In this document: in pieces, positions 1 to 64,000 of the stretch
How the letters are laid out: each line of letters opens with the position of its first letter
How positions within the stretch are numbered: the first letter of the stretch is position 1
NCBI GenBank assembly: GCA_965248445.1
Contig: CBDFJG010000004.1
Span: 640,001 to 704,000 of the forward strand
DNA: 64,000 nucleotides
Source of the DNA: Planctomycetota bacterium
Lineage (GTDB): Bacteria; Planctomycetota; JAJSAM01; JAJVHW01
Direction of reading: 5' to 3'
The notes under the pieces: model-generated
The model's database searches: none
What the model was told of the DNA's origin: nothing
What the model saw: the letters and a program-made list of their open reading frames with translations, nothing else
Translations under genes and position numbers: made by a program

Positions 1-510
1 GCGGAGTGGGCGGCGCGGGAGTCGCACCAAGCCGTGAAGGCGCGGCTCAATTCGGCCGCCGCGGCGCAGAGTTCGCTGCCCAAGTACGACGCCATGCGCG
101 CGGCAGGGCCGGCGGACGTGCCGAACCCGGCGAAGGACCATCAGAACGCGTGGTGCCCCAAGGAGCAGAACGGCGGAGAGGAATGGCTCGAGCTCGCGTA
201 CGACGGCGCCATCGAGGCGACGCACGTCCGCGTGCACCAGGTCTACACTTGGGGAGGCGTGGTGCGCGTCGACGTGATGGACGACCGCGGCCGCTGGCAC
301 ACGGCGTGGGAAGGCGGCGAGGTGCTGGAAGAACAGAGCGTGGCGCAGATCCCGCTCGCGGGGGTTGCTGGCGGCGTCACGCGCGTCAGGGTCGTCATCG
401 ACACGTCGACGACGAACGGCTGGTACGAGATCGACGCCGTCGAACTCGTCGGCCGCGGCGACCGCGCCTGGGCATCCAGCGCCACGGCGAGCAGCACCTG
501 GGGGCAGTGA
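1..510 (+). CDS. 3' end of a protein with a galactose-binding/discoidin-like domain (5' truncated by the window edge)
   Basis: Frame is open from base 1 to TGA 508-510. Motifs GPADVP..NAWCP..EWLELAY..WYEIDAVELVG..WASSATASS. Confidence 0.7.
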   Translation, partial: AEWAARESHQAVKARLNSAAAAQSSLPKYDAMRAAGPADVPNPAKDHQNAWCPKEQNGGEEWLELAYDGAIEATHVRVHQVYTWGGVVRVDVMDDRGRWHTAWEGGEVLEEQSVAQIPLAGVAGGVTRVRVVIDTSTTNGWYEIDAVELVGRGDRAWASSATASSTWGQ

Positions 511-511
511 C

Positions 512-2531
512 ATGCGCATCGAGTTCGGAGTCCTGGCGACGACCATCGTTGGTTGCGTCTTGGCGATTCCGGGGTCGGCCCAGGACACGGCCGCCGCCAC
601 GTACCAGGGGAAAGACGCCGCGGCGTGGGCCGCTGAACTCGTATCGGAGGACGCCGCAGCTCGGCGCAAGGGCGTGTACGGGCTGTGGCAGGTCGGCGTG
701 GCCGCGAAGCCCCACGTGAAGGAGCTCACGATCGCGCTGCGCGACGGCGATGAGTACGTCCGCAAGACCGCCGACCGTGTGCTCGTGCGCTGGGACTGGC
801 AGGTCGCCATCAACACGCTGACGTCGGCCCTCCCCGAGTTGATCGCGGCGCTCGGGGACGAGCGCGCGTCGGTTCGCGCAACCGCCGCGAATCTCGTCTG
901 GCACTGTGGACCAATCCCGAACGTCTCGGGGGGCGAGCCGCCGCCGGACGATCTCGTCCCGGCACTCGTGAAAACCCTCGGAGACGCGGACGGCGCCGTT
1001 CGCGCCAACGCCGCAGCGTCGCTCGCGAACCTGGGTGACAAGGCAAAGGCGGCGTTGCCCGCCCTGCGTACGTCCGTCCGGGACGAGGACGTGAAGGTCC
1101 GGATGTGGAGTGCTCGCGCGCTGAGCTGGATCGCCCCCGACGAAGCTGTGCCATTCTTGATCGAGCTCCTCACCGACGACGACGTGGCCGCGCGCACGTC
1201 CGCCGTCGAAGGGCTGGGCGGCGCGGCACAGGAGCAGCGCGCCGCGGCCATCGCCGGACTGGAGCGCGCGCTCGCCGATGCAGCGGAACCGGTCCGGACC
1301 GCTGCGGCGAACAGCCTCTGGCAGATGAAGGACCCACGCACGCTCACGATGCTCGTGAAGGCGCTCACAGAAGACGACGCTGCGGCGGTGCGCTCCGTGG
1401 CGGCGTACGCCATCGGGGACATCGGTCAGATGGACTCACTGGCAGCCGTCACGAGCGCGCTCGCTGAGGATCCCGACCCCGCCGTGCGATCCGCAGCAGC
1501 CATCGGCATCGGCGGATTCGGCCCCGAAGGCGCGGCGGCGATCCCCGCACTGATCCGCGCACTCGGGAGCAACCAAGCGGCCGTGCGCAGCGGCGCCGCG
1601 AACGCACTCGGACGGTTGGCTGACTACGGCGACCTCGCCGTTCCCGCGCTGATCGCCGCACTCGACGAGGACGATCGCAGTGCGGACCTGATGATCTACT
1701 CGACCCTCGGCCAGATCGCGATGCACGGCACCCCGGACGATCGCATTCTGGTGGCGCTACTCGGGGGCCTGGACCGGACGGGACAGGCGCGCCAGTTCGC
1801 CATTCAGGGAGTTGTCGCGTTCGGCCCACGCGCGTGGGGCGCGGTTCCCCACCTCGTGGACGAGCTGCCGACCATGACCGACATGTTCGATCGGCGCGCC
1901 GTATACAGCGCCCTCCAGAGCATCGGATCGGACGCGGCCGAGGCGCGAGACGCACTTGCGCACGCCGTCCACACGGACGCGGAGAGCCAGATCATGGCCG
2001 CGGGGGCACTTGCGTCCGTGACCGACAGAGACAGAGACGTGACGCTCGCGCTCGGGATCCTGACCACGGCGCTCGACGATGACCGGAACGCTCTCCACGC
2101 GATCGCGACACTCGGCAAGATTGGTGCGCGCGCACGCTCGGCTGTGCCGCGCCTGCGCCAGCAGATACAGCGCGATGAGCGCTCCCGTGTGGCAGCAGCC
2201 GGTGCGCTCCTTCGCATCGAGGGCTCGAACGCACGCGACGCTCTGTGGCTACTCCGCGACGAGGTCGAGAAGAACGGGAGCCGGCAGGCAATAGGACCTG
2301 CTCGGACTGGCTGGAAAATCAGCCTCGGCAGCGGCAACCACGCTGCTGAAGATCGCTGCCGACCCTGCGGCGGACGGGCGCTCGTCAGCTCTCGATGCGC
2401 TGATTCGGATCCGGGCCGAGGGCCCCGAGGTTCGTAGCGTGTACGAGTCTGCGAGGTCGGACGCCAGTCCGTGGATCCGGACGCTCGCCGCACGAGGACT
2501 CAGGAAGCTGCCGGCGGAACGCGAGCGCTGA
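512..2531 (+). CDS. Secreted HEAT/PBS-lyase repeat protein with an apparent +1 frameshift at about 2294
   Basis: ATG 512 starts a signal peptide (MRIEFGVLATTIVGCVLAIPGSA) followed by many 'L.D.D..VR..AA.AL' repeats. After ...RQAI the HEAT-like sequence continues in another frame (DLLGLAGKS...SPWIRTLAARGLRKL) to TGA 2529-2531. Confidence 0.75.
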
Positions 2532-2543
2532 CCGCGACGCCCT

Positions 2544-3029
2544 CTACTGCTTCGGCGTCAGGATCGTGACTCCGCAGGGAGACTCGTCGCGCTGCATCGA
2601 TCCGTCGAACACGAAGTTCGTGATCGAGACGCCGCAGTTCCGGCCGTTCTTGGTGAACGGCAGGATCGCATTCGGCGGCTTCTCGAGCGCGGAGGCGTCG
2701 AGCCTCCATCCGTTCTCGCCCATCCCCGTCTTGAACCACGCAACGACCTCGGGGAACGGCGTGTCGATCGCGTGAAGAATCACGTTGTAGGCGCTGCCAC
2801 CGTCGGTGACGGCGCGGCAGGCCATGTAGTCGGCCAGCGGGACGTCGGACGGGAAGTCGCCGGGGATCGTGCAGTCGTGGTGAATGCCGCCGTCCGCGGA
2901 GATCTCGACGTTCCCGATCACGATCGTCTCGTCTGCATCCTCGGCATCCGGATCCTTGTCGCACCCGGGCACGAGCCCCGCAGCGAGGACACAAAAACCG
3001 GCCAGCCAGATCACGCGCAACACCGTCAT
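2544..3029 (-). CDS. Hypothetical lipoprotein
   Basis: Hydrophobic N-terminus ending in a lipobox-like VPGC, then an acidic segment. RBS-like GGAGG upstream. Confidence 0.7.
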   Translation of the reverse strand: MTVLRVIWLAGFCVLAAGLVPGCDKDPDAEDADETIVIGNVEISADGGIHHDCTIPGDFPSDVPLADYMACRAVTDGGSAYNVILHAIDTPFPEVVAWFKTGMGENGWRLDASALEKPPNAILPFTKNGRNCGVSITNFVFDGSMQRDESPCGVTILTPKQ

Positions 3030-3096
3030 CAGTCACCTCCCCGTCGGAACGCGCGAAGAAGCTAGCAGACGCGCGGCTGGAGGCGGAGACCGCGGG

Positions 3097-3261
3097 TCAC
3101 TCGGAGCCGCGGGGCGGCGCCTCGAGCGCACGGACGATCTGGCGCAGCTCGCGGACCGTGTCCTCGCGGGCACGCATCGAACGCCAGCCGACCACGGCCC
3201 AGAGCACGACGATGGGCGCGAAGATCAGCAGCAACACCAACGACCCGAGTCCTGCAGCCAT
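3097..3261 (-). CDS. Small single-TM membrane protein (54 aa, below the ORF-track cutoff)
   Basis: MAAGLGSLVLLLIFAPIVVLWAVVGWRSMRAREDTVRELRQIVRALEAPPRGSE, preceded by AGGAGAGAGG. Confidence 0.6.
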   Translation of the reverse strand: MAAGLGSLVLLLIFAPIVVLWAVVGWRSMRAREDTVRELRQIVRALEAPPRGSE

Positions 3262-3351
3262 GAACCTCTCCTCCTACGGTCTGTAACTGACGTGCTCTGC
3301 CACCGGTTCAGCACCGATGACGTGCAGCCGGCGACCTGGCGCGGCCGCGGA

Positions 3352-6012
3352 TCATCGCAGCGCGAGCACATCCATGCCGAGGACGGAGACGCCGCCGCCG
3401 TCGCGATCGCGGGAACCGCCGGTCCAGACCGCGCTCCAGAACACGCGCAGAGCCGCCTTCTGACCTCGCTTGCGCTCGAACGGCGCAAGCAGGTCGATCT
3501 CCCGCTTCTCCTTGTCCAGGCGCTCCACGGCGAACGGGCAGCGGGTGAACGGCTCGCCGCTCACGGGGTCGACCAGTATTCCGCGGATCGTCTCCGGGTC
3601 GATGCCGGTGCCCCGGTACTTCAAGCGGACCCGTGCGATGAGGGGACGCCCCGCGGCGAGCGAGTTGGTGTTCAGGGACGCCTGGGCCATGCCGTGAGGG
3701 TGGTTCGGTCCGAACTCGGTCTTCACCTTCCCCGGCCACGGGTGCGAGACGATCTCGAGTGTCTCGCGGTCCAGTTCGCGCGACCGTGCAGGCGGCACAT
3801 CCAGGAGCGCGCCGAGGGCGCGCGCCTCGTGCGTCACATCGCGGTCGGTCGCGCCTGCCAGCGTCCGCCAGAGGTGCGGCCTCGCCGACATGATCTCGTA
3901 CTCGCCGAGCCATCTCGCACACGTCGCGTGCAGTTCCGGCGGTGCCGACGCTGGAGCGTACCGCGTGAGCAGCTCGTCCCGTTGCTTCGTGCTCATGAGG
4001 ACCAGGCTCGCCAGCGCGAAGCCGCGTAGTCCGGCGTTCGCGTCCTCGTCGGCCACGAACAGTTCGAGGCGCGGCAGGGCGCGAGGTTCGCCGAGCCGCG
4101 CGACGTGCGTGAGCGCGTGGAGACGGATCGGCTCGTCGAACGGGTCATCGCCGATGTCGCGCCAACGGTACTCGTCCTCTTCGTCGGGCTTCGGCGGCGG
4201 ACGATTGTCGAGCGCGTCGCCCAGCCATCCGTAGAGGGCGATTTCCGAGAGCACTCTGTGCCATCTTGCGAAGCGAGGCAGCCGCGATTCGACGGGCAGC
4301 CCCGCTATGCCGATGTCCGCCGCTTCGCCGCGGACGCTGATCGAGCGGTGTCCGGTGGCGATGATCTGGAGCCCCGGCTGCATGTCGGGGCGGTGCATCC
4401 CTTCCGGGCTGAGGTGCCACGCCAGCGACTCGAACGCACGGCCGACGTCACGGGTCATGCTGTCCCAGGCCTCGGGATACCGGCCGCCGCGCTGCGCGAA
4501 GATCTCGGCGGTCCACGCCGCGGTGGTGTCTCCGGGACCGGCGGCAGGAACGACGACCCGCGAGTCGCACCGCAGGTACGCATCACGGAATACGCGGTAC
4601 CGCTGGCCGCGCGACTCCAGCGCCCGGCGGAACAGGTGCTCCCCCGCCGCCCGGCGTGCCGCGGCCGGGCGGGTGTAGATCTCCGGCCACGTCTGGAGTC
4701 GCGGGGCCTTGGTCGGGAACCTCGCGACTTCGAAGACCGTCACGTTGTCGATCTCGAGGTCGCATCGGCCCGTCCACCTCACGCGCAACTCGGTCTTCGC
4801 GTCGGCGAGGTTCTCGAACCCGAGGAACACGTCGCTCCATTCGCCGTCGGTGACGTCGCGCGCCAATACAGTGCGCGTCGAGGCGATCGACAGCCCCTTG
4901 TTGTGGCACACGTCGACCACGAGCATCGGCCCCTCGTCAATGATCCCCGTGCAACGCACGCGGTAGCGGGCAAGGAACCGCCCCTCCGGGATGTCGTCGG
5001 TGTACGGCCCGTAGAGAACGTGGCCGGCGCCGTGATCAGACCGGGTTGCGCGCCACGCGTTCTCCGTCGCTACACCGGCGGTGTGCCCCGCGTCCTTGTG
5101 CTCTGCCTCGTAGACGAAGACGCTCTTCGTCATGCGTGTGAGAGCCGCATCGAACTGCTCGGGATCGATCCGGCGCGCGGCCTCCAGCCGTCTCGCGCGG
5201 CCCCACGCGTCCTCCGAGCGCCCGGGTCCGACCGCTGTCTCCCGTCGCAGCAAATACGGGGTGAATTCAGCACCTCGAAGATGCCCCTCGAAGCTCGGTC
5301 CGGCGGCCTCACCCGCCGCCACACGAAGCCACGGGTCCGCCTCCTCCCCAAGCAGACGCACGAGTTCGCGCGCGAGTTCGACGCGCTGGTTGACCTGCAC
5401 CGTCTCGTCGAGAATCAGCTCGCCGAGCAAAGGGATCACTGCGCGGTCGCCGAGCCGCCCAAGTGCCAGCAGTGCGTGGAGGCGATGTGGCTCGATCAGT
5501 CGGCCACGCCAGCCGGACTCGGGGACGTACCGCCCCGCGCCGTCCCAGCCGAGAGCGGCCCAGAGGAACAGGAGATGCGGCCACCGATTGGACTCCGGCA
5601 GCTTCGCGACGTCGACCCGCTTGCGACCGACCAGGCCATCGTGCCGGGGGACTGACGGCCGCGCGCCGCAGAGGTCCTGCACGGCGGCGTGCCACGCGGC
5701 ATCGAGCGGCGTCGCGGCATCGCCGGCGTCCATGCGTTCGAGCAGCCCCTGCGCGACACGCCGCGGGAGCTCCTCCGGATCCTTCGCCCGGCTCGACAAC
5801 TCGGCACGCGCAACGTCACCGAGAGCGAAAAAGTCCTCCCGCAAAACAACGTGGTCGCGGCCGGGCGTCGTGAGCACGATGTCTGCCAGCACGACCGTTG
5901 CGTCGTCGCCGTCTCCGGCGGCAGCGAGCGCCGGCAGCAACGCCAGCGCCCCGCACAGCAGGCTGCTTCTGACCCTGGACACGTCCGCTCTGGCTCCCTC
6001 GCGCCTCTGCAT
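3352..6012 (-). CDS. Large secreted hypothetical protein with HEAT-like helices and a central carbohydrate-binding-like beta domain
   Basis: 886-aa ORF with a signal peptide (LCGALALLPALAAA), helical repeats and a 'HVLYGPYT..IPEGRF.ARYRV' beta module. Confidence 0.65.
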   Translation of the reverse strand: MQRREGARADVSRVRSSLLCGALALLPALAAAGDGDDATVVLADIVLTTPGRDHVVLREDFFALGDVARAELSSRAKDPEELPRRVAQGLLERMDAGDAATPLDAAWHAAVQDLCGARPSVPRHDGLVGRKRVDVAKLPESNRWPHLLFLWAALGWDGAGRYVPESGWRGRLIEPHRLHALLALGRLGDRAVIPLLGELILDETVQVNQRVELARELVRLLGEEADPWLRVAAGEAAGPSFEGHLRGAEFTPYLLRRETAVGPGRSEDAWGRARRLEAARRIDPEQFDAALTRMTKSVFVYEAEHKDAGHTAGVATENAWRATRSDHGAGHVLYGPYTDDIPEGRFLARYRVRCTGIIDEGPMLVVDVCHNKGLSIASTRTVLARDVTDGEWSDVFLGFENLADAKTELRVRWTGRCDLEIDNVTVFEVARFPTKAPRLQTWPEIYTRPAAARRAAGEHLFRRALESRGQRYRVFRDAYLRCDSRVVVPAAGPGDTTAAWTAEIFAQRGGRYPEAWDSMTRDVGRAFESLAWHLSPEGMHRPDMQPGLQIIATGHRSISVRGEAADIGIAGLPVESRLPRFARWHRVLSEIALYGWLGDALDNRPPPKPDEEDEYRWRDIGDDPFDEPIRLHALTHVARLGEPRALPRLELFVADEDANAGLRGFALASLVLMSTKQRDELLTRYAPASAPPELHATCARWLGEYEIMSARPHLWRTLAGATDRDVTHEARALGALLDVPPARSRELDRETLEIVSHPWPGKVKTEFGPNHPHGMAQASLNTNSLAAGRPLIARVRLKYRGTGIDPETIRGILVDPVSGEPFTRCPFAVERLDKEKREIDLLAPFERKRGQKAALRVFWSAVWTGGSRDRDGGGVSVLGMDVLALR

Positions 6013-6074
6013 CGTACCCGCACGGGTGGAACGCGAGCGTCACACGCACGCAACGGGCGAGGGGACGATGGGCT

Positions 6075-8222
6075 TCAGCGGCGCAGGAGCACAGCGCGGG
6101 CGCGGCGACGGTTGCGCTTGATGGCGTACGCGAGCGGGAGTGTCGCCTCGACGGCGGAGTCGTCGATGAGCACGAACACGGTGGCCTCGCGATAGTCCCG
6201 GCGCGGCTGGGCGTCGGGAGTCAGGTCCTCGTCGGCGAGCGAGGCCGCGAGATCCTGCTTCCGGAGCACCAGTTCGAGACGCGCGTCCTGCGCCGGAACG
6301 ATGCCCTTGCTCTTCTTGACGACGAGTCGCACCTTCGAAGATCCGTCGGCGCCCTTGCCTTTGGCGTCGAGCGTGAACGTGCGCACGACGCCGCCGAGAT
6401 AGACGGACAGAGTCCGGCCGGCCGGATCGAAGCCCTCCGGCACCGCGACGAGTGCGCGGAGTGCGGCCTTGTCGCGGCTGCTCTTGGCGAAGTTGAGCGC
6501 GATGCGGGCGCTGCCCGGAACGAGTGTTCCCGTCCCACCGCTCGCGGGTCGCGATCCGCCGTCGTCGAGCTCGGTCCCGAGAGCGATCTCGAGATCGTCC
6601 GGATAGACGTCCGCGTCGGAGTCGATCTTGGCGAATCCGGCACGCGGGCTCGGCTCCACAGACACGGTTACATCGGCGGCGGCCGACTGCCCGACGTCGT
6701 CGAACACGGTGTACGTGAACGCATCCTCTCCGACGAAGTCGCGCGCCGGCCGGTAGTTCACCGTTCCGTCCTCCAGCACGGACGCGCGGCCGTGCAACGG
6801 CGCGGTGGTCACCTTCACGGTGACGAGCCGGTCCGTCGCGCCGGCGTCGTTCGCCAGGACGTCGATCGTGAGCGACGAGTCCTCAGGTAGCACCCGGAAG
6901 TCGGCGACCGGCGTGATCACGGACGCTTCGGCGGTCAGCGCGATCTCCAGCGTGTAGAGCTGCACCCGGTTCGAACCGTCGCCGCGTACACGGACGGTGT
7001 ACGTGCCCGCGCCCTGCAGGAGTCCGACGTCGAACAGCGACTCGGCGCCACCGGCGGGAGTCGTGTCCGAAGATGCGAGCACGGTGCTGCCATCCGTTCC
7101 GAGCAGCGACATGCGCAAGTCGACACGCGTCAGCGCATTGAACACCTGGCTGGGTCCGCAGCCGCTATTCGACTGCGCGCCGTCGGCGTACGAGCTTCCG
7201 ACGGGCGTCAACACGATGTCCGCGCGCGTCCCGGCGGGAGCCTCGAACGAGTAGTAATCCTGGTCATCGCCGTCGTCGATGCTGACGAGGCGCACGGTGC
7301 GCGTCTCGGCATCCGCCGCGCCGAGTGGCGTCGCCCCGCCCACCGAGTCGTTCGGTTCGTGCGTATCGCCATACAGACGCTGGGCCGCGAGGATGTCGTC
7401 GAGCTGCGGTCCGTCGAACGCACTACCCGTGACCGGTTCCATCAGCTTGGTGCCGTTGACCGGACAGACGTGCCCAAAACCGAGGCCGTGACCGGACTCA
7501 TGGGCGACGGTGTTCCGTAGTCGAAGCGAGTTGCTCGACGTGACGTTGTAGTAGCGGTCCGCCGTGTCGATGACCATGTCGCTCGCGTTCGGGAAGAAGT
7601 TGTACGCGAGCGTCCCGCCGTTGCCGTCGATGCGGTGACCACCGATGCGCACGTCGGCGCGTGTACCGCGGATGCCCGCACGGAAGCCGAGGGGGACGGC
7701 GTCATCGGCCGGCTCGTAGACGTACTTGATGCCGCTGACCTCAGACCACCTCTCGAAGATCTTCTCGAACAGCGCCATCCACGCGCTCTCGCTGCCGTAA
7801 ATCCCGGTGAGGAACGCGCGCAGGTTGCTCGGAGCGGATCCCTCACCGCTGAAGCTGTCGATCATCGTGCCGTCGGGCACGATGCCCCACGTCAGTGTGG
7901 TCTTGTCGCCCTGGCTCAGCCCCGTGCCGTTCGTGGCGGTGGTGCTCCAGCGGGCGCCGTCTGCCGCTTGGTATTGCGCAATCGCCGGGCCCTCCGCGAT
8001 AGCGCACTCGACGGACTCGCGGTAGGAGTCCGGCGTGCCCGGGGCGAAGCAGACCGCAATCGGAAGCCGCGCCGGAGCCGCCTCTGCCTGAGCCACTGCC
8101 TGAACCGCCCGGGCCGGTGCCACCGAGTCTCGGGCCCCGTGGGCCGACACGCTCAGGACCACCGCCGCCACGAGGGCGGTCAGGCGATGGCTGCGTGCTC
8201 GCCGCGAGGGCCGACTCCGCAT
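6075..8222 (-). CDS. Matrixin-family (M10) zinc metalloprotease with PPC and Ig-like domains
   Basis: HESGHGLGFGH zinc motif, Met-turn TKLMEP, GTLAYNFFP. PPC-like DDQDYYSF and Ig-like 'IDVLAND...NYRPARDFVGEDAFTYTV' domains. Start codon uncertain. Confidence 0.85.
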   Translation of the reverse strand: MRSRPSRRARSHRLTALVAAVVLSVSAHGARDSVAPARAVQAVAQAEAAPARLPIAVCFAPGTPDSYRESVECAIAEGPAIAQYQAADGARWSTTATNGTGLSQGDKTTLTWGIVPDGTMIDSFSGEGSAPSNLRAFLTGIYGSESAWMALFEKIFERWSEVSGIKYVYEPADDAVPLGFRAGIRGTRADVRIGGHRIDGNGGTLAYNFFPNASDMVIDTADRYYNVTSSNSLRLRNTVAHESGHGLGFGHVCPVNGTKLMEPVTGSAFDGPQLDDILAAQRLYGDTHEPNDSVGGATPLGAADAETRTVRLVSIDDGDDQDYYSFEAPAGTRADIVLTPVGSSYADGAQSNSGCGPSQVFNALTRVDLRMSLLGTDGSTVLASSDTTPAGGAESLFDVGLLQGAGTYTVRVRGDGSNRVQLYTLEIALTAEASVITPVADFRVLPEDSSLTIDVLANDAGATDRLVTVKVTTAPLHGRASVLEDGTVNYRPARDFVGEDAFTYTVFDDVGQSAAADVTVSVEPSPRAGFAKIDSDADVYPDDLEIALGTELDDGGSRPASGGTGTLVPGSARIALNFAKSSRDKAALRALVAVPEGFDPAGRTLSVYLGGVVRTFTLDAKGKGADGSSKVRLVVKKSKGIVPAQDARLELVLRKQDLAASLADEDLTPDAQPRRDYREATVFVLIDDSAVEATLPLAYAIKRNRRRARAVLLRR

Positions 8223-8380
8223 GCGTGGGGTCTCCGGGGTGAGGAGCGGTGGCGGCCACCGCTCGGCTTGGGACGTCTCTCTATCTAATCGGTACTCAGA
8301 GGGTCTTGCGGAAGTGTTACGCACGCCCAGGCTCGGCAAGGGGCCGTAGCCTCGGGCGGAGGAGTCGCGAGGAGCTGATC

Positions 8381-8770
8381 ATGTCCGTGAGACGCCGCCC
8401 CGGGCCCGACCCGGATCTGCTGTTCTGCTCGAACTGCCACGTCTCGATCCCCCGCGGCGAGGTGCAGCGGGATGCCCTCCAACAGTGCCGCGCCGGTGGG
8501 CTGCTGTGCGCGCTGTGCTCCCAGACCTCGCCGGCCCGGAGAGAGGCGCGTCGTGCCGCACTGGAGGCCGAGTTCGCCGACGAGGCGCCGGTCCCGCTCC
8601 CGCTGCCCGAAGAGGGGACAACGACGGACGCCGCGCCCGGATCGCGTGATGGGGAGTTCGACGCCCGCCTGGCGAACCTCGAGCGCGGGAGCTTCTACAT
8701 GAACAAGCGACTCGACGACATCGTGCAGAGGCTCGACAAACTGGCCGGGGGACGCGCCCCCGTAGAGTGA
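8381..8770 (+). CDS. Small protein with two CxxC motifs (putative zinc finger) and a C-terminal coiled coil
   Basis: GAGGAG RBS before ATG 8381. CSNC...CALC, and LANLERGSFYMNKRLDDIVQRLDKL. Confidence 0.65.
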   Translation: MSVRRRPGPDPDLLFCSNCHVSIPRGEVQRDALQQCRAGGLLCALCSQTSPARREARRAALEAEFADEAPVPLPLPEEGTTTDAAPGSRDGEFDARLANLERGSFYMNKRLDDIVQRLDKLAGGRAPVE

Positions 8771-8774
8771 GGGC

Positions 8775-10411
8775 GTGACACGTTCGCTCGCCCTCGGCCT
8801 GGTCGTCGGAGCTGCCGCGGGTCTCGTTGCCGGGTTCGTTGCCGGGCGGATGACCGCGGAGCGTCCATCGCAGAACGCGCACGTCGCCGGCGGTGTGGAG
8901 ACCATGGCGAACCGGGTCGCGGGTCGCGCGCCTGCCCCGCGCGCCGCACGCCTGCGCGTCACCCCGGAAACCGCACGCGGTGGCGCACCGGGCGGGTCGA
9001 TGGTCTCCGCCGCACCTGCCGTCCCGCCTCCGCCTTCCAAGCCGGTCTCGTCCGCCCGACCACCACCCCAGGGACCGCAGTGGGATCAATGGACGGAAGC
9101 GCAGTTCCTCGACGCACTGGAACGAGCGGCCCGCGGCCACCGGATCGAGTACTCGTTCAATGTGATGACGCACCTCCGGCGCCGGTTCCCGAACGCGCGC
9201 GTGTCCCTCGCACTCGCCACCGCCTTGATCGAAGCGGGCGAGCACTTCGACGTGAACCATGCCACGCAGTCGTTCACGGGCAGAGAGCTGCAAATCGCGC
9301 TCGAACGCGCTGCCCGGGGCTCCTCTGAGAATCGCGCCGAATGGGCGTTCGCGCAAACGGCTGCCAGTCACGCCAATGCGCGCGGGCTCTCCGTCGGCGA
9401 CGCGCTGCGGAGCGACCTCCTGTCTCACGACATGCCGTTCGTGCGCACCGCCGGCCTCTCTCTCGCGTACAGCGATCCTGGCGCGCAGCGCGATCGAATC
9501 CGCAGGATGGGGGCGAGCGATCCGGACGTGAGCGTGCGGGCGTATGCGCTGAACGTGCTGATGGACAGCGTGTCGGGGATGGACCCCGAGGCTCCGGGCC
9601 TGTTGCTCGATGCGCTCGCGAACGGGACGTCCGAGCTGCGGATGAGCGTCCTGCACCTGGTGCCGCTGATGGGGCCGGACGCGGCGGACCACGCGCTCCG
9701 GCTCCTCGTGGACGAGGGGTACGCGGCCGGCGGCGAGGAGGTCAGCCCCTCGTCGAGGCGGTGATGATGGGAGGCCTGACCGGCAGGCTCGTCGCCGCGC
9801 ACCCGCCGCGCGAGCTCATCCGGATCATCGCGGATTACATGCCGAGCATCTTCGAGACGGATCCCGCGCTCGGACCCACCTTCGAGCCGCACCTTCCGGC
9901 GATCGCAGCAGCACTGAGCACAGAGTCTCTCGAGGAGTTCTACGGAGACGCCGCACGAATGGGATTCACGTCGTGGGTCGGACGGGAAGCGGCGTCGACG
10001 GATCGCTCGGCATCGCGCCGGCGCCTTGCATTCGCCGCGGCGTGGGACGCTTCGAGCGACGACGACACCCTGGCGCCGTGGTTCGTGGACCTCGCCCGCA
10101 CCGTCCTCTGGGACCGCACGGCGCCGCTCGAGATACAGCGGGAAGCGCTGGAAGCGCTGAGGGGGGACGACCGGACGAGGCCGGAGATCATCACCGATCA
10201 ACTCCGCATCCTGCGCGATCACTCGACGCGCCCGGGACTGCGTCTCTACGTGCTGCAGGCCCTGAGCGAGCAGCTGGGCGATGAGGACTTCGAGGCCCGC
10301 CGCGCGGAGATCGAAACGGCGTTCCGCGACGTCTTCAGGAACGACCCGAGCACCTGGGTGCGCGGCGCGGCGGAGGACCGTCTGCGCGAGGAGTGGCCGG
10401 AGGACGACTAG
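8775..10411 (+). CDS. Membrane-anchored HEAT-repeat protein with an apparent -1 frameshift at about 9749
   Basis: ORF 8775-9764 (N-terminal TM, SDPDVSVRAYAL) joins the frame of ORF 9341-10411 (LVEAVMMGG...DPSTWVRGAAE) if one C is added to the CCCC run at 9746-9749. Confidence 0.65.
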
Positions 10412-10457
10412 GCGACCGTCACTTCGAGGCCGTGTCCGCGCGCGTCTCGACCGGTAG

Positions 10458-11546
10458 CTACTCGGGGATGCTCTCGCTGTCGAAGTCGTTGTCCGAGTAC
10501 GTGGTCGCGCCTGGCAACGTCGTGTCCTCCACGCCGAACCCCTTGCTCTTCGTGGTCGTGTTCCGCGTGAGGGCGGTGCCCACGTTGTTGATCTCGAAGC
10601 CGTTGCCCTTCGCCTTCGTGACGACGCCGTCGGTGAGGGAGTTCTCGACGCCCTCGACGTCGAACCCGTCGTCCTTGGGCTTGATCGCCGTGTTCTCCTC
10701 GAACGTGTTGCCGCTGCCGGTGCAGTAGAACCCGTCGAACTTCGGCTTCGTCGCCGTGTTGCGACGCAGGGTGTTCCCGTTCCCGACGATCGCGAACGCG
10801 TCGTCGCCCGTCTTCTGCGCCACGTTGTCCTCGACCGTGTGCGAGGAACCGTTGATCACGAACCCACGGAATGCCGGCTTCTTCACGATGTTGTTGCGCA
10901 CCGTCGCGCCACTTTGGCCGGATGCGCTCTCGTCGAATTCGACTCCGTCTTCAGCGACCTTGCTGATCACGTTGTCCGAGATCACCGCATCGTCGCCGTT
11001 CAGGTCGATGCCGTCGTCACCGCACTTCGAGATCTTGCAGCCGGTGACCGTGACGTCGCTGACCTCCGTGGACCCGACTCCGAACGACATGCCGTCGTGG
11101 CCCGTCTTCTTGATCGTGCAACCCTGGACGCGAATCACGCTCGAGCCGGTCGCGAAGACCCCCGACACCGCTGAAGCCGTGATCTTGCAGCCGATGATCG
11201 CGACATCCGTGGCCGCGAGGATGTGCACTCCGTGGGTGCCCGCCTTCTTGATGGAGAACCCCTCCACGACGATCCCGATCGAGTCGTTGATCGTCACGCC
11301 GGCACCGTTCCCACCCGCATCGATCGTCGCCTTCTTGAGCGCCCGCAGCGTGACGTTCGACTTGCCGAGGAAGAGCACGTTCTCCTTGTACTTACCCTTC
11401 GAGACCGCGACGACGTCGCCGCCGACCGCGGCGTTGACCGCCTCTTGGATCGTGTCGAAGTCTCCGGGTACCGAGATCGTCTCGGCGATCGCGACGGTCG
11501 GAAGTGCAAACAGGGTCAGTGCGGCGGCGAGTGCGTGCGTTCTCAT
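10458..11546 (-). CDS. Secreted right-handed parallel beta-helix repeat protein
   Basis: Signal peptide, ISVPGDFDTIQEAVNAA, repeated 'I.K.G.DG' PbH1 units. GGAGGG RBS. Confidence 0.85.
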   Translation of the reverse strand: MRTHALAAALTLFALPTVAIAETISVPGDFDTIQEAVNAAVGGDVVAVSKGKYKENVLFLGKSNVTLRALKKATIDAGGNGAGVTINDSIGIVVEGFSIKKAGTHGVHILAATDVAIIGCKITASAVSGVFATGSSVIRVQGCTIKKTGHDGMSFGVGSTEVSDVTVTGCKISKCGDDGIDLNGDDAVISDNVISKVAEDGVEFDESASGQSGATVRNNIVKKPAFRGFVINGSSHTVEDNVAQKTGDDAFAIVGNGNTLRRNTATKPKFDGFYCTGSGNTFEENTAIKPKDDGFDVEGVENSLTDGVVTKAKGNGFEINNVGTALTRNTTTKSKGFGVEDTTLPGATTYSDNDFDSESIPE

Positions 11547-11603
11547 GGTTCCCTCCACGTCGGCCAAGCATAGCGACACAGCGATGCGTTAGCGTCGTGC
11601 GCC

Positions 11604-12395
11604 GTGACGACCAGCTACGACGACCACCCCTGGCTCTACGACGCGGCGTTCTCGTGGGACGTCACCGACGAGGTGGTGTGGCTCCGCGAGCGCTTCGGGC
11701 CCGGGGCCCGGTCCGTCCTCGAGCCCGCCTGCGGCTCGGGTCGGATGCTGGCGGGTCTCGCGCGCGCCGGACTCGACGTCGCCGGGTTCGATCGGTCCGC
11801 CTCGATGCTGGCGCGGGCACGGGCGCGCTTCGACGAAGACGGACTCCCCCCTCCTCTGCTCCTCGACGGCGAGCTCTCGGCCTGCGGCGGCCTCGAGTTC
11901 GGGCGCGCGTTCGACGCGGCGGTCATCCCGCTCGGCACGTTCGGCTACCTGACCGAGGACGCCGCCGCGGCGGCGCACCTGGAAGGCGTCGCCCGGCACC
12001 TACGGTCGGGATCGAAGTACTTGATCCAGTACGAGCTGAACGACCTCGGCACGTTCACGCCTCGGGAACCCGGGCCGACATGCCAGTGGGAGATGCCCCG
12101 CCCGCAAGGCAGCGTGCGCTGCACGGTCTTCGGCCGCGACTGGGACGCGACCACAGGCGTGACGACCGAGATCCAACGCTACGAGGTGCTCGACGGGCCG
12201 GACGCCGGCCTCGTGCGGGAGAGCGAGCATCGCCTCGGCGTGCGGGGCTGGGAGGGGTGGCGCGCACTGATCGACGCGTCCCCGTTCACGCAGACTGCCG
12301 CCTACGACGGAAACGCCCGCGACCGCGCCGCGCTGCCCGTCGGTGCGGCGCTGGAAGACCGTCTACTCGTGTGGCAGGAACTGACACTCGCTTGA
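11604..12395 (+). CDS. Class I SAM-dependent methyltransferase
   Basis: VLEPACGSGR motif I, GFDRSASML, FDAAV. Confidence 0.9.
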   Translation: MTTSYDDHPWLYDAAFSWDVTDEVVWLRERFGPGARSVLEPACGSGRMLAGLARAGLDVAGFDRSASMLARARARFDEDGLPPPLLLDGELSACGGLEFGRAFDAAVIPLGTFGYLTEDAAAAAHLEGVARHLRSGSKYLIQYELNDLGTFTPREPGPTCQWEMPRPQGSVRCTVFGRDWDATTGVTTEIQRYEVLDGPDAGLVRESEHRLGVRGWEGWRALIDASPFTQTAAYDGNARDRAALPVGAALEDRLLVWQELTLA

Positions 12396-12455
12396 CTCGG
12401 GCTTCACTGTGTCGGCTATCGTCTGGGGTTCATCCGTCAACACGAGGAGACCGGC

Positions 12456-12956
12456 ATGACACCTGAACAGATCAACTACCGCAGGCAGCTCTTGCTCGAC
12501 AAGTGCAAGGGTGAGGACGCGCTCACGCTCAAGGCGATGGAGGCCCTGCCCGCCGACAAGTTCGGCTGGAAGCCCGACCACGAAAAGTGCTGGCCCGCGG
12601 GTGAGCTCGCGATGCACTCGGTCGGCGCGGCGAACTTCTTCCTCGCGCTCGCAAAGGGCGAGACGCCCCCCAGCGAAGCGCCGCCCGGCCCGAGCGACAA
12701 GGCAGGGATGCTCGCGGCAGCCGGCGCAATCCAGGCGCAGTACCGCAGCGAGATCGCCGAGATGAGCACGGAGCAACTCGGCACCGAACTCGATTTCATG
12801 GGTCAGACGTTCTCGGCGCTCGACGTGCTCGAGTGGCACCCGTGGCACATGGTCCACCACCGCGGGCAGTTCCTGATGTACCTGCGGCTGATGGGCGCAA
12901 AGGTGCCGTCGACGTACGGTCCGTCCGGCGACGAGGACTACACAGGCGAGGCGTAG
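12456..12956 (+). CDS. DinB/YfiT-like family protein
   Basis: WKP...ELAMH, HMVHHRGQFLMYLRLMGAKVPSTYGPS. GAGGAG RBS. Confidence 0.9.
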   Translation: MTPEQINYRRQLLLDKCKGEDALTLKAMEALPADKFGWKPDHEKCWPAGELAMHSVGAANFFLALAKGETPPSEAPPGPSDKAGMLAAAGAIQAQYRSEIAEMSTEQLGTELDFMGQTFSALDVLEWHPWHMVHHRGQFLMYLRLMGAKVPSTYGPSGDEDYTGEA

Positions 12957-13038
12957 GCCCGGATCAACGCGTATCGGGCGGCGTGTCGGCGTTGGCGAAA
13001 GCGCCCCGCGTGTCAACCGGACAAGTGCCGCGTACCAT

Positions 13039-14187
13039 GTGGTCATGCACCGGGCAGGGCTCAGAGGACTCCTCGTCGCTGCGGCGGCGACCGGGCTGCT
13101 TGCAGGCGGATCGCTCGAGGCCAAGGACTCGGCAGAGAAGGCCGCCGCGCGGCGGGCCCGGGCCATGCTCGCCCAGACGGAGGGCCTGGCTGTCTTCCTC
13201 GGGACCATCGAGGACGCGCGCAAGGAGGCCCTCGACCGCAACGTACCTCTCCTTGTGCATCTGATGGTCGACACGGAGGTGTGCAGCACCGCCTACCTCA
13301 GCAACGTAATCGGGGACACGACGCTTGCGTCCATGAGCGAACGCGCGATCGTGGTGATCGGGAGCGACGGCGACCACGGGCAGGTCAGGCTGACCGATAA
13401 GGTGAACGGCAAGCCGGTGTCGCGGATGGTCTGTCCCACGCTGCCGTGGTTCGAGAACTGTGCAGCGCATGCGACCTCCCGCGACAACTCGTGGATCGCG
13501 TACAAGGACGCCGACGGCGAGATGCGCGCACCGCAGACGATCATCGAACTCGCCGAGGGTGGGATCTCGTTCCGGCACGATACGACGGTCTGCCCGCCGG
13601 TCGGTCCGATCATCGGCGCGCTGGGCGAAGCGCAGGAGACGTCGGGACACGGGATGACGGCGCGCGAGCACGCAGAAGTGCTCGTGCGGCGCGAACGCGG
13701 GCTGAAGGCGCTCAAGGCAGGCGATTGGGGCGCGGCATTCGGCGACCTTTGGCGCGCTCGAAAGCTCGCACAGAACGGCACGCTCGCGCGGCTTGTCGCC
13801 GAGGAGTTGGCGATCGCCGCCGACGAGATCGAGCAGTTGATCGGTGACTGGAGCCCGAAGCTCGTGGCCGGCACCGAGGTGGAAGCGTTCGAGAAGCTGG
13901 CCGGTCTCGAACCGCACATCGCCGGAACGAAGTGGGAGAAGTCCGTCGGTAAGTCGCTCGACGAAGCCGAACGCGACCAGTCGCTCACGCCTCTGCTAGC
14001 GGGCCCGATCCTCGCGCGCGAAGCGGAGAAGCTGTGGAGCGCGTACGAGGCGGCCGTCACCGCGACAAAGGACCGGAAGGCGACGAGCACACTCCGCAAG
14101 CTGCTCGACAAGAAGTACGCCGAGACACCCGCTGGCACGCGCGCAGCCGAGGCGAACCCGGATCTCGCCCGCAAGGTCCGTCGCTAG
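13039..14187 (+). CDS. Secreted hypothetical protein with a thioredoxin-like N-terminal fold and a helical C-terminus
   Basis: Signal peptide, 'TIEDARKEALDRNVPLLVHL' Trx-like start, C-terminal KYAETPAGTRA. Confidence 0.6.
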   Translation: MVMHRAGLRGLLVAAAATGLLAGGSLEAKDSAEKAAARRARAMLAQTEGLAVFLGTIEDARKEALDRNVPLLVHLMVDTEVCSTAYLSNVIGDTTLASMSERAIVVIGSDGDHGQVRLTDKVNGKPVSRMVCPTLPWFENCAAHATSRDNSWIAYKDADGEMRAPQTIIELAEGGISFRHDTTVCPPVGPIIGALGEAQETSGHGMTAREHAEVLVRRERGLKALKAGDWGAAFGDLWRARKLAQNGTLARLVAEELAIAADEIEQLIGDWSPKLVAGTEVEAFEKLAGLEPHIAGTKWEKSVGKSLDEAERDQSLTPLLAGPILAREAEKLWSAYEAAVTATKDRKATSTLRKLLDKKYAETPAGTRAAEANPDLARKVRR

Positions 14188-17100
14188 GCGCTGCCGAAGA
14201 GCCTTGTCCGAACGCGAAGCGTCAGATGGAACAGCGTCGGGACGAGCAGCATCGTGAAGAACGTCGAGACGACGAGGCCACCGAGCACCACGCTCCCGAG
14301 TCCCCGGTAGAGCTCGCTCCCCGCGCCCGGTGAGACGACCAACGGCAGAAGGCCGAACACGGTCGTGAACGTCGTCATGAAGATCGGCCGCATGCGCGTG
14401 CGGACACCGTCCTGAATCGCCTGCGACGGATCCACGCCCTCCTTCATCCGCTGAAGGGACTGGTGCACGATCAAGATCGGGTTGTTCACGACAGTGCCGA
14501 TCAGGATTACGAATCCGAGCATCGTCAGAACGTCGAGAGACTGCGGAATGAAGAGGTTGAGCAGCGCCAGCCCAACGATCCCGCCCGCGGCGCCGAGCGG
14601 CACCGCGACGATGATCACGAACGGGTACAGCCAGGACTCGAAGAGCGCGGCCATCAGCAGGTACGTGATCAGGAGGGCGAGAACGAGGTTGAAGCCGAGC
14701 GCGTCGGCGGTTGCGTTGAGTTTGTCGGCTGTCCCCGAGAGGTTGATGCGCACGGTGTCGGGCACGGAGCCCTCGGCCAGGATGGGCCCGACGATCTGTG
14801 ACTCGATCTTCTCGATCGCTTCCTCGAGCGGGAACGTCGGGGGCGGTGTGACCTGGATCGAGATGGTGCGCTGGCGTTCACGGTGGTTGATCTGCTCGGG
14901 GCCGCTCGCGAGAGAGACGTTCGCGATCGACGACAGCGGCACGAGGTCACCCGTCGACGTAGCAATGGGTAGCGCCTGGATGTCCTCGACGCTCCGTGCG
15001 AACTCGTAGCGCCCGACGATGGACAGGTCGATCTCGTCGCCGTCGACGTAGTAGTCCGACGCGAACGCTCCGTCCACGAGTGCGTCCACGGTGTAGCCGA
15101 GCTCGGCCGCACTGATCCCGAGCTGCGCCGCGTTCTCCCACTTGGGGCGAACGTGCACCTCCGGATTGGAGAGGTCGAGACTCGGCACCGGGAACGCCTG
15201 CGCCCCCGGCACGACGCCGGGCACCGTGCCCATCACGCGGCCTCCGATGCCGACGAGCACCTCGAGGTCCGGACCCGTGATCTCGATGTCCACCGTGCGG
15301 CCCGCGGAGAGACCCTGCTCGAAGATGCTCGACTGCTTCGCGACGCCGAACGTCCCGGGGAGCGAGAACGCGAGGCCCTGGATCAGTGGAACCAGCTCAC
15401 CGGAGCGCAGCGGATCCTGCGCGCGGATGCCCAGGAACACCGAGCGGCCGCGCGCCACGTAGAAGAAGTCCCGGATGGCCGGGAAGTCGAGCTCGGCCGC
15501 GCGCGGATCGCCGGGATCCATGTCCCAGTACGGTCGCGTCGCCGCTTCGATCGTCTCGCCCATGGCAACGAGTTCGTCGAGGTTGTAGCCGGGAGGCGGC
15601 AGCAGGATCCCGAACACGAGATTGCGGTTCCCGGTCGGGAGGTACTCCATCTTCGGCGTGAGCAGCCAGGTGCCGACGATCGCGCCGACGATAAAAAGAA
15701 GCACGACCGCGAGTTCCAGCATCCAGCTGCGCTGGAGCCAAGCGTTCACCGAGACCACGCTCTCGACGCACCACTTGCCGAAGTCGTCGATGAACTGGAG
15801 CCGCGCGCGCCTCGGTTGGCGTGGTGGCAACGACGCGGGTTCTTCGCCGCTCGGTGCGTGCTCCTTCAGGATGCGGGAGGTCGCCGTCGAGATGACCGTC
15901 GCGGACACGATCATGGAGATCGCCACGGCGGAGCCGATCGCGAGCGCGATGTCGCGGAACAACTGCCCCGCTTCTTCCTCGACGAAGAGGACCGGCACGA
16001 ACACGGCCAGCGTCGTGAGCGTGGACGCGAAGACGGCGCCCCACACTTCCTGCGTGCCCTTGATCGCGGCATCGCGCGGGGAAGCGCCCGCCTGGTAGTG
16101 CCGGTAGATGTTCTCCAGCACGACGACTGCGTTGTCGACGAGCATCCCGACCGCGAACGCCAGTCCCGCGAGGCTGATGACGTTCAGCGAGCGTCCCAGC
16201 AGACCGAGCACGAGGAAGCTGCCGATGAGGCTGGTCGGAATGGCGAGCGCGATGACCAGCGTCGAGCGCGCGCTGCGGAGGAACACCAGCAGAACGAGAA
16301 TCGTGAGCAGGCCACCGATGACGATGCTCTGGTTCACGAGCCCAACGGCCGACTCGATGTACTCGGTCTCGTCGTACACCAGTTCGAGCTGCAAGCCGCG
16401 GGCGGCGAGGACGCCCTCGTCCAGCTCGTGCATCGCCTCGCGCAGTCCGGCCATGACGTCGAGGACGTTCGCGCCGGCCTCACGCTGGCAGTTCACGGCG
16501 ATCGCCGACTCACCGAAGTTCCGGACGATGCCGGTGGCCTTTTTGTATCCGAGCCGCACCTCGGCCACGTCGCGCACGTACACCGGGATGCCATCCCGCT
16601 CAGCGACGATCGTGGACTCCACGTCGGCGGGCGACTCGAACTGACCGAGTGTGCGGACTGTGTAGCGCCGCTTGCCGTCGTCGAAGTCGCCACCCGAGGT
16701 GTCCTGGTTGCGAGCGCGCAGCGCGGTGCGCAGATCACCCACCGTGACGGCGCGGGCGGCGAGCGCGGACGGGTCCACGATGACCTGGAGCTCGCGGTCG
16801 CGGCCGCCGAACACGTTCGAGTTGCTGACGCCGGCGACCCGCTCGAAGCGCGCCTCGATCTGGTCCTCGGCGAACTTCCGGTACGTGGCGACGTCGACGT
16901 CCGGAGGGAGGAGCGCGGAGACACCTGGATGCGTCCCGGCCGCAAGACGCAGGCGGCTCATGCGGAGCCCGGAGCTGGCGGCGCGCGCGGCTCCGGCGAG
17001 CGAGTCCGCAAACTCCGGATGCGCGTCTGCGAACTCCTGCACCGCTTCGCGCGTGGGAACGCGCTGTCGCAGGATGAACCACGCGATCGGGTTCGCGCTG

Positions 17101-17495
17101 GAGCTCGACGTCGTGATGACGGGCTCCTGTGCCTCCTCCGGGTAGTCGCGCACCTGCTGCAGGCGCGAGCTGACCTTGAGCAGTGCGGAGTCCATGTCGG
17201 TGCCGACGATGAACTCAAGCGTCACGGTCGCCGTCGAGTCGGCGCTCTGCGAGCTGAGCTTCGCGAGACCCTCGACGCTCTTCAGCTGCTCTTCCTGCGG
17301 CTGGACGATCTCGCGCTCGACCTCTTGCGGGCTGGCACCCGGCCAGAGCGTCTCGACACTGATCGTGGGCGTCTGCACCTCGGGCGTGAGCTGCATCGGC
17401 ATCGCGACGAGCGCGATCGTGCCGAACAGTGCAACCAGAAGCACACCCACCGCCACCTTGACGGGGTTGTTGACGAACGCTGCGACCAGGCCCAC
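14184..17495 (-). CDS. RND efflux transporter permease subunit (AcrB/CusA family)
   Basis: 1103 aa. WPGASPQEVE, GMLVDNAVVVLENI, RMRPIFMTT, multiple TM helices. Confidence 0.95.
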   Translation of the reverse strand: MGLVAAFVNNPVKVAVGVLLVALFGTIALVAMPMQLTPEVQTPTISVETLWPGASPQEVEREIVQPQEEQLKSVEGLAKLSSQSADSTATVTLEFIVGTDMDSALLKVSSRLQQVRDYPEEAQEPVITTSSSSANPIAWFILRQRVPTREAVQEFADAHPEFADSLAGAARAASSGLRMSRLRLAAGTHPGVSALLPPDVDVATYRKFAEDQIEARFERVAGVSNSNVFGGRDRELQVIVDPSALAARAVTVGDLRTALRARNQDTSGGDFDDGKRRYTVRTLGQFESPADVESTIVAERDGIPVYVRDVAEVRLGYKKATGIVRNFGESAIAVNCQREAGANVLDVMAGLREAMHELDEGVLAARGLQLELVYDETEYIESAVGLVNQSIVIGGLLTILVLLVFLRSARSTLVIALAIPTSLIGSFLVLGLLGRSLNVISLAGLAFAVGMLVDNAVVVLENIYRHYQAGASPRDAAIKGTQEVWGAVFASTLTTLAVFVPVLFVEEEAGQLFRDIALAIGSAVAISMIVSATVISTATSRILKEHAPSGEEPASLPPRQPRRARLQFIDDFGKWCVESVVSVNAWLQRSWMLELAVVLLFIVGAIVGTWLLTPKMEYLPTGNRNLVFGILLPPPGYNLDELVAMGETIEAATRPYWDMDPGDPRAAELDFPAIRDFFYVARGRSVFLGIRAQDPLRSGELVPLIQGLAFSLPGTFGVAKQSSIFEQGLSAGRTVDIEITGPDLEVLVGIGGRVMGTVPGVVPGAQAFPVPSLDLSNPEVHVRPKWENAAQLGISAAELGYTVDALVDGAFASDYYVDGDEIDLSIVGRYEFARSVEDIQALPIATSTGDLVPLSSIANVSLASGPEQINHRERQRTISIQVTPPPTFPLEEAIEKIESQIVGPILAEGSVPDTVRINLSGTADKLNATADALGFNLVLALLITYLLMAALFESWLYPFVIIVAVPLGAAGGIVGLALLNLFIPQSLDVLTMLGFVILIGTVVNNPILIVHQSLQRMKEGVDPSQAIQDGVRTRMRPIFMTTFTTVFGLLPLVVSPGAGSELYRGLGSVVLGGLVVSTFFTMLLVPTLFHLTLRVRTRLFGSA

Positions 17496-17511
17496 GGGTG
17501 CGCTCGCCGTC

Positions 17512-18765
17512 CTATTCGCCGCCGTCGCCCGCGGGCTGCGGCGCGACCTTCTGCCCCGGTCTCAGGCGTTCGTTCCCGCGGATGACAACGCCGTCGCCCG
17601 CGCGCAGGCCCCCAGTCACCGTGATGAACCCGCTCTCAGCCTCGCCGACCTCCACGGGCGCCGGAACGACGGTGTGCGTGCCATCCGGATCCGAGATGAC
17701 GAGCCAGACGACCGGCTTCGGACCGCCCAGCACCAGCGCGTCCTTGGGGACCACCATCGAGCGCTTGGCGGGGCCGACTGCCAGGGACACGCGCGTGAAC
17801 ATGCCGGCTCCGAGATTCAGCGCCGCGGGCTCGGCCCCAGAGGTCTTGCGGCGGATCCTCACATCGACCGGAAACGCCCGCGTGCGCTGGTCCGCCATCG
17901 GGATGACTGTATGCACGCGACCGAAGAGCACGGTGCCGTCGAGAGCGGGGACGTGGACATGCGCCGCATCGCCGACGGAGATAGCGGCGATCACGTCCTC
18001 GACCACTCCCACGCGGACGTCCACCTCGTCGAGCGCCGCAATCGTGACCACCTGCGCACCCGGTGTGACCCACTCGCCGAGCTCGGTGTGCTTCGCGACG
18101 ATGCTCCCGTCGAACGGCGCGGTGACGGTGTGACGATCGAGATCGTCTTGGATGCGCGTCACGAGCGCTTCCTGCTCCGCGACGCGCGCGCGCGCTGCGG
18201 CGATCCTCTCGGGGCGCGGCCCGAGACGCAGAATCTTGAGCACGAGCTCCGCAACCCGCTTGGACTTCTCCGCAGCGACCTTGCGGAGCTGGCGTTCGCG
18301 AAACTCACCTTCGTTCAGCGCCCCTGTCTCGCGCATCCGCCGCCCGGAGTCCGCCTGCCACGCGGCGAAATCGAGATCGGCTTCGGCGGACGCGAGCCGT
18401 TCCTCGGCGGCAGTCACGTCCTCGCCGCGGCTTCCGTTCTCGAGCTCGCTCAGCTCCGCCGCGCGTGCGTCCAGCTCACCCTTGGCCGCCGCCAGCTCCG
18501 CGGCCACGCGCGTCGAGCGGACGCGCAAGAGCGGCTGCCCGGCCTTGACCTCGGCGCCCTCTTCGGCCAACAGTTCGACCACCCGGCCGGCCACCTCGCT
18601 CCCCACGACCGCCATTCGCGACGGGCGCACCGTGCCGACGAATGTGCGGCGAGGTGCGACGTCGTGGTTCTCGACGGTAGCCACCACGACGGGCGCGGGT
18701 GGGAACTCCTGAGCGAGCGCCGCAGCGGGCGCCAAGAGCAACACGGTCATTGTCCGCAGGATCAT
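17512..18765 (-). CDS. RND efflux periplasmic adaptor (membrane fusion protein)
   Basis: Lipoyl-like GSEVAGRV...EG..VKAGQPL, coiled hairpin, TVTAPFDGSI, VVPKDALV. GGAGG RBS before ATG 18765. Confidence 0.92.
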   Translation of the reverse strand: MILRTMTVLLLAPAAALAQEFPPAPVVVATVENHDVAPRRTFVGTVRPSRMAVVGSEVAGRVVELLAEEGAEVKAGQPLLRVRSTRVAAELAAAKGELDARAAELSELENGSRGEDVTAAEERLASAEADLDFAAWQADSGRRMRETGALNEGEFRERQLRKVAAEKSKRVAELVLKILRLGPRPERIAAARARVAEQEALVTRIQDDLDRHTVTAPFDGSIVAKHTELGEWVTPGAQVVTIAALDEVDVRVGVVEDVIAAISVGDAAHVHVPALDGTVLFGRVHTVIPMADQRTRAFPVDVRIRRKTSGAEPAALNLGAGMFTRVSLAVGPAKRSMVVPKDALVLGGPKPVVWLVISDPDGTHTVVPAPVEVGEAESGFITVTGGLRAGDGVVIRGNERLRPGQKVAPQPAGDGGE

Positions 18766-18960
18766 CGCCGCCTCCATCCCCCGCTCCCAGTCAACGGTCC
18801 CGAACAGGACCGCAATCCCCGGATTAACCAATCCGTGCCCGACCGGCACCATTTCGAGATTCCGCGACGCGCAGCCAGGCAGGAGTCCGGTCGAGGCCAC
18901 GGCGGAAACTGGGGTTACGATGCCGACTCGGGGCAGAGGATGCGACGGAGGAGTACAACG

Positions 18961-21933
18961 ATGATCTGGGCTCGGATTCTGCGCACTGTGCGCCACGTGG
19001 CACTGGCCGCAGTGGTGGCTCTGACCGCCGTCACGGCTCACGGAGAGGGCGGCGACAACCCGCTCGTGTTCCCGCAGCGGGCCACGATCGACATCGACAC
19101 ACCGGTCTTCGCCGGCGAATCGGTGTTCACCGTCGGCACGACCGAAATCATCTTCGCCCCCAACATGGGCGTGAAGGGCAGGTTCACGGGTTACGTCCGC
19201 CTCGGCTCCGCCGTTGCCCCGCTGAAGGGGAAGCTCGTTTGCAAGAAGGGCAAGTGGGTCTTCAAGGCGACCGCGAAGGACAAGCTGAACGGCAAGCCGG
19301 ACCTGACGATCAAGTTGAAGGGTGAGATCGGCGGAGACGGACGCGACGTCACCGGGACCGGGAGCATCACGCAGAAGTCCACGTCAACGAAGGTGAAGAA
19401 CGCCAACCTCGTCGGCCGGCTCGCGGGGAACTTCGCGCCGACCGCGGTCCAGCTGCAGTTTCACTTCGAGCCGAACGCCCCGGCCGGTACGGCGCCCGAG
19501 CTCGAGTCGTTCATCTTCACGCCGGAGGGCCTCGTCTCGCTGAAGAAGTTCAAGTGCCGCGCGAAACCCGGTGAAGGCGGCGTGGACAAGGTGAAGATCA
19601 CCACCAACGGCAAGAACGCGAACGTCAAGTTCACAGGCACGAACGACGGAATCACCGTGAACCTGCTCGCGACCGGCAAGATCGGCGCCCACAAGTTCAA
19701 GGACTACCCCGTCTCGTTTCCGAATCTGCCGGCCGCGCGACCGAACGCATTCGAGACGGGCACGGGGTCGAGGACGATCACGATCCCCGCGAATGGCTGC
19801 CTCACGTCCGACGTGGTCGTCACGACGAGCGGGGGCGTCGAGCTGACCATCGCTTCCGGCACGAAGCTCCGAACCCTCGCCGGCGCGCTCATCCGAGGAC
19901 GCGTGCGCATCCGCGTGGCGGACGGCGGCGGTGCACGCCTCCAGCCCGGTGAGACGATCGCAGACGGGAGTGTGCAGGTCCTGGTGGACCTCCTCGACGA
20001 CAGCGACGCCGTGCAGCGCGTCGTCACCGCGGTCTACGGCGAGCGACCTCCGATCCCCGACGGACGAGGGCCGCTCACGCTCGACATCTCGGGCCTGTCC
20101 CTCGGTGGCTCCGGCGGTGGAGGTGGCGGCGCGCGATTCACGCGCACCCCCGGGGACTTCGTGGCGGACGCGCTCCCTTCTCTCGATCCCATTGCTGCCG
20201 ACGCGAACGACTTCGAGTGGGAGGACATCCAGCCGCGCGTCGGGGTCACGTATGCGCTGGGGGCGGAGCGCCGGACACTCATGAGGAACTCCGCTCCCCT
20301 CGGTGACGTGGCGGACTTCTCCGGCGAGCTCGAGTTGGATCTCGCCTCGGTGTACGCGTTGACCTACTACGTCCCACCCGAGTCCGAGGCCCCCCCGGGA
20401 CCATCGACCGACTTCGAAATGTCCGACGGGACCGACACGAGCGAGTTCCCGCGCTTCAAGTACATCTTCGTGCAGACGCCGGACGGCACGAACATCGGAG
20501 TCGGAGGGGCGCCTGATCCCGGCGGTACTCTCGACGACACCGTCGACATCCTCGACTTCAACGGCAAGCCGATCGGCGAGGTCGAGATGACGGCGTCGGC
20601 AGCGAAGCGGATCCTCCGCTGGACGTCCCCGCACCTGAATCGCGTGCGGCTGCGAGTCGTCTTCTGCGACGACCAGGGTGCCGAGTTCACACGGATCATT
20701 GACGACGGGCGAGGCGACGACGGCGAGCTCGTGACCGTGGGTTCCTACGCCGGTGAGGTGCGCATCTGCCTGAACGCGCTGGGCGGCTACAACGGCGAGG
20801 CGCGTGTGCTCGTGGAGCGCGCGTTCCGCAACAGCCTGCCCGACACAGCGGAACTCTCGCAGGCGCGCTGGCTGCCGGGCCCGGACGGCCTGTCTCCCGA
20901 TGTCCTCAAGTGGACGCTCGGAGGCTACCAGGAGTCGGTACGCAACCTGAGGGGAGTGTTGGAGGACGGTGGCTTCGACGTGACTGGGGTGACGTTCGAG
21001 TATGCCGCGCGGAGCGTGACAATTACGCAACCTCCGAGTCCCATGCTGATCTACGGCAACCTGGACGAGGAGACGGTCCAGTTCCTGGACGTGGGTGACG
21101 TCCAACCGCTTCAGCCGGCCATCGACGTGGGCGGCCGTCCGGACTTCGCCAAGCTCAACCGGAACAAGTGCCGCGCGCACGTGATCGTCGGGAAGTTCCT
21201 CTACATCCTCGATGCAAAGCGCCGAGCGATTCTGTATCGCGTGAAACTCAAGGGCACTGGCACCGGACTGGCCGTGGACGCGACGGGCGCGCTGATCTAC
21301 GTTGCAACGGACAAGGGCACGCTCGAGGCGCGGGATGCGATCGACGGGCACGTGGTCTGGTCGATCGACACGTTCCCGCGCACGTTCCTCACGTCGATCT
21401 ACGTCCCGCACGACGGTGGCAACCTCTGGATGACCGCCCCGCTCGAGGGAAAGATCTACCGTATCGACACGACGCGCCACACGGCTCCCGAGACGATCGC
21501 GGCCCTCGGCGTACAGAGCGCCGCCGCGTCGCACTCCCAGGAGTGGCTCGCGTACACGAACCTCCAGGCGGGGACGGTCGTGTTTCGGGACCTGATCAAC
21601 AGCGGTGCCCCGCGCGTCGTGCCGAGCGGCGGCGACTTCCCCGTCCACCCCGTGTGGAGCGGCGACGATACGCGCGTCTACACCGGGAACCAGGGATCCG
21701 GTTCCATCGGCGTGATCGACCCGGACACGTTCTTGCTCGACAGCATCGTGCTCACGGTCGGGGAGCCGAACCTGCTCGGGTTCTTCACGGACTTCGACAA
21801 TCGCGTACACGGGTTCGTCACCGGCGGCGGCGGAGTCGATGGCGGGGGCGAGCTCTTCGCGGACGGCTTCGAGTCCGGGGACGTCACTGCCTGGAGCACC
21901 GGGAAGAACCTCGGCCACGGCGACGGCCAGTAG
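18961..21933 (+). CDS. Large secreted multidomain protein with a C-terminal YncE/YVTN-like beta-propeller
   Basis: GGAGGAG RBS, signal peptide, Lys-rich N-domain, propeller-like repeats (RVYTGNQGSGSIGVID), terminal ELFADGFESGD motif. Confidence 0.7.
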   Translation: MIWARILRTVRHVALAAVVALTAVTAHGEGGDNPLVFPQRATIDIDTPVFAGESVFTVGTTEIIFAPNMGVKGRFTGYVRLGSAVAPLKGKLVCKKGKWVFKATAKDKLNGKPDLTIKLKGEIGGDGRDVTGTGSITQKSTSTKVKNANLVGRLAGNFAPTAVQLQFHFEPNAPAGTAPELESFIFTPEGLVSLKKFKCRAKPGEGGVDKVKITTNGKNANVKFTGTNDGITVNLLATGKIGAHKFKDYPVSFPNLPAARPNAFETGTGSRTITIPANGCLTSDVVVTTSGGVELTIASGTKLRTLAGALIRGRVRIRVADGGGARLQPGETIADGSVQVLVDLLDDSDAVQRVVTAVYGERPPIPDGRGPLTLDISGLSLGGSGGGGGGARFTRTPGDFVADALPSLDPIAADANDFEWEDIQPRVGVTYALGAERRTLMRNSAPLGDVADFSGELELDLASVYALTYYVPPESEAPPGPSTDFEMSDGTDTSEFPRFKYIFVQTPDGTNIGVGGAPDPGGTLDDTVDILDFNGKPIGEVEMTASAAKRILRWTSPHLNRVRLRVVFCDDQGAEFTRIIDDGRGDDGELVTVGSYAGEVRICLNALGGYNGEARVLVERAFRNSLPDTAELSQARWLPGPDGLSPDVLKWTLGGYQESVRNLRGVLEDGGFDVTGVTFEYAARSVTITQPPSPMLIYGNLDEETVQFLDVGDVQPLQPAIDVGGRPDFAKLNRNKCRAHVIVGKFLYILDAKRRAILYRVKLKGTGTGLAVDATGALIYVATDKGTLEARDAIDGHVVWSIDTFPRTFLTSIYVPHDGGNLWMTAPLEGKIYRIDTTRHTAPETIAALGVQSAAASHSQEWLAYTNLQAGTVVFRDLINSGAPRVVPSGGDFPVHPVWSGDDTRVYTGNQGSGSIGVIDPDTFLLDSIVLTVGEPNLLGFFTDFDNRVHGFVTGGGGVDGGGELFADGFESGDVTAWSTGKNLGHGDGQ

Positions 21934-22007
21934 CAGCGGCTCTGCGACTCAGCCAAGCGGGACCGTAGCGTCTTCCCCTTGAGGCGCTTTGCGCCGGGAG
22001 GTCCGTG

Positions 22008-22574
22008 ATGGTGTCCCTGCTCGATCTCTGGCTTCCGATCGTGCTGTCCGGCGCGGCGGTCTGGTTCCTCAGTTTCCTGATGTGGATGGTGCTGCCGCAT
22101 CACCGCAAGGACTTCGGCGAGCTGCCCGGCGAGGACTCGATTCTCGCCGCCGTACGCGCGGCGGGCACCAAGGCCGGGCAGTACGCATTCCCGTTCTGCA
22201 AGGACATGGCGACGATGAAGACCGAGGCGTTCCAGAAGAAGTACGCCGACGGTCCGTCGGGCTGGGTCATCGTGCGGCCAAAGGGCGGTTACACGATGGG
22301 CGACAAGCTCGTGAAGTCGTTCCTCTACAACGTGCTCATGGTGGCGATGGTCGCGTACATGGCGACCATTACGATGCCGGCGGGCGCAGAGGGCATCGAC
22401 GTGTTCCGGTTCGTCACGGTCGGCGGCTTCCTCGCGTTCGCGGGAGCGCTCGTCTGGGACGCGATCTGGATGTCGCGCAGCTGGCGCACGACGACGCTCA
22501 GCCTGATCGACGGGGTCGTCTTCGGCGCCGCGGTGGGCGCCATCTTCATGTTCATGTGGCCGCAGCCGGTCTAG
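22008..22574 (+). CDS. Conserved integral membrane protein (about 4 TM)
   Basis: LWLPIVLSG...WMVLPHHRKD...GQYAFP, four hydrophobic segments. GGAGG RBS. Confidence 0.8.
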   Translation: MVSLLDLWLPIVLSGAAVWFLSFLMWMVLPHHRKDFGELPGEDSILAAVRAAGTKAGQYAFPFCKDMATMKTEAFQKKYADGPSGWVIVRPKGGYTMGDKLVKSFLYNVLMVAMVAYMATITMPAGAEGIDVFRFVTVGGFLAFAGALVWDAIWMSRSWRTTTLSLIDGVVFGAAVGAIFMFMWPQPV

Positions 22575-22598
22575 CCACGTTCAGCCCACAGTCGTAGA

Positions 22599-22955
22599 TC
22601 AGGCTTTCGTGTAACGCGGCTCGTAGAGCGTCAGCGTCAGCCCGCCCGGCGCAACGAGCTCGGTGGCTCGACCCCAGCCGCGATCCTCGATCGCGTTCTT
22701 GAACTCGACCCCGCGGCCCTTCAGCTCCTCGACGGTCTCCTCGATGTGATCGCAGTAGAACGAGATCTCGTGCATCCCCTTGGGCTGCCCGTCCATCACC
22801 GGGTGGCACCCGACCTCGCCTTCCGCCAGGTCGAAGATCAGCCAGCCGTCGCCGACGTCGTTGCATGCGAGACCGAGCTTGTCGCGGAGGAACGCGCGAA
22901 GCGCCTCCGGATCGTCCGTGAAGAACATTGCGTGAATACCCTTGATCACGGCCAC
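22599..22955 (-). CDS. VOC/glyoxalase family protein
   Basis: HAMFFTDDPEALRAF, DVGDGWLIF, ISFYCD.IE.TV.ELKGRGVEF, DRGWG. Confidence 0.9.
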   Translation of the reverse strand: MAVIKGIHAMFFTDDPEALRAFLRDKLGLACNDVGDGWLIFDLAEGEVGCHPVMDGQPKGMHEISFYCDHIEETVEELKGRGVEFKNAIEDRGWGRATELVAPGGLTLTLYEPRYTKA

Positions 22956-23021
22956 ACCTCCTCATCGGGGACACCGCGAGACTGCCATCCCACGCGCCGG
23001 ACGGCAACAGTCGGTTCGCGC

Positions 23022-23660
23022 TCAGATCGAGAAGCGAGCGTAGTGGAGCAGGTTCCTGTGGCGCACGTGGGCGACGCCGACATCGCCGTCGGTCAGATGC
23101 CCGGCCACGCGGGAGGAGACCTCGTACTCCGTGCGTCCGCCGCTCTGGTCCTCGAGCGTGACGAAGTACGTGGTGGATGCGCTGCTGTTCTCCCCGCCAC
23201 CGGAGACCTCCGTGCGCGTCTGAGCGACCGCGGCGGGGTAGGCCCGCGGCTCGGCGCGCGCGAACTTGGCCGCCTGTCCCACGCACTGGATCAGGACGAA
23301 GAGACCGATCAGGACGATGATCGCGAGAACGAACGTCTGAGTGGACCAGAACGACCCGCGCCCGGGGAACGAGCGCATGGCGACCGCGAAAAAGCCCGTC
23401 ATCCCGAGGAAGAGCAGGGCGAACCCGATGGCGCAACCGTGCTTCGCCATCGCACCGCCTGACGAGACGCTGATCGCCAGCGCCCTCTCGAAGTCCGGGT
23501 CGGCGCGAACAGCCGCAAGTCGCGCCGCGGTGTCGCCCTTGGGGTGATCCAGAGGCGTCCACTCCCGCGGCGGCAACTCCGTGGCGCAGTACCCGCAGTA
23601 GAGGGTGTCCCCTTCCCGCGGGACCGCGTTGCACGACGGACAGCGCCGCCCGGTACTCAT
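23022..23660 (-). CDS. Zinc-ribbon, two-TM, DUF2500-like protein
   Basis: CPSC...CGYC, two TM helices, then RTEVSGGG..STTYFVTLE...RTEYEV...GD.G. Confidence 0.7.
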   Translation of the reverse strand: MSTGRRCPSCNAVPREGDTLYCGYCATELPPREWTPLDHPKGDTAARLAAVRADPDFERALAISVSSGGAMAKHGCAIGFALLFLGMTGFFAVAMRSFPGRGSFWSTQTFVLAIIVLIGLFVLIQCVGQAAKFARAEPRAYPAAVAQTRTEVSGGGENSSASTTYFVTLEDQSGGRTEYEVSSRVAGHLTDGDVGVAHVRHRNLLHYARFSI

Positions 23661-23725
23661 TCCCTCGCGCCCTTCTCCATGTGGCAGTTCAACCGGTGCG
23701 CGCCCGACGCCGTTCACGGGTCAGG

Positions 23726-24799
23726 CTAGACGCGCGCCGGGCGACCTCGTCGGGCTTTGCGCGTCCGCGGCTCCGTCGTGTCAGGGACCTCCCGGTACCG
23801 CGAGAGCAGAGCCGCGACCTTGCGCACTGACGCACGAGACCAGTCGTGCTCCCACCACGACAGATCCGTGTTTCCGAGCTGGTCTCGGAGATACGGATCG
23901 GGTCGGTCGAGCAGCAGCTCGGGGGGGCGCGTGGTCTCGGTGAACGCGAAACGGCGCGGCAGGTCGGAGTACAGCGAACGCGGCGGACCACTCCAGCGGA
24001 TGCCCTTGAGCGCACAGCCGGTCGCGGGCGTGTGGAGCAACACGCGCTGCACGTCCAGTTCGGTGACGAGCACCTCGATCGCCGCCGAGAGCGCGGCCTC
24101 CTGCCAGAGGTTGGCGCACGGTGCCAGCACGCGATCCCGGTAGGTGCGCAGACGCCGGGCATCGTGTTCGGTCGGTCGCCGCCGCCAGAGCACGGAGCGG
24201 AACCGATCATCTGCCGCGAGCACCTCGAAGTCGAGGTCGCGGACCCAATCGGACTGGATCTCCTCGATGAGCGCCTCGCGCCGCCGCAGGTCGACGTCGA
24301 CGCGTACCCACGCGAGAGTCGTCAGCGTGTCGCGGCGAACGGGGTGCCCCCAGTGGAGCGGCATCCGATCAGGACGCACCAGGCGCCGGAAGTCGCGGTC
24401 GTGCGCCGCCGGGAAGTTCAGTTGTACGACTAGGTTCATGCCTCGCCGTGACATCTGGTAGTCCTCGCGGGACCAGTAGGAGGCATCGGCGCCCCAGCGC
24501 GAGAACGTGACCGTGTACGGAGTCCCTCGCCCGACACGGGTGTTGCTGGCGGCCCGCGCAGCGTCGATGAGTGACCCGGCGCGGATCCGGCCGCCGCCGC
24601 TCCGGGCGAGAACCTCGCGCGCAGCGCACCGCGAGAGGAGCCCCTTCAACGTCGAGCGCTTGAGCGCAGCAACGGGCAGTCCCTCCACCCCGACGTGCAG
24701 CGCGAGCAGCACGAGCGCGAGGCGATCGCGGACGTAGGCGTACGACGTAGGCCTCGACTGCAACCGCCCGAGGACGCGGGAGAGAGTGGGAGAGTCCAT
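23726..24799 (-). CDS. Conserved hypothetical protein
   Basis: 357-aa ORF with protein-like motifs QMSRRGMNLVVQLNF, TLAWVRVDVD, LIEEIQSDW, PPRSLYSDLPRRF. Confidence 0.7.
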   Translation of the reverse strand: MDSPTLSRVLGRLQSRPTSYAYVRDRLALVLLALHVGVEGLPVAALKRSTLKGLLSRCAAREVLARSGGGRIRAGSLIDAARAASNTRVGRGTPYTVTFSRWGADASYWSREDYQMSRRGMNLVVQLNFPAAHDRDFRRLVRPDRMPLHWGHPVRRDTLTTLAWVRVDVDLRRREALIEEIQSDWVRDLDFEVLAADDRFRSVLWRRRPTEHDARRLRTYRDRVLAPCANLWQEAALSAAIEVLVTELDVQRVLLHTPATGCALKGIRWSGPPRSLYSDLPRRFAFTETTRPPELLLDRPDPYLRDQLGNTDLSWWEHDWSRASVRKVAALLSRYREVPDTTEPRTRKARRGRPARV

Positions 24800-24841
24800 G
24801 TCTTGGGAGCAGGTCAGCGCCGTGGCGCAGACACACGGGGA

Positions 24842-24875
24842 GCCTGAACGGGCAGCCCGCCTGAACGGTCAGCCC
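24842..24875. repeat. 17-bp tandem direct repeat (2 copies, 1 mismatch)
   Basis: gcctgaacgggcagccc followed directly by gcctgaacggtcagccc. Confidence 0.8.
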
Positions 24876-25121
24876 GGGGGGCCGTGAAAGCTGCCGGAGG
24901 CGAGCGGGGAGCCGCGCGGCGGGGGCCGCGCTGATCTCAACCGAGCGGGTGCGTACTCTCTCGCGTGCGGAACATGGGTCACCTCCCACCACCTGGCCAT
25001 TCGGTGGGAGAACGGCAGATGGTAGTGAGCCATCGGCGGTCGTCAACCCCTCGCTGCCGTAACGAATGACGCCGGCGAGTTTTTCGTTCGTTCGAAGTTC
25101 ACCGCCCGCGCGTCCATCTGA

Positions 25122-25694
25122 GTGGTGGACGGGAGCACGCCTCTGGACGCTAGCGAGTTGCTCGGGCGCATCGCCCGGGGCGACCGCGACGCCTTCACCG
25201 CGTTCGCACGGCGGTTCGAGCGGCCGCTCTATCGGTTCCTGGCCGGGCTGACCGGCTCGGCCGCCGCTGCCGAGGACGCGCGTCAGATCACTCTCCTGCG
25301 GGTCTTCCGGAAAGCCGCCACATACCGCGGAGGGTCCGTGGCGGTCTGGGTGTTCCGGATCGCCCATCGCGTCGCCCTCGACCTGCGCCGGCGGGATAGG
25401 CGCCGGACGTCCGCCGGTGACGCGGCTGAAGTCGGCCTCGCTGACCGATCGCCGTCTCCCCAGCGGCGCGTGGAGCGCGCCGAGCAGAACGGGCTGGTGC
25501 AGGACGCACTTGCCCGGCTGCACCCCGACGACAGAACGATCGTGTGGTTGCGTGTCGCCGAGGAGCTCTCGTTCGCGCAGGTGGCCGCGGTCACTGCCGA
25601 GGCTCCCTCGACCGTGCGCTACCGCTTCCTGCGCGCGCTGCAACAGCTGCGGCGCCAGCTCGGCACTCCCGTGGACTGCGGGCTGGACGCCTGA
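25122..25694 (+). CDS. ECF (sigma-70 family) RNA polymerase sigma factor
   Basis: GDRDAF, AAAED..Q, WVFRIAHRVALD region 2, and region 4 LSFAQVA...STVRYR..RA..QLR. Confidence 0.9.
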   Translation: MVDGSTPLDASELLGRIARGDRDAFTAFARRFERPLYRFLAGLTGSAAAAEDARQITLLRVFRKAATYRGGSVAVWVFRIAHRVALDLRRRDRRRTSAGDAAEVGLADRSPSPQRRVERAEQNGLVQDALARLHPDDRTIVWLRVAEELSFAQVAAVTAEAPSTVRYRFLRALQQLRRQLGTPVDCGLDA

Positions 25695-25707
25695 TTGGAG
25701 TACGAAC

Positions 25708-26370
25708 ATGACCTGTGAAGAGACCCGCCTGATCCTGGCCGACGATCCGGACGAACCGCCGGCCGCCGCCCGCGCCCACCTGGTGACGTGCGCGGAGTGC
25801 CGCGAACTGGCCGAGGACGTGCGCGAGGGGCTGGCGACCGCGCGGGCCGCGGTTCGCGCGATCGAAGGCGGCCCCGCGCCGGCCCTGGACATGACCGCGC
25901 TCGTCGCGCGCACCGCGCGTCCCGCGCGTCCGCGCCTTCTGCGGCGCGTGCGCAGCGCCGCCGCACTGCTGCTCGCTGCCGTCGGCGTCTTGGCGCTGTT
26001 CCAGACGCGAATCGAGGCGGCCGACGGCGCGTTCCGCGTGCGGTTCGCGCTGCCCGGAACCAACGAGACACCGGCCGGCGAAACGCCGGAGCAGAGCGCC
26101 GTGAACGAGCTGCGTGTAGCCCTGGACGCGGAGAACCCCGAGAGCGCGCTGCGGCGAAGCATGGAACGGAGCGTCCTGCCGCTCGCCGAGTGGATGGACG
26201 AACGCGAGGACCGTCTCGACGCGCTCCTCGCCTCGCTCGAACGGCGGGCCGCCGCCCGCGATCTCGCCGTGCACGACGAACTCCGGCGGCTGCGGACCGA
26301 GCTCGATGCGTCCAGGGATCTCGTCGCCGCCGGCAACTCACACCCCGCACTTCCCGAGCCCGTCGAATGA
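25708..26370 (+). CDS. Anti-sigma factor with a zf-HC2 (ZAS) domain and a TM helix
   Basis: MTCEE...HLVTCAEC (HxxxCxxC) and a TM segment, directly after the ECF sigma gene. Confidence 0.8.
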   Translation: MTCEETRLILADDPDEPPAAARAHLVTCAECRELAEDVREGLATARAAVRAIEGGPAPALDMTALVARTARPARPRLLRRVRSAAALLLAAVGVLALFQTRIEAADGAFRVRFALPGTNETPAGETPEQSAVNELRVALDAENPESALRRSMERSVLPLAEWMDEREDRLDALLASLERRAAARDLAVHDELRRLRTELDASRDLVAAGNSHPALPEPVE

Positions 26371-26387
26371 CGGAGGAGACCACGACC

Positions 26388-27188
26388 ATGAAGAAGACAC
26401 TGACGATCACGATTGCGGCCGTCCTCGCGACGGCGACGACACTCGGCGCGCTGACCCTGACCGGGCGGCTGCGCGCACAGGACGCGGCGAACGCGGAGGC
26501 GCGACGGGTCGACCGCGACGTCGCGCGCGCCGTTCGCGACGTCGAGGTGATGCGGCGCATCCTCGCGAAAGAGGCACTCGGCGCGACCTCGCGGACGGAC
26601 CCGATGGCAACCGTCGCCTGGCACGCGCGCTACGCGCTCGACCGCGCGACGCAGTTCGGCGGCAGCGGCAGCAGCGAAGCGTTCTTCGTGGAGGGACAGG
26701 GCGCGATCTTCATCCTCCGCACGTCGGACCCCGTGACGCCTCCCACGGGCGACCCCACCGCCACACCCGAAGAGAAACCGACGTTGTGGGACAGCACGCT
26801 GGCCGACGTCGAAGGTCACCCGCGCCGCTACCAGAAGGCCGACCAGAACGAACAGTTCGACCGTGAAAAAGTGCGCTCGCTCGAGGATCGCATCCTGACG
26901 CAGTTCGCGCGCTTCGGCGCACGGATGTCCGGGCTGCGCGCGCAGGACTCGATCACCGTAGTGGTCGTGGGCCGCGGCGGCGGGCGGAGCGCCGTCGCGT
27001 ACCTCAACGCGTTCTACGGGCCCGGAGACGAGTCCGAGCCGGACGAGTCGCCCGCGACCGTCTACCTGTCCGGGACCGGCCGTAGCGTCCGTACGATCCG
27101 AGTCGGCATGGGCGACATCCAATCCGTCGCCAACTCGGGCGGTGGCGCCGAGGCACTCCGCGCCCGGGCGACGATCCAGGCCTACTGA
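26388..27188 (+). CDS. Secreted hypothetical protein, third gene of the ECF operon
   Basis: GGAGGAG RBS, signal peptide MKKTLTITIAAVLA, AFFVEGQGAIF. Confidence 0.7.
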   Translation: MKKTLTITIAAVLATATTLGALTLTGRLRAQDAANAEARRVDRDVARAVRDVEVMRRILAKEALGATSRTDPMATVAWHARYALDRATQFGGSGSSEAFFVEGQGAIFILRTSDPVTPPTGDPTATPEEKPTLWDSTLADVEGHPRRYQKADQNEQFDREKVRSLEDRILTQFARFGARMSGLRAQDSITVVVVGRGGGRSAVAYLNAFYGPGDESEPDESPATVYLSGTGRSVRTIRVGMGDIQSVANSGGGAEALRARATIQAY

Positions 27189-27784
27189 GGCGGCAGCCGC
27201 TCGAACGCGAGCAGGTGGCGTGCGCGCACGAACGCCACGCCACCGTCGCCGGCGGCGAGGTCCTCGGGTGCGGCGGCGGGCGTGTCGAACTGTTTCTCGC
27301 TGCCGTCCTCGAACGCGAGATGCACGCGTGGCGGCCGGTTCGTCTTCACGACGGACGGTTCGGTTGCGATCACCGTCGCCACGTGGCGCTCGACTGGGTG
27401 GCGCATCGTGTCGAGCAGTCGAAGGAGGCCGAACGCGGTCGCTCCCCCGCCTACGACCAGGAGCACCCAGTCGGCTCCGCTGCTCTTCCCGATCGCGTGC
27501 ACCGCCAGGAGAACGCCGACGGTTCCAACGAGAGCGCATCCGACGAGCACGAGGTTCGGCACCAGCTGCGGCCAGGTACGCGGGGTGCGCGTCAGGGCTT
27601 GCTGCAGGGCCGGATGCCCGCTCAGCATGACCAACTGCTCGGCGCGCTCGTCGTAGCGCGCGTGCGGAGCGGGCACCGCGCCGGCGAGTGGCGCGCCGCA
27701 CTCGCCGCAGAACGTGGCGTCCAGCCTCGCGACCGGTGCCTTGCACCGGCTGCACCGCTCAACCTGTACTTCGTTGCCCGCCAT
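27182..27784 (-). CDS. Zinc-ribbon, two-TM protein, paralog-like to 23022-23660
   Basis: CSRC...CGEC, two TM helices, HLAFEDG.EKQF...GDGGVAFVRARHLLAF. Confidence 0.7.
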   Translation of the reverse strand: MAGNEVQVERCSRCKAPVARLDATFCGECGAPLAGAVPAPHARYDERAEQLVMLSGHPALQQALTRTPRTWPQLVPNLVLVGCALVGTVGVLLAVHAIGKSSGADWVLLVVGGGATAFGLLRLLDTMRHPVERHVATVIATEPSVVKTNRPPRVHLAFEDGSEKQFDTPAAAPEDLAAGDGGVAFVRARHLLAFERLPPQ

Positions 27785-27852
27785 CGTCCTCACTCCGAAC
27801 CGCGGCCGGAGGACCGGGTTCGCACGGAGGGCAGGCTATCAGTGCCTCTCCG

Positions 27853-28751
27853 TTAGTGCCTGTGCTCGAAGCTGTACACGAACAGCAGTTCGTGATGACC
27901 CTGCGCGAAGCGGAGACGGCCACTGAAGTCGAGATCATCGTGACCAGAGCCACCGTCGAGCTCCACTTCGTCGTCGAAGTCGCTGTTGCGCAGGGTGACC
28001 TCGTCGTCGCCGCGGCCACCGTCGATCTCGACGTCGTCGTCGAAACCGCAGCCCTCCACGAGTATGTGATCGTCGTCGCGGCCGCCCTTGACGCCCACGT
28101 CCTCATCGAAGTCGGTCTCGGTGAGCAGTACCTCGTCGCTGCCCCGGCCGCCGACCACGCGGACCCTCGCGAAGCGCGTGAACGCGGAGAAGTGGATGAT
28201 GATGCGATCGTCGCCCTCGCCGCCGTGCAGTTTCACGCGGCCGAGCACGCGCACGTCGCGCAGTTGCACGTCGTCCCGTCCGTCCTGCGCCAGGATGCGA
28301 ACCGAACGACGGAACACGCAGTGGCCGGCCGTGATGATGCGATCGCGGCCGTCGCCGCCGTAGGCCGACATGCGGCGCCTGACAACGATGTCCTCCATGC
28401 GGAGCGTGTCGTGTCCGTCGTCCAAGCGCGCGCGCAGGTCGCGCACGTTCACGCCGATCACGTCGAAGTAGTCACTCCCGTCGCCTCCCTCGAGCCGCAG
28501 GGACCGCACGCCGCTCGCGATGACGGCGCCCGGCGCCCCATTGACGAGGGTCGTGCCGAGACCCAGGACCGTGATCTCGTCGGCGCCCGGGCCGGGGGTC
28601 ACCTCCACGTCGTTCGCGGCGGCGTCGCCGATCACGAGCGCGAGACCGTTCGGATCGACCGAGACAGACACGTCTCCGTCGGCCAGCGCCGGTGCCGCGA
28701 GCGCCAGGGTCAGCACTGCCGTCACCGCAGAGTCAGTTGGATGCCGCGCAT
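27853..28751 (-). CDS. Secreted protein with Gly/Asp-rich calcium-binding-like (GGxGxD) repeats and an apparent frameshift in the signal peptide
   Basis: Repeats GGDGSD, GGEGDD, GGRGSD. A strong AAGGAGGT RBS precedes ATG 28751, which is one base out of frame. Adding one G near 28728 gives MRGIQLTLAVTAVLTLALAAPALA. Confidence 0.7.
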
Positions 28752-28924
28752 TGCGCACCTCCTTGAGATCGGTCCCCGCAAGGACCGGACCGGTCTGACC
28801 CGCCACTCGGGAGGCTAACCTCCCCGCGGCGGACGTCATTCCGTGACCCCTGGTGTGTCCACGGTGTCTCTCCAGGGGGAATGCGCCCGAACCCCCGCCG
28901 GTTGATCGGCGCAGGAGGCCGTAC

Positions 28925-30055
28925 GTGAATTGCACCGTTGTTCGTCCCGCGCTGTTCGCGGCCTTGCTGACGGTCGCGGCCGGCTTCCCCTCCGCGGCAG
29001 GCGGCCAGGAGAAACCGGAGCTGCCTCCCATCTCTGAGGACTCCGGCTTCGCGTGGCTAGACGGGAACGACGACGTACCGGCCGTCGTGGCGCGTGACGA
29101 CGTGAAGAAGGGGATCGCCCGCTTCAAGGGGCACCCACGCGATGTGATCCCGCCGATCGACGAGCCCGTGTTCTATCCCTCCAACGACGCGGCACAGGCG
29201 CATCTCGGTCTGCGCGACGACGACCGGCTGCTCACCATCGAGATCGACGGCGACGCACGGGCCTACGCGACACGCATCCTGGACCGGCACGAGGTCGTGA
29301 ACGACACCGTCGCCGGCAAGCACCTCGCGATCATCTGGTGACCCCTCTGCCTGTCCGGGAGCGCGGTCTCCCGGACGCTCGGAGCCGTGAGTTCCAAAGA
29401 GTCGGGGCGGCCGGCGCAGGCTGAGATCACCGTGACAATCGGTGTCAGCGGCTACCTGATCAACAGCGACGTGTTGCTCTGGGACCGGGAGACGCAGACG
29501 CTTTGGTCGCAGATCGACGCCCGGGGCATCGCCGGACCGCGCGCGGGGTACGAGCTCACGCATCTGCCGATCGCCGACACGACGTGGCAGGCGTGGAAGA
29601 CGTCACATCCCGAGGGCCGGGTGCTGCGGGGCCCAATGCCGCCGAAACGCTACGCCGGCGGCTACCGGGGCTACCACGACTCGAACGGCGTCTTGTTCCC
29701 GCTCGCGCACGAGTCCGACCGCCTCCCGAAGAAGTCGGTGGTGACGGGTCTTCGCGTAGGCGGCGACTCCGCGTGCTGGTCACACGTCGGGCTGCGTAAA
29801 CGTTCAGCGGCGCGCGAGGAGACCGCCCGCGAGACTCCGCTTCACCTGACGGAGACGATCGGCGAGACCACGGTGCGGCTGACCTACGACCCCGTGGGTG
29901 ACAGCCTGACGGCCCACACCAAGGGGGAGCGTGACGAGGACGTCGCCGTCCCAACGCTCCGCATGTACTGGTTCGCCTGGTTCGCGTTCCATCCGCGCAC
30001 GCTGGTCGACGGCAAAGCGGCAACGCCGCCGCCCGACGGCGACGCGGGCGACTAG
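28925..30055 (+). CDS. DUF3179 domain-containing selenoprotein (Sec at codon 139, UPLC motif)
   Basis: AGGAGG RBS before GTG 28925 and a signal peptide. DUF3179 motifs IPPIDEP, ARAY..RIL..HEVVND, then IIW-TGA(29339-29341)-PLCLSG, continuing in frame to GVSGYL.NSD..WDRET..LWSQ and YWFAWFAFHP. Confidence 0.88.
29342..29376 (+). promoter_or_regulatory. Putative bacterial SECIS hairpin
   Basis: An 11-nt spacer after the UGA, then a perfect 9-bp stem gtccgggag/ctcccggac (29353-29376) with loop cgcggt. Confidence 0.75.
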
Positions 30056-30687
30056 TCGAGCCGGCGTCCGACGACCCAATCCTCGTGCTGGTTCCAGCCG
30101 ATGTATGCGCTGCCGTCCGCCGCGAGCCAGCAGTCGTCCACCCACGGATCGCCCGGTGCGCCCTCCCGCGGCCACGTGAACACGAGCCCGAGCCCGCCCG
30201 GCTCCCACATCGCGCCACGATGCTCCGCGTCGATCTCGCCGTCGGCACGCAGGTAGATCTCCCCCACGACGTTCCCGTTGACCGCGTGCTCCCAACGGCC
30301 GACGACCGCCGATGGATGCGGCCGCTCCCGCCGGATCTTCACGAACAGCCACGTGTCCGGCTTGTCCGGGTGAGGCCGCACCGGCCAGTACGCGTGGGAC
30401 ACGTAGTTCTCGCGCAATCGCAACATCATGGCGAGCTGGGCCGTCGGATCGTCGTACAGGACGAACACAAAAGGCGGCCGCTGGTCGTGCTGCCCGAAGG
30501 CGCCCCAGCCCCAGGTGCCGCGTAGCGGACGCGAATCCGGGGATTCTCGCGCGACCGGTCCGGCGTTGAGCACCTGATCCGGCGACCAGCGCAACTCCAG
30601 CCACGTCGGCGGGTCGGGGGTCGACAGGGCGAGCGCGCCGACGACGGCGAGCACGACGGCGGTGAGGATCAGAAGCCAGCGGGTCAC
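30052..30687 (-). CDS. Hypothetical secreted or membrane-anchored protein
   Basis: 211-aa ORF with an N-terminal hydrophobic segment and a Trp-rich C-domain. Confidence 0.6.
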   Translation of the reverse strand: MTRWLLILTAVVLAVVGALALSTPDPPTWLELRWSPDQVLNAGPVARESPDSRPLRGTWGWGAFGQHDQRPPFVFVLYDDPTAQLAMMLRLRENYVSHAYWPVRPHPDKPDTWLFVKIRRERPHPSAVVGRWEHAVNGNVVGEIYLRADGEIDAEHRGAMWEPGGLGLVFTWPREGAPGDPWVDDCWLAADGSAYIGWNQHEDWVVGRRLD

Positions 30688-30925
30688 GCGCCCAGCCTAC
30701 GCGCGATCGAGAGAGGCACCGGATGTAACCAATCGCCCTCCCCATACGCCCTAGGGGTGGGCGGTGGGGGGCGGGTGGATGGACGGCGCGGGTGGCCGGT
30801 CGCGGGCGGGCGGTGTTGCAGGCGCGGGAGCGTCGCTCCGAGTCGCTCCTCAGCATCGGGGTTCGCGGTGCCGCGGGGGTCCGCGCATACTGACGCCGGC
30901 GACCACCCTCTCTGGAGTCCCTGTC

Positions 30926-31621
30926 ATGCACCGTCTTGCACTCACCGTCATCGCCTTCGCCGGTCTGCTTTGCGCAGCACCGCTGCTCGCCGAGGAGAAG
31001 GCGACTCACGTCACCGAACCGGAATCCAAGATCAAGCTGCCGATCGAGCTGTCCGTGCTCGAGGGCACCGCGACGCACACGCTGACCGGCGTGGCGATTC
31101 GCGAGAAGACGATCTTCAAGGTCGACGTCTACGCGCTCGGCCATTACGTCGAGTCGGCCGCGGCAAAGAAGGACCTCGCCGCGTGGAAGGGCAAGACGGC
31201 CAAGCAACTTGCGGGCGACAAGGACTTCACCAAGAAGGTCCTCGCCCCCGGGTTCGCGCGCACGCTGCGCTTGCACCTGGCACGCGACGTGGATGCCGAT
31301 GACTTCAACGACGCGTTCGAGGACTCGCTCCTGCCGCGCGTCAAGAAGCTCATCAAGAAGGGCATCAAGGGCAGCGAGAAGGACGTCGAGACGCTCAAGG
31401 GCTACTTCACACTCGACGAACTGGCAGAAGGCACCAAGCTGGACTTCACGTGGACCAAGGACGGGAAGTTCACGTCCGTCATGAACGACAAGAAGCTCGG
31501 TGTCATGACGAGTCCCGCCCTCTGTGAAGCGATGTGGGACGTCTACTTCGGCTCCGACGCAATCCAGGACGAGTTCCCTACGAAACTCGTCGAGCGCTTC
31601 CCGGGCATCATCGGCAAGTAA
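30926..31621 (+). CDS. Chalcone isomerase-like family protein
   Basis: Signal peptide, LTGVAIREKTIFKVDVYALGHY, ALCEAMWDVYFG. Confidence 0.85.
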   Translation: MHRLALTVIAFAGLLCAAPLLAEEKATHVTEPESKIKLPIELSVLEGTATHTLTGVAIREKTIFKVDVYALGHYVESAAAKKDLAAWKGKTAKQLAGDKDFTKKVLAPGFARTLRLHLARDVDADDFNDAFEDSLLPRVKKLIKKGIKGSEKDVETLKGYFTLDELAEGTKLDFTWTKDGKFTSVMNDKKLGVMTSPALCEAMWDVYFGSDAIQDEFPTKLVERFPGIIGK

Positions 31622-31638
31622 CCCGCCAGGAGACTCAC

Positions 31639-32778
31639 ATGCAACGCTGGCCCGCAGTTCTCGTCACCGCGTCTCTCATCGTCGGAGCGGCACTGCTTGT
31701 CCACACTGCTCTGGCCTTCGCCGAGCAGGGCCAGGGTCCCGTCGAGGGCGATAACGTCCGCATCGAGGACATGCGCCTCGGCGAGTACTGGTACGGCGCT
31801 GAGATCTCGCAGGAGGATCTCGTCGGCAAGGTGGTGCTCGTCGAAATGTGGGGCAGTTGAGTGGGCTGTCGGGCCATCACGCCCGAACTGGTCAGTCTGG
31901 CCAGCCGCCTCGAAGGAAAGCCGTTCCATCTGGTCGCGTCGTTCTGCCAGAAGGGCACGCGCGAAGACACCACGGCCTACATCAAGGGCAAGGGCCTCGC
32001 CGAGGACACGCCCAACATGACCGTCACCTACCAGGGCCGCCACCCGCAGGTGAAGGGCAACGGCTCGGTGCCGTACTACATCGTCTTCGATCACACGGGG
32101 AAGATGGTGCAGCACCACATGTGCGGCAACTACCACGGCGGCGACGGCCTGAAAATGATCGAGTGGGTCGACGACATGCTCGAGAAGGCGCCCGAACTCT
32201 GGCTCGGCGAGGACGCGTTCGCGACGTACGCCAAGCTCGCGGACCAGATCTCGGCGAAGAAGCACCTGGACAAGGCCGTGATCGAGCTCGAGGCGCTGCG
32301 AGGCGCAGAGAGTGCTGCACCAAGTGAGGAGAGCATGGCGGAGCTCGACCGCCTCCACGCTGCGCTCGTCCGCTACCGCGACCGCGGACTGGTGAGTGCG
32401 AACGGACTTCTCGCGTCCCGTCCGTCGGAGGCGGTCCCCGCGCTGACCACGCTGTCGGCCGAGATGGGTAACTCCGAACTCGGAGAGCCGGTGAGCGAGC
32501 GTCTCGCCGCTGTGGACGGCAGCGATGAGTTGAAGCGCGCCGTGGCTCTCGAGAAGGACTTCCTGAAGCAGAAGAAGCGAATCGAGAAAGCCAAGCCGTG
32601 CAAGACCTGTAAGCGCGCCGGTCACAAGCAGCACAACCTCGGCTGCACGGAGTGCGCGGAAAGCAACACGAAGACCCTCGCGTCGATGCGCAAGAAGCTC
32701 GACGCGCTGCTCGAGGACGCCGACGGCCTCCCGTTCAAGGCGACGCTCGAGTCCTTCCGCTCATCCCTAGGCGAATGA
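31639..32778 (+). CDS. TlpA/redoxin-like selenoprotein (Sec at codon 74, UVGC motif) with helical and Cys-rich C-terminal domains
   Basis: AGGAG RBS and a signal peptide. DLVGKVVLVEMWGS-TGA(31858-31860)-VGCRAITPEL, then VPYYIVFDHTGK (cis-Pro strand) in frame. C-terminal CKTC...CTEC. Confidence 0.85.
31861..31906 (+). promoter_or_regulatory. Putative bacterial SECIS element
   Basis: The region after the UGA can fold with ggctg (31864-68) pairing cagcc (31902-06) and an upper stem gcccgaact-GGTC-agtctggc (31881-31901). Alternative hairpins are also possible. Confidence 0.5.
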
Positions 32779-32875
32779 CGGAGGAGGGGCTCGCCAAGTG
32801 ACAAGGGCGCGGCGGGTGAGAAGCGGGCAGCCGCGGCGCGCCGCGGCCGGTTTCCCCGCCTAGGATGGGCGGGCG

Positions 32876-33847
32876 ATGAGCGGCGGACTGCTTGGCGACT
32901 CTTGGGATGGCTTGAAGGGCCTGGCCAAGAAGGTCACCGATCCCGTGACGTCGCGGTTCGCGCCGATCGGAATCGAAGCCGCCCTCGACGAGCTCGATGA
33001 CGACGGCCCCACCGCCGCGCTCCTGCGTGCGATGAGCTTCGTCGTGCCGGGCGCGTGGGAGAACCCGCGCGACCTCGACACGTTCGTGCGGGAGGCGGCA
33101 CCGGACGCGGATCCCGCAGTACATCAGCAGATCCGCGACCGCGCGCTGTCGCTCTTCGCGCCTCTCTCATCGCGGTACCGGCGAGCGCTCGCGATCTACT
33201 CGAGTGCGGATCTCGTCGACCGGGCCGGCGCCGCGTCCTCCCTCGCCATGCGCATCGGCGACCGCTTCCTCATCCTCGGCGCACTCGAGAAGCTGACGAT
33301 CCGATCCCAGTTCGTACAGGCGATCGACGCCGGAGTGAAGCTCGTGGCCGAGATCCTGGCGTTCTCCCAACTACACGGCGATGTGCCGGTCTCCCCCGAC
33401 GGTGTACGCGCGCTGTTCGAGAACATGAGCGAGCACGCGCGGGAGGACCGGCTGCGTCTTGCCACCTGGGTGGTCGTGGACGGCGTTCTCCCGATGGGGC
33501 CGAACTTCGTGCAGCACTCGATCGACGCGCTCCGCGGGGCGGGCGCAGCGGGTCTCGCGCGCAGCATCGTGTTCGGTCGGGTCGCCGAGTTCTTCCCGGG
33601 CGAAGACGCCGACGCGAAGAAGAACTACGTCGGCACCGCGCTCGATTCTGCGCGGGATTGGGTCGACGGATTCGTGGCCGAGCACAAGCTGACGAGCTTC
33701 GGCGCCGCAGACCGTGTGCGGCAGGTGATCGACGTGTCCGAGAGCGGATTCGAGGTCGTGGCAGCGGCAGCCGACGCCATCGTCAGCTACTACCGGCACA
33801 CCGGGACGCAGACCGTCGCACGCGCCGTGACGCGGGCCGCTATCTGA
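32876..33847 (+). CDS. Conserved hypothetical all-helical protein
   Basis: 323-aa ORF. FVVPGAWEN, QAIDAGVKLVAEILAF, DGVLPMGPNF, YYRHTGTQTVAR. Confidence 0.7.
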   Translation: MSGGLLGDSWDGLKGLAKKVTDPVTSRFAPIGIEAALDELDDDGPTAALLRAMSFVVPGAWENPRDLDTFVREAAPDADPAVHQQIRDRALSLFAPLSSRYRRALAIYSSADLVDRAGAASSLAMRIGDRFLILGALEKLTIRSQFVQAIDAGVKLVAEILAFSQLHGDVPVSPDGVRALFENMSEHAREDRLRLATWVVVDGVLPMGPNFVQHSIDALRGAGAAGLARSIVFGRVAEFFPGEDADAKKNYVGTALDSARDWVDGFVAEHKLTSFGAADRVRQVIDVSESGFEVVAAAADAIVSYYRHTGTQTVARAVTRAAI

Positions 33848-35030
33848 ACGCGCGGTCGGCGTAGATCAACGGCGCGAGCGCAAGGAAGCCGACGGCGGTG
33901 ACCGTCGGAAGCGCGAACCCAAGCAGATCGGCGCGGCCTGCCAGATCGACGAGCAGCGCAGCGAGCAGGGGACCGCCGAGCGCTCCCACGCCGAAGAACG
34001 CTGCGAAGCGGCCGTTCGCGACTGGCAACTGGTCGGGCGTGACGCGCTCCGCGAGCAGCTTGAGTGAAGACGGATACGCGGCGCCGAACGATGCGCCGAT
34101 CGCGAACAGCGCCGAGGCGTGCAATGCTCCACCGAGCGGACCGCGCGCAGCGAACGCCGCGAGCGCGGCTCCCGCGATCCCGAGGGCCGCGCAAACGCCG
34201 AGCACGAACGGCGCGCCCCGCCGATCGGCGAGCCAGCCCGCCGGCAGTTGGATCAGCACCTCACCGAGCACGACGAATCCGACGAGATCGACCGCCGCCG
34301 TTCGCGACAGTCCCAACCGCTGACCTTCCACGGGGAACTGGCTACCCATCGCGGTCTCCGCGAATCCGAACAGCGCACTGCCCGCGATCGCGAGCGCGAT
34401 CGGCCCCCACGGCGGAGCCTGCCCTGGCTTGCCGGAGTCATCACTGCCGATCTCATGACCGCGCAGCGCCACGAGGCCGAGCACGAGCGGCACGATCGAG
34501 AACACCGCTATGGCGGCGAACACCTGCGTGCCGAGCGCGTCATAGAGCCGCGACGACACGAACACACCGACGGCGAATCCGTCGGTCATCGAGATGCCGT
34601 AGAGCGCCATGACGCGTCCGCGCACTCCCGCGCGGACCCCCGCCAGCAGCGCGACCTCTGTCGCGACCCAGCACATCGAACCGAACACGCCGATGATGAA
34701 CCGCACCCCCGGGAGCGCGCGATACTCGTGATCGAGAGCCAGCCCCACCGCGACGAACCCGAGCGCCTGGCCGACGATGCCGATCGCCTGCACGCGCCGC
34801 ACGCCGACACGGGCGACCCACTTGCCGGCCAGTGGACTGGCGAAGATCACGGCGATGGCGAGGGCGACCGTGACCGAAGCCGTGAAGTACTCGCTGGCGC
34901 CGCGCTCCTCGAGCAGCGCCGACACCAGGGGTGACGTCGCCCCGAATGTCATGCCGACCAGCGCCATCGTGGCCAGGACGGCCGCGATCCACGCGACACC
35001 GCTCCGCTCTCCGGGGCTGGACATCAGCAA
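33840..35030 (-). CDS. MFS transporter
   Basis: About 12 hydrophobic segments. GWLADRRG motif and RGRVMALYG. Confidence 0.9.
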   Translation of the reverse strand: MLMSSPGERSGVAWIAAVLATMALVGMTFGATSPLVSALLEERGASEYFTASVTVALAIAVIFASPLAGKWVARVGVRRVQAIGIVGQALGFVAVGLALDHEYRALPGVRFIIGVFGSMCWVATEVALLAGVRAGVRGRVMALYGISMTDGFAVGVFVSSRLYDALGTQVFAAIAVFSIVPLVLGLVALRGHEIGSDDSGKPGQAPPWGPIALAIAGSALFGFAETAMGSQFPVEGQRLGLSRTAAVDLVGFVVLGEVLIQLPAGWLADRRGAPFVLGVCAALGIAGAALAAFAARGPLGGALHASALFAIGASFGAAYPSSLKLLAERVTPDQLPVANGRFAAFFGVGALGGPLLAALLVDLAGRADLLGFALPTVTAVGFLALAPLIYADRAFR

Positions 35031-35066
35031 CCCACCGTCCTGCGGACGCGCGTGGCGACCGGCTGA

Positions 35067-36821
35067 TCAGCTGCCGCAGGTCGCGGCGACGATGGCCGGC
35101 TCGACCTCGTACTGCGTGAGGAACTCCCGGCGCTGCTGCTTCATGTGAGCGACCCAGGCGCGGTACTCGTCGTTGCGACCAGTGCGCTCGTAGTACGTCG
35201 CCGGGCGCAGAACGTCTGCCGGCACCTTCTGCATGAGCTCGGCGTTCTCGGGCGCATCCACGTCGACGACCAGGTAGCCGAAGTCCGGATCCTCTATCCA
35301 CTTGATCTTGTTCGTCAGCATCGCCTCGAGCATCGCGGACGAGTGGCGGATCTTGACCTTGTGTGCCGTGCCTTCGGCGACTTCCTTTGCGGTGCCGCCG
35401 ACGAAGCCGGTGTTCATCATCCAGAGGTCGACGTCCGGCATGGTCGCGGCCAGCTCGCTGAAGCGCCGGGCCTGCAGCCCGAACGCGCGCGGGAAGAACG
35501 GTTGCGTGAACGGCGAACGGGTCTTGCCAACTTCCTTGCCCGCGGCTGACGTCTTCGTCGTCTCACCCAGCATGAAGTAACCAGCGGCCTGCTCGGGGCT
35601 GGTGAACCGGATGATGCCCGGGGTCGCGGCGTCCGCACCCTCGTCACGGTTGAGGATGCCCATCGACTTGACCTGCGGAATGTCTGTCAGGTCGGCGGCG
35701 TCCTCGACGGACGACATCGGGATGATCGAGCGGCCGTTACCAGTCCACTTCACGAAATCCCAGCCGTCTGCGAGCACTCCGTTGGTATCGACGACCTCGC
35801 CGTACTTCTTGGCGCCCGAGATGTACGCGTCCACGTTGCCCGCGGGAGCGCCCGTCGCGAGCAGCACGTCGCGTAGACGCGCCACTTCCTCGGGCGCCAT
35901 GACGTCCTTCGAGAACTCGAACTTGCCGTCGCCGTCCGTGAAGGCGTTCTCGACCCAGGCCACGCGAGACATCGTCCCGCGGTAGATCACGGGCTCGGTC
36001 TCCTCGGTCAGTCCGTAGGTCTTGGCGAAACAGCCATTCTCGGTGATCGAGAGCTCGCCGTTCGGCCAGAGCGTCACCATGTCGTCCTGGATCGGCTGCG
36101 TGACGTCGCCCTGCTTCGAGAACGTCGTCGTGGTCTTGCCCGTGCCGGACAGTCCCATGATGGTCATCGTGATGTTGTTGCCGCCGACTCGGACCGCCTT
36201 GGCGCCTGCGTGCAGCGTCAGCCCGCCATTCTGGAACGTCAACTCGTTGAGCATGCGGAGCGCGGCCTTCTTCGATTCACCGAAGTAGTCCGGGCCCATG
36301 ATGTAGGTCGTCCAGTTCTCGAGGTCGACGATGATCGCCTGTCCACCGGGAACCGCCGGCGCGTGGTTCGGTGTGTAGACAACACGGAACTGCGCGCGGA
36401 AGTCCGCCGCGTTCGGGAGCACCGACTCCACCGGAAAGCCGAGGATCGACTGCATGGCGGCGATGTTGGCGCCCTCGAGCGTGTACAGCCACTGCACCGG
36501 CACGGCGCGCGGGCCGAGTCCAAGGAATGCCTGCACCTCGATCAGCTTGCCCTGCTGCGCGATGTAGTCGCGCTGCGCGCCGATGAGCTGCTCCGCGCGC
36601 TCGCGGGGCATCACCTTCTGCGAGTACTCCTCCGCGTCGGACTCGGGTGCGACGACGTACGTGTACTTCGCCATGCGCGCCTTGTTGCGGCTGATCTTGT
36701 TGAGATTGCCCTGCGCTGTCACGAAGGTGCACGGTGTGTGCTGCAGGGCGAACTCGCGGAGCTGGTCCTGACTCAGATTGGTCAGGTACTCGACGTCGTA
36801 GGGCCGCAGGTCATCGAACAT
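35067..36821 (-). CDS. pckA: Phosphoenolpyruvate carboxykinase (ATP)
   Basis: YFGESKK, LHAGAK, P-loop GLSGTGKTT, IQDD, ENGCFAKT, TGNGR, MNTG. Confidence 0.9.
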   Translation of the reverse strand: MFDDLRPYDVEYLTNLSQDQLREFALQHTPCTFVTAQGNLNKISRNKARMAKYTYVVAPESDAEEYSQKVMPRERAEQLIGAQRDYIAQQGKLIEVQAFLGLGPRAVPVQWLYTLEGANIAAMQSILGFPVESVLPNAADFRAQFRVVYTPNHAPAVPGGQAIIVDLENWTTYIMGPDYFGESKKAALRMLNELTFQNGGLTLHAGAKAVRVGGNNITMTIMGLSGTGKTTTTFSKQGDVTQPIQDDMVTLWPNGELSITENGCFAKTYGLTEETEPVIYRGTMSRVAWVENAFTDGDGKFEFSKDVMAPEEVARLRDVLLATGAPAGNVDAYISGAKKYGEVVDTNGVLADGWDFVKWTGNGRSIIPMSSVEDAADLTDIPQVKSMGILNRDEGADAATPGIIRFTSPEQAAGYFMLGETTKTSAAGKEVGKTRSPFTQPFFPRAFGLQARRFSELAATMPDVDLWMMNTGFVGGTAKEVAEGTAHKVKIRHSSAMLEAMLTNKIKWIEDPDFGYLVVDVDAPENAELMQKVPADVLRPATYYERTGRNDEYRAWVAHMKQQRREFLTQYEVEPAIVAATCGS

Positions 36822-37183
36822 GCGTCGCTCCGATCCGGATCTAGGTGAAAGACAGCGCCTCGAAGACGGTCGGGAGGCCGTTGCTCCGGCCTCGACCGGG
36901 CTCCCCCCTATGGGCACCGGCGCCCGAAACTCGGGCGTAAAGCGGCACTCTCCCCGAATGCGCGCCCCCGTTCCAAGGCATTCCGCACGGCCGGGTTCGC
37001 CTCGGTGGGCTCGGCCACCCATGGCCGGTGCTCGCCCCGCCAGCGTCCTAGGAGAGTGGCGCCCCGGTCCGGCCGCAGCGCTCGGCGGCGCTGCCTCGAC
37101 TGGATGCTCGGAACGCGCTGCCCGGGGCCGTAGCGTCGGGGGTTCGACAGAGATGAGGCAGCGCGCTTCGCGCGCGACACGAG

Positions 37184-40100
37184 GTGGACATGCACGAGAG
37201 TGACAGCGCTTCAGGCTCGGCGTACGTTCGGCATCCGACCATCCGCGGAGACCGCATCGCGTTCTCGGCCGAGGGTGACCTGTGGGAGGCGGACGCCGGC
37301 GGCGGCGACGCGCGGCGGATGACGAGCAGCGCAGCGGTCTGCTCGTTCCCCCGCTACTCCCCCGACGGAAAGTACATCGCGTTCAGTTCGGCAGACGAAG
37401 GACCGCCCGCGGTGTGGGTCATGCCGGCAGGCGGAGGGCCCGCGCGGCGGCTCACGTTCCACGCGACCCCGGACCAAGTGGTGGGCTGGTCGCTCGATTC
37501 GGAGCACGTGGTCTTCCGCACGCTCTCCGTGGTGGGTATCCGCGCGTTCACGCTGGCGCGCGTTCCTGTCGGCGGCGGCGCCGTGGAGGGTCTGTCCTAC
37601 GGCCGCGGCACCGGTATCGCGTATCACGCCGACGGCGACCGCGTCGCGCTGCACCGCCACGGCGGAGATCCCGCGTGGTGGAAGCGTTACGCCGGCGGCC
37701 GCGCAGGGCGCCTCTGGATCGGTCGTCACTCGACGGGCGAGTTCGAACCAGTCCCCGGCGGACCGCGCACCGACGCGTGTCCGATGTGGATCGGCGACCA
37801 GTTGTGGTTCCTCTCCGATCAGGACGGGATGGGCGACATCTGGTGCGCCGATGCCGACGGTAGCCACCGGCGGCGGGTCACGTCGCACGACGCGTACTTT
37901 GCGCGCCACCCCGAGCAGGATGCCGGACGCATCGTGTACTCGATGGGCGGCCGCCTCATGCTCCTCGACACGAACGAGATCAACCCGGAGCCGCGCGAGA
38001 TCCCGGTCAGCGCACGCGGGCACTCCGTCACGTCGCGCCGCAAGTTCGTCTCGGCCGCAGACGGCGTCGAATCGCACGCTCTCTCGTTCGCGGGTTCGAC
38101 TGCCCTGTTCAGCATTCGCGGCCGCGTCGCAGCGCTTCCCTGCTGGGGTGGCGCCGCTCGCATCATCGCCGCCCCGGACGGCGTTCGATTCCGATGCGCA
38201 CGTCCACTCGGCAACACCGGCCGGTTCGCGGCGATCGCGCAGTGGGACGAGAACAGTCATGTCGTCCTCATTCCCGAGGACGGCATCGGCAACGACATGT
38301 CGCGAGCCACGGATCTCGGCCACGTCGGGCGCCGGATCCGCGCGATCGAGGTCAGCCCGGACGGAAAGCGGATCGCGGTGCTGGATCAAGGCCGTGGCGT
38401 CCATGTGATGACGCTGTCGGAGGACGGTTCGTCGGCCGAGACCGTGATGGTCGACGACGACGGCCAGTCATGGGTGCGCCGTGCCGCGTGGTCGCCGTGC
38501 GGAACCTGGCTCGCGTACGCGCGGCAGTTGACGTGGTGGTCCAGCCACCTGTTTCTCTGGAACGTCGTGACCGGCGAGCGGACACCGCTCAGCACGGGCG
38601 AATTCTCCGACGCGGCGCCGGACTGGGATCCTGCCGGGCGCTTCCTGGCGTTCCTCTCGGCCCGTGAACTCGATCCCGTGTACAGCGCCGTGCAGCACGA
38701 CTTCGAGTTCGTCGCCCCGACGCGCGCGTACGCCATCGCCTTGCGCAAAGGCGAGCGACTGCCGTTCGCGGCAGAAGCGGAGCTCCCGCCGAAGGAAGTC
38801 GAGCCCGTCACCGAGCCCCTCGCCGTCGATCTCGACGGCATACAGGATCGCGTCGCGGTGCTCCCCTTCAAGCCGGGCAACCTCACGCAGGTGCTCTGCG
38901 CGACGAGCGGTGTGGGCGTGGTGCGCTATCCGACGGTCGGCGCGCACGCGAGCGAGGACGAGCAGCACGCGGGGCCGAACGCGAAGCCGGCGAAGCTCGA
39001 GATCCTCGACCACCGCGAACGCGAGGTGCAGACGGCCGTGGACGGCATGAGCGGCGCCTCCGCGTCCGGGGACGCCAAACGCTGGATCGTCCGCGCGGGC
39101 AAGCGCTTCCGCGTGATCGACGCCGCCAAATCGAGGGAGGAGAACCCGTTCAAGAAGAAGAAAGACACGTCGACCCCGTCGTCGGGGTGGCTCGACCTCG
39201 GGCGCGTCCGCTTCCACGTGACCCCACGCGCCGAGTTCGGACAGATCCTGCGCGAGGCGTGGTCGCTGCAGCGGGATCACTTCTACGATGAGGGTCTCGT
39301 CAGCGTCGACTGGGACGCGTGCCTCGAACGCTACTCCGCCCTGCTTCCGCGCATTCGCACGCGCGAGGAGTTGATCGATCTCCTGTGGGAGATGCAGGGC
39401 GAACTCGGCACGTCGCACGCCTATGCGTTCGGAGGCGACGTTCCGGCCGAGAAGCAGTACTCGCCGGGCCTCCTGGGCTGCGACTTCGCCCAGGACGGGA
39501 CCACCGGCGCCTATCGGATCGACCGCATCTACCGCGGTGACCCTTGGCAGGAGAAGCAGCACTCCCCGCTCGCCGCGGCCGGTGTTGAAGTCTCCGAGGG
39601 CGACTGGCTCCTCGCCGTCGACGGACTCCCCGTCGGGCGCGAGACCCACCCAGGTGAACGACTCCTCGAACGGGCGGGCAGATCCGTTGTGTTGCGCCTT
39701 GCGGCGTCTGCCGACGGCGCGGACGCGCGTGACGTGACGGTCACCCCGACGCGCGACGAGACGCTCTTGCGATATCGCGCGTGGGTCGACGACAACGAGC
39801 GCCGGGTCAGCGAGGCGAGCGACGGTCGCGTCGGCTACATCCACATCCCGAACATGGGGCCGTGGGGCGCCACGGAGTTCCACCGCACGTTCCTCTGGCA
39901 GGTGATCCAGAAGCGCGCGCTGGTCGTGGACGCTCGCTACAACGGCGGCGGCAACATCTCCGCCATTCTGCTGGCGAAGCTGATGCGCCCGATCATCGGG
40001 TGGACGTTCACCCGCTACGGCGGTGCGCGGACGTACCCCTCCCACGCGCCGCTCGGCCCGATCGTCGTGCTCACGAACGAGAACGCTGGGAGCGACGGCG

Positions 40101-40438
40101 ACATCTTCTCCCAGGCCGTGAAGTCGGTCTCGCTCGGTCCACTGATCGGCATGCGCACCTGGGGCGGCGTGGTCGGCATCGACATGGCGAAGACGCTGGT
40201 CGACGGTGGTCAGACCTCCCAGCCGGAGTACGCGTTCTGGTTCCCCGGCGTCGGGTGGAGCGTGGAGAACCACGGAGTCGAACCGGACATCGAAGTCGAC
40301 CTGACACCGGCCGATGCGTTGCGGGGCGCTGACCCGCAGCTCGACCGCGCGATTCACGAGGTCCTGACCCGCCTGGAGGCTACGCCGCCGGTACCTCCCG
40401 ATCCGGGTCCGCTGCCCAATCTGCGCCACCCGGCGTGA
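37184..40438 (+). CDS. Tricorn protease (peptidase S41) with PD40 propellers and a PDZ domain
   Basis: WWKRYAGG, GELGTSHAY, VGYIHIPNM, DARYNGGG, catalytic AGSDGD, RTWGG, VENHGVEPD. Start may be ATG 37190. Confidence 0.95.
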   Translation: MDMHESDSASGSAYVRHPTIRGDRIAFSAEGDLWEADAGGGDARRMTSSAAVCSFPRYSPDGKYIAFSSADEGPPAVWVMPAGGGPARRLTFHATPDQVVGWSLDSEHVVFRTLSVVGIRAFTLARVPVGGGAVEGLSYGRGTGIAYHADGDRVALHRHGGDPAWWKRYAGGRAGRLWIGRHSTGEFEPVPGGPRTDACPMWIGDQLWFLSDQDGMGDIWCADADGSHRRRVTSHDAYFARHPEQDAGRIVYSMGGRLMLLDTNEINPEPREIPVSARGHSVTSRRKFVSAADGVESHALSFAGSTALFSIRGRVAALPCWGGAARIIAAPDGVRFRCARPLGNTGRFAAIAQWDENSHVVLIPEDGIGNDMSRATDLGHVGRRIRAIEVSPDGKRIAVLDQGRGVHVMTLSEDGSSAETVMVDDDGQSWVRRAAWSPCGTWLAYARQLTWWSSHLFLWNVVTGERTPLSTGEFSDAAPDWDPAGRFLAFLSARELDPVYSAVQHDFEFVAPTRAYAIALRKGERLPFAAEAELPPKEVEPVTEPLAVDLDGIQDRVAVLPFKPGNLTQVLCATSGVGVVRYPTVGAHASEDEQHAGPNAKPAKLEILDHREREVQTAVDGMSGASASGDAKRWIVRAGKRFRVIDAAKSREENPFKKKKDTSTPSSGWLDLGRVRFHVTPRAEFGQILREAWSLQRDHFYDEGLVSVDWDACLERYSALLPRIRTREELIDLLWEMQGELGTSHAYAFGGDVPAEKQYSPGLLGCDFAQDGTTGAYRIDRIYRGDPWQEKQHSPLAAAGVEVSEGDWLLAVDGLPVGRETHPGERLLERAGRSVVLRLAASADGADARDVTVTPTRDETLLRYRAWVDDNERRVSEASDGRVGYIHIPNMGPWGATEFHRTFLWQVIQKRALVVDARYNGGGNISAILLAKLMRPIIGWTFTRYGGARTYPSHAPLGPIVVLTNENAGSDGDIFSQAVKSVSLGPLIGMRTWGGVVGIDMAKTLVDGGQTSQPEYAFWFPGVGWSVENHGVEPDIEVDLTPADALRGADPQLDRAIHEVLTRLEATPPVPPDPGPLPNLRHPA

Positions 40439-40510
40439 GCCCAATTGCGTGATAGAGTTCATGGGTTCGGACGGGTTGCCCTGACCCGCCGACCGGACCG
40501 GGAGGCCCTC

Positions 40511-41350
40511 ATGCGCACGCGTCACTTCTTCGTCCTCGGAGCGCTCGCGCTCGCACTGACCACGTTCAACTCCACGTCCGCCGAAGCGGGTTGATGCCCT
40601 CGCGGAGGAGGTGTCGCCGGCGGCGGCATGAGCGCGGGCGCGGGAATCGGCGGCGGCGGATTCGGCGGAGCTGCTGCATCCGGTGTGGCCGGCGAGGGCA
40701 CGACCACCGGCATCGTCTGGATCGAGGCGGCGCTCACCGCGCCGGCCGCGATCACCGGTGAGGCCGCTACGAAGGAAACGCTCGAGCAACACCTGCACAA
40801 GATCCTCGAGTCGAGCGAGTGGGACCCCAAGCCGACGTTGCTCTACTTCCATCACGAGCACGACGTCGACGAGGAGGAGGGCGAGAAGCTCACAGCGCAG
40901 GGCAAGCTGAGCCTCAAGCAGTGCAAGTCGCTCGACGACGAGAAGGTCGCGCGCTGGAGCCAGCTCTACAAGTTCGTCGAGGTGAACGTGCCGACGAGCG
41001 AGAACGAACTGCTCGCACGCTTCAAGGCAGGCAACGGGCCGTCGTTCACGATCATCAACCAGGACCTCGAAGTGAAGGCGTCGAGCGGCACCCTCGGCAA
41101 TTCGAAGGGCGTCGTCTCGTTCCTGCAGTCGACGGTGAAGAAGCACTTCCCGGACTACTGGAAGCAGGTCCAGGACCGGCTCGACCTGCAGAAGAAGGCG
41201 CTCAAGGACGCGCGCTCGCTCGAGAAGTCCAAGAAGTACGACGAGGCGCTGGACCGCGTTCGCGAAGTCACGGGTTCGCAACTCCGCATCGGACCGCAGT
41301 ACGACGACGCCGTCAAACTGGGAGCCAAGATCCGCAAGAAGCTCGACTAG
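40511..41350 (+). CDS. Putative exported selenoprotein: signal peptide, G-U-C-P, Gly-rich linker, thioredoxin-like domain, helical tail (279 aa)
   Basis: GGAGG 5 nt before ATG 40511. MRTRHFFVLGALALALTTFNSTSAEAG-TGA(40592-40594)-CPRGGGVAGGG is in frame with ORF 40628-41350 (GIVW..KPTLLYFH..YKFVEVNV..GPSFTII). Confidence 0.7.
40598..40638 (+). promoter_or_regulatory. Putative bacterial SECIS element
   Basis: Upper stem gtgtcgcc/ggcggcat (40611-40629, two GU pairs) with a G-starting loop ggc 24 nt after the UGA. Lower stem ccctcgc/gcgcggg with one mismatch. Confidence 0.5.
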
Positions 41351-41352
41351 AG

Positions 41353-42447
41353 CTAGCGGCCGCGGATCCGGCGCAGCGCGTATCGGGTGCGCAGGAACAA
41401 CGTGAGGCGGTGCTCCTTCGGGAGCATCGCCTCCGTGCGTTCCAGGAATGCGCGCACGGCGGGCCGATGGGCCTCCCGATCGCCGCGCGTCCATGCCCTC
41501 GCGCAGGCAACACGCTGCCGGTACCACGCCAGCCGACCCGACCGCTGGGGGCGGATCGATCCGCTGTCCACGATCTGGAACGCCGTGCCGTCGTAGATGA
41601 GGTTGTCCGCGTTCAAGCCGCTCACGAACGTGTGCGCCTTCACGAGCTTCGCAAGCAGACCTGCCAGAGCGAGAGCCCGCGGATCGTCGGCACGGACGAG
41701 AGACTCGTCGTCCTCCCGCAGCAGCATGCCGAGCGACGACCCCGCAACGTACGGCTGCAAGATCGTACGGCCGTCCGGCGCCCACGCCGCCACGGCGCTC
41801 GAGACGCCGAGACGTCCCCACTCGAGCGAGCGGCGCACCTGGGACTCCAGGTCCCGCCGCGTGCGCGGCCCGTCGTCGGCCGGGATCTTCCACGCGAACT
41901 CGGCGCCGTCGGAACTCCGACGAACGCGCGCGACGCGCGACGTCTTGCCGGACCCGAGGCGCAGGTCCACGAGTTCGTAACCCGCGGGCACTGCCGGAGT
42001 GACCGAATCGAGCAGGCTCTGCATCTCGCCCGCATCGCACGCGTCCACGAGACGCAGCCACGCCGCGCGCTCGGCGTACGAACTCAGCGTGAGGGCGTGG
42101 TAGAGCAGATCGAAGATCGGCGCTTCGCCGTGCAGATCGACGAACACGAAACGGTGCAGGTGCGCGCGCAGTTCATCGTCGGCGTGGCCCACCACCGCGC
42201 GCAACAGCGGCGCCGAGCGCCGTACGTCCGGACGGCGGAGCAGTGTTTTCGCGAGCGTCGCAGCCCCCTCGGCACCCGTCCGGTCCAGCGACGCGGCGAG
42301 CGTCGCTTGCATGGCGGCGGCATCCTCGCCGCGGAGTCCGGCGGCCACCTGATCAACAGCCGCCTCACTGTCGACGCCACGTAGCCGGGCGAGCAGCGCG
42401 ATCGGTCCAGCGCCCGCAATCCCTCCGGAGTCGTTCGTCGCTGTCAC
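41353..42447 (-). CDS. Protein kinase-like fold protein (possible pseudokinase)
   Basis: LGSGKTSRV Gly loop, AWKI lysine, LQPYVAG, GLNADN catalytic loop, IVDSG. Confidence 0.6.
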   Translation of the reverse strand: MTATNDSGGIAGAGPIALLARLRGVDSEAAVDQVAAGLRGEDAAAMQATLAASLDRTGAEGAATLAKTLLRRPDVRRSAPLLRAVVGHADDELRAHLHRFVFVDLHGEAPIFDLLYHALTLSSYAERAAWLRLVDACDAGEMQSLLDSVTPAVPAGYELVDLRLGSGKTSRVARVRRSSDGAEFAWKIPADDGPRTRRDLESQVRRSLEWGRLGVSSAVAAWAPDGRTILQPYVAGSSLGMLLREDDESLVRADDPRALALAGLLAKLVKAHTFVSGLNADNLIYDGTAFQIVDSGSIRPQRSGRLAWYRQRVACARAWTRGDREAHRPAVRAFLERTEAMLPKEHRLTLFLRTRYALRRIRGR

Positions 42448-42571
42448 GTTGGTCTCCGCACCCTACTCCCGGCGAGGCAGCCAACGCCGCCCCTTCGACC
42501 GGCGCGGTCCCGGGTCGAGGGAAATGGGTCCGCCCCGCTAACCTCTCCGAGCCGACGGGGGACCACCGACC

Positions 42572-42795
42572 ATGCCATCACGCTTCCGTACCGCCGCTGC
42601 AACTGCGCTCGCACTGGCAATGCTCTGCTCCAGCGCCGCCGCCGATGACGGCGCGACGCGCGAGTGGAACCAGTTCCGGGGCTCGGCGGCGCGAGACGGG
42701 TTCGTCGAGATGGAATCCGTCAAGTCCGTGCCGGAGATCATCTGGAAGCACACCCTTCCGGGGCCGGTGGTCGGAGAGCCGGTGACGTGGAGTGG
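42572..42795 (+). pseudogene. 5' fragment of a PQQ-like beta-propeller (BamB-like) protein interrupted by the IS
   Basis: Signal peptide and EWNQFRGSAARDG...IIWKHTL.GP, a typical PQQ_2 N-terminus. The frame stops at a TAA inside the IS terminal repeat. Confidence 0.75.
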
Positions 42796-44295
42796 GTAAC
42801 CGTTCACCCCTTGACAGCGTGTGAGCCTCAGCGTGCGACGGGCAGCGGGACCATGACGGGCGGGTCGGCGCCGGTGAGGTGCGCGGCGACCGAGTCGGCG
42901 AGGAAGTCGAAGACTTGGTCGCCACGGCGTCGCAGCGTGGCCGCGGCGGTCAACACGCGCTCGGCGAAGCGGAGTCCGCGAGCGGACTGGCTTCCGAAGG
43001 AGCCCTTGCGCCAGAGCACCGCTTTGCGGACCGCGCGCTCGGCGGCGTTGTTCGTCGGACTCACGTCCTGGGTCCGCGCATAGGTGAAGAGGGCGACCAC
43101 GCGGGGGCGCAGATGGTTGGCCAGAGCCGAGTCGTCGTTCGCGATCAGTCGCTCGAGCCGTCCGCGCAGCACAGCGGCTTCGCCTTGCAGCCGGTCACGG
43201 TCGCCGTGCTCACCGAAGAGCCGGTAGCTGCGCATGACCGACTGCGCGATCATGACGCCCTTGTTGCCGAAGCGGCGATGTCCTCGCGGGCCTTCGGCCA
43301 GCGCACGGAAGGCGCGCTCGATGTGCGCCCAGCAGAGCTGGCGGCGGGCAAGTGGGTGTGACTCGTAGGCACCCATCCGGTCGCTGATCACCGTGCCACC
43401 GAAGCGCCGCCCGATCAGCCGCCCTTTCGCCTTGGCACTGCGGCGGCGATCGATCCCGAAGGCTGTGGCGTGCTCGCTCTCCGCCGCCCACAGCCAGCAC
43501 ACCCGGCCCCGTTCCTTCCACGACGTCTCGTCCACGTTGGCTCGCAGCGACGTGCGGACTGCCCCGAGGGCTTCGAGGTACGACGAGTGCAGAGCGTCAC
43601 TGAGCCGACGCTCACAGTCGCTGATCTTGCCCAGCGACATCTTCACACCGAAGATCTCACCGAGCAGCCGCTGCGTCTCCCGCACGCTCACGCGGTACAC
43701 GCCGCGCAGCGCGCCGGCAAGTGTGGTCAGCCGCGGACCGAAGGCCCCGGTCGGCACGCCATCGGGCAGGACCGCCGTCGTGACCGCACGACAGCGCCGG
43801 CACCGCGCCTTGTGCAGCCGGTGCTCCCGCACCGTGACGAGCACGCGCGGGAGCACCGTCACCTGGTGCCGGTACGGATCGCCGATGCCCTGCTCGAGAT
43901 CGTCGTGTCCGCACGCGTCGCAGAGGTCGGGACGGTGCTCCTTGGTCTCATCGACGTTGGACGGATCCACCAGCTCGCGCGCCGTGCCCTCATGGCCCGG
44001 CTGTCCGCCCTGCTTGCGACCGCTACGCGGCCTTCGGCCGCGACGGCGCTTGGACCACGCCGGGTCCGACGACGGAGGCCTCGAGCTGTTGCGGGAGTCA
44101 CGCTTCAGACGCGACTCGAGCTCGTCGATGCGGCGCAGATGCTTCGCTTCGCGACGCTCCAGCTCCTCGATCCAGGCCAGAAGGCCCTCGACCATCGCCC
44201 GCAGATCCTCGTCCTGCCGCTCGCCCACAACCTCTTGATCGACCGATGGCCGAACGATCTGGATCCTGGCTCGCGACGAAGGGGTGAACGGTTAC
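42796..44295 (-). mobile_element. IS66-family insertion sequence (single ORF, ISBst12-like group), 1500 bp
   Basis: Perfect 17-bp terminal inverted repeats GTAACCGTTCACCCCTT (42796-42812) and AAGGGGTGAACGGTTAC (44279-44295) around an IS66 transposase. No target duplication seen. Confidence 0.92.
42828..44228 (-). CDS. IS66 family transposase
   Basis: Leucine zipper, NSSRPPSSD, GGQPGHEG, CxxC zinc motifs, VDETSW, ISDR, QLCWAH, PTNNAAERAVR. Confidence 0.95.
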   Translation of the reverse strand: MGERQDEDLRAMVEGLLAWIEELERREAKHLRRIDELESRLKRDSRNSSRPPSSDPAWSKRRRGRRPRSGRKQGGQPGHEGTARELVDPSNVDETKEHRPDLCDACGHDDLEQGIGDPYRHQVTVLPRVLVTVREHRLHKARCRRCRAVTTAVLPDGVPTGAFGPRLTTLAGALRGVYRVSVRETQRLLGEIFGVKMSLGKISDCERRLSDALHSSYLEALGAVRTSLRANVDETSWKERGRVCWLWAAESEHATAFGIDRRRSAKAKGRLIGRRFGGTVISDRMGAYESHPLARRQLCWAHIERAFRALAEGPRGHRRFGNKGVMIAQSVMRSYRLFGEHGDRDRLQGEAAVLRGRLERLIANDDSALANHLRPRVVALFTYARTQDVSPTNNAAERAVRKAVLWRKGSFGSQSARGLRFAERVLTAAATLRRRGDQVFDFLADSVAAHLTGADPPVMVPLPVAR

Positions 44296-44342
44296 GCGGC
44301 TGCTGCTGCTCGGTGCCTCATTCGTGCAGCATGCATAACAAG

Positions 44343-44405
44343 CGGGCGGGCGCAAGTGGTTCCAGCCCATCCTCTGACGAGGATGGCGCGGCCTGCGCCC
44401 GCCCG
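44343..44405. repeat. Nested inverted repeat (REP-like hairpin) downstream of mscL
   Basis: 12-bp outer arms cgggcgggcgca/tgcgcccgcccg and an 8-bp inner stem ccatcctc-tgac-gaggatgg. Confidence 0.65.
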
Positions 44406-44428
44406 GGATCGCGGTCAGAGAGACCGGG

Positions 44429-44863
44429 CTAGCCGAGGTCTGCTGTGCAGTTCGGGCAGCGGGTCGCCTTGATCGGGATGTTCGTGCAGCACTTGGCGCA
44501 CACCTTCTCCGACGGCGGCGGCGGTGCCTCCGCTTCCTTCGCCTTGGCCGAGTTCATGGCCCTGATCACCATGAAGATCGCGAACGCCACGATCAGGAAG
44601 TCGATCGTGTACTGGACGAACTGGCCCCAGCCGACCGCGACCTCGGCGATCGCCGTGACGCCCTCGGACGCCTCGACGCCCTCGGTCAGGACGATCTTGT
44701 TGTCGGCGAAGTTGACCCCGCCGGCGAACGAGCCGACCACCGGCATCAGGATGTCACCTACGAACGAGCTGACGATCTTGCCGAACGCTCCGCCCAGGAT
44801 GATGCCGACCGCCATGTCCATGACGTTGCCGCGCATCGCGAAGCCTTTGAATTCACTGATCAT
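44429..44863 (-). CDS. mscL: Large-conductance mechanosensitive channel with a C-terminal zinc-ribbon-like tail
   Basis: EFKGFAMRGNVMDMAVGIILGGAFGKIVSSFV.DI.MP, FLIVAFAIF. Tail CAKCC..IP.KATRCPNCT. Confidence 0.95.
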   Translation of the reverse strand: MISEFKGFAMRGNVMDMAVGIILGGAFGKIVSSFVGDILMPVVGSFAGGVNFADNKIVLTEGVEASEGVTAIAEVAVGWGQFVQYTIDFLIVAFAIFMVIRAMNSAKAKEAEAPPPPSEKVCAKCCTNIPIKATRCPNCTADLG

Positions 44864-45005
44864 GCCCACGTGAGGAATCCTCCGACGAGTTGAAGGGGCA
44901 CCGCCGCCGACCACGTCTCCCCACGTCTGCCTCTTACGTGTCGTCCTTGCCCCAGGACCGGAGGAATCTAGCCAAACGGGCGCCGGGACCTACATCTCCT
45001 GAGGG

Positions 45006-46184
45006 TCACGGCAGGCGTCGCGGCGGGGCGGGACCGGCACCGCGCCGGATGGCCGAGGCGCCGTGCCGGTCTCGGATCGCGTCCATCGCCTCATCGAGGC
45101 GGCTGTCCCGGGCCGTCCCCGGGTCGTCGAACAGGCCCAGCTGCCCTCCGCCGCCACGCAGGTCCCCGGCGGAGAATCCGATCAGGCGGACTGGCTGGAA
45201 CGACTCACTGCACCACCGCTCGAACAGTGCCCGGGCGGCGGCTCCGAGGGCGCTGGTCGTGTCGGCCGGGGCGGCGAGCGTGGTCTGCCGGGTGACCGTC
45301 TCGAAGTCGCCGAAGCGGACCCTGATCGTCACCGTCCGCGCTCTCACACCCGCCTTGCGGAGTCTGCGGGACACCGCGTCGACGTGCAGGTCGAGCACCC
45401 GCCGGACCTCGACCGGGTCGGCGAGGTCCTCGCCGAATGTGCACTCCTGCCCGACGCTCTTGGCTCGCGCGTCGGAGATCACCGGACGCGGGTCTTCGCC
45501 TCGGGCCAGGCGGTTCAGTCGGTCGCCGAGCGAGCCGGCCAGCGCCACGAGCCGGGCTGCATCCGACGCCGCCACGTCGCCGAACGTATGCAGGCCGGCC
45601 TTGCGGAGTCGCTCGGCGGTCTTGGGCCCGACACCCCAGAGACGCTCTATCGGCAACGGCGCCAGCCACTCCGACGTGCCCCGCCGTGGGACGACCGTGA
45701 GTCCGTCGGGCTTGTCTATGTCCGAAGCGAGTTTCGCGAGGAACTTGTTCGGTGCGACGCCGACGGACGCGGTCAGCCCGATCTCGGCGCGAATGCGCGC
45801 GCGCAGACGCTCAGCGAACGCCACCGGATCTCCGAGGACGCGCGCCGTCCCGGTCAGGTCGAGGAACGCCTCGTCGATGCTGAGCGGCTCGACCACCGGC
45901 ACCGACTCCTCGAGGATCGCGAACATGCGGCCGGACGCCTCGGCGTAGCGCCGCATGTCGCCGGGGACGATGATCGCGTGCGGACACATGCGCTTGGCCC
46001 GCGACATCGGTTGCGCAGAGCGGCAACCGTACTTGCGCGCTTCGTACGACGCCGCGGCCACGACGCCGCGCGGACCGTCGTGCCCCACGAGCACCGGCTG
46101 TCCGCGCAGTTCCGGCCGGTCACGCTGCTCGACCGACGCGTAGAACGCATCCATGTCGATGTGCAGAACGGTCCTCTCCGTCAC
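45006..46184 (-). CDS. dinB: DNA polymerase IV
   Basis: LHIDMDAFYASVE, ASYEAR.YG, SIDEAFLD, NKFLAKLASD..KPDG. Confidence 0.95.
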   Translation of the reverse strand: MTERTVLHIDMDAFYASVEQRDRPELRGQPVLVGHDGPRGVVAAASYEARKYGCRSAQPMSRAKRMCPHAIIVPGDMRRYAEASGRMFAILEESVPVVEPLSIDEAFLDLTGTARVLGDPVAFAERLRARIRAEIGLTASVGVAPNKFLAKLASDIDKPDGLTVVPRRGTSEWLAPLPIERLWGVGPKTAERLRKAGLHTFGDVAASDAARLVALAGSLGDRLNRLARGEDPRPVISDARAKSVGQECTFGEDLADPVEVRRVLDLHVDAVSRRLRKAGVRARTVTIRVRFGDFETVTRQTTLAAPADTTSALGAAARALFERWCSESFQPVRLIGFSAGDLRGGGGQLGLFDDPGTARDSRLDEAMDAIRDRHGASAIRRGAGPAPPRRLP

Positions 46185-46213
46185 GCTGTCAGCGTAACGG
46201 CCGGCCGGGACCG

Positions 46214-47494
46214 TCAGCTGCCGGGACTCTCTCCCGGCGGGACCCTCCGTCTCCAGAGCGTCCACGCCGCCGACGGGATGACGAGCAGAATCGAGAGCGC
46301 CACCAGCATCGTGCGGATGTCACCGCCCAGCCAGTCGAGCACGTATCCGCCGACCGCGCTGCCGATCGCGCTCGCGAGCGTCAGTAACCCGAACTCGACG
46401 GAGAACACACGGCCTCTCACTGTCGTCGGGACGTACATCATCAGTAACTGTGTCGCGAACACCCAGTTGAGCCCGGCTCCCGCGCCCCTCAGGAACGACC
46501 CCGCCAGCACCACTGGAAAGACCGTTCCGTACGCCACGATGCACATGCCGGCACCAGCCATCAAATAGGAGTACGTGAGGGCCCGCCGCATCGACGGGAC
46601 GTGGTCGCCGGTGATCCTGCGCGCCACAAGGGGCGCGACTCCGGTGCCGACGCCGACGCACGCGTACATCATGCCGAGGCCGGTGCTGCCCCCCTCGCCG
46701 ATCACGAAGTCGCGCTCGGTCAGCGCCGCTTGCGCAACCGCGAACGGGCCGGAGACGATCAGCGCGCTCGACGCCTTGTGGCAGGCCGTCGCCATGACGT
46801 CGGGGTTGCGCCGTAGGTAGCCGAGTCCCGACGCGAACGCGTTGAACGTGCCCGACGGCGACCCGGACATCCCATGGCCGCCCCGCACTGTGATCCGCGC
46901 GACCACGGCTGCGGACACGAGGAACGTGATCGCGTCGATGAGGAAGCAAGGCGTCGTGCCGAGCTGACCGGCCACGACGCCGCCGAGCGCCGCTCCGAGA
47001 GCCAGCATCACGGACCACGTCGCTGCACCGAGCGCCGTGGCGGTGCCGATGTCCGCGCGTTCGACCAAGTCGGGGAGAATCGCGTTGCGCGCTGGGTAGA
47101 AGAAACCCGACACGAAGAGCTGCGCGAACGTCAGCACGTACAGCAGCCAGACGCGGTCGGGGCTGTCGACCAGCAGGAATCCGAGCACGATGACGGCGCG
47201 CGCCAAGTCCGTCGCGATCAGAATCGTGCGCCGCGGCAGACGGTCCGCGAGCACGCCGGCCACCGGACTCGCGAGGAACGGCGCGATCATCCGCGCCGCG
47301 AACAGGAGGCCGACGGCGAGGCCGGAGCCCGTCAGCGAGGTGATGAGGGTGACCGTCGCGATCAGGTTGAACCAGTCGCCGAGAAGACTGGAAACCTGGC
47401 CGAGCCACAGCCGGCGGTAGTCGGCGTTCTCGCGAACGAGCTGAACGTAACCGCGTGCCGCGGGTGCGGAATCGGCGGAGGCGTGGTCGGGCAT
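46214..47494 (-). CDS. MFS transporter (DHA3/macrolide-efflux-like)
   Basis: YRRLWLGQ..S.LGDW, GVLADRLPRR, RGRVFS, about 12 TM helices. Confidence 0.9.
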   Translation of the reverse strand: MPDHASADSAPAARGYVQLVRENADYRRLWLGQVSSLLGDWFNLIATVTLITSLTGSGLAVGLLFAARMIAPFLASPVAGVLADRLPRRTILIATDLARAVIVLGFLLVDSPDRVWLLYVLTFAQLFVSGFFYPARNAILPDLVERADIGTATALGAATWSVMLALGAALGGVVAGQLGTTPCFLIDAITFLVSAAVVARITVRGGHGMSGSPSGTFNAFASGLGYLRRNPDVMATACHKASSALIVSGPFAVAQAALTERDFVIGEGGSTGLGMMYACVGVGTGVAPLVARRITGDHVPSMRRALTYSYLMAGAGMCIVAYGTVFPVVLAGSFLRGAGAGLNWVFATQLLMMYVPTTVRGRVFSVEFGLLTLASAIGSAVGGYVLDWLGGDIRTMLVALSILLVIPSAAWTLWRRRVPPGESPGS

Positions 47495-47500
47495 GCGGGT

Positions 47501-47693
47501 GTAGGGGCGGACCGCTGCGCCCGCCCGCGAATGGTACGGTGAGGGAGCGCCGCGCGCAGCGGCGCGAGCGAACGCCCGCGACCCGAGTCCGCGTGCCAGC
47601 GGACGAGGGGGCGAACGCCATGGACAATGGCGTTTGCAGCGGGATCCGAACCGACGAGGGTCTCGCGGGGCGGGCGCGGCGGCCCGCCCCTAG
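47501..47693. repeat. REPIN/MITE-like element bounded by inverted GTAG-type REP copies
   Basis: gtaggggcggaccgctgcgcccgccc at 47501 and an inverted copy gggcgggcgcggcggcccgcccctag at 47668-47693. Confidence 0.7.
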
Positions 47694-47704
47694 AGCCAAT
47701 TGAG

Positions 47705-48214
47705 CTAGCTCTGCTTCGAGTACACGTAGTGGAAGAGCTGGATCTCGTTGCCGTCCGGCAGTGCCATGTGGAAGTCGAACTCCCGCGTGCCGTCGTCGTT
47801 GCGCTTCTCGACGCTGCGGAAGGTCGTCATGTCCCCGGTCTGCATGTTCGGGCCCTGGCACGTCATCTCGAGAGTGGTCCCCTCCTCGTTCATGTCGCCT
47901 TCCATGACGAAGAGGTTGGTGCTCATCGAGTCGATCCACGTGCCGACCCACTTGCCGCGCCGCGTGTCATAGCCGCAGGTCGCGCGGCCGACGAACGGCG
48001 CCCCCATCATGTCGCACTCGAACTTGCTGACGGTCCAGAACGCCCCGACGGGCTCGACCGTCTCGACCGCGGTCTGCTCCATCGGGGGCTGCGACGGGTC
48101 CATGAAGTACTGGCACTTCACGTTCCATGTCCCCACGTTGCCGGAGAGCATCTCGTGCTCTCGGGTCGGCTTGGGCATCGCGCAATCGCCCCCCATCTCG
48201 CCTTGCTCTGCCAT
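47705..48214 (-). CDS. DUF1579 family protein
   Basis: P..EH..L...VGTW, MMGAPFVG....GYD....KWVGTWIDSM. AGGAGG RBS. Confidence 0.85.
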   Translation of the reverse strand: MAEQGEMGGDCAMPKPTREHEMLSGNVGTWNVKCQYFMDPSQPPMEQTAVETVEPVGAFWTVSKFECDMMGAPFVGRATCGYDTRRGKWVGTWIDSMSTNLFVMEGDMNEEGTTLEMTCQGPNMQTGDMTTFRSVEKRNDDGTREFDFHMALPDGNEIQLFHYVYSKQS

Positions 48215-48360
48215 TTCGTCCTCCTGTCCTGGTTCTCCCGGCGAACCGGTGTCCTGCGGACCCTCGTCGGGTGCCGGACTCGTGAGCGTAGACGCCCCTG
48301 CCGCAGGGTGCGAGGGGCGGCGCCGTTGACACCCCGCGCGCGGGGCGGCAACCTCGGGGA

Positions 48361-49413
48361 ATGCAGACACTCACCACCGCTTCCGTCCGGGCCTCCGCCG
48401 CACTCCTGACCGTCCTGATGTTGGCGGCGTCCGCCGGCCCGGCACTGGCCGCCGAGATCGGCGAAGAGGCGCCGCAGATCGATGTGACCGACTGGGCGCA
48501 GGGCGAGCTGAGTCTCGCCGAGAACCCCGACAAGAAGGTCCGCGTCCTCCAGTTCTTCAGCACGGTTCAGCCCGCTTCGGTGACCGCGATGGACGAGATG
48601 GAGGAGTGGCACACCGAGATGAGCTCCAAGGTCGACTTCGTGGCCGTCAGCAACCAGGGCAAGACGTCGATCGCCACGTTCCTCGAGAAGCACAAGCTGT
48701 CGTACGGTGTTGCCGTGGACGGCTACGACAACACGTCGGCCGAGTACCTGGGCGAGAAGGGCAAGGTGCTGCCGTACTACGTGATCGTCAACGCGGAGGG
48801 CGTGCTCGCGTGGACAGGGGGTTCCGACGACGATCCCAAGGACACGATCGTCGAGATCGTCGAGGGCAAGTTCGACGTGGCCCGCCACCAGAAGCTCGAG
48901 GCCGCGCGCAAGAAGGTCTCCGACATGGGTCCCGGAACGACCATGGACGATCAGGAGGAGGCGCTCGATGAGCTGCTCGAGCTCGATCCGGGCGATCTCC
49001 GCGCGTACACGCAGCGGTTCTTCATCATCCAGTTCCGGCGTGACGCCGAGAAGTGGCTCGCGTGGGCGGAGAAGTACGTCGGCTGGGCGACCGCGGAGGA
49101 GGAGGCGATGGCACTCAACAACGTCGCCTGGGAACTGGCGACGCGCGGCGACCTGTCGTGGCGCAACCCCGCACTCGCGCTGAAGGCCGGCAAGAAGGCC
49201 GTCGAGTTCGCCAAGGACGACGAGGACGCGGGGATCATCGACACCTACGCCCGCGCGCTGTTCAACGTCGGTTTGATCGACAAGGCGATCACGCAGCAGA
49301 AGAAGGCGATCGCCGCGGTCACGGACGAATCCGAGGAGAGCAGCAAGGAAGACCTCGAGAAGACGCTGAAGTTCTACGAGGCGGCGATGAAGGCACAGAA
49401 GGCCGAGAAGTAG
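48361..49413 (+). CDS. Secreted redoxin (TlpA/AhpC-TSA fold) with a TPR domain and no CxxC
   Basis: EIGEEAPQI...VLQFFSTVQPAS, LPYYVIVNAEG, TPR LNNVAWELAT, IIDTYARALF..G..DKAI..QKKA. Confidence 0.8.
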   Translation: MQTLTTASVRASAALLTVLMLAASAGPALAAEIGEEAPQIDVTDWAQGELSLAENPDKKVRVLQFFSTVQPASVTAMDEMEEWHTEMSSKVDFVAVSNQGKTSIATFLEKHKLSYGVAVDGYDNTSAEYLGEKGKVLPYYVIVNAEGVLAWTGGSDDDPKDTIVEIVEGKFDVARHQKLEAARKKVSDMGPGTTMDDQEEALDELLELDPGDLRAYTQRFFIIQFRRDAEKWLAWAEKYVGWATAEEEAMALNNVAWELATRGDLSWRNPALALKAGKKAVEFAKDDEDAGIIDTYARALFNVGLIDKAITQQKKAIAAVTDESEESSKEDLEKTLKFYEAAMKAQKAEK

Positions 49414-49760
49414 GTGAGCGAGGGCGCCGCGCAGCGGCGTGAGGACTCTCCGGTGGAGAGTCCGAGACGAGCGAACGCGAGCGCAGGCCTCCGGCCGGAG
49501 CGAGTGTACGAGCGGAGTGGCGCGGAGGCGGAACGCCGGAACGAAGTGCGGGCTTCGCCACGGTAAGGCAGCTCAACACGAAGGTGGCGCTCCTGCCGCT
49601 GCTGAAGCCGTCGTTTACGGCTTCGGCCCCCTCGCGCGCTGACACGCGCGCTCAGGTCCGTGGCCCTCGTAGCGATCCGCCGGCGAACACGTTACGCCGC
49701 AAGCAACCGATGTCGTGTGCCAAGCGGATCGACACGCCGCACACAATTTGAGGCGGATCG
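49414..49760. repeat. Palindrome-rich intergenic element between convergent genes
   Basis: Hairpins ggactctcc-ggt-ggagagtcc (49443-49463) and gaagccgt-cgttt-acggcttc (49604-49624). Shares agcggcgtga...acgcgagc with 62050-62112. Confidence 0.5.
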
Positions 49761-50393
49761 CTATTCCGGCTGCGGAATGACCCTGAGATACGGCTTCTGC
49801 TCGTCCCACCCGCCCGGGAAGCGCTCGCGGGCCTCGGCCTCCGGGACGTCCGGCGCGATGATCACGTCGTCACCGGCGTTCCAGTTGACCGGTGTCGCGA
49901 TCGGGTGCCGCGCCGTGATCTGCAGCGAGTCCACCACCCGGAGGATCTCGTCGAAGTTCCGGCCCGTGCTGGGCGGGTACGTGATCGTCGCCTTGACTGT
50001 GTTGTCCGGACCGATCAGGAACACCGACCGCACGGTAAACGTCGCGGCCGCCTTCGGATGGATCATGTCGTAGAGCTCGGACACCTTGCGGTCCGCGTCG
50101 CCGATCATCGGGAACGCGAGCGCGGTGCCCTGAGTCTCCTCGATGTCCTTGGCCCACTCGTTGTGGTCCTCGACCGTGTCCACGGAGAGGCCGATCACCT
50201 TCACGTTCCGCTCGCGGAACTGCGGGACGAGCTTCGACGCGTACCCGAGCTCGGTCGTGCAGACCGGCGTGAAGTCCTTGGGGTGCGAGAACAGCACGGC
50301 CCAGGAGTCGCCCTTCCATTCGTGGAAGCGGATCGTGCCGTCGGTCGTCTGCGCCTCGAAGTCCGGCGCCGTGTCACCCAGTCGAATTGCCAT
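49761..50393 (-). CDS. 1-Cys peroxiredoxin (Prx6 family)
   Basis: LFSHPKDFTPVCTTELG, YPPSTGRNFDEILR, ATPVNW. Confidence 0.95.
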   Translation of the reverse strand: MAIRLGDTAPDFEAQTTDGTIRFHEWKGDSWAVLFSHPKDFTPVCTTELGYASKLVPQFRERNVKVIGLSVDTVEDHNEWAKDIEETQGTALAFPMIGDADRKVSELYDMIHPKAAATFTVRSVFLIGPDNTVKATITYPPSTGRNFDEILRVVDSLQITARHPIATPVNWNAGDDVIIAPDVPEAEARERFPGGWDEQKPYLRVIPQPE

Positions 50394-50463
50394 CACTCAC
50401 CTCCGCCATGGGAACCGTGGGCCGGAGAGAGTACGCGACCGGGAGAGAGTCTGCGAGCGGTGC

Positions 50464-51288
50464 TCAGCGTGCGCCGGGGGGCCGACGTCTGCGGCCTTCG
50501 CCGTCGCGCCCAATCTCCTCGCGGCGCTTCTCTCGCTCGTCGGCTTCAGCGCGTGTGGCCGTCCGGCGGGACGACGCAGCCTCGAAGTCGAAGGTCCTCT
50601 CGTTCTCCTTCCACCACGCACGCCAGAGATCGGGGTCCGTCCTGATCGACTCGCCAGTGGCGTACCGCAGCGCGTCCCTCACAGCGCGCCCGTGCCCGGA
50701 GCTCTTCCGCCCCCGCGCGGCGGCGAACTGGATCAGTTTCTCGATCGCCCTCTTGGCGGGCACGTTCGCCACCGCCCGCAGCACCGGTGCCGCAATCGAG
50801 TTGTCCGTGTCGTGCTTGATCACGTCGAGGAGAGCGTCGATCGAAACGGGCTGGGCGAGATCGTGGAGGGCATCGGCCGTCTCGATGAGTTCGTCCGAAG
50901 CGGCTTCGTCCTTCGACAACCGGGGCAATTCGCGCGCCAAGCCCTGGGCAGCCTTCTTCTTGTCCGCGTCCGCGGAACGCGCCGACAGCGCCTCGCGCGC
51001 AGCCTTGCGCACGGAGTAGGAGTCGTCGCGCAGGAGCTTCACGAGCGGCGTGACGAGCTTGCGGTCCTGCACGTCCTTCGCGAGCGTGGCGGCGGCGAGG
51101 CACTCGGGCTGCTCCTTGGACGCCAACTTCTTGGCGAGGTCCTTGGCGTCGATGGTCCCCGAGGTGCCGGTGTCCGACGCGACCGGGTCCGACGCGACCG
51201 GGTCCGCCGGCTCCTCGGCGCGCGCCGCCGGAACAGCCAGACCGGCGGCCGCGAGCACGAGAGCCAGGCACGTGGTGGGGATGCGCAT
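50464..51288 (-). CDS. Secreted HEAT-repeat protein
   Basis: AGGAGG RBS, signal peptide, LLRDDSYSVRKAAREAL, C-terminal ALRYATG.....DPDLWRAWW. Confidence 0.8.
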   Translation of the reverse strand: MRIPTTCLALVLAAAGLAVPAARAEEPADPVASDPVASDTGTSGTIDAKDLAKKLASKEQPECLAAATLAKDVQDRKLVTPLVKLLRDDSYSVRKAAREALSARSADADKKKAAQGLARELPRLSKDEAASDELIETADALHDLAQPVSIDALLDVIKHDTDNSIAAPVLRAVANVPAKRAIEKLIQFAAARGRKSSGHGRAVRDALRYATGESIRTDPDLWRAWWKENERTFDFEAASSRRTATRAEADEREKRREEIGRDGEGRRRRPPGAR

Positions 51289-51348
51289 CTCAGACCTCCT
51301 GGCGACCTGAACCCGCGACGCCGCCCTCGGTTCCGTTGGTCGCTTCGC

Positions 51349-52488
51349 TCATCCGTCCGCGAGCAGATCGTCACAAGCCGCGCGGTACGCAGCCAGGTTC
51401 CGCAAGACCTCGGGCATGGAGTCGCCGCCGGTCTTCTCGAGGAGTGCATCGGCGAGGACCAGCGCGACCACCGCTTCGGCCACGACCGAGGCGCGGGGGG
51501 CGGCGCAGGCGTCGCTGCGCTGACGCGCGGCATCGACTTCCTCGCCGGTCTCGACGTCGATGCTCCGGAGCGGCTTGCGCAGCGAGGAGAGCGGCTTCAT
51601 CGCGACCCGGACGACGATGTCACCTCCGGTCGTCATGCCGCCCTCGATGCCCCCTGCGTGGTTGCGGGAGCGCACGACCCGGCCGTCTTCGTCGCGGACG
51701 ATCTCGTCGTGCACCGCGCTGCCGGGCCTCCGGGCTGCCTCGAAGCCGAGCCCGACCTCGACACCCTTCATCGCCTGGATTCGGCAGAGGGCGGCGGCCA
51801 AGCGCCCGTCCAGTCGCTCCTCGGGCTGCGCGTATCCGCCGGCGCCGGGCGGCATGCCCCGCGCGACCACCTCGATCACGCCACCCAGCGTGTCTCCCTC
51901 CGCGCGCGCAGCGTCCACGGCCGCGGTCATGGCCGCCTCCGCGGAGGGGTCCGGACATTGGACTGCGGAGTCGTCGCGGAGCCGGATCACTTCGTCGAGG
52001 TCCGTCGGCACGTCCGCGGCCGTGACACCACCGAGTTCGCGCAGGTACCCGGCGACGCGCACATCGGCCGCATCCAGGATCCTGGCCGCGACCGCGCCGC
52101 CGGCCACTCGGGCCGCGGTCTCGCGGGCGCTGGCGCGCTCCAGGATGTCGCGGGCATCCCGCGTCCCGTGCTTGAGCATCCCAGCGAGGTCGGCGTGCCC
52201 CGGTCGCGGCCGCGTGACCGGAGGAAGCCGATCCAGCGTCGCGTCCTTGTTGCGCAGCAGCAGCGCTACCGGACTCCCGATCGTGCGCGCGCCTCGCACG
52301 CCCGCGAGGATCTCAACGCGGTCGCGCTCGATGCGCATCCGCCCGCCGCTCCCGTGTCCCTTCTGGCGCCGGATGAGGTACGCGTCGATCCACTCGGCGG
52401 TCAGTTCGAGCCCCGAAGGGACGCCGTCGACAATGGCGACCAGCGCGGGGCCGTGAGACTCACCTGCCGTCGTCACGCGAAGCCGCAT
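51349..52488 (-). CDS. aroC: Chorismate synthase
   Basis: TAGESHG, RPRPGHAD, ERASARETA, GDTLGG, NHAGGIEGG, MKP, RSD.C. Confidence 0.97.
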   Translation of the reverse strand: MRLRVTTAGESHGPALVAIVDGVPSGLELTAEWIDAYLIRRQKGHGSGGRMRIERDRVEILAGVRGARTIGSPVALLLRNKDATLDRLPPVTRPRPGHADLAGMLKHGTRDARDILERASARETAARVAGGAVAARILDAADVRVAGYLRELGGVTAADVPTDLDEVIRLRDDSAVQCPDPSAEAAMTAAVDAARAEGDTLGGVIEVVARGMPPGAGGYAQPEERLDGRLAAALCRIQAMKGVEVGLGFEAARRPGSAVHDEIVRDEDGRVVRSRNHAGGIEGGMTTGGDIVVRVAMKPLSSLRKPLRSIDVETGEEVDAARQRSDACAAPRASVVAEAVVALVLADALLEKTGGDSMPEVLRNLAAYRAACDDLLADG

Positions 52489-52495
52489 CCGGGAC

Positions 52496-54016
52496 CTACT
52501 CCTCGACGCCGACCGGCGCCGCCGCGCCGATTTCGCGCGTCGACTCCTCGTGACCGTCCCAGCTCCAGATGACGCACTTCTCCTCGACGACGGTCTCGAC
52601 GTGCACGGGCCGCGTCCAAAGGGCGTGCAGCGCGCGCAGCGTTTGACGCGCAAAGTCCTCGCGCAGAGGTGTGTCCTCGTGCTCGTGCCGAAGGTAGAGC
52701 TCCGCGCGGTTCTCGAAGTTGGCGTCCACCAGCGCGATGATCGGCTGCCCCTGATTGGTGAGTTCCTGCACGAGCTTCGGCTTCACCCGTTCGGGGTCTC
52801 GGTCGAGGATGACGGTGCGGCCGGTCCGGGGATCGCGGCCGTAGATGTAGAGCTTCTGCTCCTCCATGAACTCAGGTGTCAGGAAAGCGTCGAGGAACGA
52901 CTGGTCGTTGTGCACTCTGCGCACCTCGAACACCTTGGCGAGGCCTTCGCCCGCATCGGTGTTCCACTCGCGCCGCTTCTCGTAGTCATTGCACTCGCGG
53001 TACTCGCGTCCGTGCGCGCCGCGATTCCAGCGATCTTCGATGTCGCGGAACAGATCGTGTCCGAGCCGGTACGGGTTGATCCGTCCGGGCTGCGTGGCGA
53101 GCGTGGAGGCGTGCTTGTCGGCGTAGTTGATGATCTCGCCGGGGTCGAGCAGCGAAGTCGTCATCAGCCGGCTGTGACAGAAGGACGCCCATCCCTCGTT
53201 GACGATCTTCGTCATGGCCTGGGGCGCGAAGTAGTAGGCCTCTTCCCGCACGATGTCGAGGCAGTCCGCTTGCCAGTCGGCCAGCGGAGCGTGGTGGATC
53301 AGGAAGCCGAGCACATCGCGGGTTGCCTCTTCCGGGAACTTCCCGCGGTCGCGCAGTTCCTCGGTCTTGCGGCGCCGCTCCTCAGCTAGCACCTCGCGAG
53401 GATTGATGAAGTCCTCCATGTAGCCGTGCTGCACCGGGAAACGGTGAACGTGCGCTTCGGCCAGGCGCTCCTCATCGATCTCGGGCGCCGCCTCGGGCTT
53501 CCCGTGGCGCCGTATGTAGAGGCTCAGCGGATCGATCAGGTTCTCGATCGACAGGCACTGGTCGAGGAACTCCTCGACCTTGTCGGCGCCCTGGCGGTCG
53601 ACGTGCCGCCGCACGCGCGTGCCGTGATTGGCCATGACGTCGATCATGCGCCGGTCGGTCGGAGCGAACCACGCATTGTTCCAGAAGAAGTCCGCGTGCC
53701 CGAACACGTGCGCCATCACGAGCTTCTGCTCCATGACGGTGTTTGTCTTCATCAGGTACGCGTAGCAGGGGTCGGTGTTGATGACGAGTTCGTAGATCTT
53801 CCCGAGTCCGTACTCGTACTGCTTCTGCAGACGCTGGAACTCCATCCCGAATCGCCAGTGCGGGTAGCGCACGGGGAACCCGCCGTACGACGCGATCATG
53901 TTCAACTCGTCGGAGTCGACCAGTTCGAACACGACCTGCGGGAAGTCCAGGCCGAGTCGAAGTGCGGCCTGCTCTGCTTGCTGCGCCGCGGCGCGCAGCA
54001 CGGGCGTGAGCGTCAT
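52496..54016 (-). CDS. spoVR: SpoVR family protein
   Basis: GFPVRYPHWRFG, IYELVIN.DPCYAYL, AHVFGH.DFF, TKIVNEGWAS, NPYRLG. Confidence 0.93.
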   Translation of the reverse strand: MTLTPVLRAAAQQAEQAALRLGLDFPQVVFELVDSDELNMIASYGGFPVRYPHWRFGMEFQRLQKQYEYGLGKIYELVINTDPCYAYLMKTNTVMEQKLVMAHVFGHADFFWNNAWFAPTDRRMIDVMANHGTRVRRHVDRQGADKVEEFLDQCLSIENLIDPLSLYIRRHGKPEAAPEIDEERLAEAHVHRFPVQHGYMEDFINPREVLAEERRRKTEELRDRGKFPEEATRDVLGFLIHHAPLADWQADCLDIVREEAYYFAPQAMTKIVNEGWASFCHSRLMTTSLLDPGEIINYADKHASTLATQPGRINPYRLGHDLFRDIEDRWNRGAHGREYRECNDYEKRREWNTDAGEGLAKVFEVRRVHNDQSFLDAFLTPEFMEEQKLYIYGRDPRTGRTVILDRDPERVKPKLVQELTNQGQPIIALVDANFENRAELYLRHEHEDTPLREDFARQTLRALHALWTRPVHVETVVEEKCVIWSWDGHEESTREIGAAAPVGVEE

Positions 54017-55092
54017 CGTCCCCGCCCCAGGAAAACGCGCAGGCAGTCCAGGATCGCGTCCCGGTCCTCGATGTCGCATGTGACCAGGGTGCCGCCTGCT
54101 TCGAAGCGGCCGTCCAGGTCGTGCTTGAACTGCCCGGACCCGTACGCGCTCTTCACCTGTCCGTAGGCGAACTGGTTGCACTTCGGGAGCATGCTCTCGT
54201 CCAGAAGCCGGAGGCACTCGGCGGTGTCACCGCCGCTCCAATTGTCCCCGTCGCTGAAGTGGTAGCAGTACACGTTCCACTGATCGGGAGGATAGTCCGC
54301 ATCGATGATCTTGTCCGCGAGCCGGTACGCGCTGCTGATCTTGGTGCCGCCCGACTCCTTGAGGTGGAAGAACGAGTGCCGGTCGACCTCGCGCGCGACC
54401 GCGTCGTGCACGATGTAGCGGACCGCCACGTTGCGGTACTGCGACGAGATCCACGCATCCAGCCAGAATGCGGCGTTGCGGACGATCTCCTTCTGCTCGC
54501 GCCCCATCGAGCCGGAGACGTCCATCATGTACACGATGACCGCAGACGACTCAGGAACGCGTGCGACTTCGTAACTGCGGAAGCGCGTGTCCTCCGGACG
54601 GGGCATCACCAGCGGATTGTCTGGGTCGTACGTACCCGTGATGATCTGGCGCTTGAGCGCGTTCACGTAGGTGCGCTTGAAGTGGCGCAGGCTGCGCGGC
54701 CCGACGCGGCGGATGCTGCGGTACCGGTGCACGTCGGCCTCGACACTCCGCTTGCCGCGGGGCTCGATGTGCGGCAGTGACAGCGCCTCGCCGAGGATCT
54801 GTGCGAGCTCCTCGATCGTCACCTCGACCTCGAGAGCGTGCTCGCCCTCTTGCTCGCCCGGCTCCATGCCGGTCGCGTCGCCGGGATCGCCCTCGCCCTG
54901 GCCGACCCCTCCACCACCGCGCTCGCCGAACGTGAACTTGGGGAGGTTGATCTCGGGCAGCGGTACCGAGACCGTTCGCCCTCCCTGTCGCGTGAGGAGC
55001 TCGCCGTGACTGACGTACTTGCGCAGGTTCTCGCGGATGCGCCCCTTGACGATCCGGCGGAACCGGTTGACGTCCTGATCGACGCGGCGCAT
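54013..55092 (-). CDS. yeaH: YeaH/YhbH (DUF444) family vWA protein
   Basis: MDVSGSM MIDAS motif, ESGGTKISSAY, HFSDGDNW. Lies between prkA and spoVR. Confidence 0.9.
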   Translation of the reverse strand: MRRVDQDVNRFRRIVKGRIRENLRKYVSHGELLTRQGGRTVSVPLPEINLPKFTFGERGGGGVGQGEGDPGDATGMEPGEQEGEHALEVEVTIEELAQILGEALSLPHIEPRGKRSVEADVHRYRSIRRVGPRSLRHFKRTYVNALKRQIITGTYDPDNPLVMPRPEDTRFRSYEVARVPESSAVIVYMMDVSGSMGREQKEIVRNAAFWLDAWISSQYRNVAVRYIVHDAVAREVDRHSFFHLKESGGTKISSAYRLADKIIDADYPPDQWNVYCYHFSDGDNWSGGDTAECLRLLDESMLPKCNQFAYGQVKSAYGSGQFKHDLDGRFEAGGTLVTCDIEDRDAILDCLRVFLGRGR

Positions 55093-55120
55093 GAGCGTCA
55101 GTCCTCCGATCTGGCGTAGA

Positions 55121-57187
<2,067 letters not shown>

Positions 57188-57336
57188 GTCGGTACCTCTC
57201 CTCGGCGGTCGGCCGGACGCACTCGTGTCCCGCCGTCTCTCGGTATGGACGTCCCGCGCGGCGCGCGCGGGACCTCCATTCTGTCAGCGATCGCGACCTG
57301 ACAACATTCGTTCCCGATGGGTCACTCCCCAGGCCG

Positions 57337-57879
57337 TTACGAGCCGCCGATGCGAGACCCGGCTGTCCAGGGGCGCGCCGTGAGGGCGTGCAGGAGAGCG
57401 CCGAGGCCCGCACCTATTAGATCGGCCGCAACGTCCATGCCGCTTGGATCGCGCCCGTCGACGAAGCTCTGATGCCACTCGTCCAGCAGACCCCACGCGA
57501 GGCAGAACAGAACGGCCGCGACAGTCGCACGCGCAACGGGCACACCGGCGAACGCGAAGCGGGCCAGGAAGCCGCCGGCGCCGAACTCCACAGCGTGGGC
57601 GGCCCAATCCGGGAATTCCCAGTCGTCGTCGAACGAGTCCCCCGTCTGCGACGAGAGGAACCAAACGAGCCCACACCACGCTGCGAGCGGCAGGAACCGC
57701 AGCGCGAGCCAGAGGCGTCCGGTGAGGTGGGGCGCGCGATCCACGCCGCGAGGTTCGGGCGCCGGGGCCGCGCCGTCTACTTCATCCGGGACGAGTCGGG
57801 ATTTCCGGACTCGATCCGGTGGATCGCCTGACGCACGAACGGTTGCACCTGCACCCACTCGGCATCGTCGCTCTTCCAC
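57337..57879 (-). CDS. VanZ family membrane protein
   Basis: W.G.VWFLSS, AHAVEFG, GLLDEWHQSFVDGRD....DVAAD. The true start is probably downstream of 57879 on this strand. Confidence 0.85.
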   Translation of the reverse strand: MEERRCRVGAGATVRASGDPPDRVRKSRLVPDEVDGAAPAPEPRGVDRAPHLTGRLWLALRFLPLAAWCGLVWFLSSQTGDSFDDDWEFPDWAAHAVEFGAGGFLARFAFAGVPVARATVAAVLFCLAWGLLDEWHQSFVDGRDPSGMDVAADLIGAGLGALLHALTARPWTAGSRIGGS

Positions 57880-59276
57880 ATCGACTCGAGTTTCGGCAGC
57901 GCCTCGCGTGCGCCGATCCGGCCGAGAGCATCGATGAAGCTGCGCGTCAGGTTGTAGTCGCCCTTCGCGGTTCCCAGGCGGTCGAGGATCGGCTTCACCG
58001 ACGACGGGTCGCGCACCAGCGTCAGGCCGCGCGCGGCGGCGCGGCGCACATTCTCCGACGAGTCGTCGAGCATCGAGATCAGCGTACCTGTGGCACGAGA
58101 AGAACGTGTCTCCCCCAGCGCGGTGACGAGCTCCCGCCGCACCTTCGGATCGGCGGCGCGGCGGGCGGCCTCGTCGATCTGAACGGCCGCTTCGTCGCCG
58201 CGCGCGGCGCGGAGCGAGTGCAAGGCGACACCGCCCAGCCCTGCGTCGTCGGACTCGGCCACGCGCAGCACCGGCGCGAGCAGTTCGCCGCCCATCGCCG
58301 CGGCGGCTGCGAGGGCGCTGCCGCGCAAGCGCAGCCGTTCCGACTCGCTCTCGATTCCCTCCAGGGCGGTCGTGTCGTCGATGAGCTGCCGGATCGCGAG
58401 GCGCAGCTCCGCTTCGGCGGCGCTGCCGTGCAGCAGTGCGATCTTGAGGATCTGCCGGGTCAGCATCGCGTCGCCGGCGTCGCGGGCGCCGCGTAGCGTG
58501 TCGGCCAGTACGCGGCCGGAGCCGGGCGACTTCCCGAGCGCCGTGACGACGGCGTCCCGTTCCCGGTGCTCCGGACCGAGCCGGATCATGAGGTCGGTCA
58601 GCGCGCGCGCCGCACCATCGCCTCCGACGGCGCCGAGCGCGAACGCACCGTGGCGAACGATGCGCGGATCGAGTTCCTCGACAGAGAGCAGCGCGATCAA
58701 CTGAGTGCGTGATCCCGCGTTACCGCTACGCGCCAGCGCGTCGAGCGCGGCCAGTCGGCTGTCGAGCGAGTGGGCTTCGTTGGATGCGTGCGCCCCGAGG
58801 ATACGGCCGGCGTCCTCTCCCGTGATCCCGCCGAGCGAGAGAACGGCGTCGATGCGCGTCTCCGGCGCCTCCAACAGGGAGATCAAGTTGTCAACGACAT
58901 CGCTGGGGATCGGCTGCCCGTTCTGCTGGAGAACGTCGATCTGCCGGCGGATCTCCTCCCAGTGGTGCGCGGCGAGGGCGGCCCGCAGCGACTCCGCATT
59001 GACGACGAACACCTCACCGTGCGGCGTGCGGCTGCCGAACGGGACCAGGATGCCGTCGTCCTCGTGTTCGATCCCGACGCCACCGTCGACGTCGGTGCGA
59101 TCCCGGCCGCCCCGGCCGGGGACCACCATCTCGACTACGTCGTCGTGGAACTCGGGCAGGTCGTCGTCGCCGGATCCTCCGCCGAACACGACGAGCACCG
59201 CCGTCGCGACGATGGCCGCGACGGCGGCAACGATGCCCAGGAGCAGGAGGCGCGAGGCGCCGCGGGAACTGTCCAT
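57777..59276 (-). CDS. Membrane-anchored HEAT-repeat protein
   Basis: N-terminal TM, repeats such as LDDSSENVRRAAARGL and ALGRIG. Confidence 0.8.
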   Translation of the reverse strand: MDSSRGASRLLLLGIVAAVAAIVATAVLVVFGGGSGDDDLPEFHDDVVEMVVPGRGGRDRTDVDGGVGIEHEDDGILVPFGSRTPHGEVFVVNAESLRAALAAHHWEEIRRQIDVLQQNGQPIPSDVVDNLISLLEAPETRIDAVLSLGGITGEDAGRILGAHASNEAHSLDSRLAALDALARSGNAGSRTQLIALLSVEELDPRIVRHGAFALGAVGGDGAARALTDLMIRLGPEHRERDAVVTALGKSPGSGRVLADTLRGARDAGDAMLTRQILKIALLHGSAAEAELRLAIRQLIDDTTALEGIESESERLRLRGSALAAAAAMGGELLAPVLRVAESDDAGLGGVALHSLRAARGDEAAVQIDEAARRAADPKVRRELVTALGETRSSRATGTLISMLDDSSENVRRAAARGLTLVRDPSSVKPILDRLGTAKGDYNLTRSFIDALGRIGAREALPKLESMWKSDDAEWVQVQPFVRQAIHRIESGNPDSSRMK

Positions 59277-59465
59277 GTCGGTAACGAACCTACCACGGGG
59301 TTGCGGGAGCGGCCGCGCGCCCCCCGATGAGTGTTGCTGGGGCGCCGCGCCGTCCGGGGAAGCCCGGACATCCCTGAGAGAGCCCCACCCGACCAACTTC
59401 GCAGCCTGAGAGCCCGACCGCTCCATTGGACGGATCGCGGCGCGTCGTCGTCCCAGAAATCGGGC

Positions 59466-60137
59466 TCAGCGCGCCGCCGCCGCCACCAGCTCCGCGAAGA
59501 GGCTCAGATCGAGACCGGGTGCATTGCCGTCCTTCTCCGGGTGCCACTGCACGCCGAGGCAGAACGGCCCGGGGCCCTCGACCGCCTCGACGCACCCGTC
59601 CTCGGACCAGGCCGAGGCGCGGAGCCTGTCGGCCACGCGCCCGACCGCCTGATGGTGGTGCGAGTTGACCGAGGGCGTTGGAGTGGCTCCTGCAAGCCGT
59701 GCGATCAGCGACCCCTCCGCGAGGCGCAGGCTGTGCCGCGCGCCGGCGGTGTGGTCCGCGCGGCCGCGAACGTCGGGCAGGTGCTGATCAAGGTCGCCGC
59801 CGAGGGCGACGTTGAGCATCTGGAGCCCGCGGCACACGCCGAGCAGGGGCACGCGGGCGGCGGCGGCGGCTCGGCAGAGCGCCATCTCGTACGCGTCGCG
59901 GTCGTCGTGGTCACGCGTGATCGCGGGATGATCGCCCTGCCCGAAGAGGCTCCCCGCGGGATCGTCACCACCGCACAAGACAAGCGCGTCGAACGACGTG
60001 GCATCGGCCGCGCCGTCCCGGCGGTCCTGCCAGCGCAGGACCGTGACGCCGGCGCCGGCAGCGCGAAGCGGATCCACATAGTCTCCGGTCTTGCCGAAGC
60101 CCTGGTCCACGACGCCGACATGCACGCGCTTCACCAT
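59466..60137 (-). CDS. Gamma-glutamyl-gamma-aminobutyrate hydrolase family (peptidase C26, class I glutamine amidotransferase)
   Basis: LVLCGGDD, RDAYE, LGVCRGLQMLNVALGG, VNSHHHQAV, GVQWHPE. Confidence 0.9.
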   Translation of the reverse strand: MVKRVHVGVVDQGFGKTGDYVDPLRAAGAGVTVLRWQDRRDGAADATSFDALVLCGGDDPAGSLFGQGDHPAITRDHDDRDAYEMALCRAAAAARVPLLGVCRGLQMLNVALGGDLDQHLPDVRGRADHTAGARHSLRLAEGSLIARLAGATPTPSVNSHHHQAVGRVADRLRASAWSEDGCVEAVEGPGPFCLGVQWHPEKDGNAPGLDLSLFAELVAAAAR

Positions 60138-60183
60138 GACGGAGAGCGTCGCACACAGCACGGACTCCGCGTAGATTCGCGGC

Positions 60184-61185
60184 ATGCCTACGCCGCGCGC
60201 CGACGTGCACGTGGTGCGCGCGCCGGCGCGCATCGATCTGGCCGGCGGCACGCTGGACATCTGGCCGATCTGCCTGCTCGAACCCGGTGCCGTCACCGTC
60301 AACCTCGCGATCGACCGTCTTGCGACGGCACGCGTCGTGCACCGCGGCGACGGCCAGCTCCTGCTGGCCGCCAGCGACCGCGGCATCGTCGAGCGCCACG
60401 GGACCGGCGAGTCCCTGCACGACTCCGCACTGCCGCTGCACGCGGCGGTCGCGCGGCACCTCGCGCCCGGGATGGCGCTCGAGATACGGACGAAGAGCGG
60501 CGTACCGGCCGGGTCGGGCCTGGGCGGCTCGTCGACACTGGTGATCGCGATGCTGCGCGCCGTTGGGCAGGCGACGGGCCGGCGGCTTTCCGCGCCCCGA
60601 CTCCTGCGACTGGCGATGGACCTCGAAGCCGGCGTCCTCGGGGTACCGACCGGCGTGCAGGACCACGTGGCCGCCCTCCACGGTGGACTCAGCGAGATCC
60701 GGTATCCGCCCGGCGGCGCCTTGCGCACCGGACTGCGGACCGACGTCGACGAGTTGTCGCGGCGGCTGGTCCTTGCGTACACGGGCAAGCCACACGACTC
60801 AGCGGTCAACAACTGGGAGATCACCCGCCGGTACATCGAGGGAGACGCGGACGTCCGCCGGCATCTCGGCGACGTCGCTCGCGCTGCGCGGGCCATGGTG
60901 GCGGCGCTGCGCACGAACGACCTCGACGCGGCGGCCAGCGCAATGTCTGCGGAGTGGAAGGCGCGGAAGCGGCTCGCGCCAGGCGTCACGACCCCCGCGA
61001 TCGAACGGCTCGGGCGGGCTGCGCGCAAGGTGGGCGCCCGGGCGATGAAGGTCTGCGGAGCGGGCGGCGGCGGATCCGTTGTGTTCTTCTGCGAGAAGGG
61101 GAAGCGCTCGGCGGTCGAACGCGCCGTTCGCGCGGCGAACCACCGCGTGCTCCGGTTCAAGCCACATCGAACCGGTGCAGAGTGA
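60184..61185 (+). CDS. GHMP family sugar kinase (HddA/fucokinase-like)
   Basis: APARIDLAGGTLD, PAGSGLGGSS, TGVQD, KVCGAGGGG. Confidence 0.88.
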   Translation: MPTPRADVHVVRAPARIDLAGGTLDIWPICLLEPGAVTVNLAIDRLATARVVHRGDGQLLLAASDRGIVERHGTGESLHDSALPLHAAVARHLAPGMALEIRTKSGVPAGSGLGGSSTLVIAMLRAVGQATGRRLSAPRLLRLAMDLEAGVLGVPTGVQDHVAALHGGLSEIRYPPGGALRTGLRTDVDELSRRLVLAYTGKPHDSAVNNWEITRRYIEGDADVRRHLGDVARAARAMVAALRTNDLDAAASAMSAEWKARKRLAPGVTTPAIERLGRAARKVGARAMKVCGAGGGGSVVFFCEKGKRSAVERAVRAANHRVLRFKPHRTGAE

Positions 61186-61895
61186 CCTCCCGGAGTTGCG
61201 GCGTGAGCGCGGAGTTCCACGGAGTCGTTCTCGATCTTGACGACACGCTGATCGACACGACGCGTCTCCTCGTACCAGCCGCGGATCGCCGGGCGGCCGG
61301 AGCGCTGATCGCGCACGGGGCACCCGCCGACGAGGAGGGTCTCCTCGCTCGTTTCGGACTGCTGCGGCGCCAAGGCGTGGTGGCCGTGTTCGAGGAGGTC
61401 GCTCGGGAGTACGGACTCCCCGCCCAGGCGGCCGAAGCGGCCGAAGACACGTTCTTCCGCTACGACGTGCCGGACCTCCAGCTCACGGCGCAGGTCGTGG
61501 CGGCGCTCGCGGAATTGCGCGAGATCGCACCGCTCGCGTTGCTCACGTTCGGCGACCTCGACACGCAGTGGTCCAAGATCCGCACCCTGGGCCTCGACGC
61601 CGCCGGCGCGTTCGCGGCGCTGCGCGTGGTCGCGCGCCGCGACGCGGGCGGCAAGGCCGTCGCGCTGGCGGCGCTCCTGAACGAGCTCGGCTGGGCACCC
61701 GTCCACGTCGTGATGTGCGGCGACAACCCGGCCAGCGACATCCGCGCGGCAAACACCTGCGGCTGCATCAGCGTGCGAGTGCGGCGGGACGGCGCCGAGT
61801 TCGCGAGGGCCGGGTCCGACGTCCCGCTGGAGCAAGCGGACCACGAGATCGGGAGCGTGACCGAGTTGCCGGCGCTGCTGCGGCGATTGGGATAG
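61182..61895 (+). CDS. HAD family hydrolase
   Basis: LDLDDTL motif I, LLTFG, GDNPASDI.AA...G. Start is GTG 61182 or 61203. Confidence 0.88.
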   Translation: MTSRSCGVSAEFHGVVLDLDDTLIDTTRLLVPAADRRAAGALIAHGAPADEEGLLARFGLLRRQGVVAVFEEVAREYGLPAQAAEAAEDTFFRYDVPDLQLTAQVVAALAELREIAPLALLTFGDLDTQWSKIRTLGLDAAGAFAALRVVARRDAGGKAVALAALLNELGWAPVHVVMCGDNPASDIRAANTCGCISVRVRRDGAEFARAGSDVPLEQADHEIGSVTELPALLRRLG

Positions 61896-61916
61896 GCCTC
61901 CCGCCGGGCTTATCGC

Positions 61917-61996
61917 GGGCGGGCGTGGAAGCCCGCCCCTACGTCGGTGGCGGTGGCCGCCCTTCGGCCGCGGGCGGGGCAGCGCCCCGCCCCTAC
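61917..61996 (-). repeat. Two GTAG-type REP-like palindromes
   Basis: The minus strand reads gtaggggcgggcttccacgcccgccc (61917-61942) and gtaggggcggggcgctgccccgccc (61972-61996). Confidence 0.7.
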
Positions 61997-62114
61997 AGCA
62001 ACCTTGCTCTCGTTGCGTGAACAGCGGAGGGCGGGCCGGTTGCGGAGCAAGCGGCGTGACCGAAGCCCCTCCGCAGCGTCCGGAGGACGCGGAGGAAGGG
62101 AAACACGCGAGCAA

Positions 62115-62155
62115 GTGAAGGCAAGCTGATCGCTACGCGATCAGCTTGCCTTCAC
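62115..62155. terminator. Perfect 19-bp inverted repeat overlapping the smc stop codon (terminator-like hairpin)
   Basis: gtgaaggcaagctgatcgc-tac-gcgatcagcttgccttcac. No clear U-tract. Confidence 0.55.
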
Positions 62156-64000
62156 GCAGCGAGCTCGCCGTCATGCGTGATCTGGTCCAGTCGGACCGCG
62201 ATGCGCTGGCTGACGCCCGGTTCGCGCATCGTGACGCCGAAGATCGTCTCGGCGACGCCCATCGTCTGCTTGTTGTGCGTGACGATGATGAACTGGCTCT
62301 CTTCGGCGAACTCCTGCACGACGGACGCGAAGCGGCCGACGTTCGCGTCGTCGAGCGCGGCGTCCACCTCGTCGAGGAGGCAGAACGACGACGGCTTGGC
62401 CTGGTAGATGGCGAACAGCAGCGCCACAGCGGTCATCGTGCGCTCGCCGCCGGAGAGCAGCGAGATCGACCGCAGCTCCTTGCCCGGCGGCCGCGCGACG
62501 ATCTCGACGCCGGCCTCGAGCACGTCCTGCCCCTCATCGAGCATGACGTCCGCCTTGCCGCCCTCGAACAGGCGGCGGAACATCTCGCGGAAGTTCTTGC
62601 GGATCGTGTCGAACGTCGTCACGAACATCTCGCGGCTCTCTTCGTCGATGCGCTTGATCGTGTCGAGGAGTGTCTGGCGGGAGTTCGTCAGGTCTTCGTG
62701 CTCCTTGAGAAGACCAGACGCCTCGCGCTCGGTCTCGTCGAGCTGGTCGAGCGCCTCGAGGTTCACGTTGCCCATGCGTGCAAGCTTGTCGCGCAACTCC
62801 TGCACCGCCTGCTCGACCGCCGCCTCGTCAAACTGCGCCTCGTTCTCCGCGTAGACGGGAGTGGCGCCGTCGACCATCCCGGCATCGGTCGTCGCGTCGG
62901 TCTGCTGCGCTGCCTGCCAGGCTGCGTGCAGATCCGTCTCGAGTTCCTCGTCGATGCGCTCCACCAGCGTCTCGACACGCACGCGCGCCTCGTTCTGCTG
63001 CAACCGGAAGCGCTGCAACTCCCGCCCGACTCCGGCCGCCTGCTCCTCGAACACGGCCAGGGCCGCGCGGCGCTCGTCGAGCTTCGTCGCGTGCGTCGAG
63101 AGTCCGTGGCGCATCTCGGCGAGGTCGACGATGGCCCGCTCGCGCTCCTTCTCGGATCGCGCAAGCTCTTCGCGCGCCTGATCGCCGCGCTCACCGGTCT
63201 CGACCTTGCGGAGTTCGCAGCCGGCGAGTTCCTCGCGCGCCTCCTCGACGGTCCGCTCGAGGTCGCTGATCTCCGTCTCGGTCGCATCCCGCCGCGCGGC
63301 CAGCGACGCACAGCGCTCCGCAACGGTCGCGAGCCGGACGCGCGCATCGGCCCGCTCCGTCTCGAGCGCACGAAGCTCCTGCTCGGCCGCAGCGAGTTCC
63401 GCGACGGCCGAGGCGCGACCGGACTCCAACCCCTCCTGCGACGCGACCAAGGACGCGGTCTCGTCGCCCGCCGTCGCGGCGAGCGCGGCGAATCGAGTGA
63501 CGTCCGCCGCGATTTCGGCGAGTTGCAGGTCGATTCGGCCTCGGTCCCCCGCCAATCGAGTGCGCTCCTCGTCCGTAGCCAGACGCGCGGTGCGCAAGCG
63601 CTCCGCCTCCACGTCCGCCGAACGAGCAGCCGCGCGCGTGTCCGTGAGCACCGACCGCGCCTTGGCGTTCTTCTCACCCGCCTTGGCAAGCGACGACCGG
63701 GCAGCCTCGGTGGCGCGCTCGAGCTTCGTCAGCCGTTTCGCCACGTCGCGCAGTTCCGTGCGGCGTTCGACGGCGCTCCCGCCGCTCGCCACGCCGCCCG
63801 CTGCGATCGCGCCGACTGCGAGAACGACGTCGCCGTCGGCCGTGACGAAGCGCGTCGTCTTGTTGCGACGGCGCGAACGCCGTGCCTCGGACAGCGTCGA
63901 TACCTCGACCGCATCTCCGAGGAGTGCGTCGATGACCGGGCGTAGATCACGCGGCACGCGCACGCGTCCGGCCAGCGCTCCCGTGGCCTGGGCTCCCGAG
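62152..64000 (-). CDS. smc: Chromosome segregation protein SMC, C-terminal part (5' end beyond the window)
   Basis: Coiled coil, GNVNL.A, PPGK...ISLLSGGE, FCLLDEVDAALD, QFIIVTH, GVTMREPGVS. Confidence 0.95.
   Translation of the reverse strand, partial: SGAQATGALAGRVRVPRDLRPVIDALLGDAVEVSTLSEARRSRRRNKTTRFVTADGDVVLAVGAIAAGGVASGGSAVERRTELRDVAKRLTKLERATEAARSSLAKAGEKNAKARSVLTDTRAAARSADVEAERLRTARLATDEERTRLAGDRGRIDLQLAEIAADVTRFAALAATAGDETASLVASQEGLESGRASAVAELAAAEQELRALETERADARVRLATVAERCASLAARRDATETEISDLERTVEEAREELAGCELRKVETGERGDQAREELARSEKERERAIVDLAEMRHGLSTHATKLDERRAALAVFEEQAAGVGRELQRFRLQQNEARVRVETLVERIDEELETDLHAAWQAAQQTDATTDAGMVDGATPVYAENEAQFDEAAVEQAVQELRDKLARMGNVNLEALDQLDETEREASGLLKEHEDLTNSRQTLLDTIKRIDEESREMFVTTFDTIRKNFREMFRRLFEGGKADVMLDEGQDVLEAGVEIVARPPGKELRSISLLSGGERTMTAVALLFAIYQAKPSSFCLLDEVDAALDDANVGRFASVVQEFAEESQFIIVTHNKQTMGVAETIFGVTMREPGVSQRIAVRLDQITHDGELAA

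Follow-up and report, generated by a model that had tools for sequence, protein, structure and literature searches.

Candidate exported selenoproteins of Planctomycetota with selenocysteine at the predicted mature N-terminus, tethered to a thioredoxin-fold domain without CxxC

Mammalian thioredoxin reductase carries a vicinal Cys-Sec redox centre in its flexible C-terminal G-C-U-G tail. Among proteins of the thioredoxin fold, Escherichia coli YbbN, a cytoplasmic protein, joins a thioredoxin-like domain devoid of CxxC to a helical C-terminal domain, and the gamma domain of DsbD and the thioredoxins themselves represent the same fold with the CxxC motif in place. Bacterial selenoproteins already catalogued include thioredoxin-fold families (UxxC; the UGC-containing TlpA family) and families with C-U or U-C pairs, all of which depend on SelB and a SECIS element for the insertion of selenocysteine (Sec) and have closely spaced Sec and Cys residues (PMC13188914). 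In the catalogued thioredoxin-fold families, Sec is located at the CxxC site of the domain. The consensus for the bacterial SECIS element (bSECIS) comprises a loop of 3–9 nt with G in the first two loop positions, an upper stem of 4–16 bp, a distance of 16–37 nt from the UGA and a minimum free energy (MFE) of −7.5 kcal/mol or lower (PMC13188914). For the Planctomycetota, one selenoprotein candidate labelled “hypothetical” is listed in Table S9 of PMC4807772.

Here, we describe a gene in a 64,000-nucleotide stretch of a Planctomycetota contig (the window, meaning the whole stretch analyzed) in which an in-frame UGA is very probably decoded as Sec within a single protein. The favored reading of the gene, to which we assign a probability of roughly 0.65, is that of an exported selenoprotein whose N-terminal arm is mobile and redox-active through a selenenylsulfide or diselenide, the function being deduced from sequence comparison and a structural model. 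The features of the gene are collected in Table 1.

Table 1. Features of the selenoprotein gene, in window coordinates
Feature	Coordinates	Strand	Basis
Ribosome-binding site, GGAGG	40501..40505	+	5 nt upstream of ATG 40511
Full selenoprotein gene	40511..41350	+	279 residues with TGA as Sec; stop TAG 41348-41350; translation and in-frame TGA in relatives
Signal-peptide-like leader, residues 1-27	40511..40591	+	Basic N-terminus, hydrophobic core, A-E-A followed by G; simple counts, predicted cleavage site
TGA read as selenocysteine, U28	40592..40594	+	Codon 28; in-frame TGA in relatives, Cys in paralog L019
TGC, C29, Cys adjoining Sec	40595..40597	+	Window translation
SECIS-like stem-loop	40596..40639	+	Upper stem 40611-40618/40622-40629, loop GGC 40619-40621, flanking lower stem
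Gly/Ala-rich disordered linker, ~residues 30-63	40598..40699	+	AlphaFold2 pLDDT; Gly-rich in relatives
Thioredoxin-fold domain without CxxC, ~residues 64-210	40700..41140	+	AlphaFold2 pLDDT >90, VIA-align, Foldseek
H114-H115-E116-H117 codons, F-H-x-x-H at the CxxC place	40850..40861	+	Subfamily conservation
C138 codon, single conserved Cys of the domain	40922..40924	+	Subfamily conservation
C-terminal helical region, ~residues 214-278	41150..41347	+	AlphaFold2 helices 214-239, 243-254 and 262-278, high pLDDT

The open reading frame begins with the leader MRTRHFFVLGALALALTTFNSTSAEAG, directly followed by GGT TGA TGC CCT, and the TGA is in frame with a 240-aa ORF at 40628–41350. A preliminary description of this DNA had reported the ribosome-binding site, the start at ATG 40511, the leader, the TGA, the shared frame and the hairpin, all of which proved correct when re-read in the window. 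Its remark that ATG 40628 lacks a well-spaced ribosome-binding site likewise stands, the nearest GGAGG-like run ending ~16 nt 5′ of this codon, and the annotated ATG itself lies within the 3′ arm of the hairpin. It had also expected gene callers to truncate the protein, as they do: all six close database entries start only past the UGA, as does the majority of the 51 cluster representatives. Because the callers cut at this codon, the public proteins lack the leader as well as the sole conserved candidate for an active site. TGA additionally serves as an ordinary stop codon in these genomes, terminating the tricorn-type protease gene upstream (TGA 40436–40438) as well as the L013 ortholog of the gene under study.

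The source genome encodes the machinery for Sec insertion, whose presence the preliminary description had named as a check, with selA (502 bits), selB (336 bits), tRNA-Sec (selC, 68 bits) and selD (386 bits) all scoring above the cut-offs; selD has an in-frame TGA of its own (G-G-G-U-A-C-K). Among the 37 genomes that carry a Sec form of the gene, selB exceeded the cut-off in 33, the four misses being assemblies that are 76–88% complete, and its presence discriminates only weakly since it was found in 282 of the 401 sampled genomes (70%).

A search of the genome contigs with the single protein found no related loci and one with a narrower alignment found two. In the sample of 401 Planctomycetota genomes, 43 contained matches, with one or two in-frame TGAs at 38 of the 52 matching places; matches occurred in seven of the eight genomes of the same taxonomic family, and one in-frame TGA was present in five further genera. 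The relatives show a leader and then a UGA at the same site, or Cys in two forms, as the preliminary description had anticipated. In 42 of the 45 family genes read by translation, U directly follows the leader, counts across the family being drawn from related genomes and hence from non-independent samples. Leader and domain share a frame in all genes read but one (the first gene of L039), where independent ORFs would be expected to do so in about one case in three. By simple composition counts (charge, length of the uncharged run, distance to Sec or Cys), the 40 N-termini assessed resemble signal peptides: K or R is found within the first eight residues in 36, an uncharged run of at least 12 residues in 39, and the first Sec or Cys 23–34 residues from the start, and all 40 leader starts are preceded by a motif resembling a ribosome-binding site under a lenient pattern. 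A Gly-rich stretch is common to all relatives.

The N-terminal forms comprise G-U-C, U-G-U, C-U, U-U, U-x-x-U, U-GGGG-C and C-GGGG-U. The claim of a vicinal Sec-Cys dyad thus holds in part, for the 21 of 45 genes that have G-U-C, and fails as a general rule, a neighboring Cys not being universal; two Sec or Cys residues lie within six residues of each other in 41 of the 45. The constant feature of the family is a Sec that forms part of the predicted mature N-terminus and is accompanied, in nearly every case, by another Sec or Cys no more than six residues away. Two homologs have Cys at the Sec position, each as a single continuous ORF: L019 (P0011), a paralog in the same genome that reads A-P-S-C-GGGGG, and P0022, with A-E-A-C-T-G-A-G-G-G. 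Another paralog, L021, reads P-P-T-U-P-G-H-G.

The stem-loop downstream of the UGA had been described as a hairpin with a G-starting loop 24 nt past that codon, which the window bears out, the loop beginning 24 nt from the UGA and the upper stem having eight perfect pairs. The element satisfies the bSECIS constraints in stem, loop and distance, and its MFE of −24.4 kcal/mol refers to the whole segment 40592–40640. Its folding energy is not distinctive by itself when compared with dinucleotide shuffles (z = −1.09), and the 60 nt 3′ of the UGA in the family genes show no gain in folding energy over codon shuffles (summed z = −0.5), Gly and Ala codons folding whatever their order. The hairpin class, on the other hand, exceeds expectation. 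In 28 Sec genes, perfect stems closing a loop of 3–6 nt that starts with GG, at +15 to +34 from the UGA, reached at least 8 bp in 10 genes versus 0.46 in codon shuffles (maximum 4 in 400) and 0.18 predicted from the background at these loci, and at least 6 bp in 16 genes versus 2.45 expected. Hairpins of at least 5 bp with a GGUC tetraloop were present in 14 of the 28 versus 0.36 expected, the loop being encoded in two different reading frames. Six of the 28 (L020, L021, L044, L045, L048 and L049) lack a perfect GG-loop hairpin of at least 5 bp and contain other or imperfect hairpins only. Among 22 distinct anchored hairpins, pairs 1–5 were canonical in 109 of 110 cells, with 3–6 pair types per position, and dealing the 3′ arms to other sequences lowered the pairing over pairs 1–8 from 0.86 to 0.56 (maximum 0.67 in 1000 trials), counts that lean towards structure because the anchored hairpins were picked by the analyst. 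Pairs were counted on coordinate-anchored arms, MAFFT alignments of the hairpins having set four sequences out of register. Since the family conserves the TGA together with the frame, the leader and the class of hairpin, the TGA in the window is more than a chance occurrence.

In the AlphaFold2 model, residues 7–60 have pLDDT below 50 and the N-terminal arm is unplaced, ahead of a confidently modeled domain. That this domain is thioredoxin-like and has no CxxC of its own, as first proposed from the sequence, was confirmed by structural alignment of the model with VIA-align, which placed it on the gamma domain of DsbD (1vrs_D; Z 11.8, rmsd 2.4, 112/118 residues) and on thioredoxins (Z ~11), with a Foldseek probability of 1.00 for many thioredoxins. 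Over model residues 67–210, the alignments with DsbD gamma and thioredoxin structures (1vrs_D, 2fwe, 4ruv and 3f9u_B) have Z of 11–11.8 and rmsd of 2.1–2.5 across 104–119 residues at 13–17% identity. Pfam yielded only two unrelated matches below the cut-off, with neither a thioredoxin model nor a flavoprotein domain among them. Unlike DsbD gamma and the thioredoxins, the domain has F-H-H-E-H at the start of helix 2, where neither CxxC nor UxxC is present; the core subfamily, to which the window gene belongs, has F-H-x-x-H and one Cys in its stead, H114, H117 and C138 being invariant in A1 and at least 90% conserved in A2, and the diverged subfamilies have nothing there, having lost H-x-x-H and the domain Cys and kept the N-terminal pair. 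C138 is retained in all forms with a single N-terminal Sec or Cys. The top Foldseek match to the whole model was YbbN (3qou), a weak one (E = 6.5e-4, TM 0.33, rmsd 9.7, 13% identity), which has a comparable domain architecture and differs in having neither a leader nor Sec.

Comparison within the family points to the arm as the functional centre: the pairing of Sec and Cys residues, which the diverged subfamilies maintain after losing the conserved residues of the domain, and the retention of the domain Cys where the arm has one Sec or Cys only, together with the exact thioredoxin reductase tetrapeptide, G-C-U-G, in three relatives (L028, L035 and L037). As in that enzyme, Cys and Sec are adjacent, flanked by Gly and located on a flexible terminal arm; in contrast to it, the arm is N-terminal and would be exposed by removal of the leader, the protein is bacterial and predicted to be exported, no flavoprotein domain is present and the coding region itself contains the SECIS. 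The likeness may indicate a way of working, and is not one of family membership.

In the proposed mechanism, the interval from 40511 to 41350 would be one gene for an exported selenoprotein, in which SelB decodes the UGA at codon 28 as Sec, guided by the stem-loop within the codons of the Gly-rich linker. On export, the leader would be cut just before or at Sec, yielding a mature N-terminus of G-U-C and placing the Sec-Cys pair on a disordered tether of ~35 residues, which is joined to the DsbD-gamma/thioredoxin-like domain without CxxC and then to the helical tail. The pair would cycle between selenolate/thiolate and selenenylsulfide, with a diselenide taking the place of the latter in relatives of the U-G-U and U-U types, making the arm a mobile redox centre outside the cytoplasm, with the folded body presumably binding a partner or client. 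We consider a redox role for the arm, as opposed to some other one, to be about an even proposition. More tentatively still, a secreted protein whose mature form has Sec in first or second position might possess a swinging selenium arm in the planctomycete envelope, acting as a diselenide/selenenylsulfide shuttle or as a chelator that also draws on the free amino terminus. Once the leader is cut off, the tip of a long disordered tether would display Sec-Cys, Cys-Sec, Sec-Gly-Sec or Sec-Sec, and a single stem-loop might act on both UGA codons where two lie side by side (L020) or are separated by one codon (the U-G-U forms).

The main competing explanation retains the exported selenoprotein and turns the arm into a ligand for a metal or metalloid (for example Cu, Hg, Ni, Zn or As), with a chelate formed by the free amino terminus, the selenolate and the thiolate, and with H114, H117 and C138 completing or receiving the site in the core subfamily. 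The preservation, in that subfamily, of F-H-x-x-H and a single Cys in place of CxxC is consistent with such a role, as are the metal-related annotations of the CopZ-type GxUC/CU, MbdU CU, MerB-like SaoL CU and HgcA CU selenoproteins in the table of PMC13188914. The persistence of the arm in diverged subfamilies without the His and Cys residues argues against it, Pfam and NCBIfam matched no metal-binding family, and no transporter or resistance gene is conserved among 30 flanking ORFs at 15 loci; indeed, no neighbor of any kind is conserved among these ORFs, so that they offer no functional pointer, the tricorn-type protease gene being found upstream only in the three closest loci (L012–L014). 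Radical SAM, ClpC/McsB-like or glycine-cleavage T genes flank other loci. On balance, we regard metal binding as unlikely. A further possibility is a lipoprotein, with the lipid attached to the Cys or Sec that comes first once the leader is removed and with the Gly-rich stretch serving as the customary tether. The succession of a leader, a Cys, a Gly-rich segment and a folded domain resembles that of a lipoprotein, yet this reading is very improbable: none of the 40 N-termini fits a lipobox when judged by eye, the residue before the first Sec or Cys is G, Q, N, S or T, position −2 is in many cases taken by W, F, Y, P or G and, where it is A, position −3 is E, D, Q or N, and the Cys of the G-U-C forms is preceded by Sec.

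The exported selenoprotein would disappear altogether if the TGA were a true stop, the locus then encoding a 27-residue leader peptide and a separate cytoplasmic protein from ATG 40628 or nearby, which is how public gene calls read it and with which the statistically undistinctive hairpin of the window alone agrees. The conservation of frame, leader and TGA in 42 of 45 genes from many families of the phylum and the uninterrupted ORFs of the Cys forms make this reading extremely unlikely, as do the position of ATG 40628 in the hairpin arm without a well-spaced ribosome-binding site and the downstream Met, which is not kept among relatives and is missing from the linkers of L016 and L017. An assembly or sequencing error, or a fresh pseudogene, is effectively refuted by the occurrence of the same TGA in independent assemblies from many genera; a miscalled TGA, raised in the preliminary description as a possible objection, also finds no support in four run-level assemblies that carry 40450–40750 with zero differences, all four deriving from one sample, which may be the source of the GenBank assembly.

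The preliminary description did not recognize this layout among described bacterial selenoprotein families, and none of the catalogues checked contains it. An NCBIfam hmmscan of the protein matched no family, the families of Haft & Tolstoy 2025 being covered through NCBIfam only; NF049953 (ribbon_DG_selen, “hypothetical protein DG”, GUxG motif) had no match in the genome and likewise none in the control genomes; none of the 119 families in Table 1 of a 2026 review (PMC13188914) fits the layout; and a literature search found no description of the family. Unlike the catalogued thioredoxin-fold selenoproteins, the family has its Sec outside the fold, and it is most likely an exported selenoprotein family absent from the current catalogues checked. 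The “hypothetical” planctomycete candidate in Table S9 of PMC4807772 may belong to the family.

Where public annotation presents a leaderless hypothetical protein, the genes would thus encode an exported selenoprotein, and the prokaryotic selenoprotein catalogue would gain an entry found in ~9% of the genomes sampled from this phylum, 70% of which have selB. Sec located outside the fold at the mature N-terminus, including forms with two Sec residues adjacent or one residue apart, had no prior description in the literature searched. Naturally occurring Sec at an N-terminus, carried by a tether that is accessible, would be of interest to the fields of selenium redox chemistry, envelope redox systems and protein ligation chemistry.

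The gene at 40511–41350 (+) codes in one piece for an exported-type protein, and its UGA is almost certainly decoded as selenocysteine (Sec, U). The overall reading in the preliminary description is supported and the finding is real; re-reading of the motifs, the frame and the hairpin positions confirmed all of its sequence statements. With TGA translated as Sec, the product (P0001) has 279 residues, and the ATG at which the table 11 ORF opens lies inside the 3' arm of a stem-loop.

Features of the selenoprotein gene and its neighbors in the window
Feature	Position	Strand	Remark
Upstream gene	37184–40438	+	terminates in TGA, 40436–40438
Ribosome-binding site GGAGG	40501–40505	+	5 nt ahead of ATG 40511
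Leader	from ATG 40511	+	translation reads MRTRHFFVLGALALALTTFNSTSAEAG
TGA	40592–40594	+	in frame with leader; followed by TGC, CCT and a Gly/Ala-rich stretch
Whole stem-loop, including lower stem	40596–40639	+	
Upper stem	40611–40618 with 40622–40629	+	8 bp, perfect
Loop GGC	40619–40621	+	begins 24 nt after UGA
240-residue ORF	40628–41350	+	table 11 start ATG 40628, stop TAG 41348–41350; one frame from leader onward
Convergent ORF	41353–42447	-	364 aa, high GC3, no Pfam match
IS66-family transposase gene	42828–44228	-	DDE_Tnp_IS66, DUF6444, weak zf-IS66; 1.5 kb downstream of the selenoprotein gene

Two other explanations of the TGA were weighed. A miscall, raised in the preliminary description, is contradicted by the assemblies of four public runs and by the same TGA in many genera: positions 40450–40750 are identical in separately assembled contigs from these runs (one sample of one study, possibly the assembly's source), and recurrence in independent assemblies of many genera is the stronger argument against a sequencing slip. 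Genome-wide reassignment of TGA is excluded because the upstream gene and L013, an ortholog of the window gene, both end in TGA. The upstream product is a 1084-aa tricorn-type protease (Pfam: Peptidase_S41, PDZ_Tricorn, Tricorn_C1), also encoded upstream at the two closest orthologous loci, L013 and L014, and absent from more distant loci; the flanking genes give no pointer to function.

The sel genes are all present in the source genome: selA (502 bits), selB (336 bits; contig 4, 739119–741011, about 35 kb past the window end on the same contig), tRNA-Sec (68 bits; gathering score 47) and selD (386 bits), which has its own in-frame TGA (G-G-G-U-A-C-K). Across genomes with a Sec form, selB exceeded the cut-off in 33 of 37, the four misses being 76, 82, 85 and 88% complete, but its presence discriminates weakly because 282 of the 401 genomes in the phylum sample carry it.

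A six-frame search found matches in 7/8 genomes of the same taxonomic family and one in-frame TGA in the match of five other genera, and in a phylum-wide sample of 401 genomes a profile search gave matches in 43, with one or two in-frame TGAs at 38 of 52 matching places. When 45 family genes were translated, the N-terminal motif, directly behind a leader of 23–34 residues, read G-U-C in 21, C-U in eight (three G-C-U-G, five Q-C-U-G), U-G-U in seven, U-GGGG-C in two, and U-U (L020), U-x-x-U (L067), C-GGGG-U (L068), a single U (L021), a single C (L019) or none of these (L018) in one each; the motif of the first gene of L039 was not readable. Sec occupies the post-leader position in 42/45 genes, and two Sec/Cys fall within a stretch of six residues in 41/45, so that the conserved UGA or Cys anticipated behind the leader of relatives is indeed seen. 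Among 40 N-termini, an RBS-like motif (lenient pattern) precedes all, 37 start with ATG, 36 have K/R within the first eight residues and 39 an uncharged run of at least 12 residues. By the -3/-1 rule, signal-peptide cleavage would fall after A-x-A before G-U-C, after A-x-G before U-G-U, and before Q in Q-C-U.

The paralog L020 (G006:C31, about 5278–6147) has two adjacent in-frame TGAs behind its leader (G-G-U-U-A-G-G-G), and seven genes from a different family of this phylum carry TGA-GGC-TGA, read as U-G-U. The spacing in L067 (G338:C121; A-F-A-U-E-N-U-G-P-P) is absent from the other genes read. Tandem pairs of family genes carry unlike motifs, such as U-GGGR-C beside G-U-C, at L049 (G312:C418), L059 (G292:C14) and L039/L068 (G276:C149), where C-GGGG-U belongs to the second copy, the only one readable.

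Besides the window gene, the source genome encodes two paralogs. L019 (P0011; contig 3, 1483134–1484078) is an unbroken ORF reading ...A-P-S-C-G-G-G-G-G-R-V-V-V-V, and L021 (contig 1, about 333771–334620; ...P-P-T-U-P-G-H-G-S-V-V-V-T) has a single Sec where L019 has Cys; L021, like the window gene, is truncated in public gene calls (P0013). Another protein, P0022, has ...S-A-E-A-C-T-G-A-G-G-G where the window gene has ...S-A-E-A-G-U-C-P-R-G-G-G. Since L019 and P0022 are the only two Cys forms found, Sec forms dominate.

Folding energy says nothing about a SECIS element here because Gly/Ala codons fold in any order: the 60 nt behind the UGA are no more stably folded than codon-order shuffles (28 genes, summed z = -0.5), and the window element gave z = -1.09 against dinucleotide shuffles. 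A perfect stem with a 3–6 nt loop opening with GG and starting 15–34 nt past the U of UGA is strongly enriched among the 28 genes tested (Sec forms of L012–L049, leaving out L046 and L047, near-copies of L045, and L058–L069). Stems of at least 8 bp occur in 10/28 (codon shuffles 0.46, maximum 4 in 400; same-loci background 0.18), stems of at least 6 bp in 16/28 (2.45, maximum 7; background 0.90), and a GGUC tetraloop on at least 5 bp in 14/28 (0.36, maximum 3 in 500). GGUC is written GGT-CGC (Gly-Arg) in some genes and GGG-TCC (Gly-Ser) in others, which points to selection on RNA, not protein. The stems vary in sequence yet remain paired: in 22 distinct loop-anchored hairpins, chosen by hand and many from closely related genes, pairs 1–5 are canonical in 109/110 cells with 3–6 pair types per position, and exchanging 3' arms between sequences lowers pairing over pairs 1–8 from 0.86 to 0.56 (maximum 0.67, 1000 trials). 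Six of the 28 genes (L020, L021, L044, L045, L048, L049) have no such hairpin of at least 5 bp; those found in them are of other kinds or imperfect. The window hairpin (8 bp, spacing 24 nt) fits the bSECIS consensus in an excerpt of a 2026 review (PMC13188914).

Searches with P0001 returned two unrelated matches below cut-off in Pfam and none in NCBIfam. In an AlphaFold2 model from a 42-sequence alignment (mean pLDDT 84; residues 61–279 mostly >90, 7–60 <50), residues 67–210 adopt a thioredoxin fold by structure comparison, resembling DsbD gamma (1vrs_D; Z 11.8, rmsd 2.4, 112/118 residues aligned) and many thioredoxins (Z about 11); when the entire model is compared, Foldseek ranks first E. 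coli YbbN, which joins a thioredoxin-like and a helical domain (E 6.5e-4, TM 0.33). This domain lacks CxxC, and the proposed thioredoxin-like domain without its own CxxC is thereby borne out by model and sequence. Within the core subfamily, which comprises the window's family, the sister family of that and two more, F-H-x-x-H (H114, H117) ends strand 2 and one Cys, C138, lies in the next helix; all three residues are invariant in alignment set A1, and in A2 their conservation is 90% or higher. C138 is kept in all forms with one N-terminal Sec or Cys. Because diverged subfamilies lose H114, H117 and C138 and retain a two-residue Sec/Cys group at the N-terminus, this group, borne by a disordered Gly-rich tether, is, judging from the sequences, the sole candidate active-site feature common to the Sec-bearing subfamilies.

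Removal of the leader would place Sec at position 1 or 2 of the mature chain, where the Sec/Cys or Sec/Sec pair may alternate between reduced and selenenylsulfide or diselenide states as a mobile redox centre, by analogy with the G-C-U-G tail of thioredoxin reductase. The rest of the protein, thioredoxin-like and helical, would be the docking site for a partner or client. As the chief alternative, the N-terminal amino group, Se and S would together form a metal or metalloid site, with H114, H117 and C138 assisting in the core subfamily; several catalogued selenoproteins with adjacent C-U/U-C motifs are annotated as metal-related in the excerpted review (PMC13188914).

The preliminary description did not recognise the layout in any described bacterial selenoprotein family, and among the 119 prokaryotic families and subfamilies of Table 1 in that excerpt (PMC13188914) none fits, none having Sec behind a leader and outside the fold. 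The nearest motif, GUxG of 'hypothetical protein DG' (NF049953), stems from Desulfosediminicola according to a partial text (PMC12013277), and its model has no match in the source genome. Full-text literature searches yielded no description of the family; one unnamed 'hypothetical' planctomycete selenoprotein candidate in Table S9 of PMC4807772 may belong to it. The genome-by-genome search covered the one phylum, and two whole-database protein searches, whose hits carried no taxonomy, brought up no more than 6 close proteins and 51 cluster representatives. The gene represents a new selenoprotein family in which the SelB/SECIS mechanism and the fold are both familiar; what is new is the position of Sec, at the predicted mature N-terminus, on a tether and often doubled, and in L020 and the U-G-U genes one hairpin, placed downstream, would need to serve both UGA codons.
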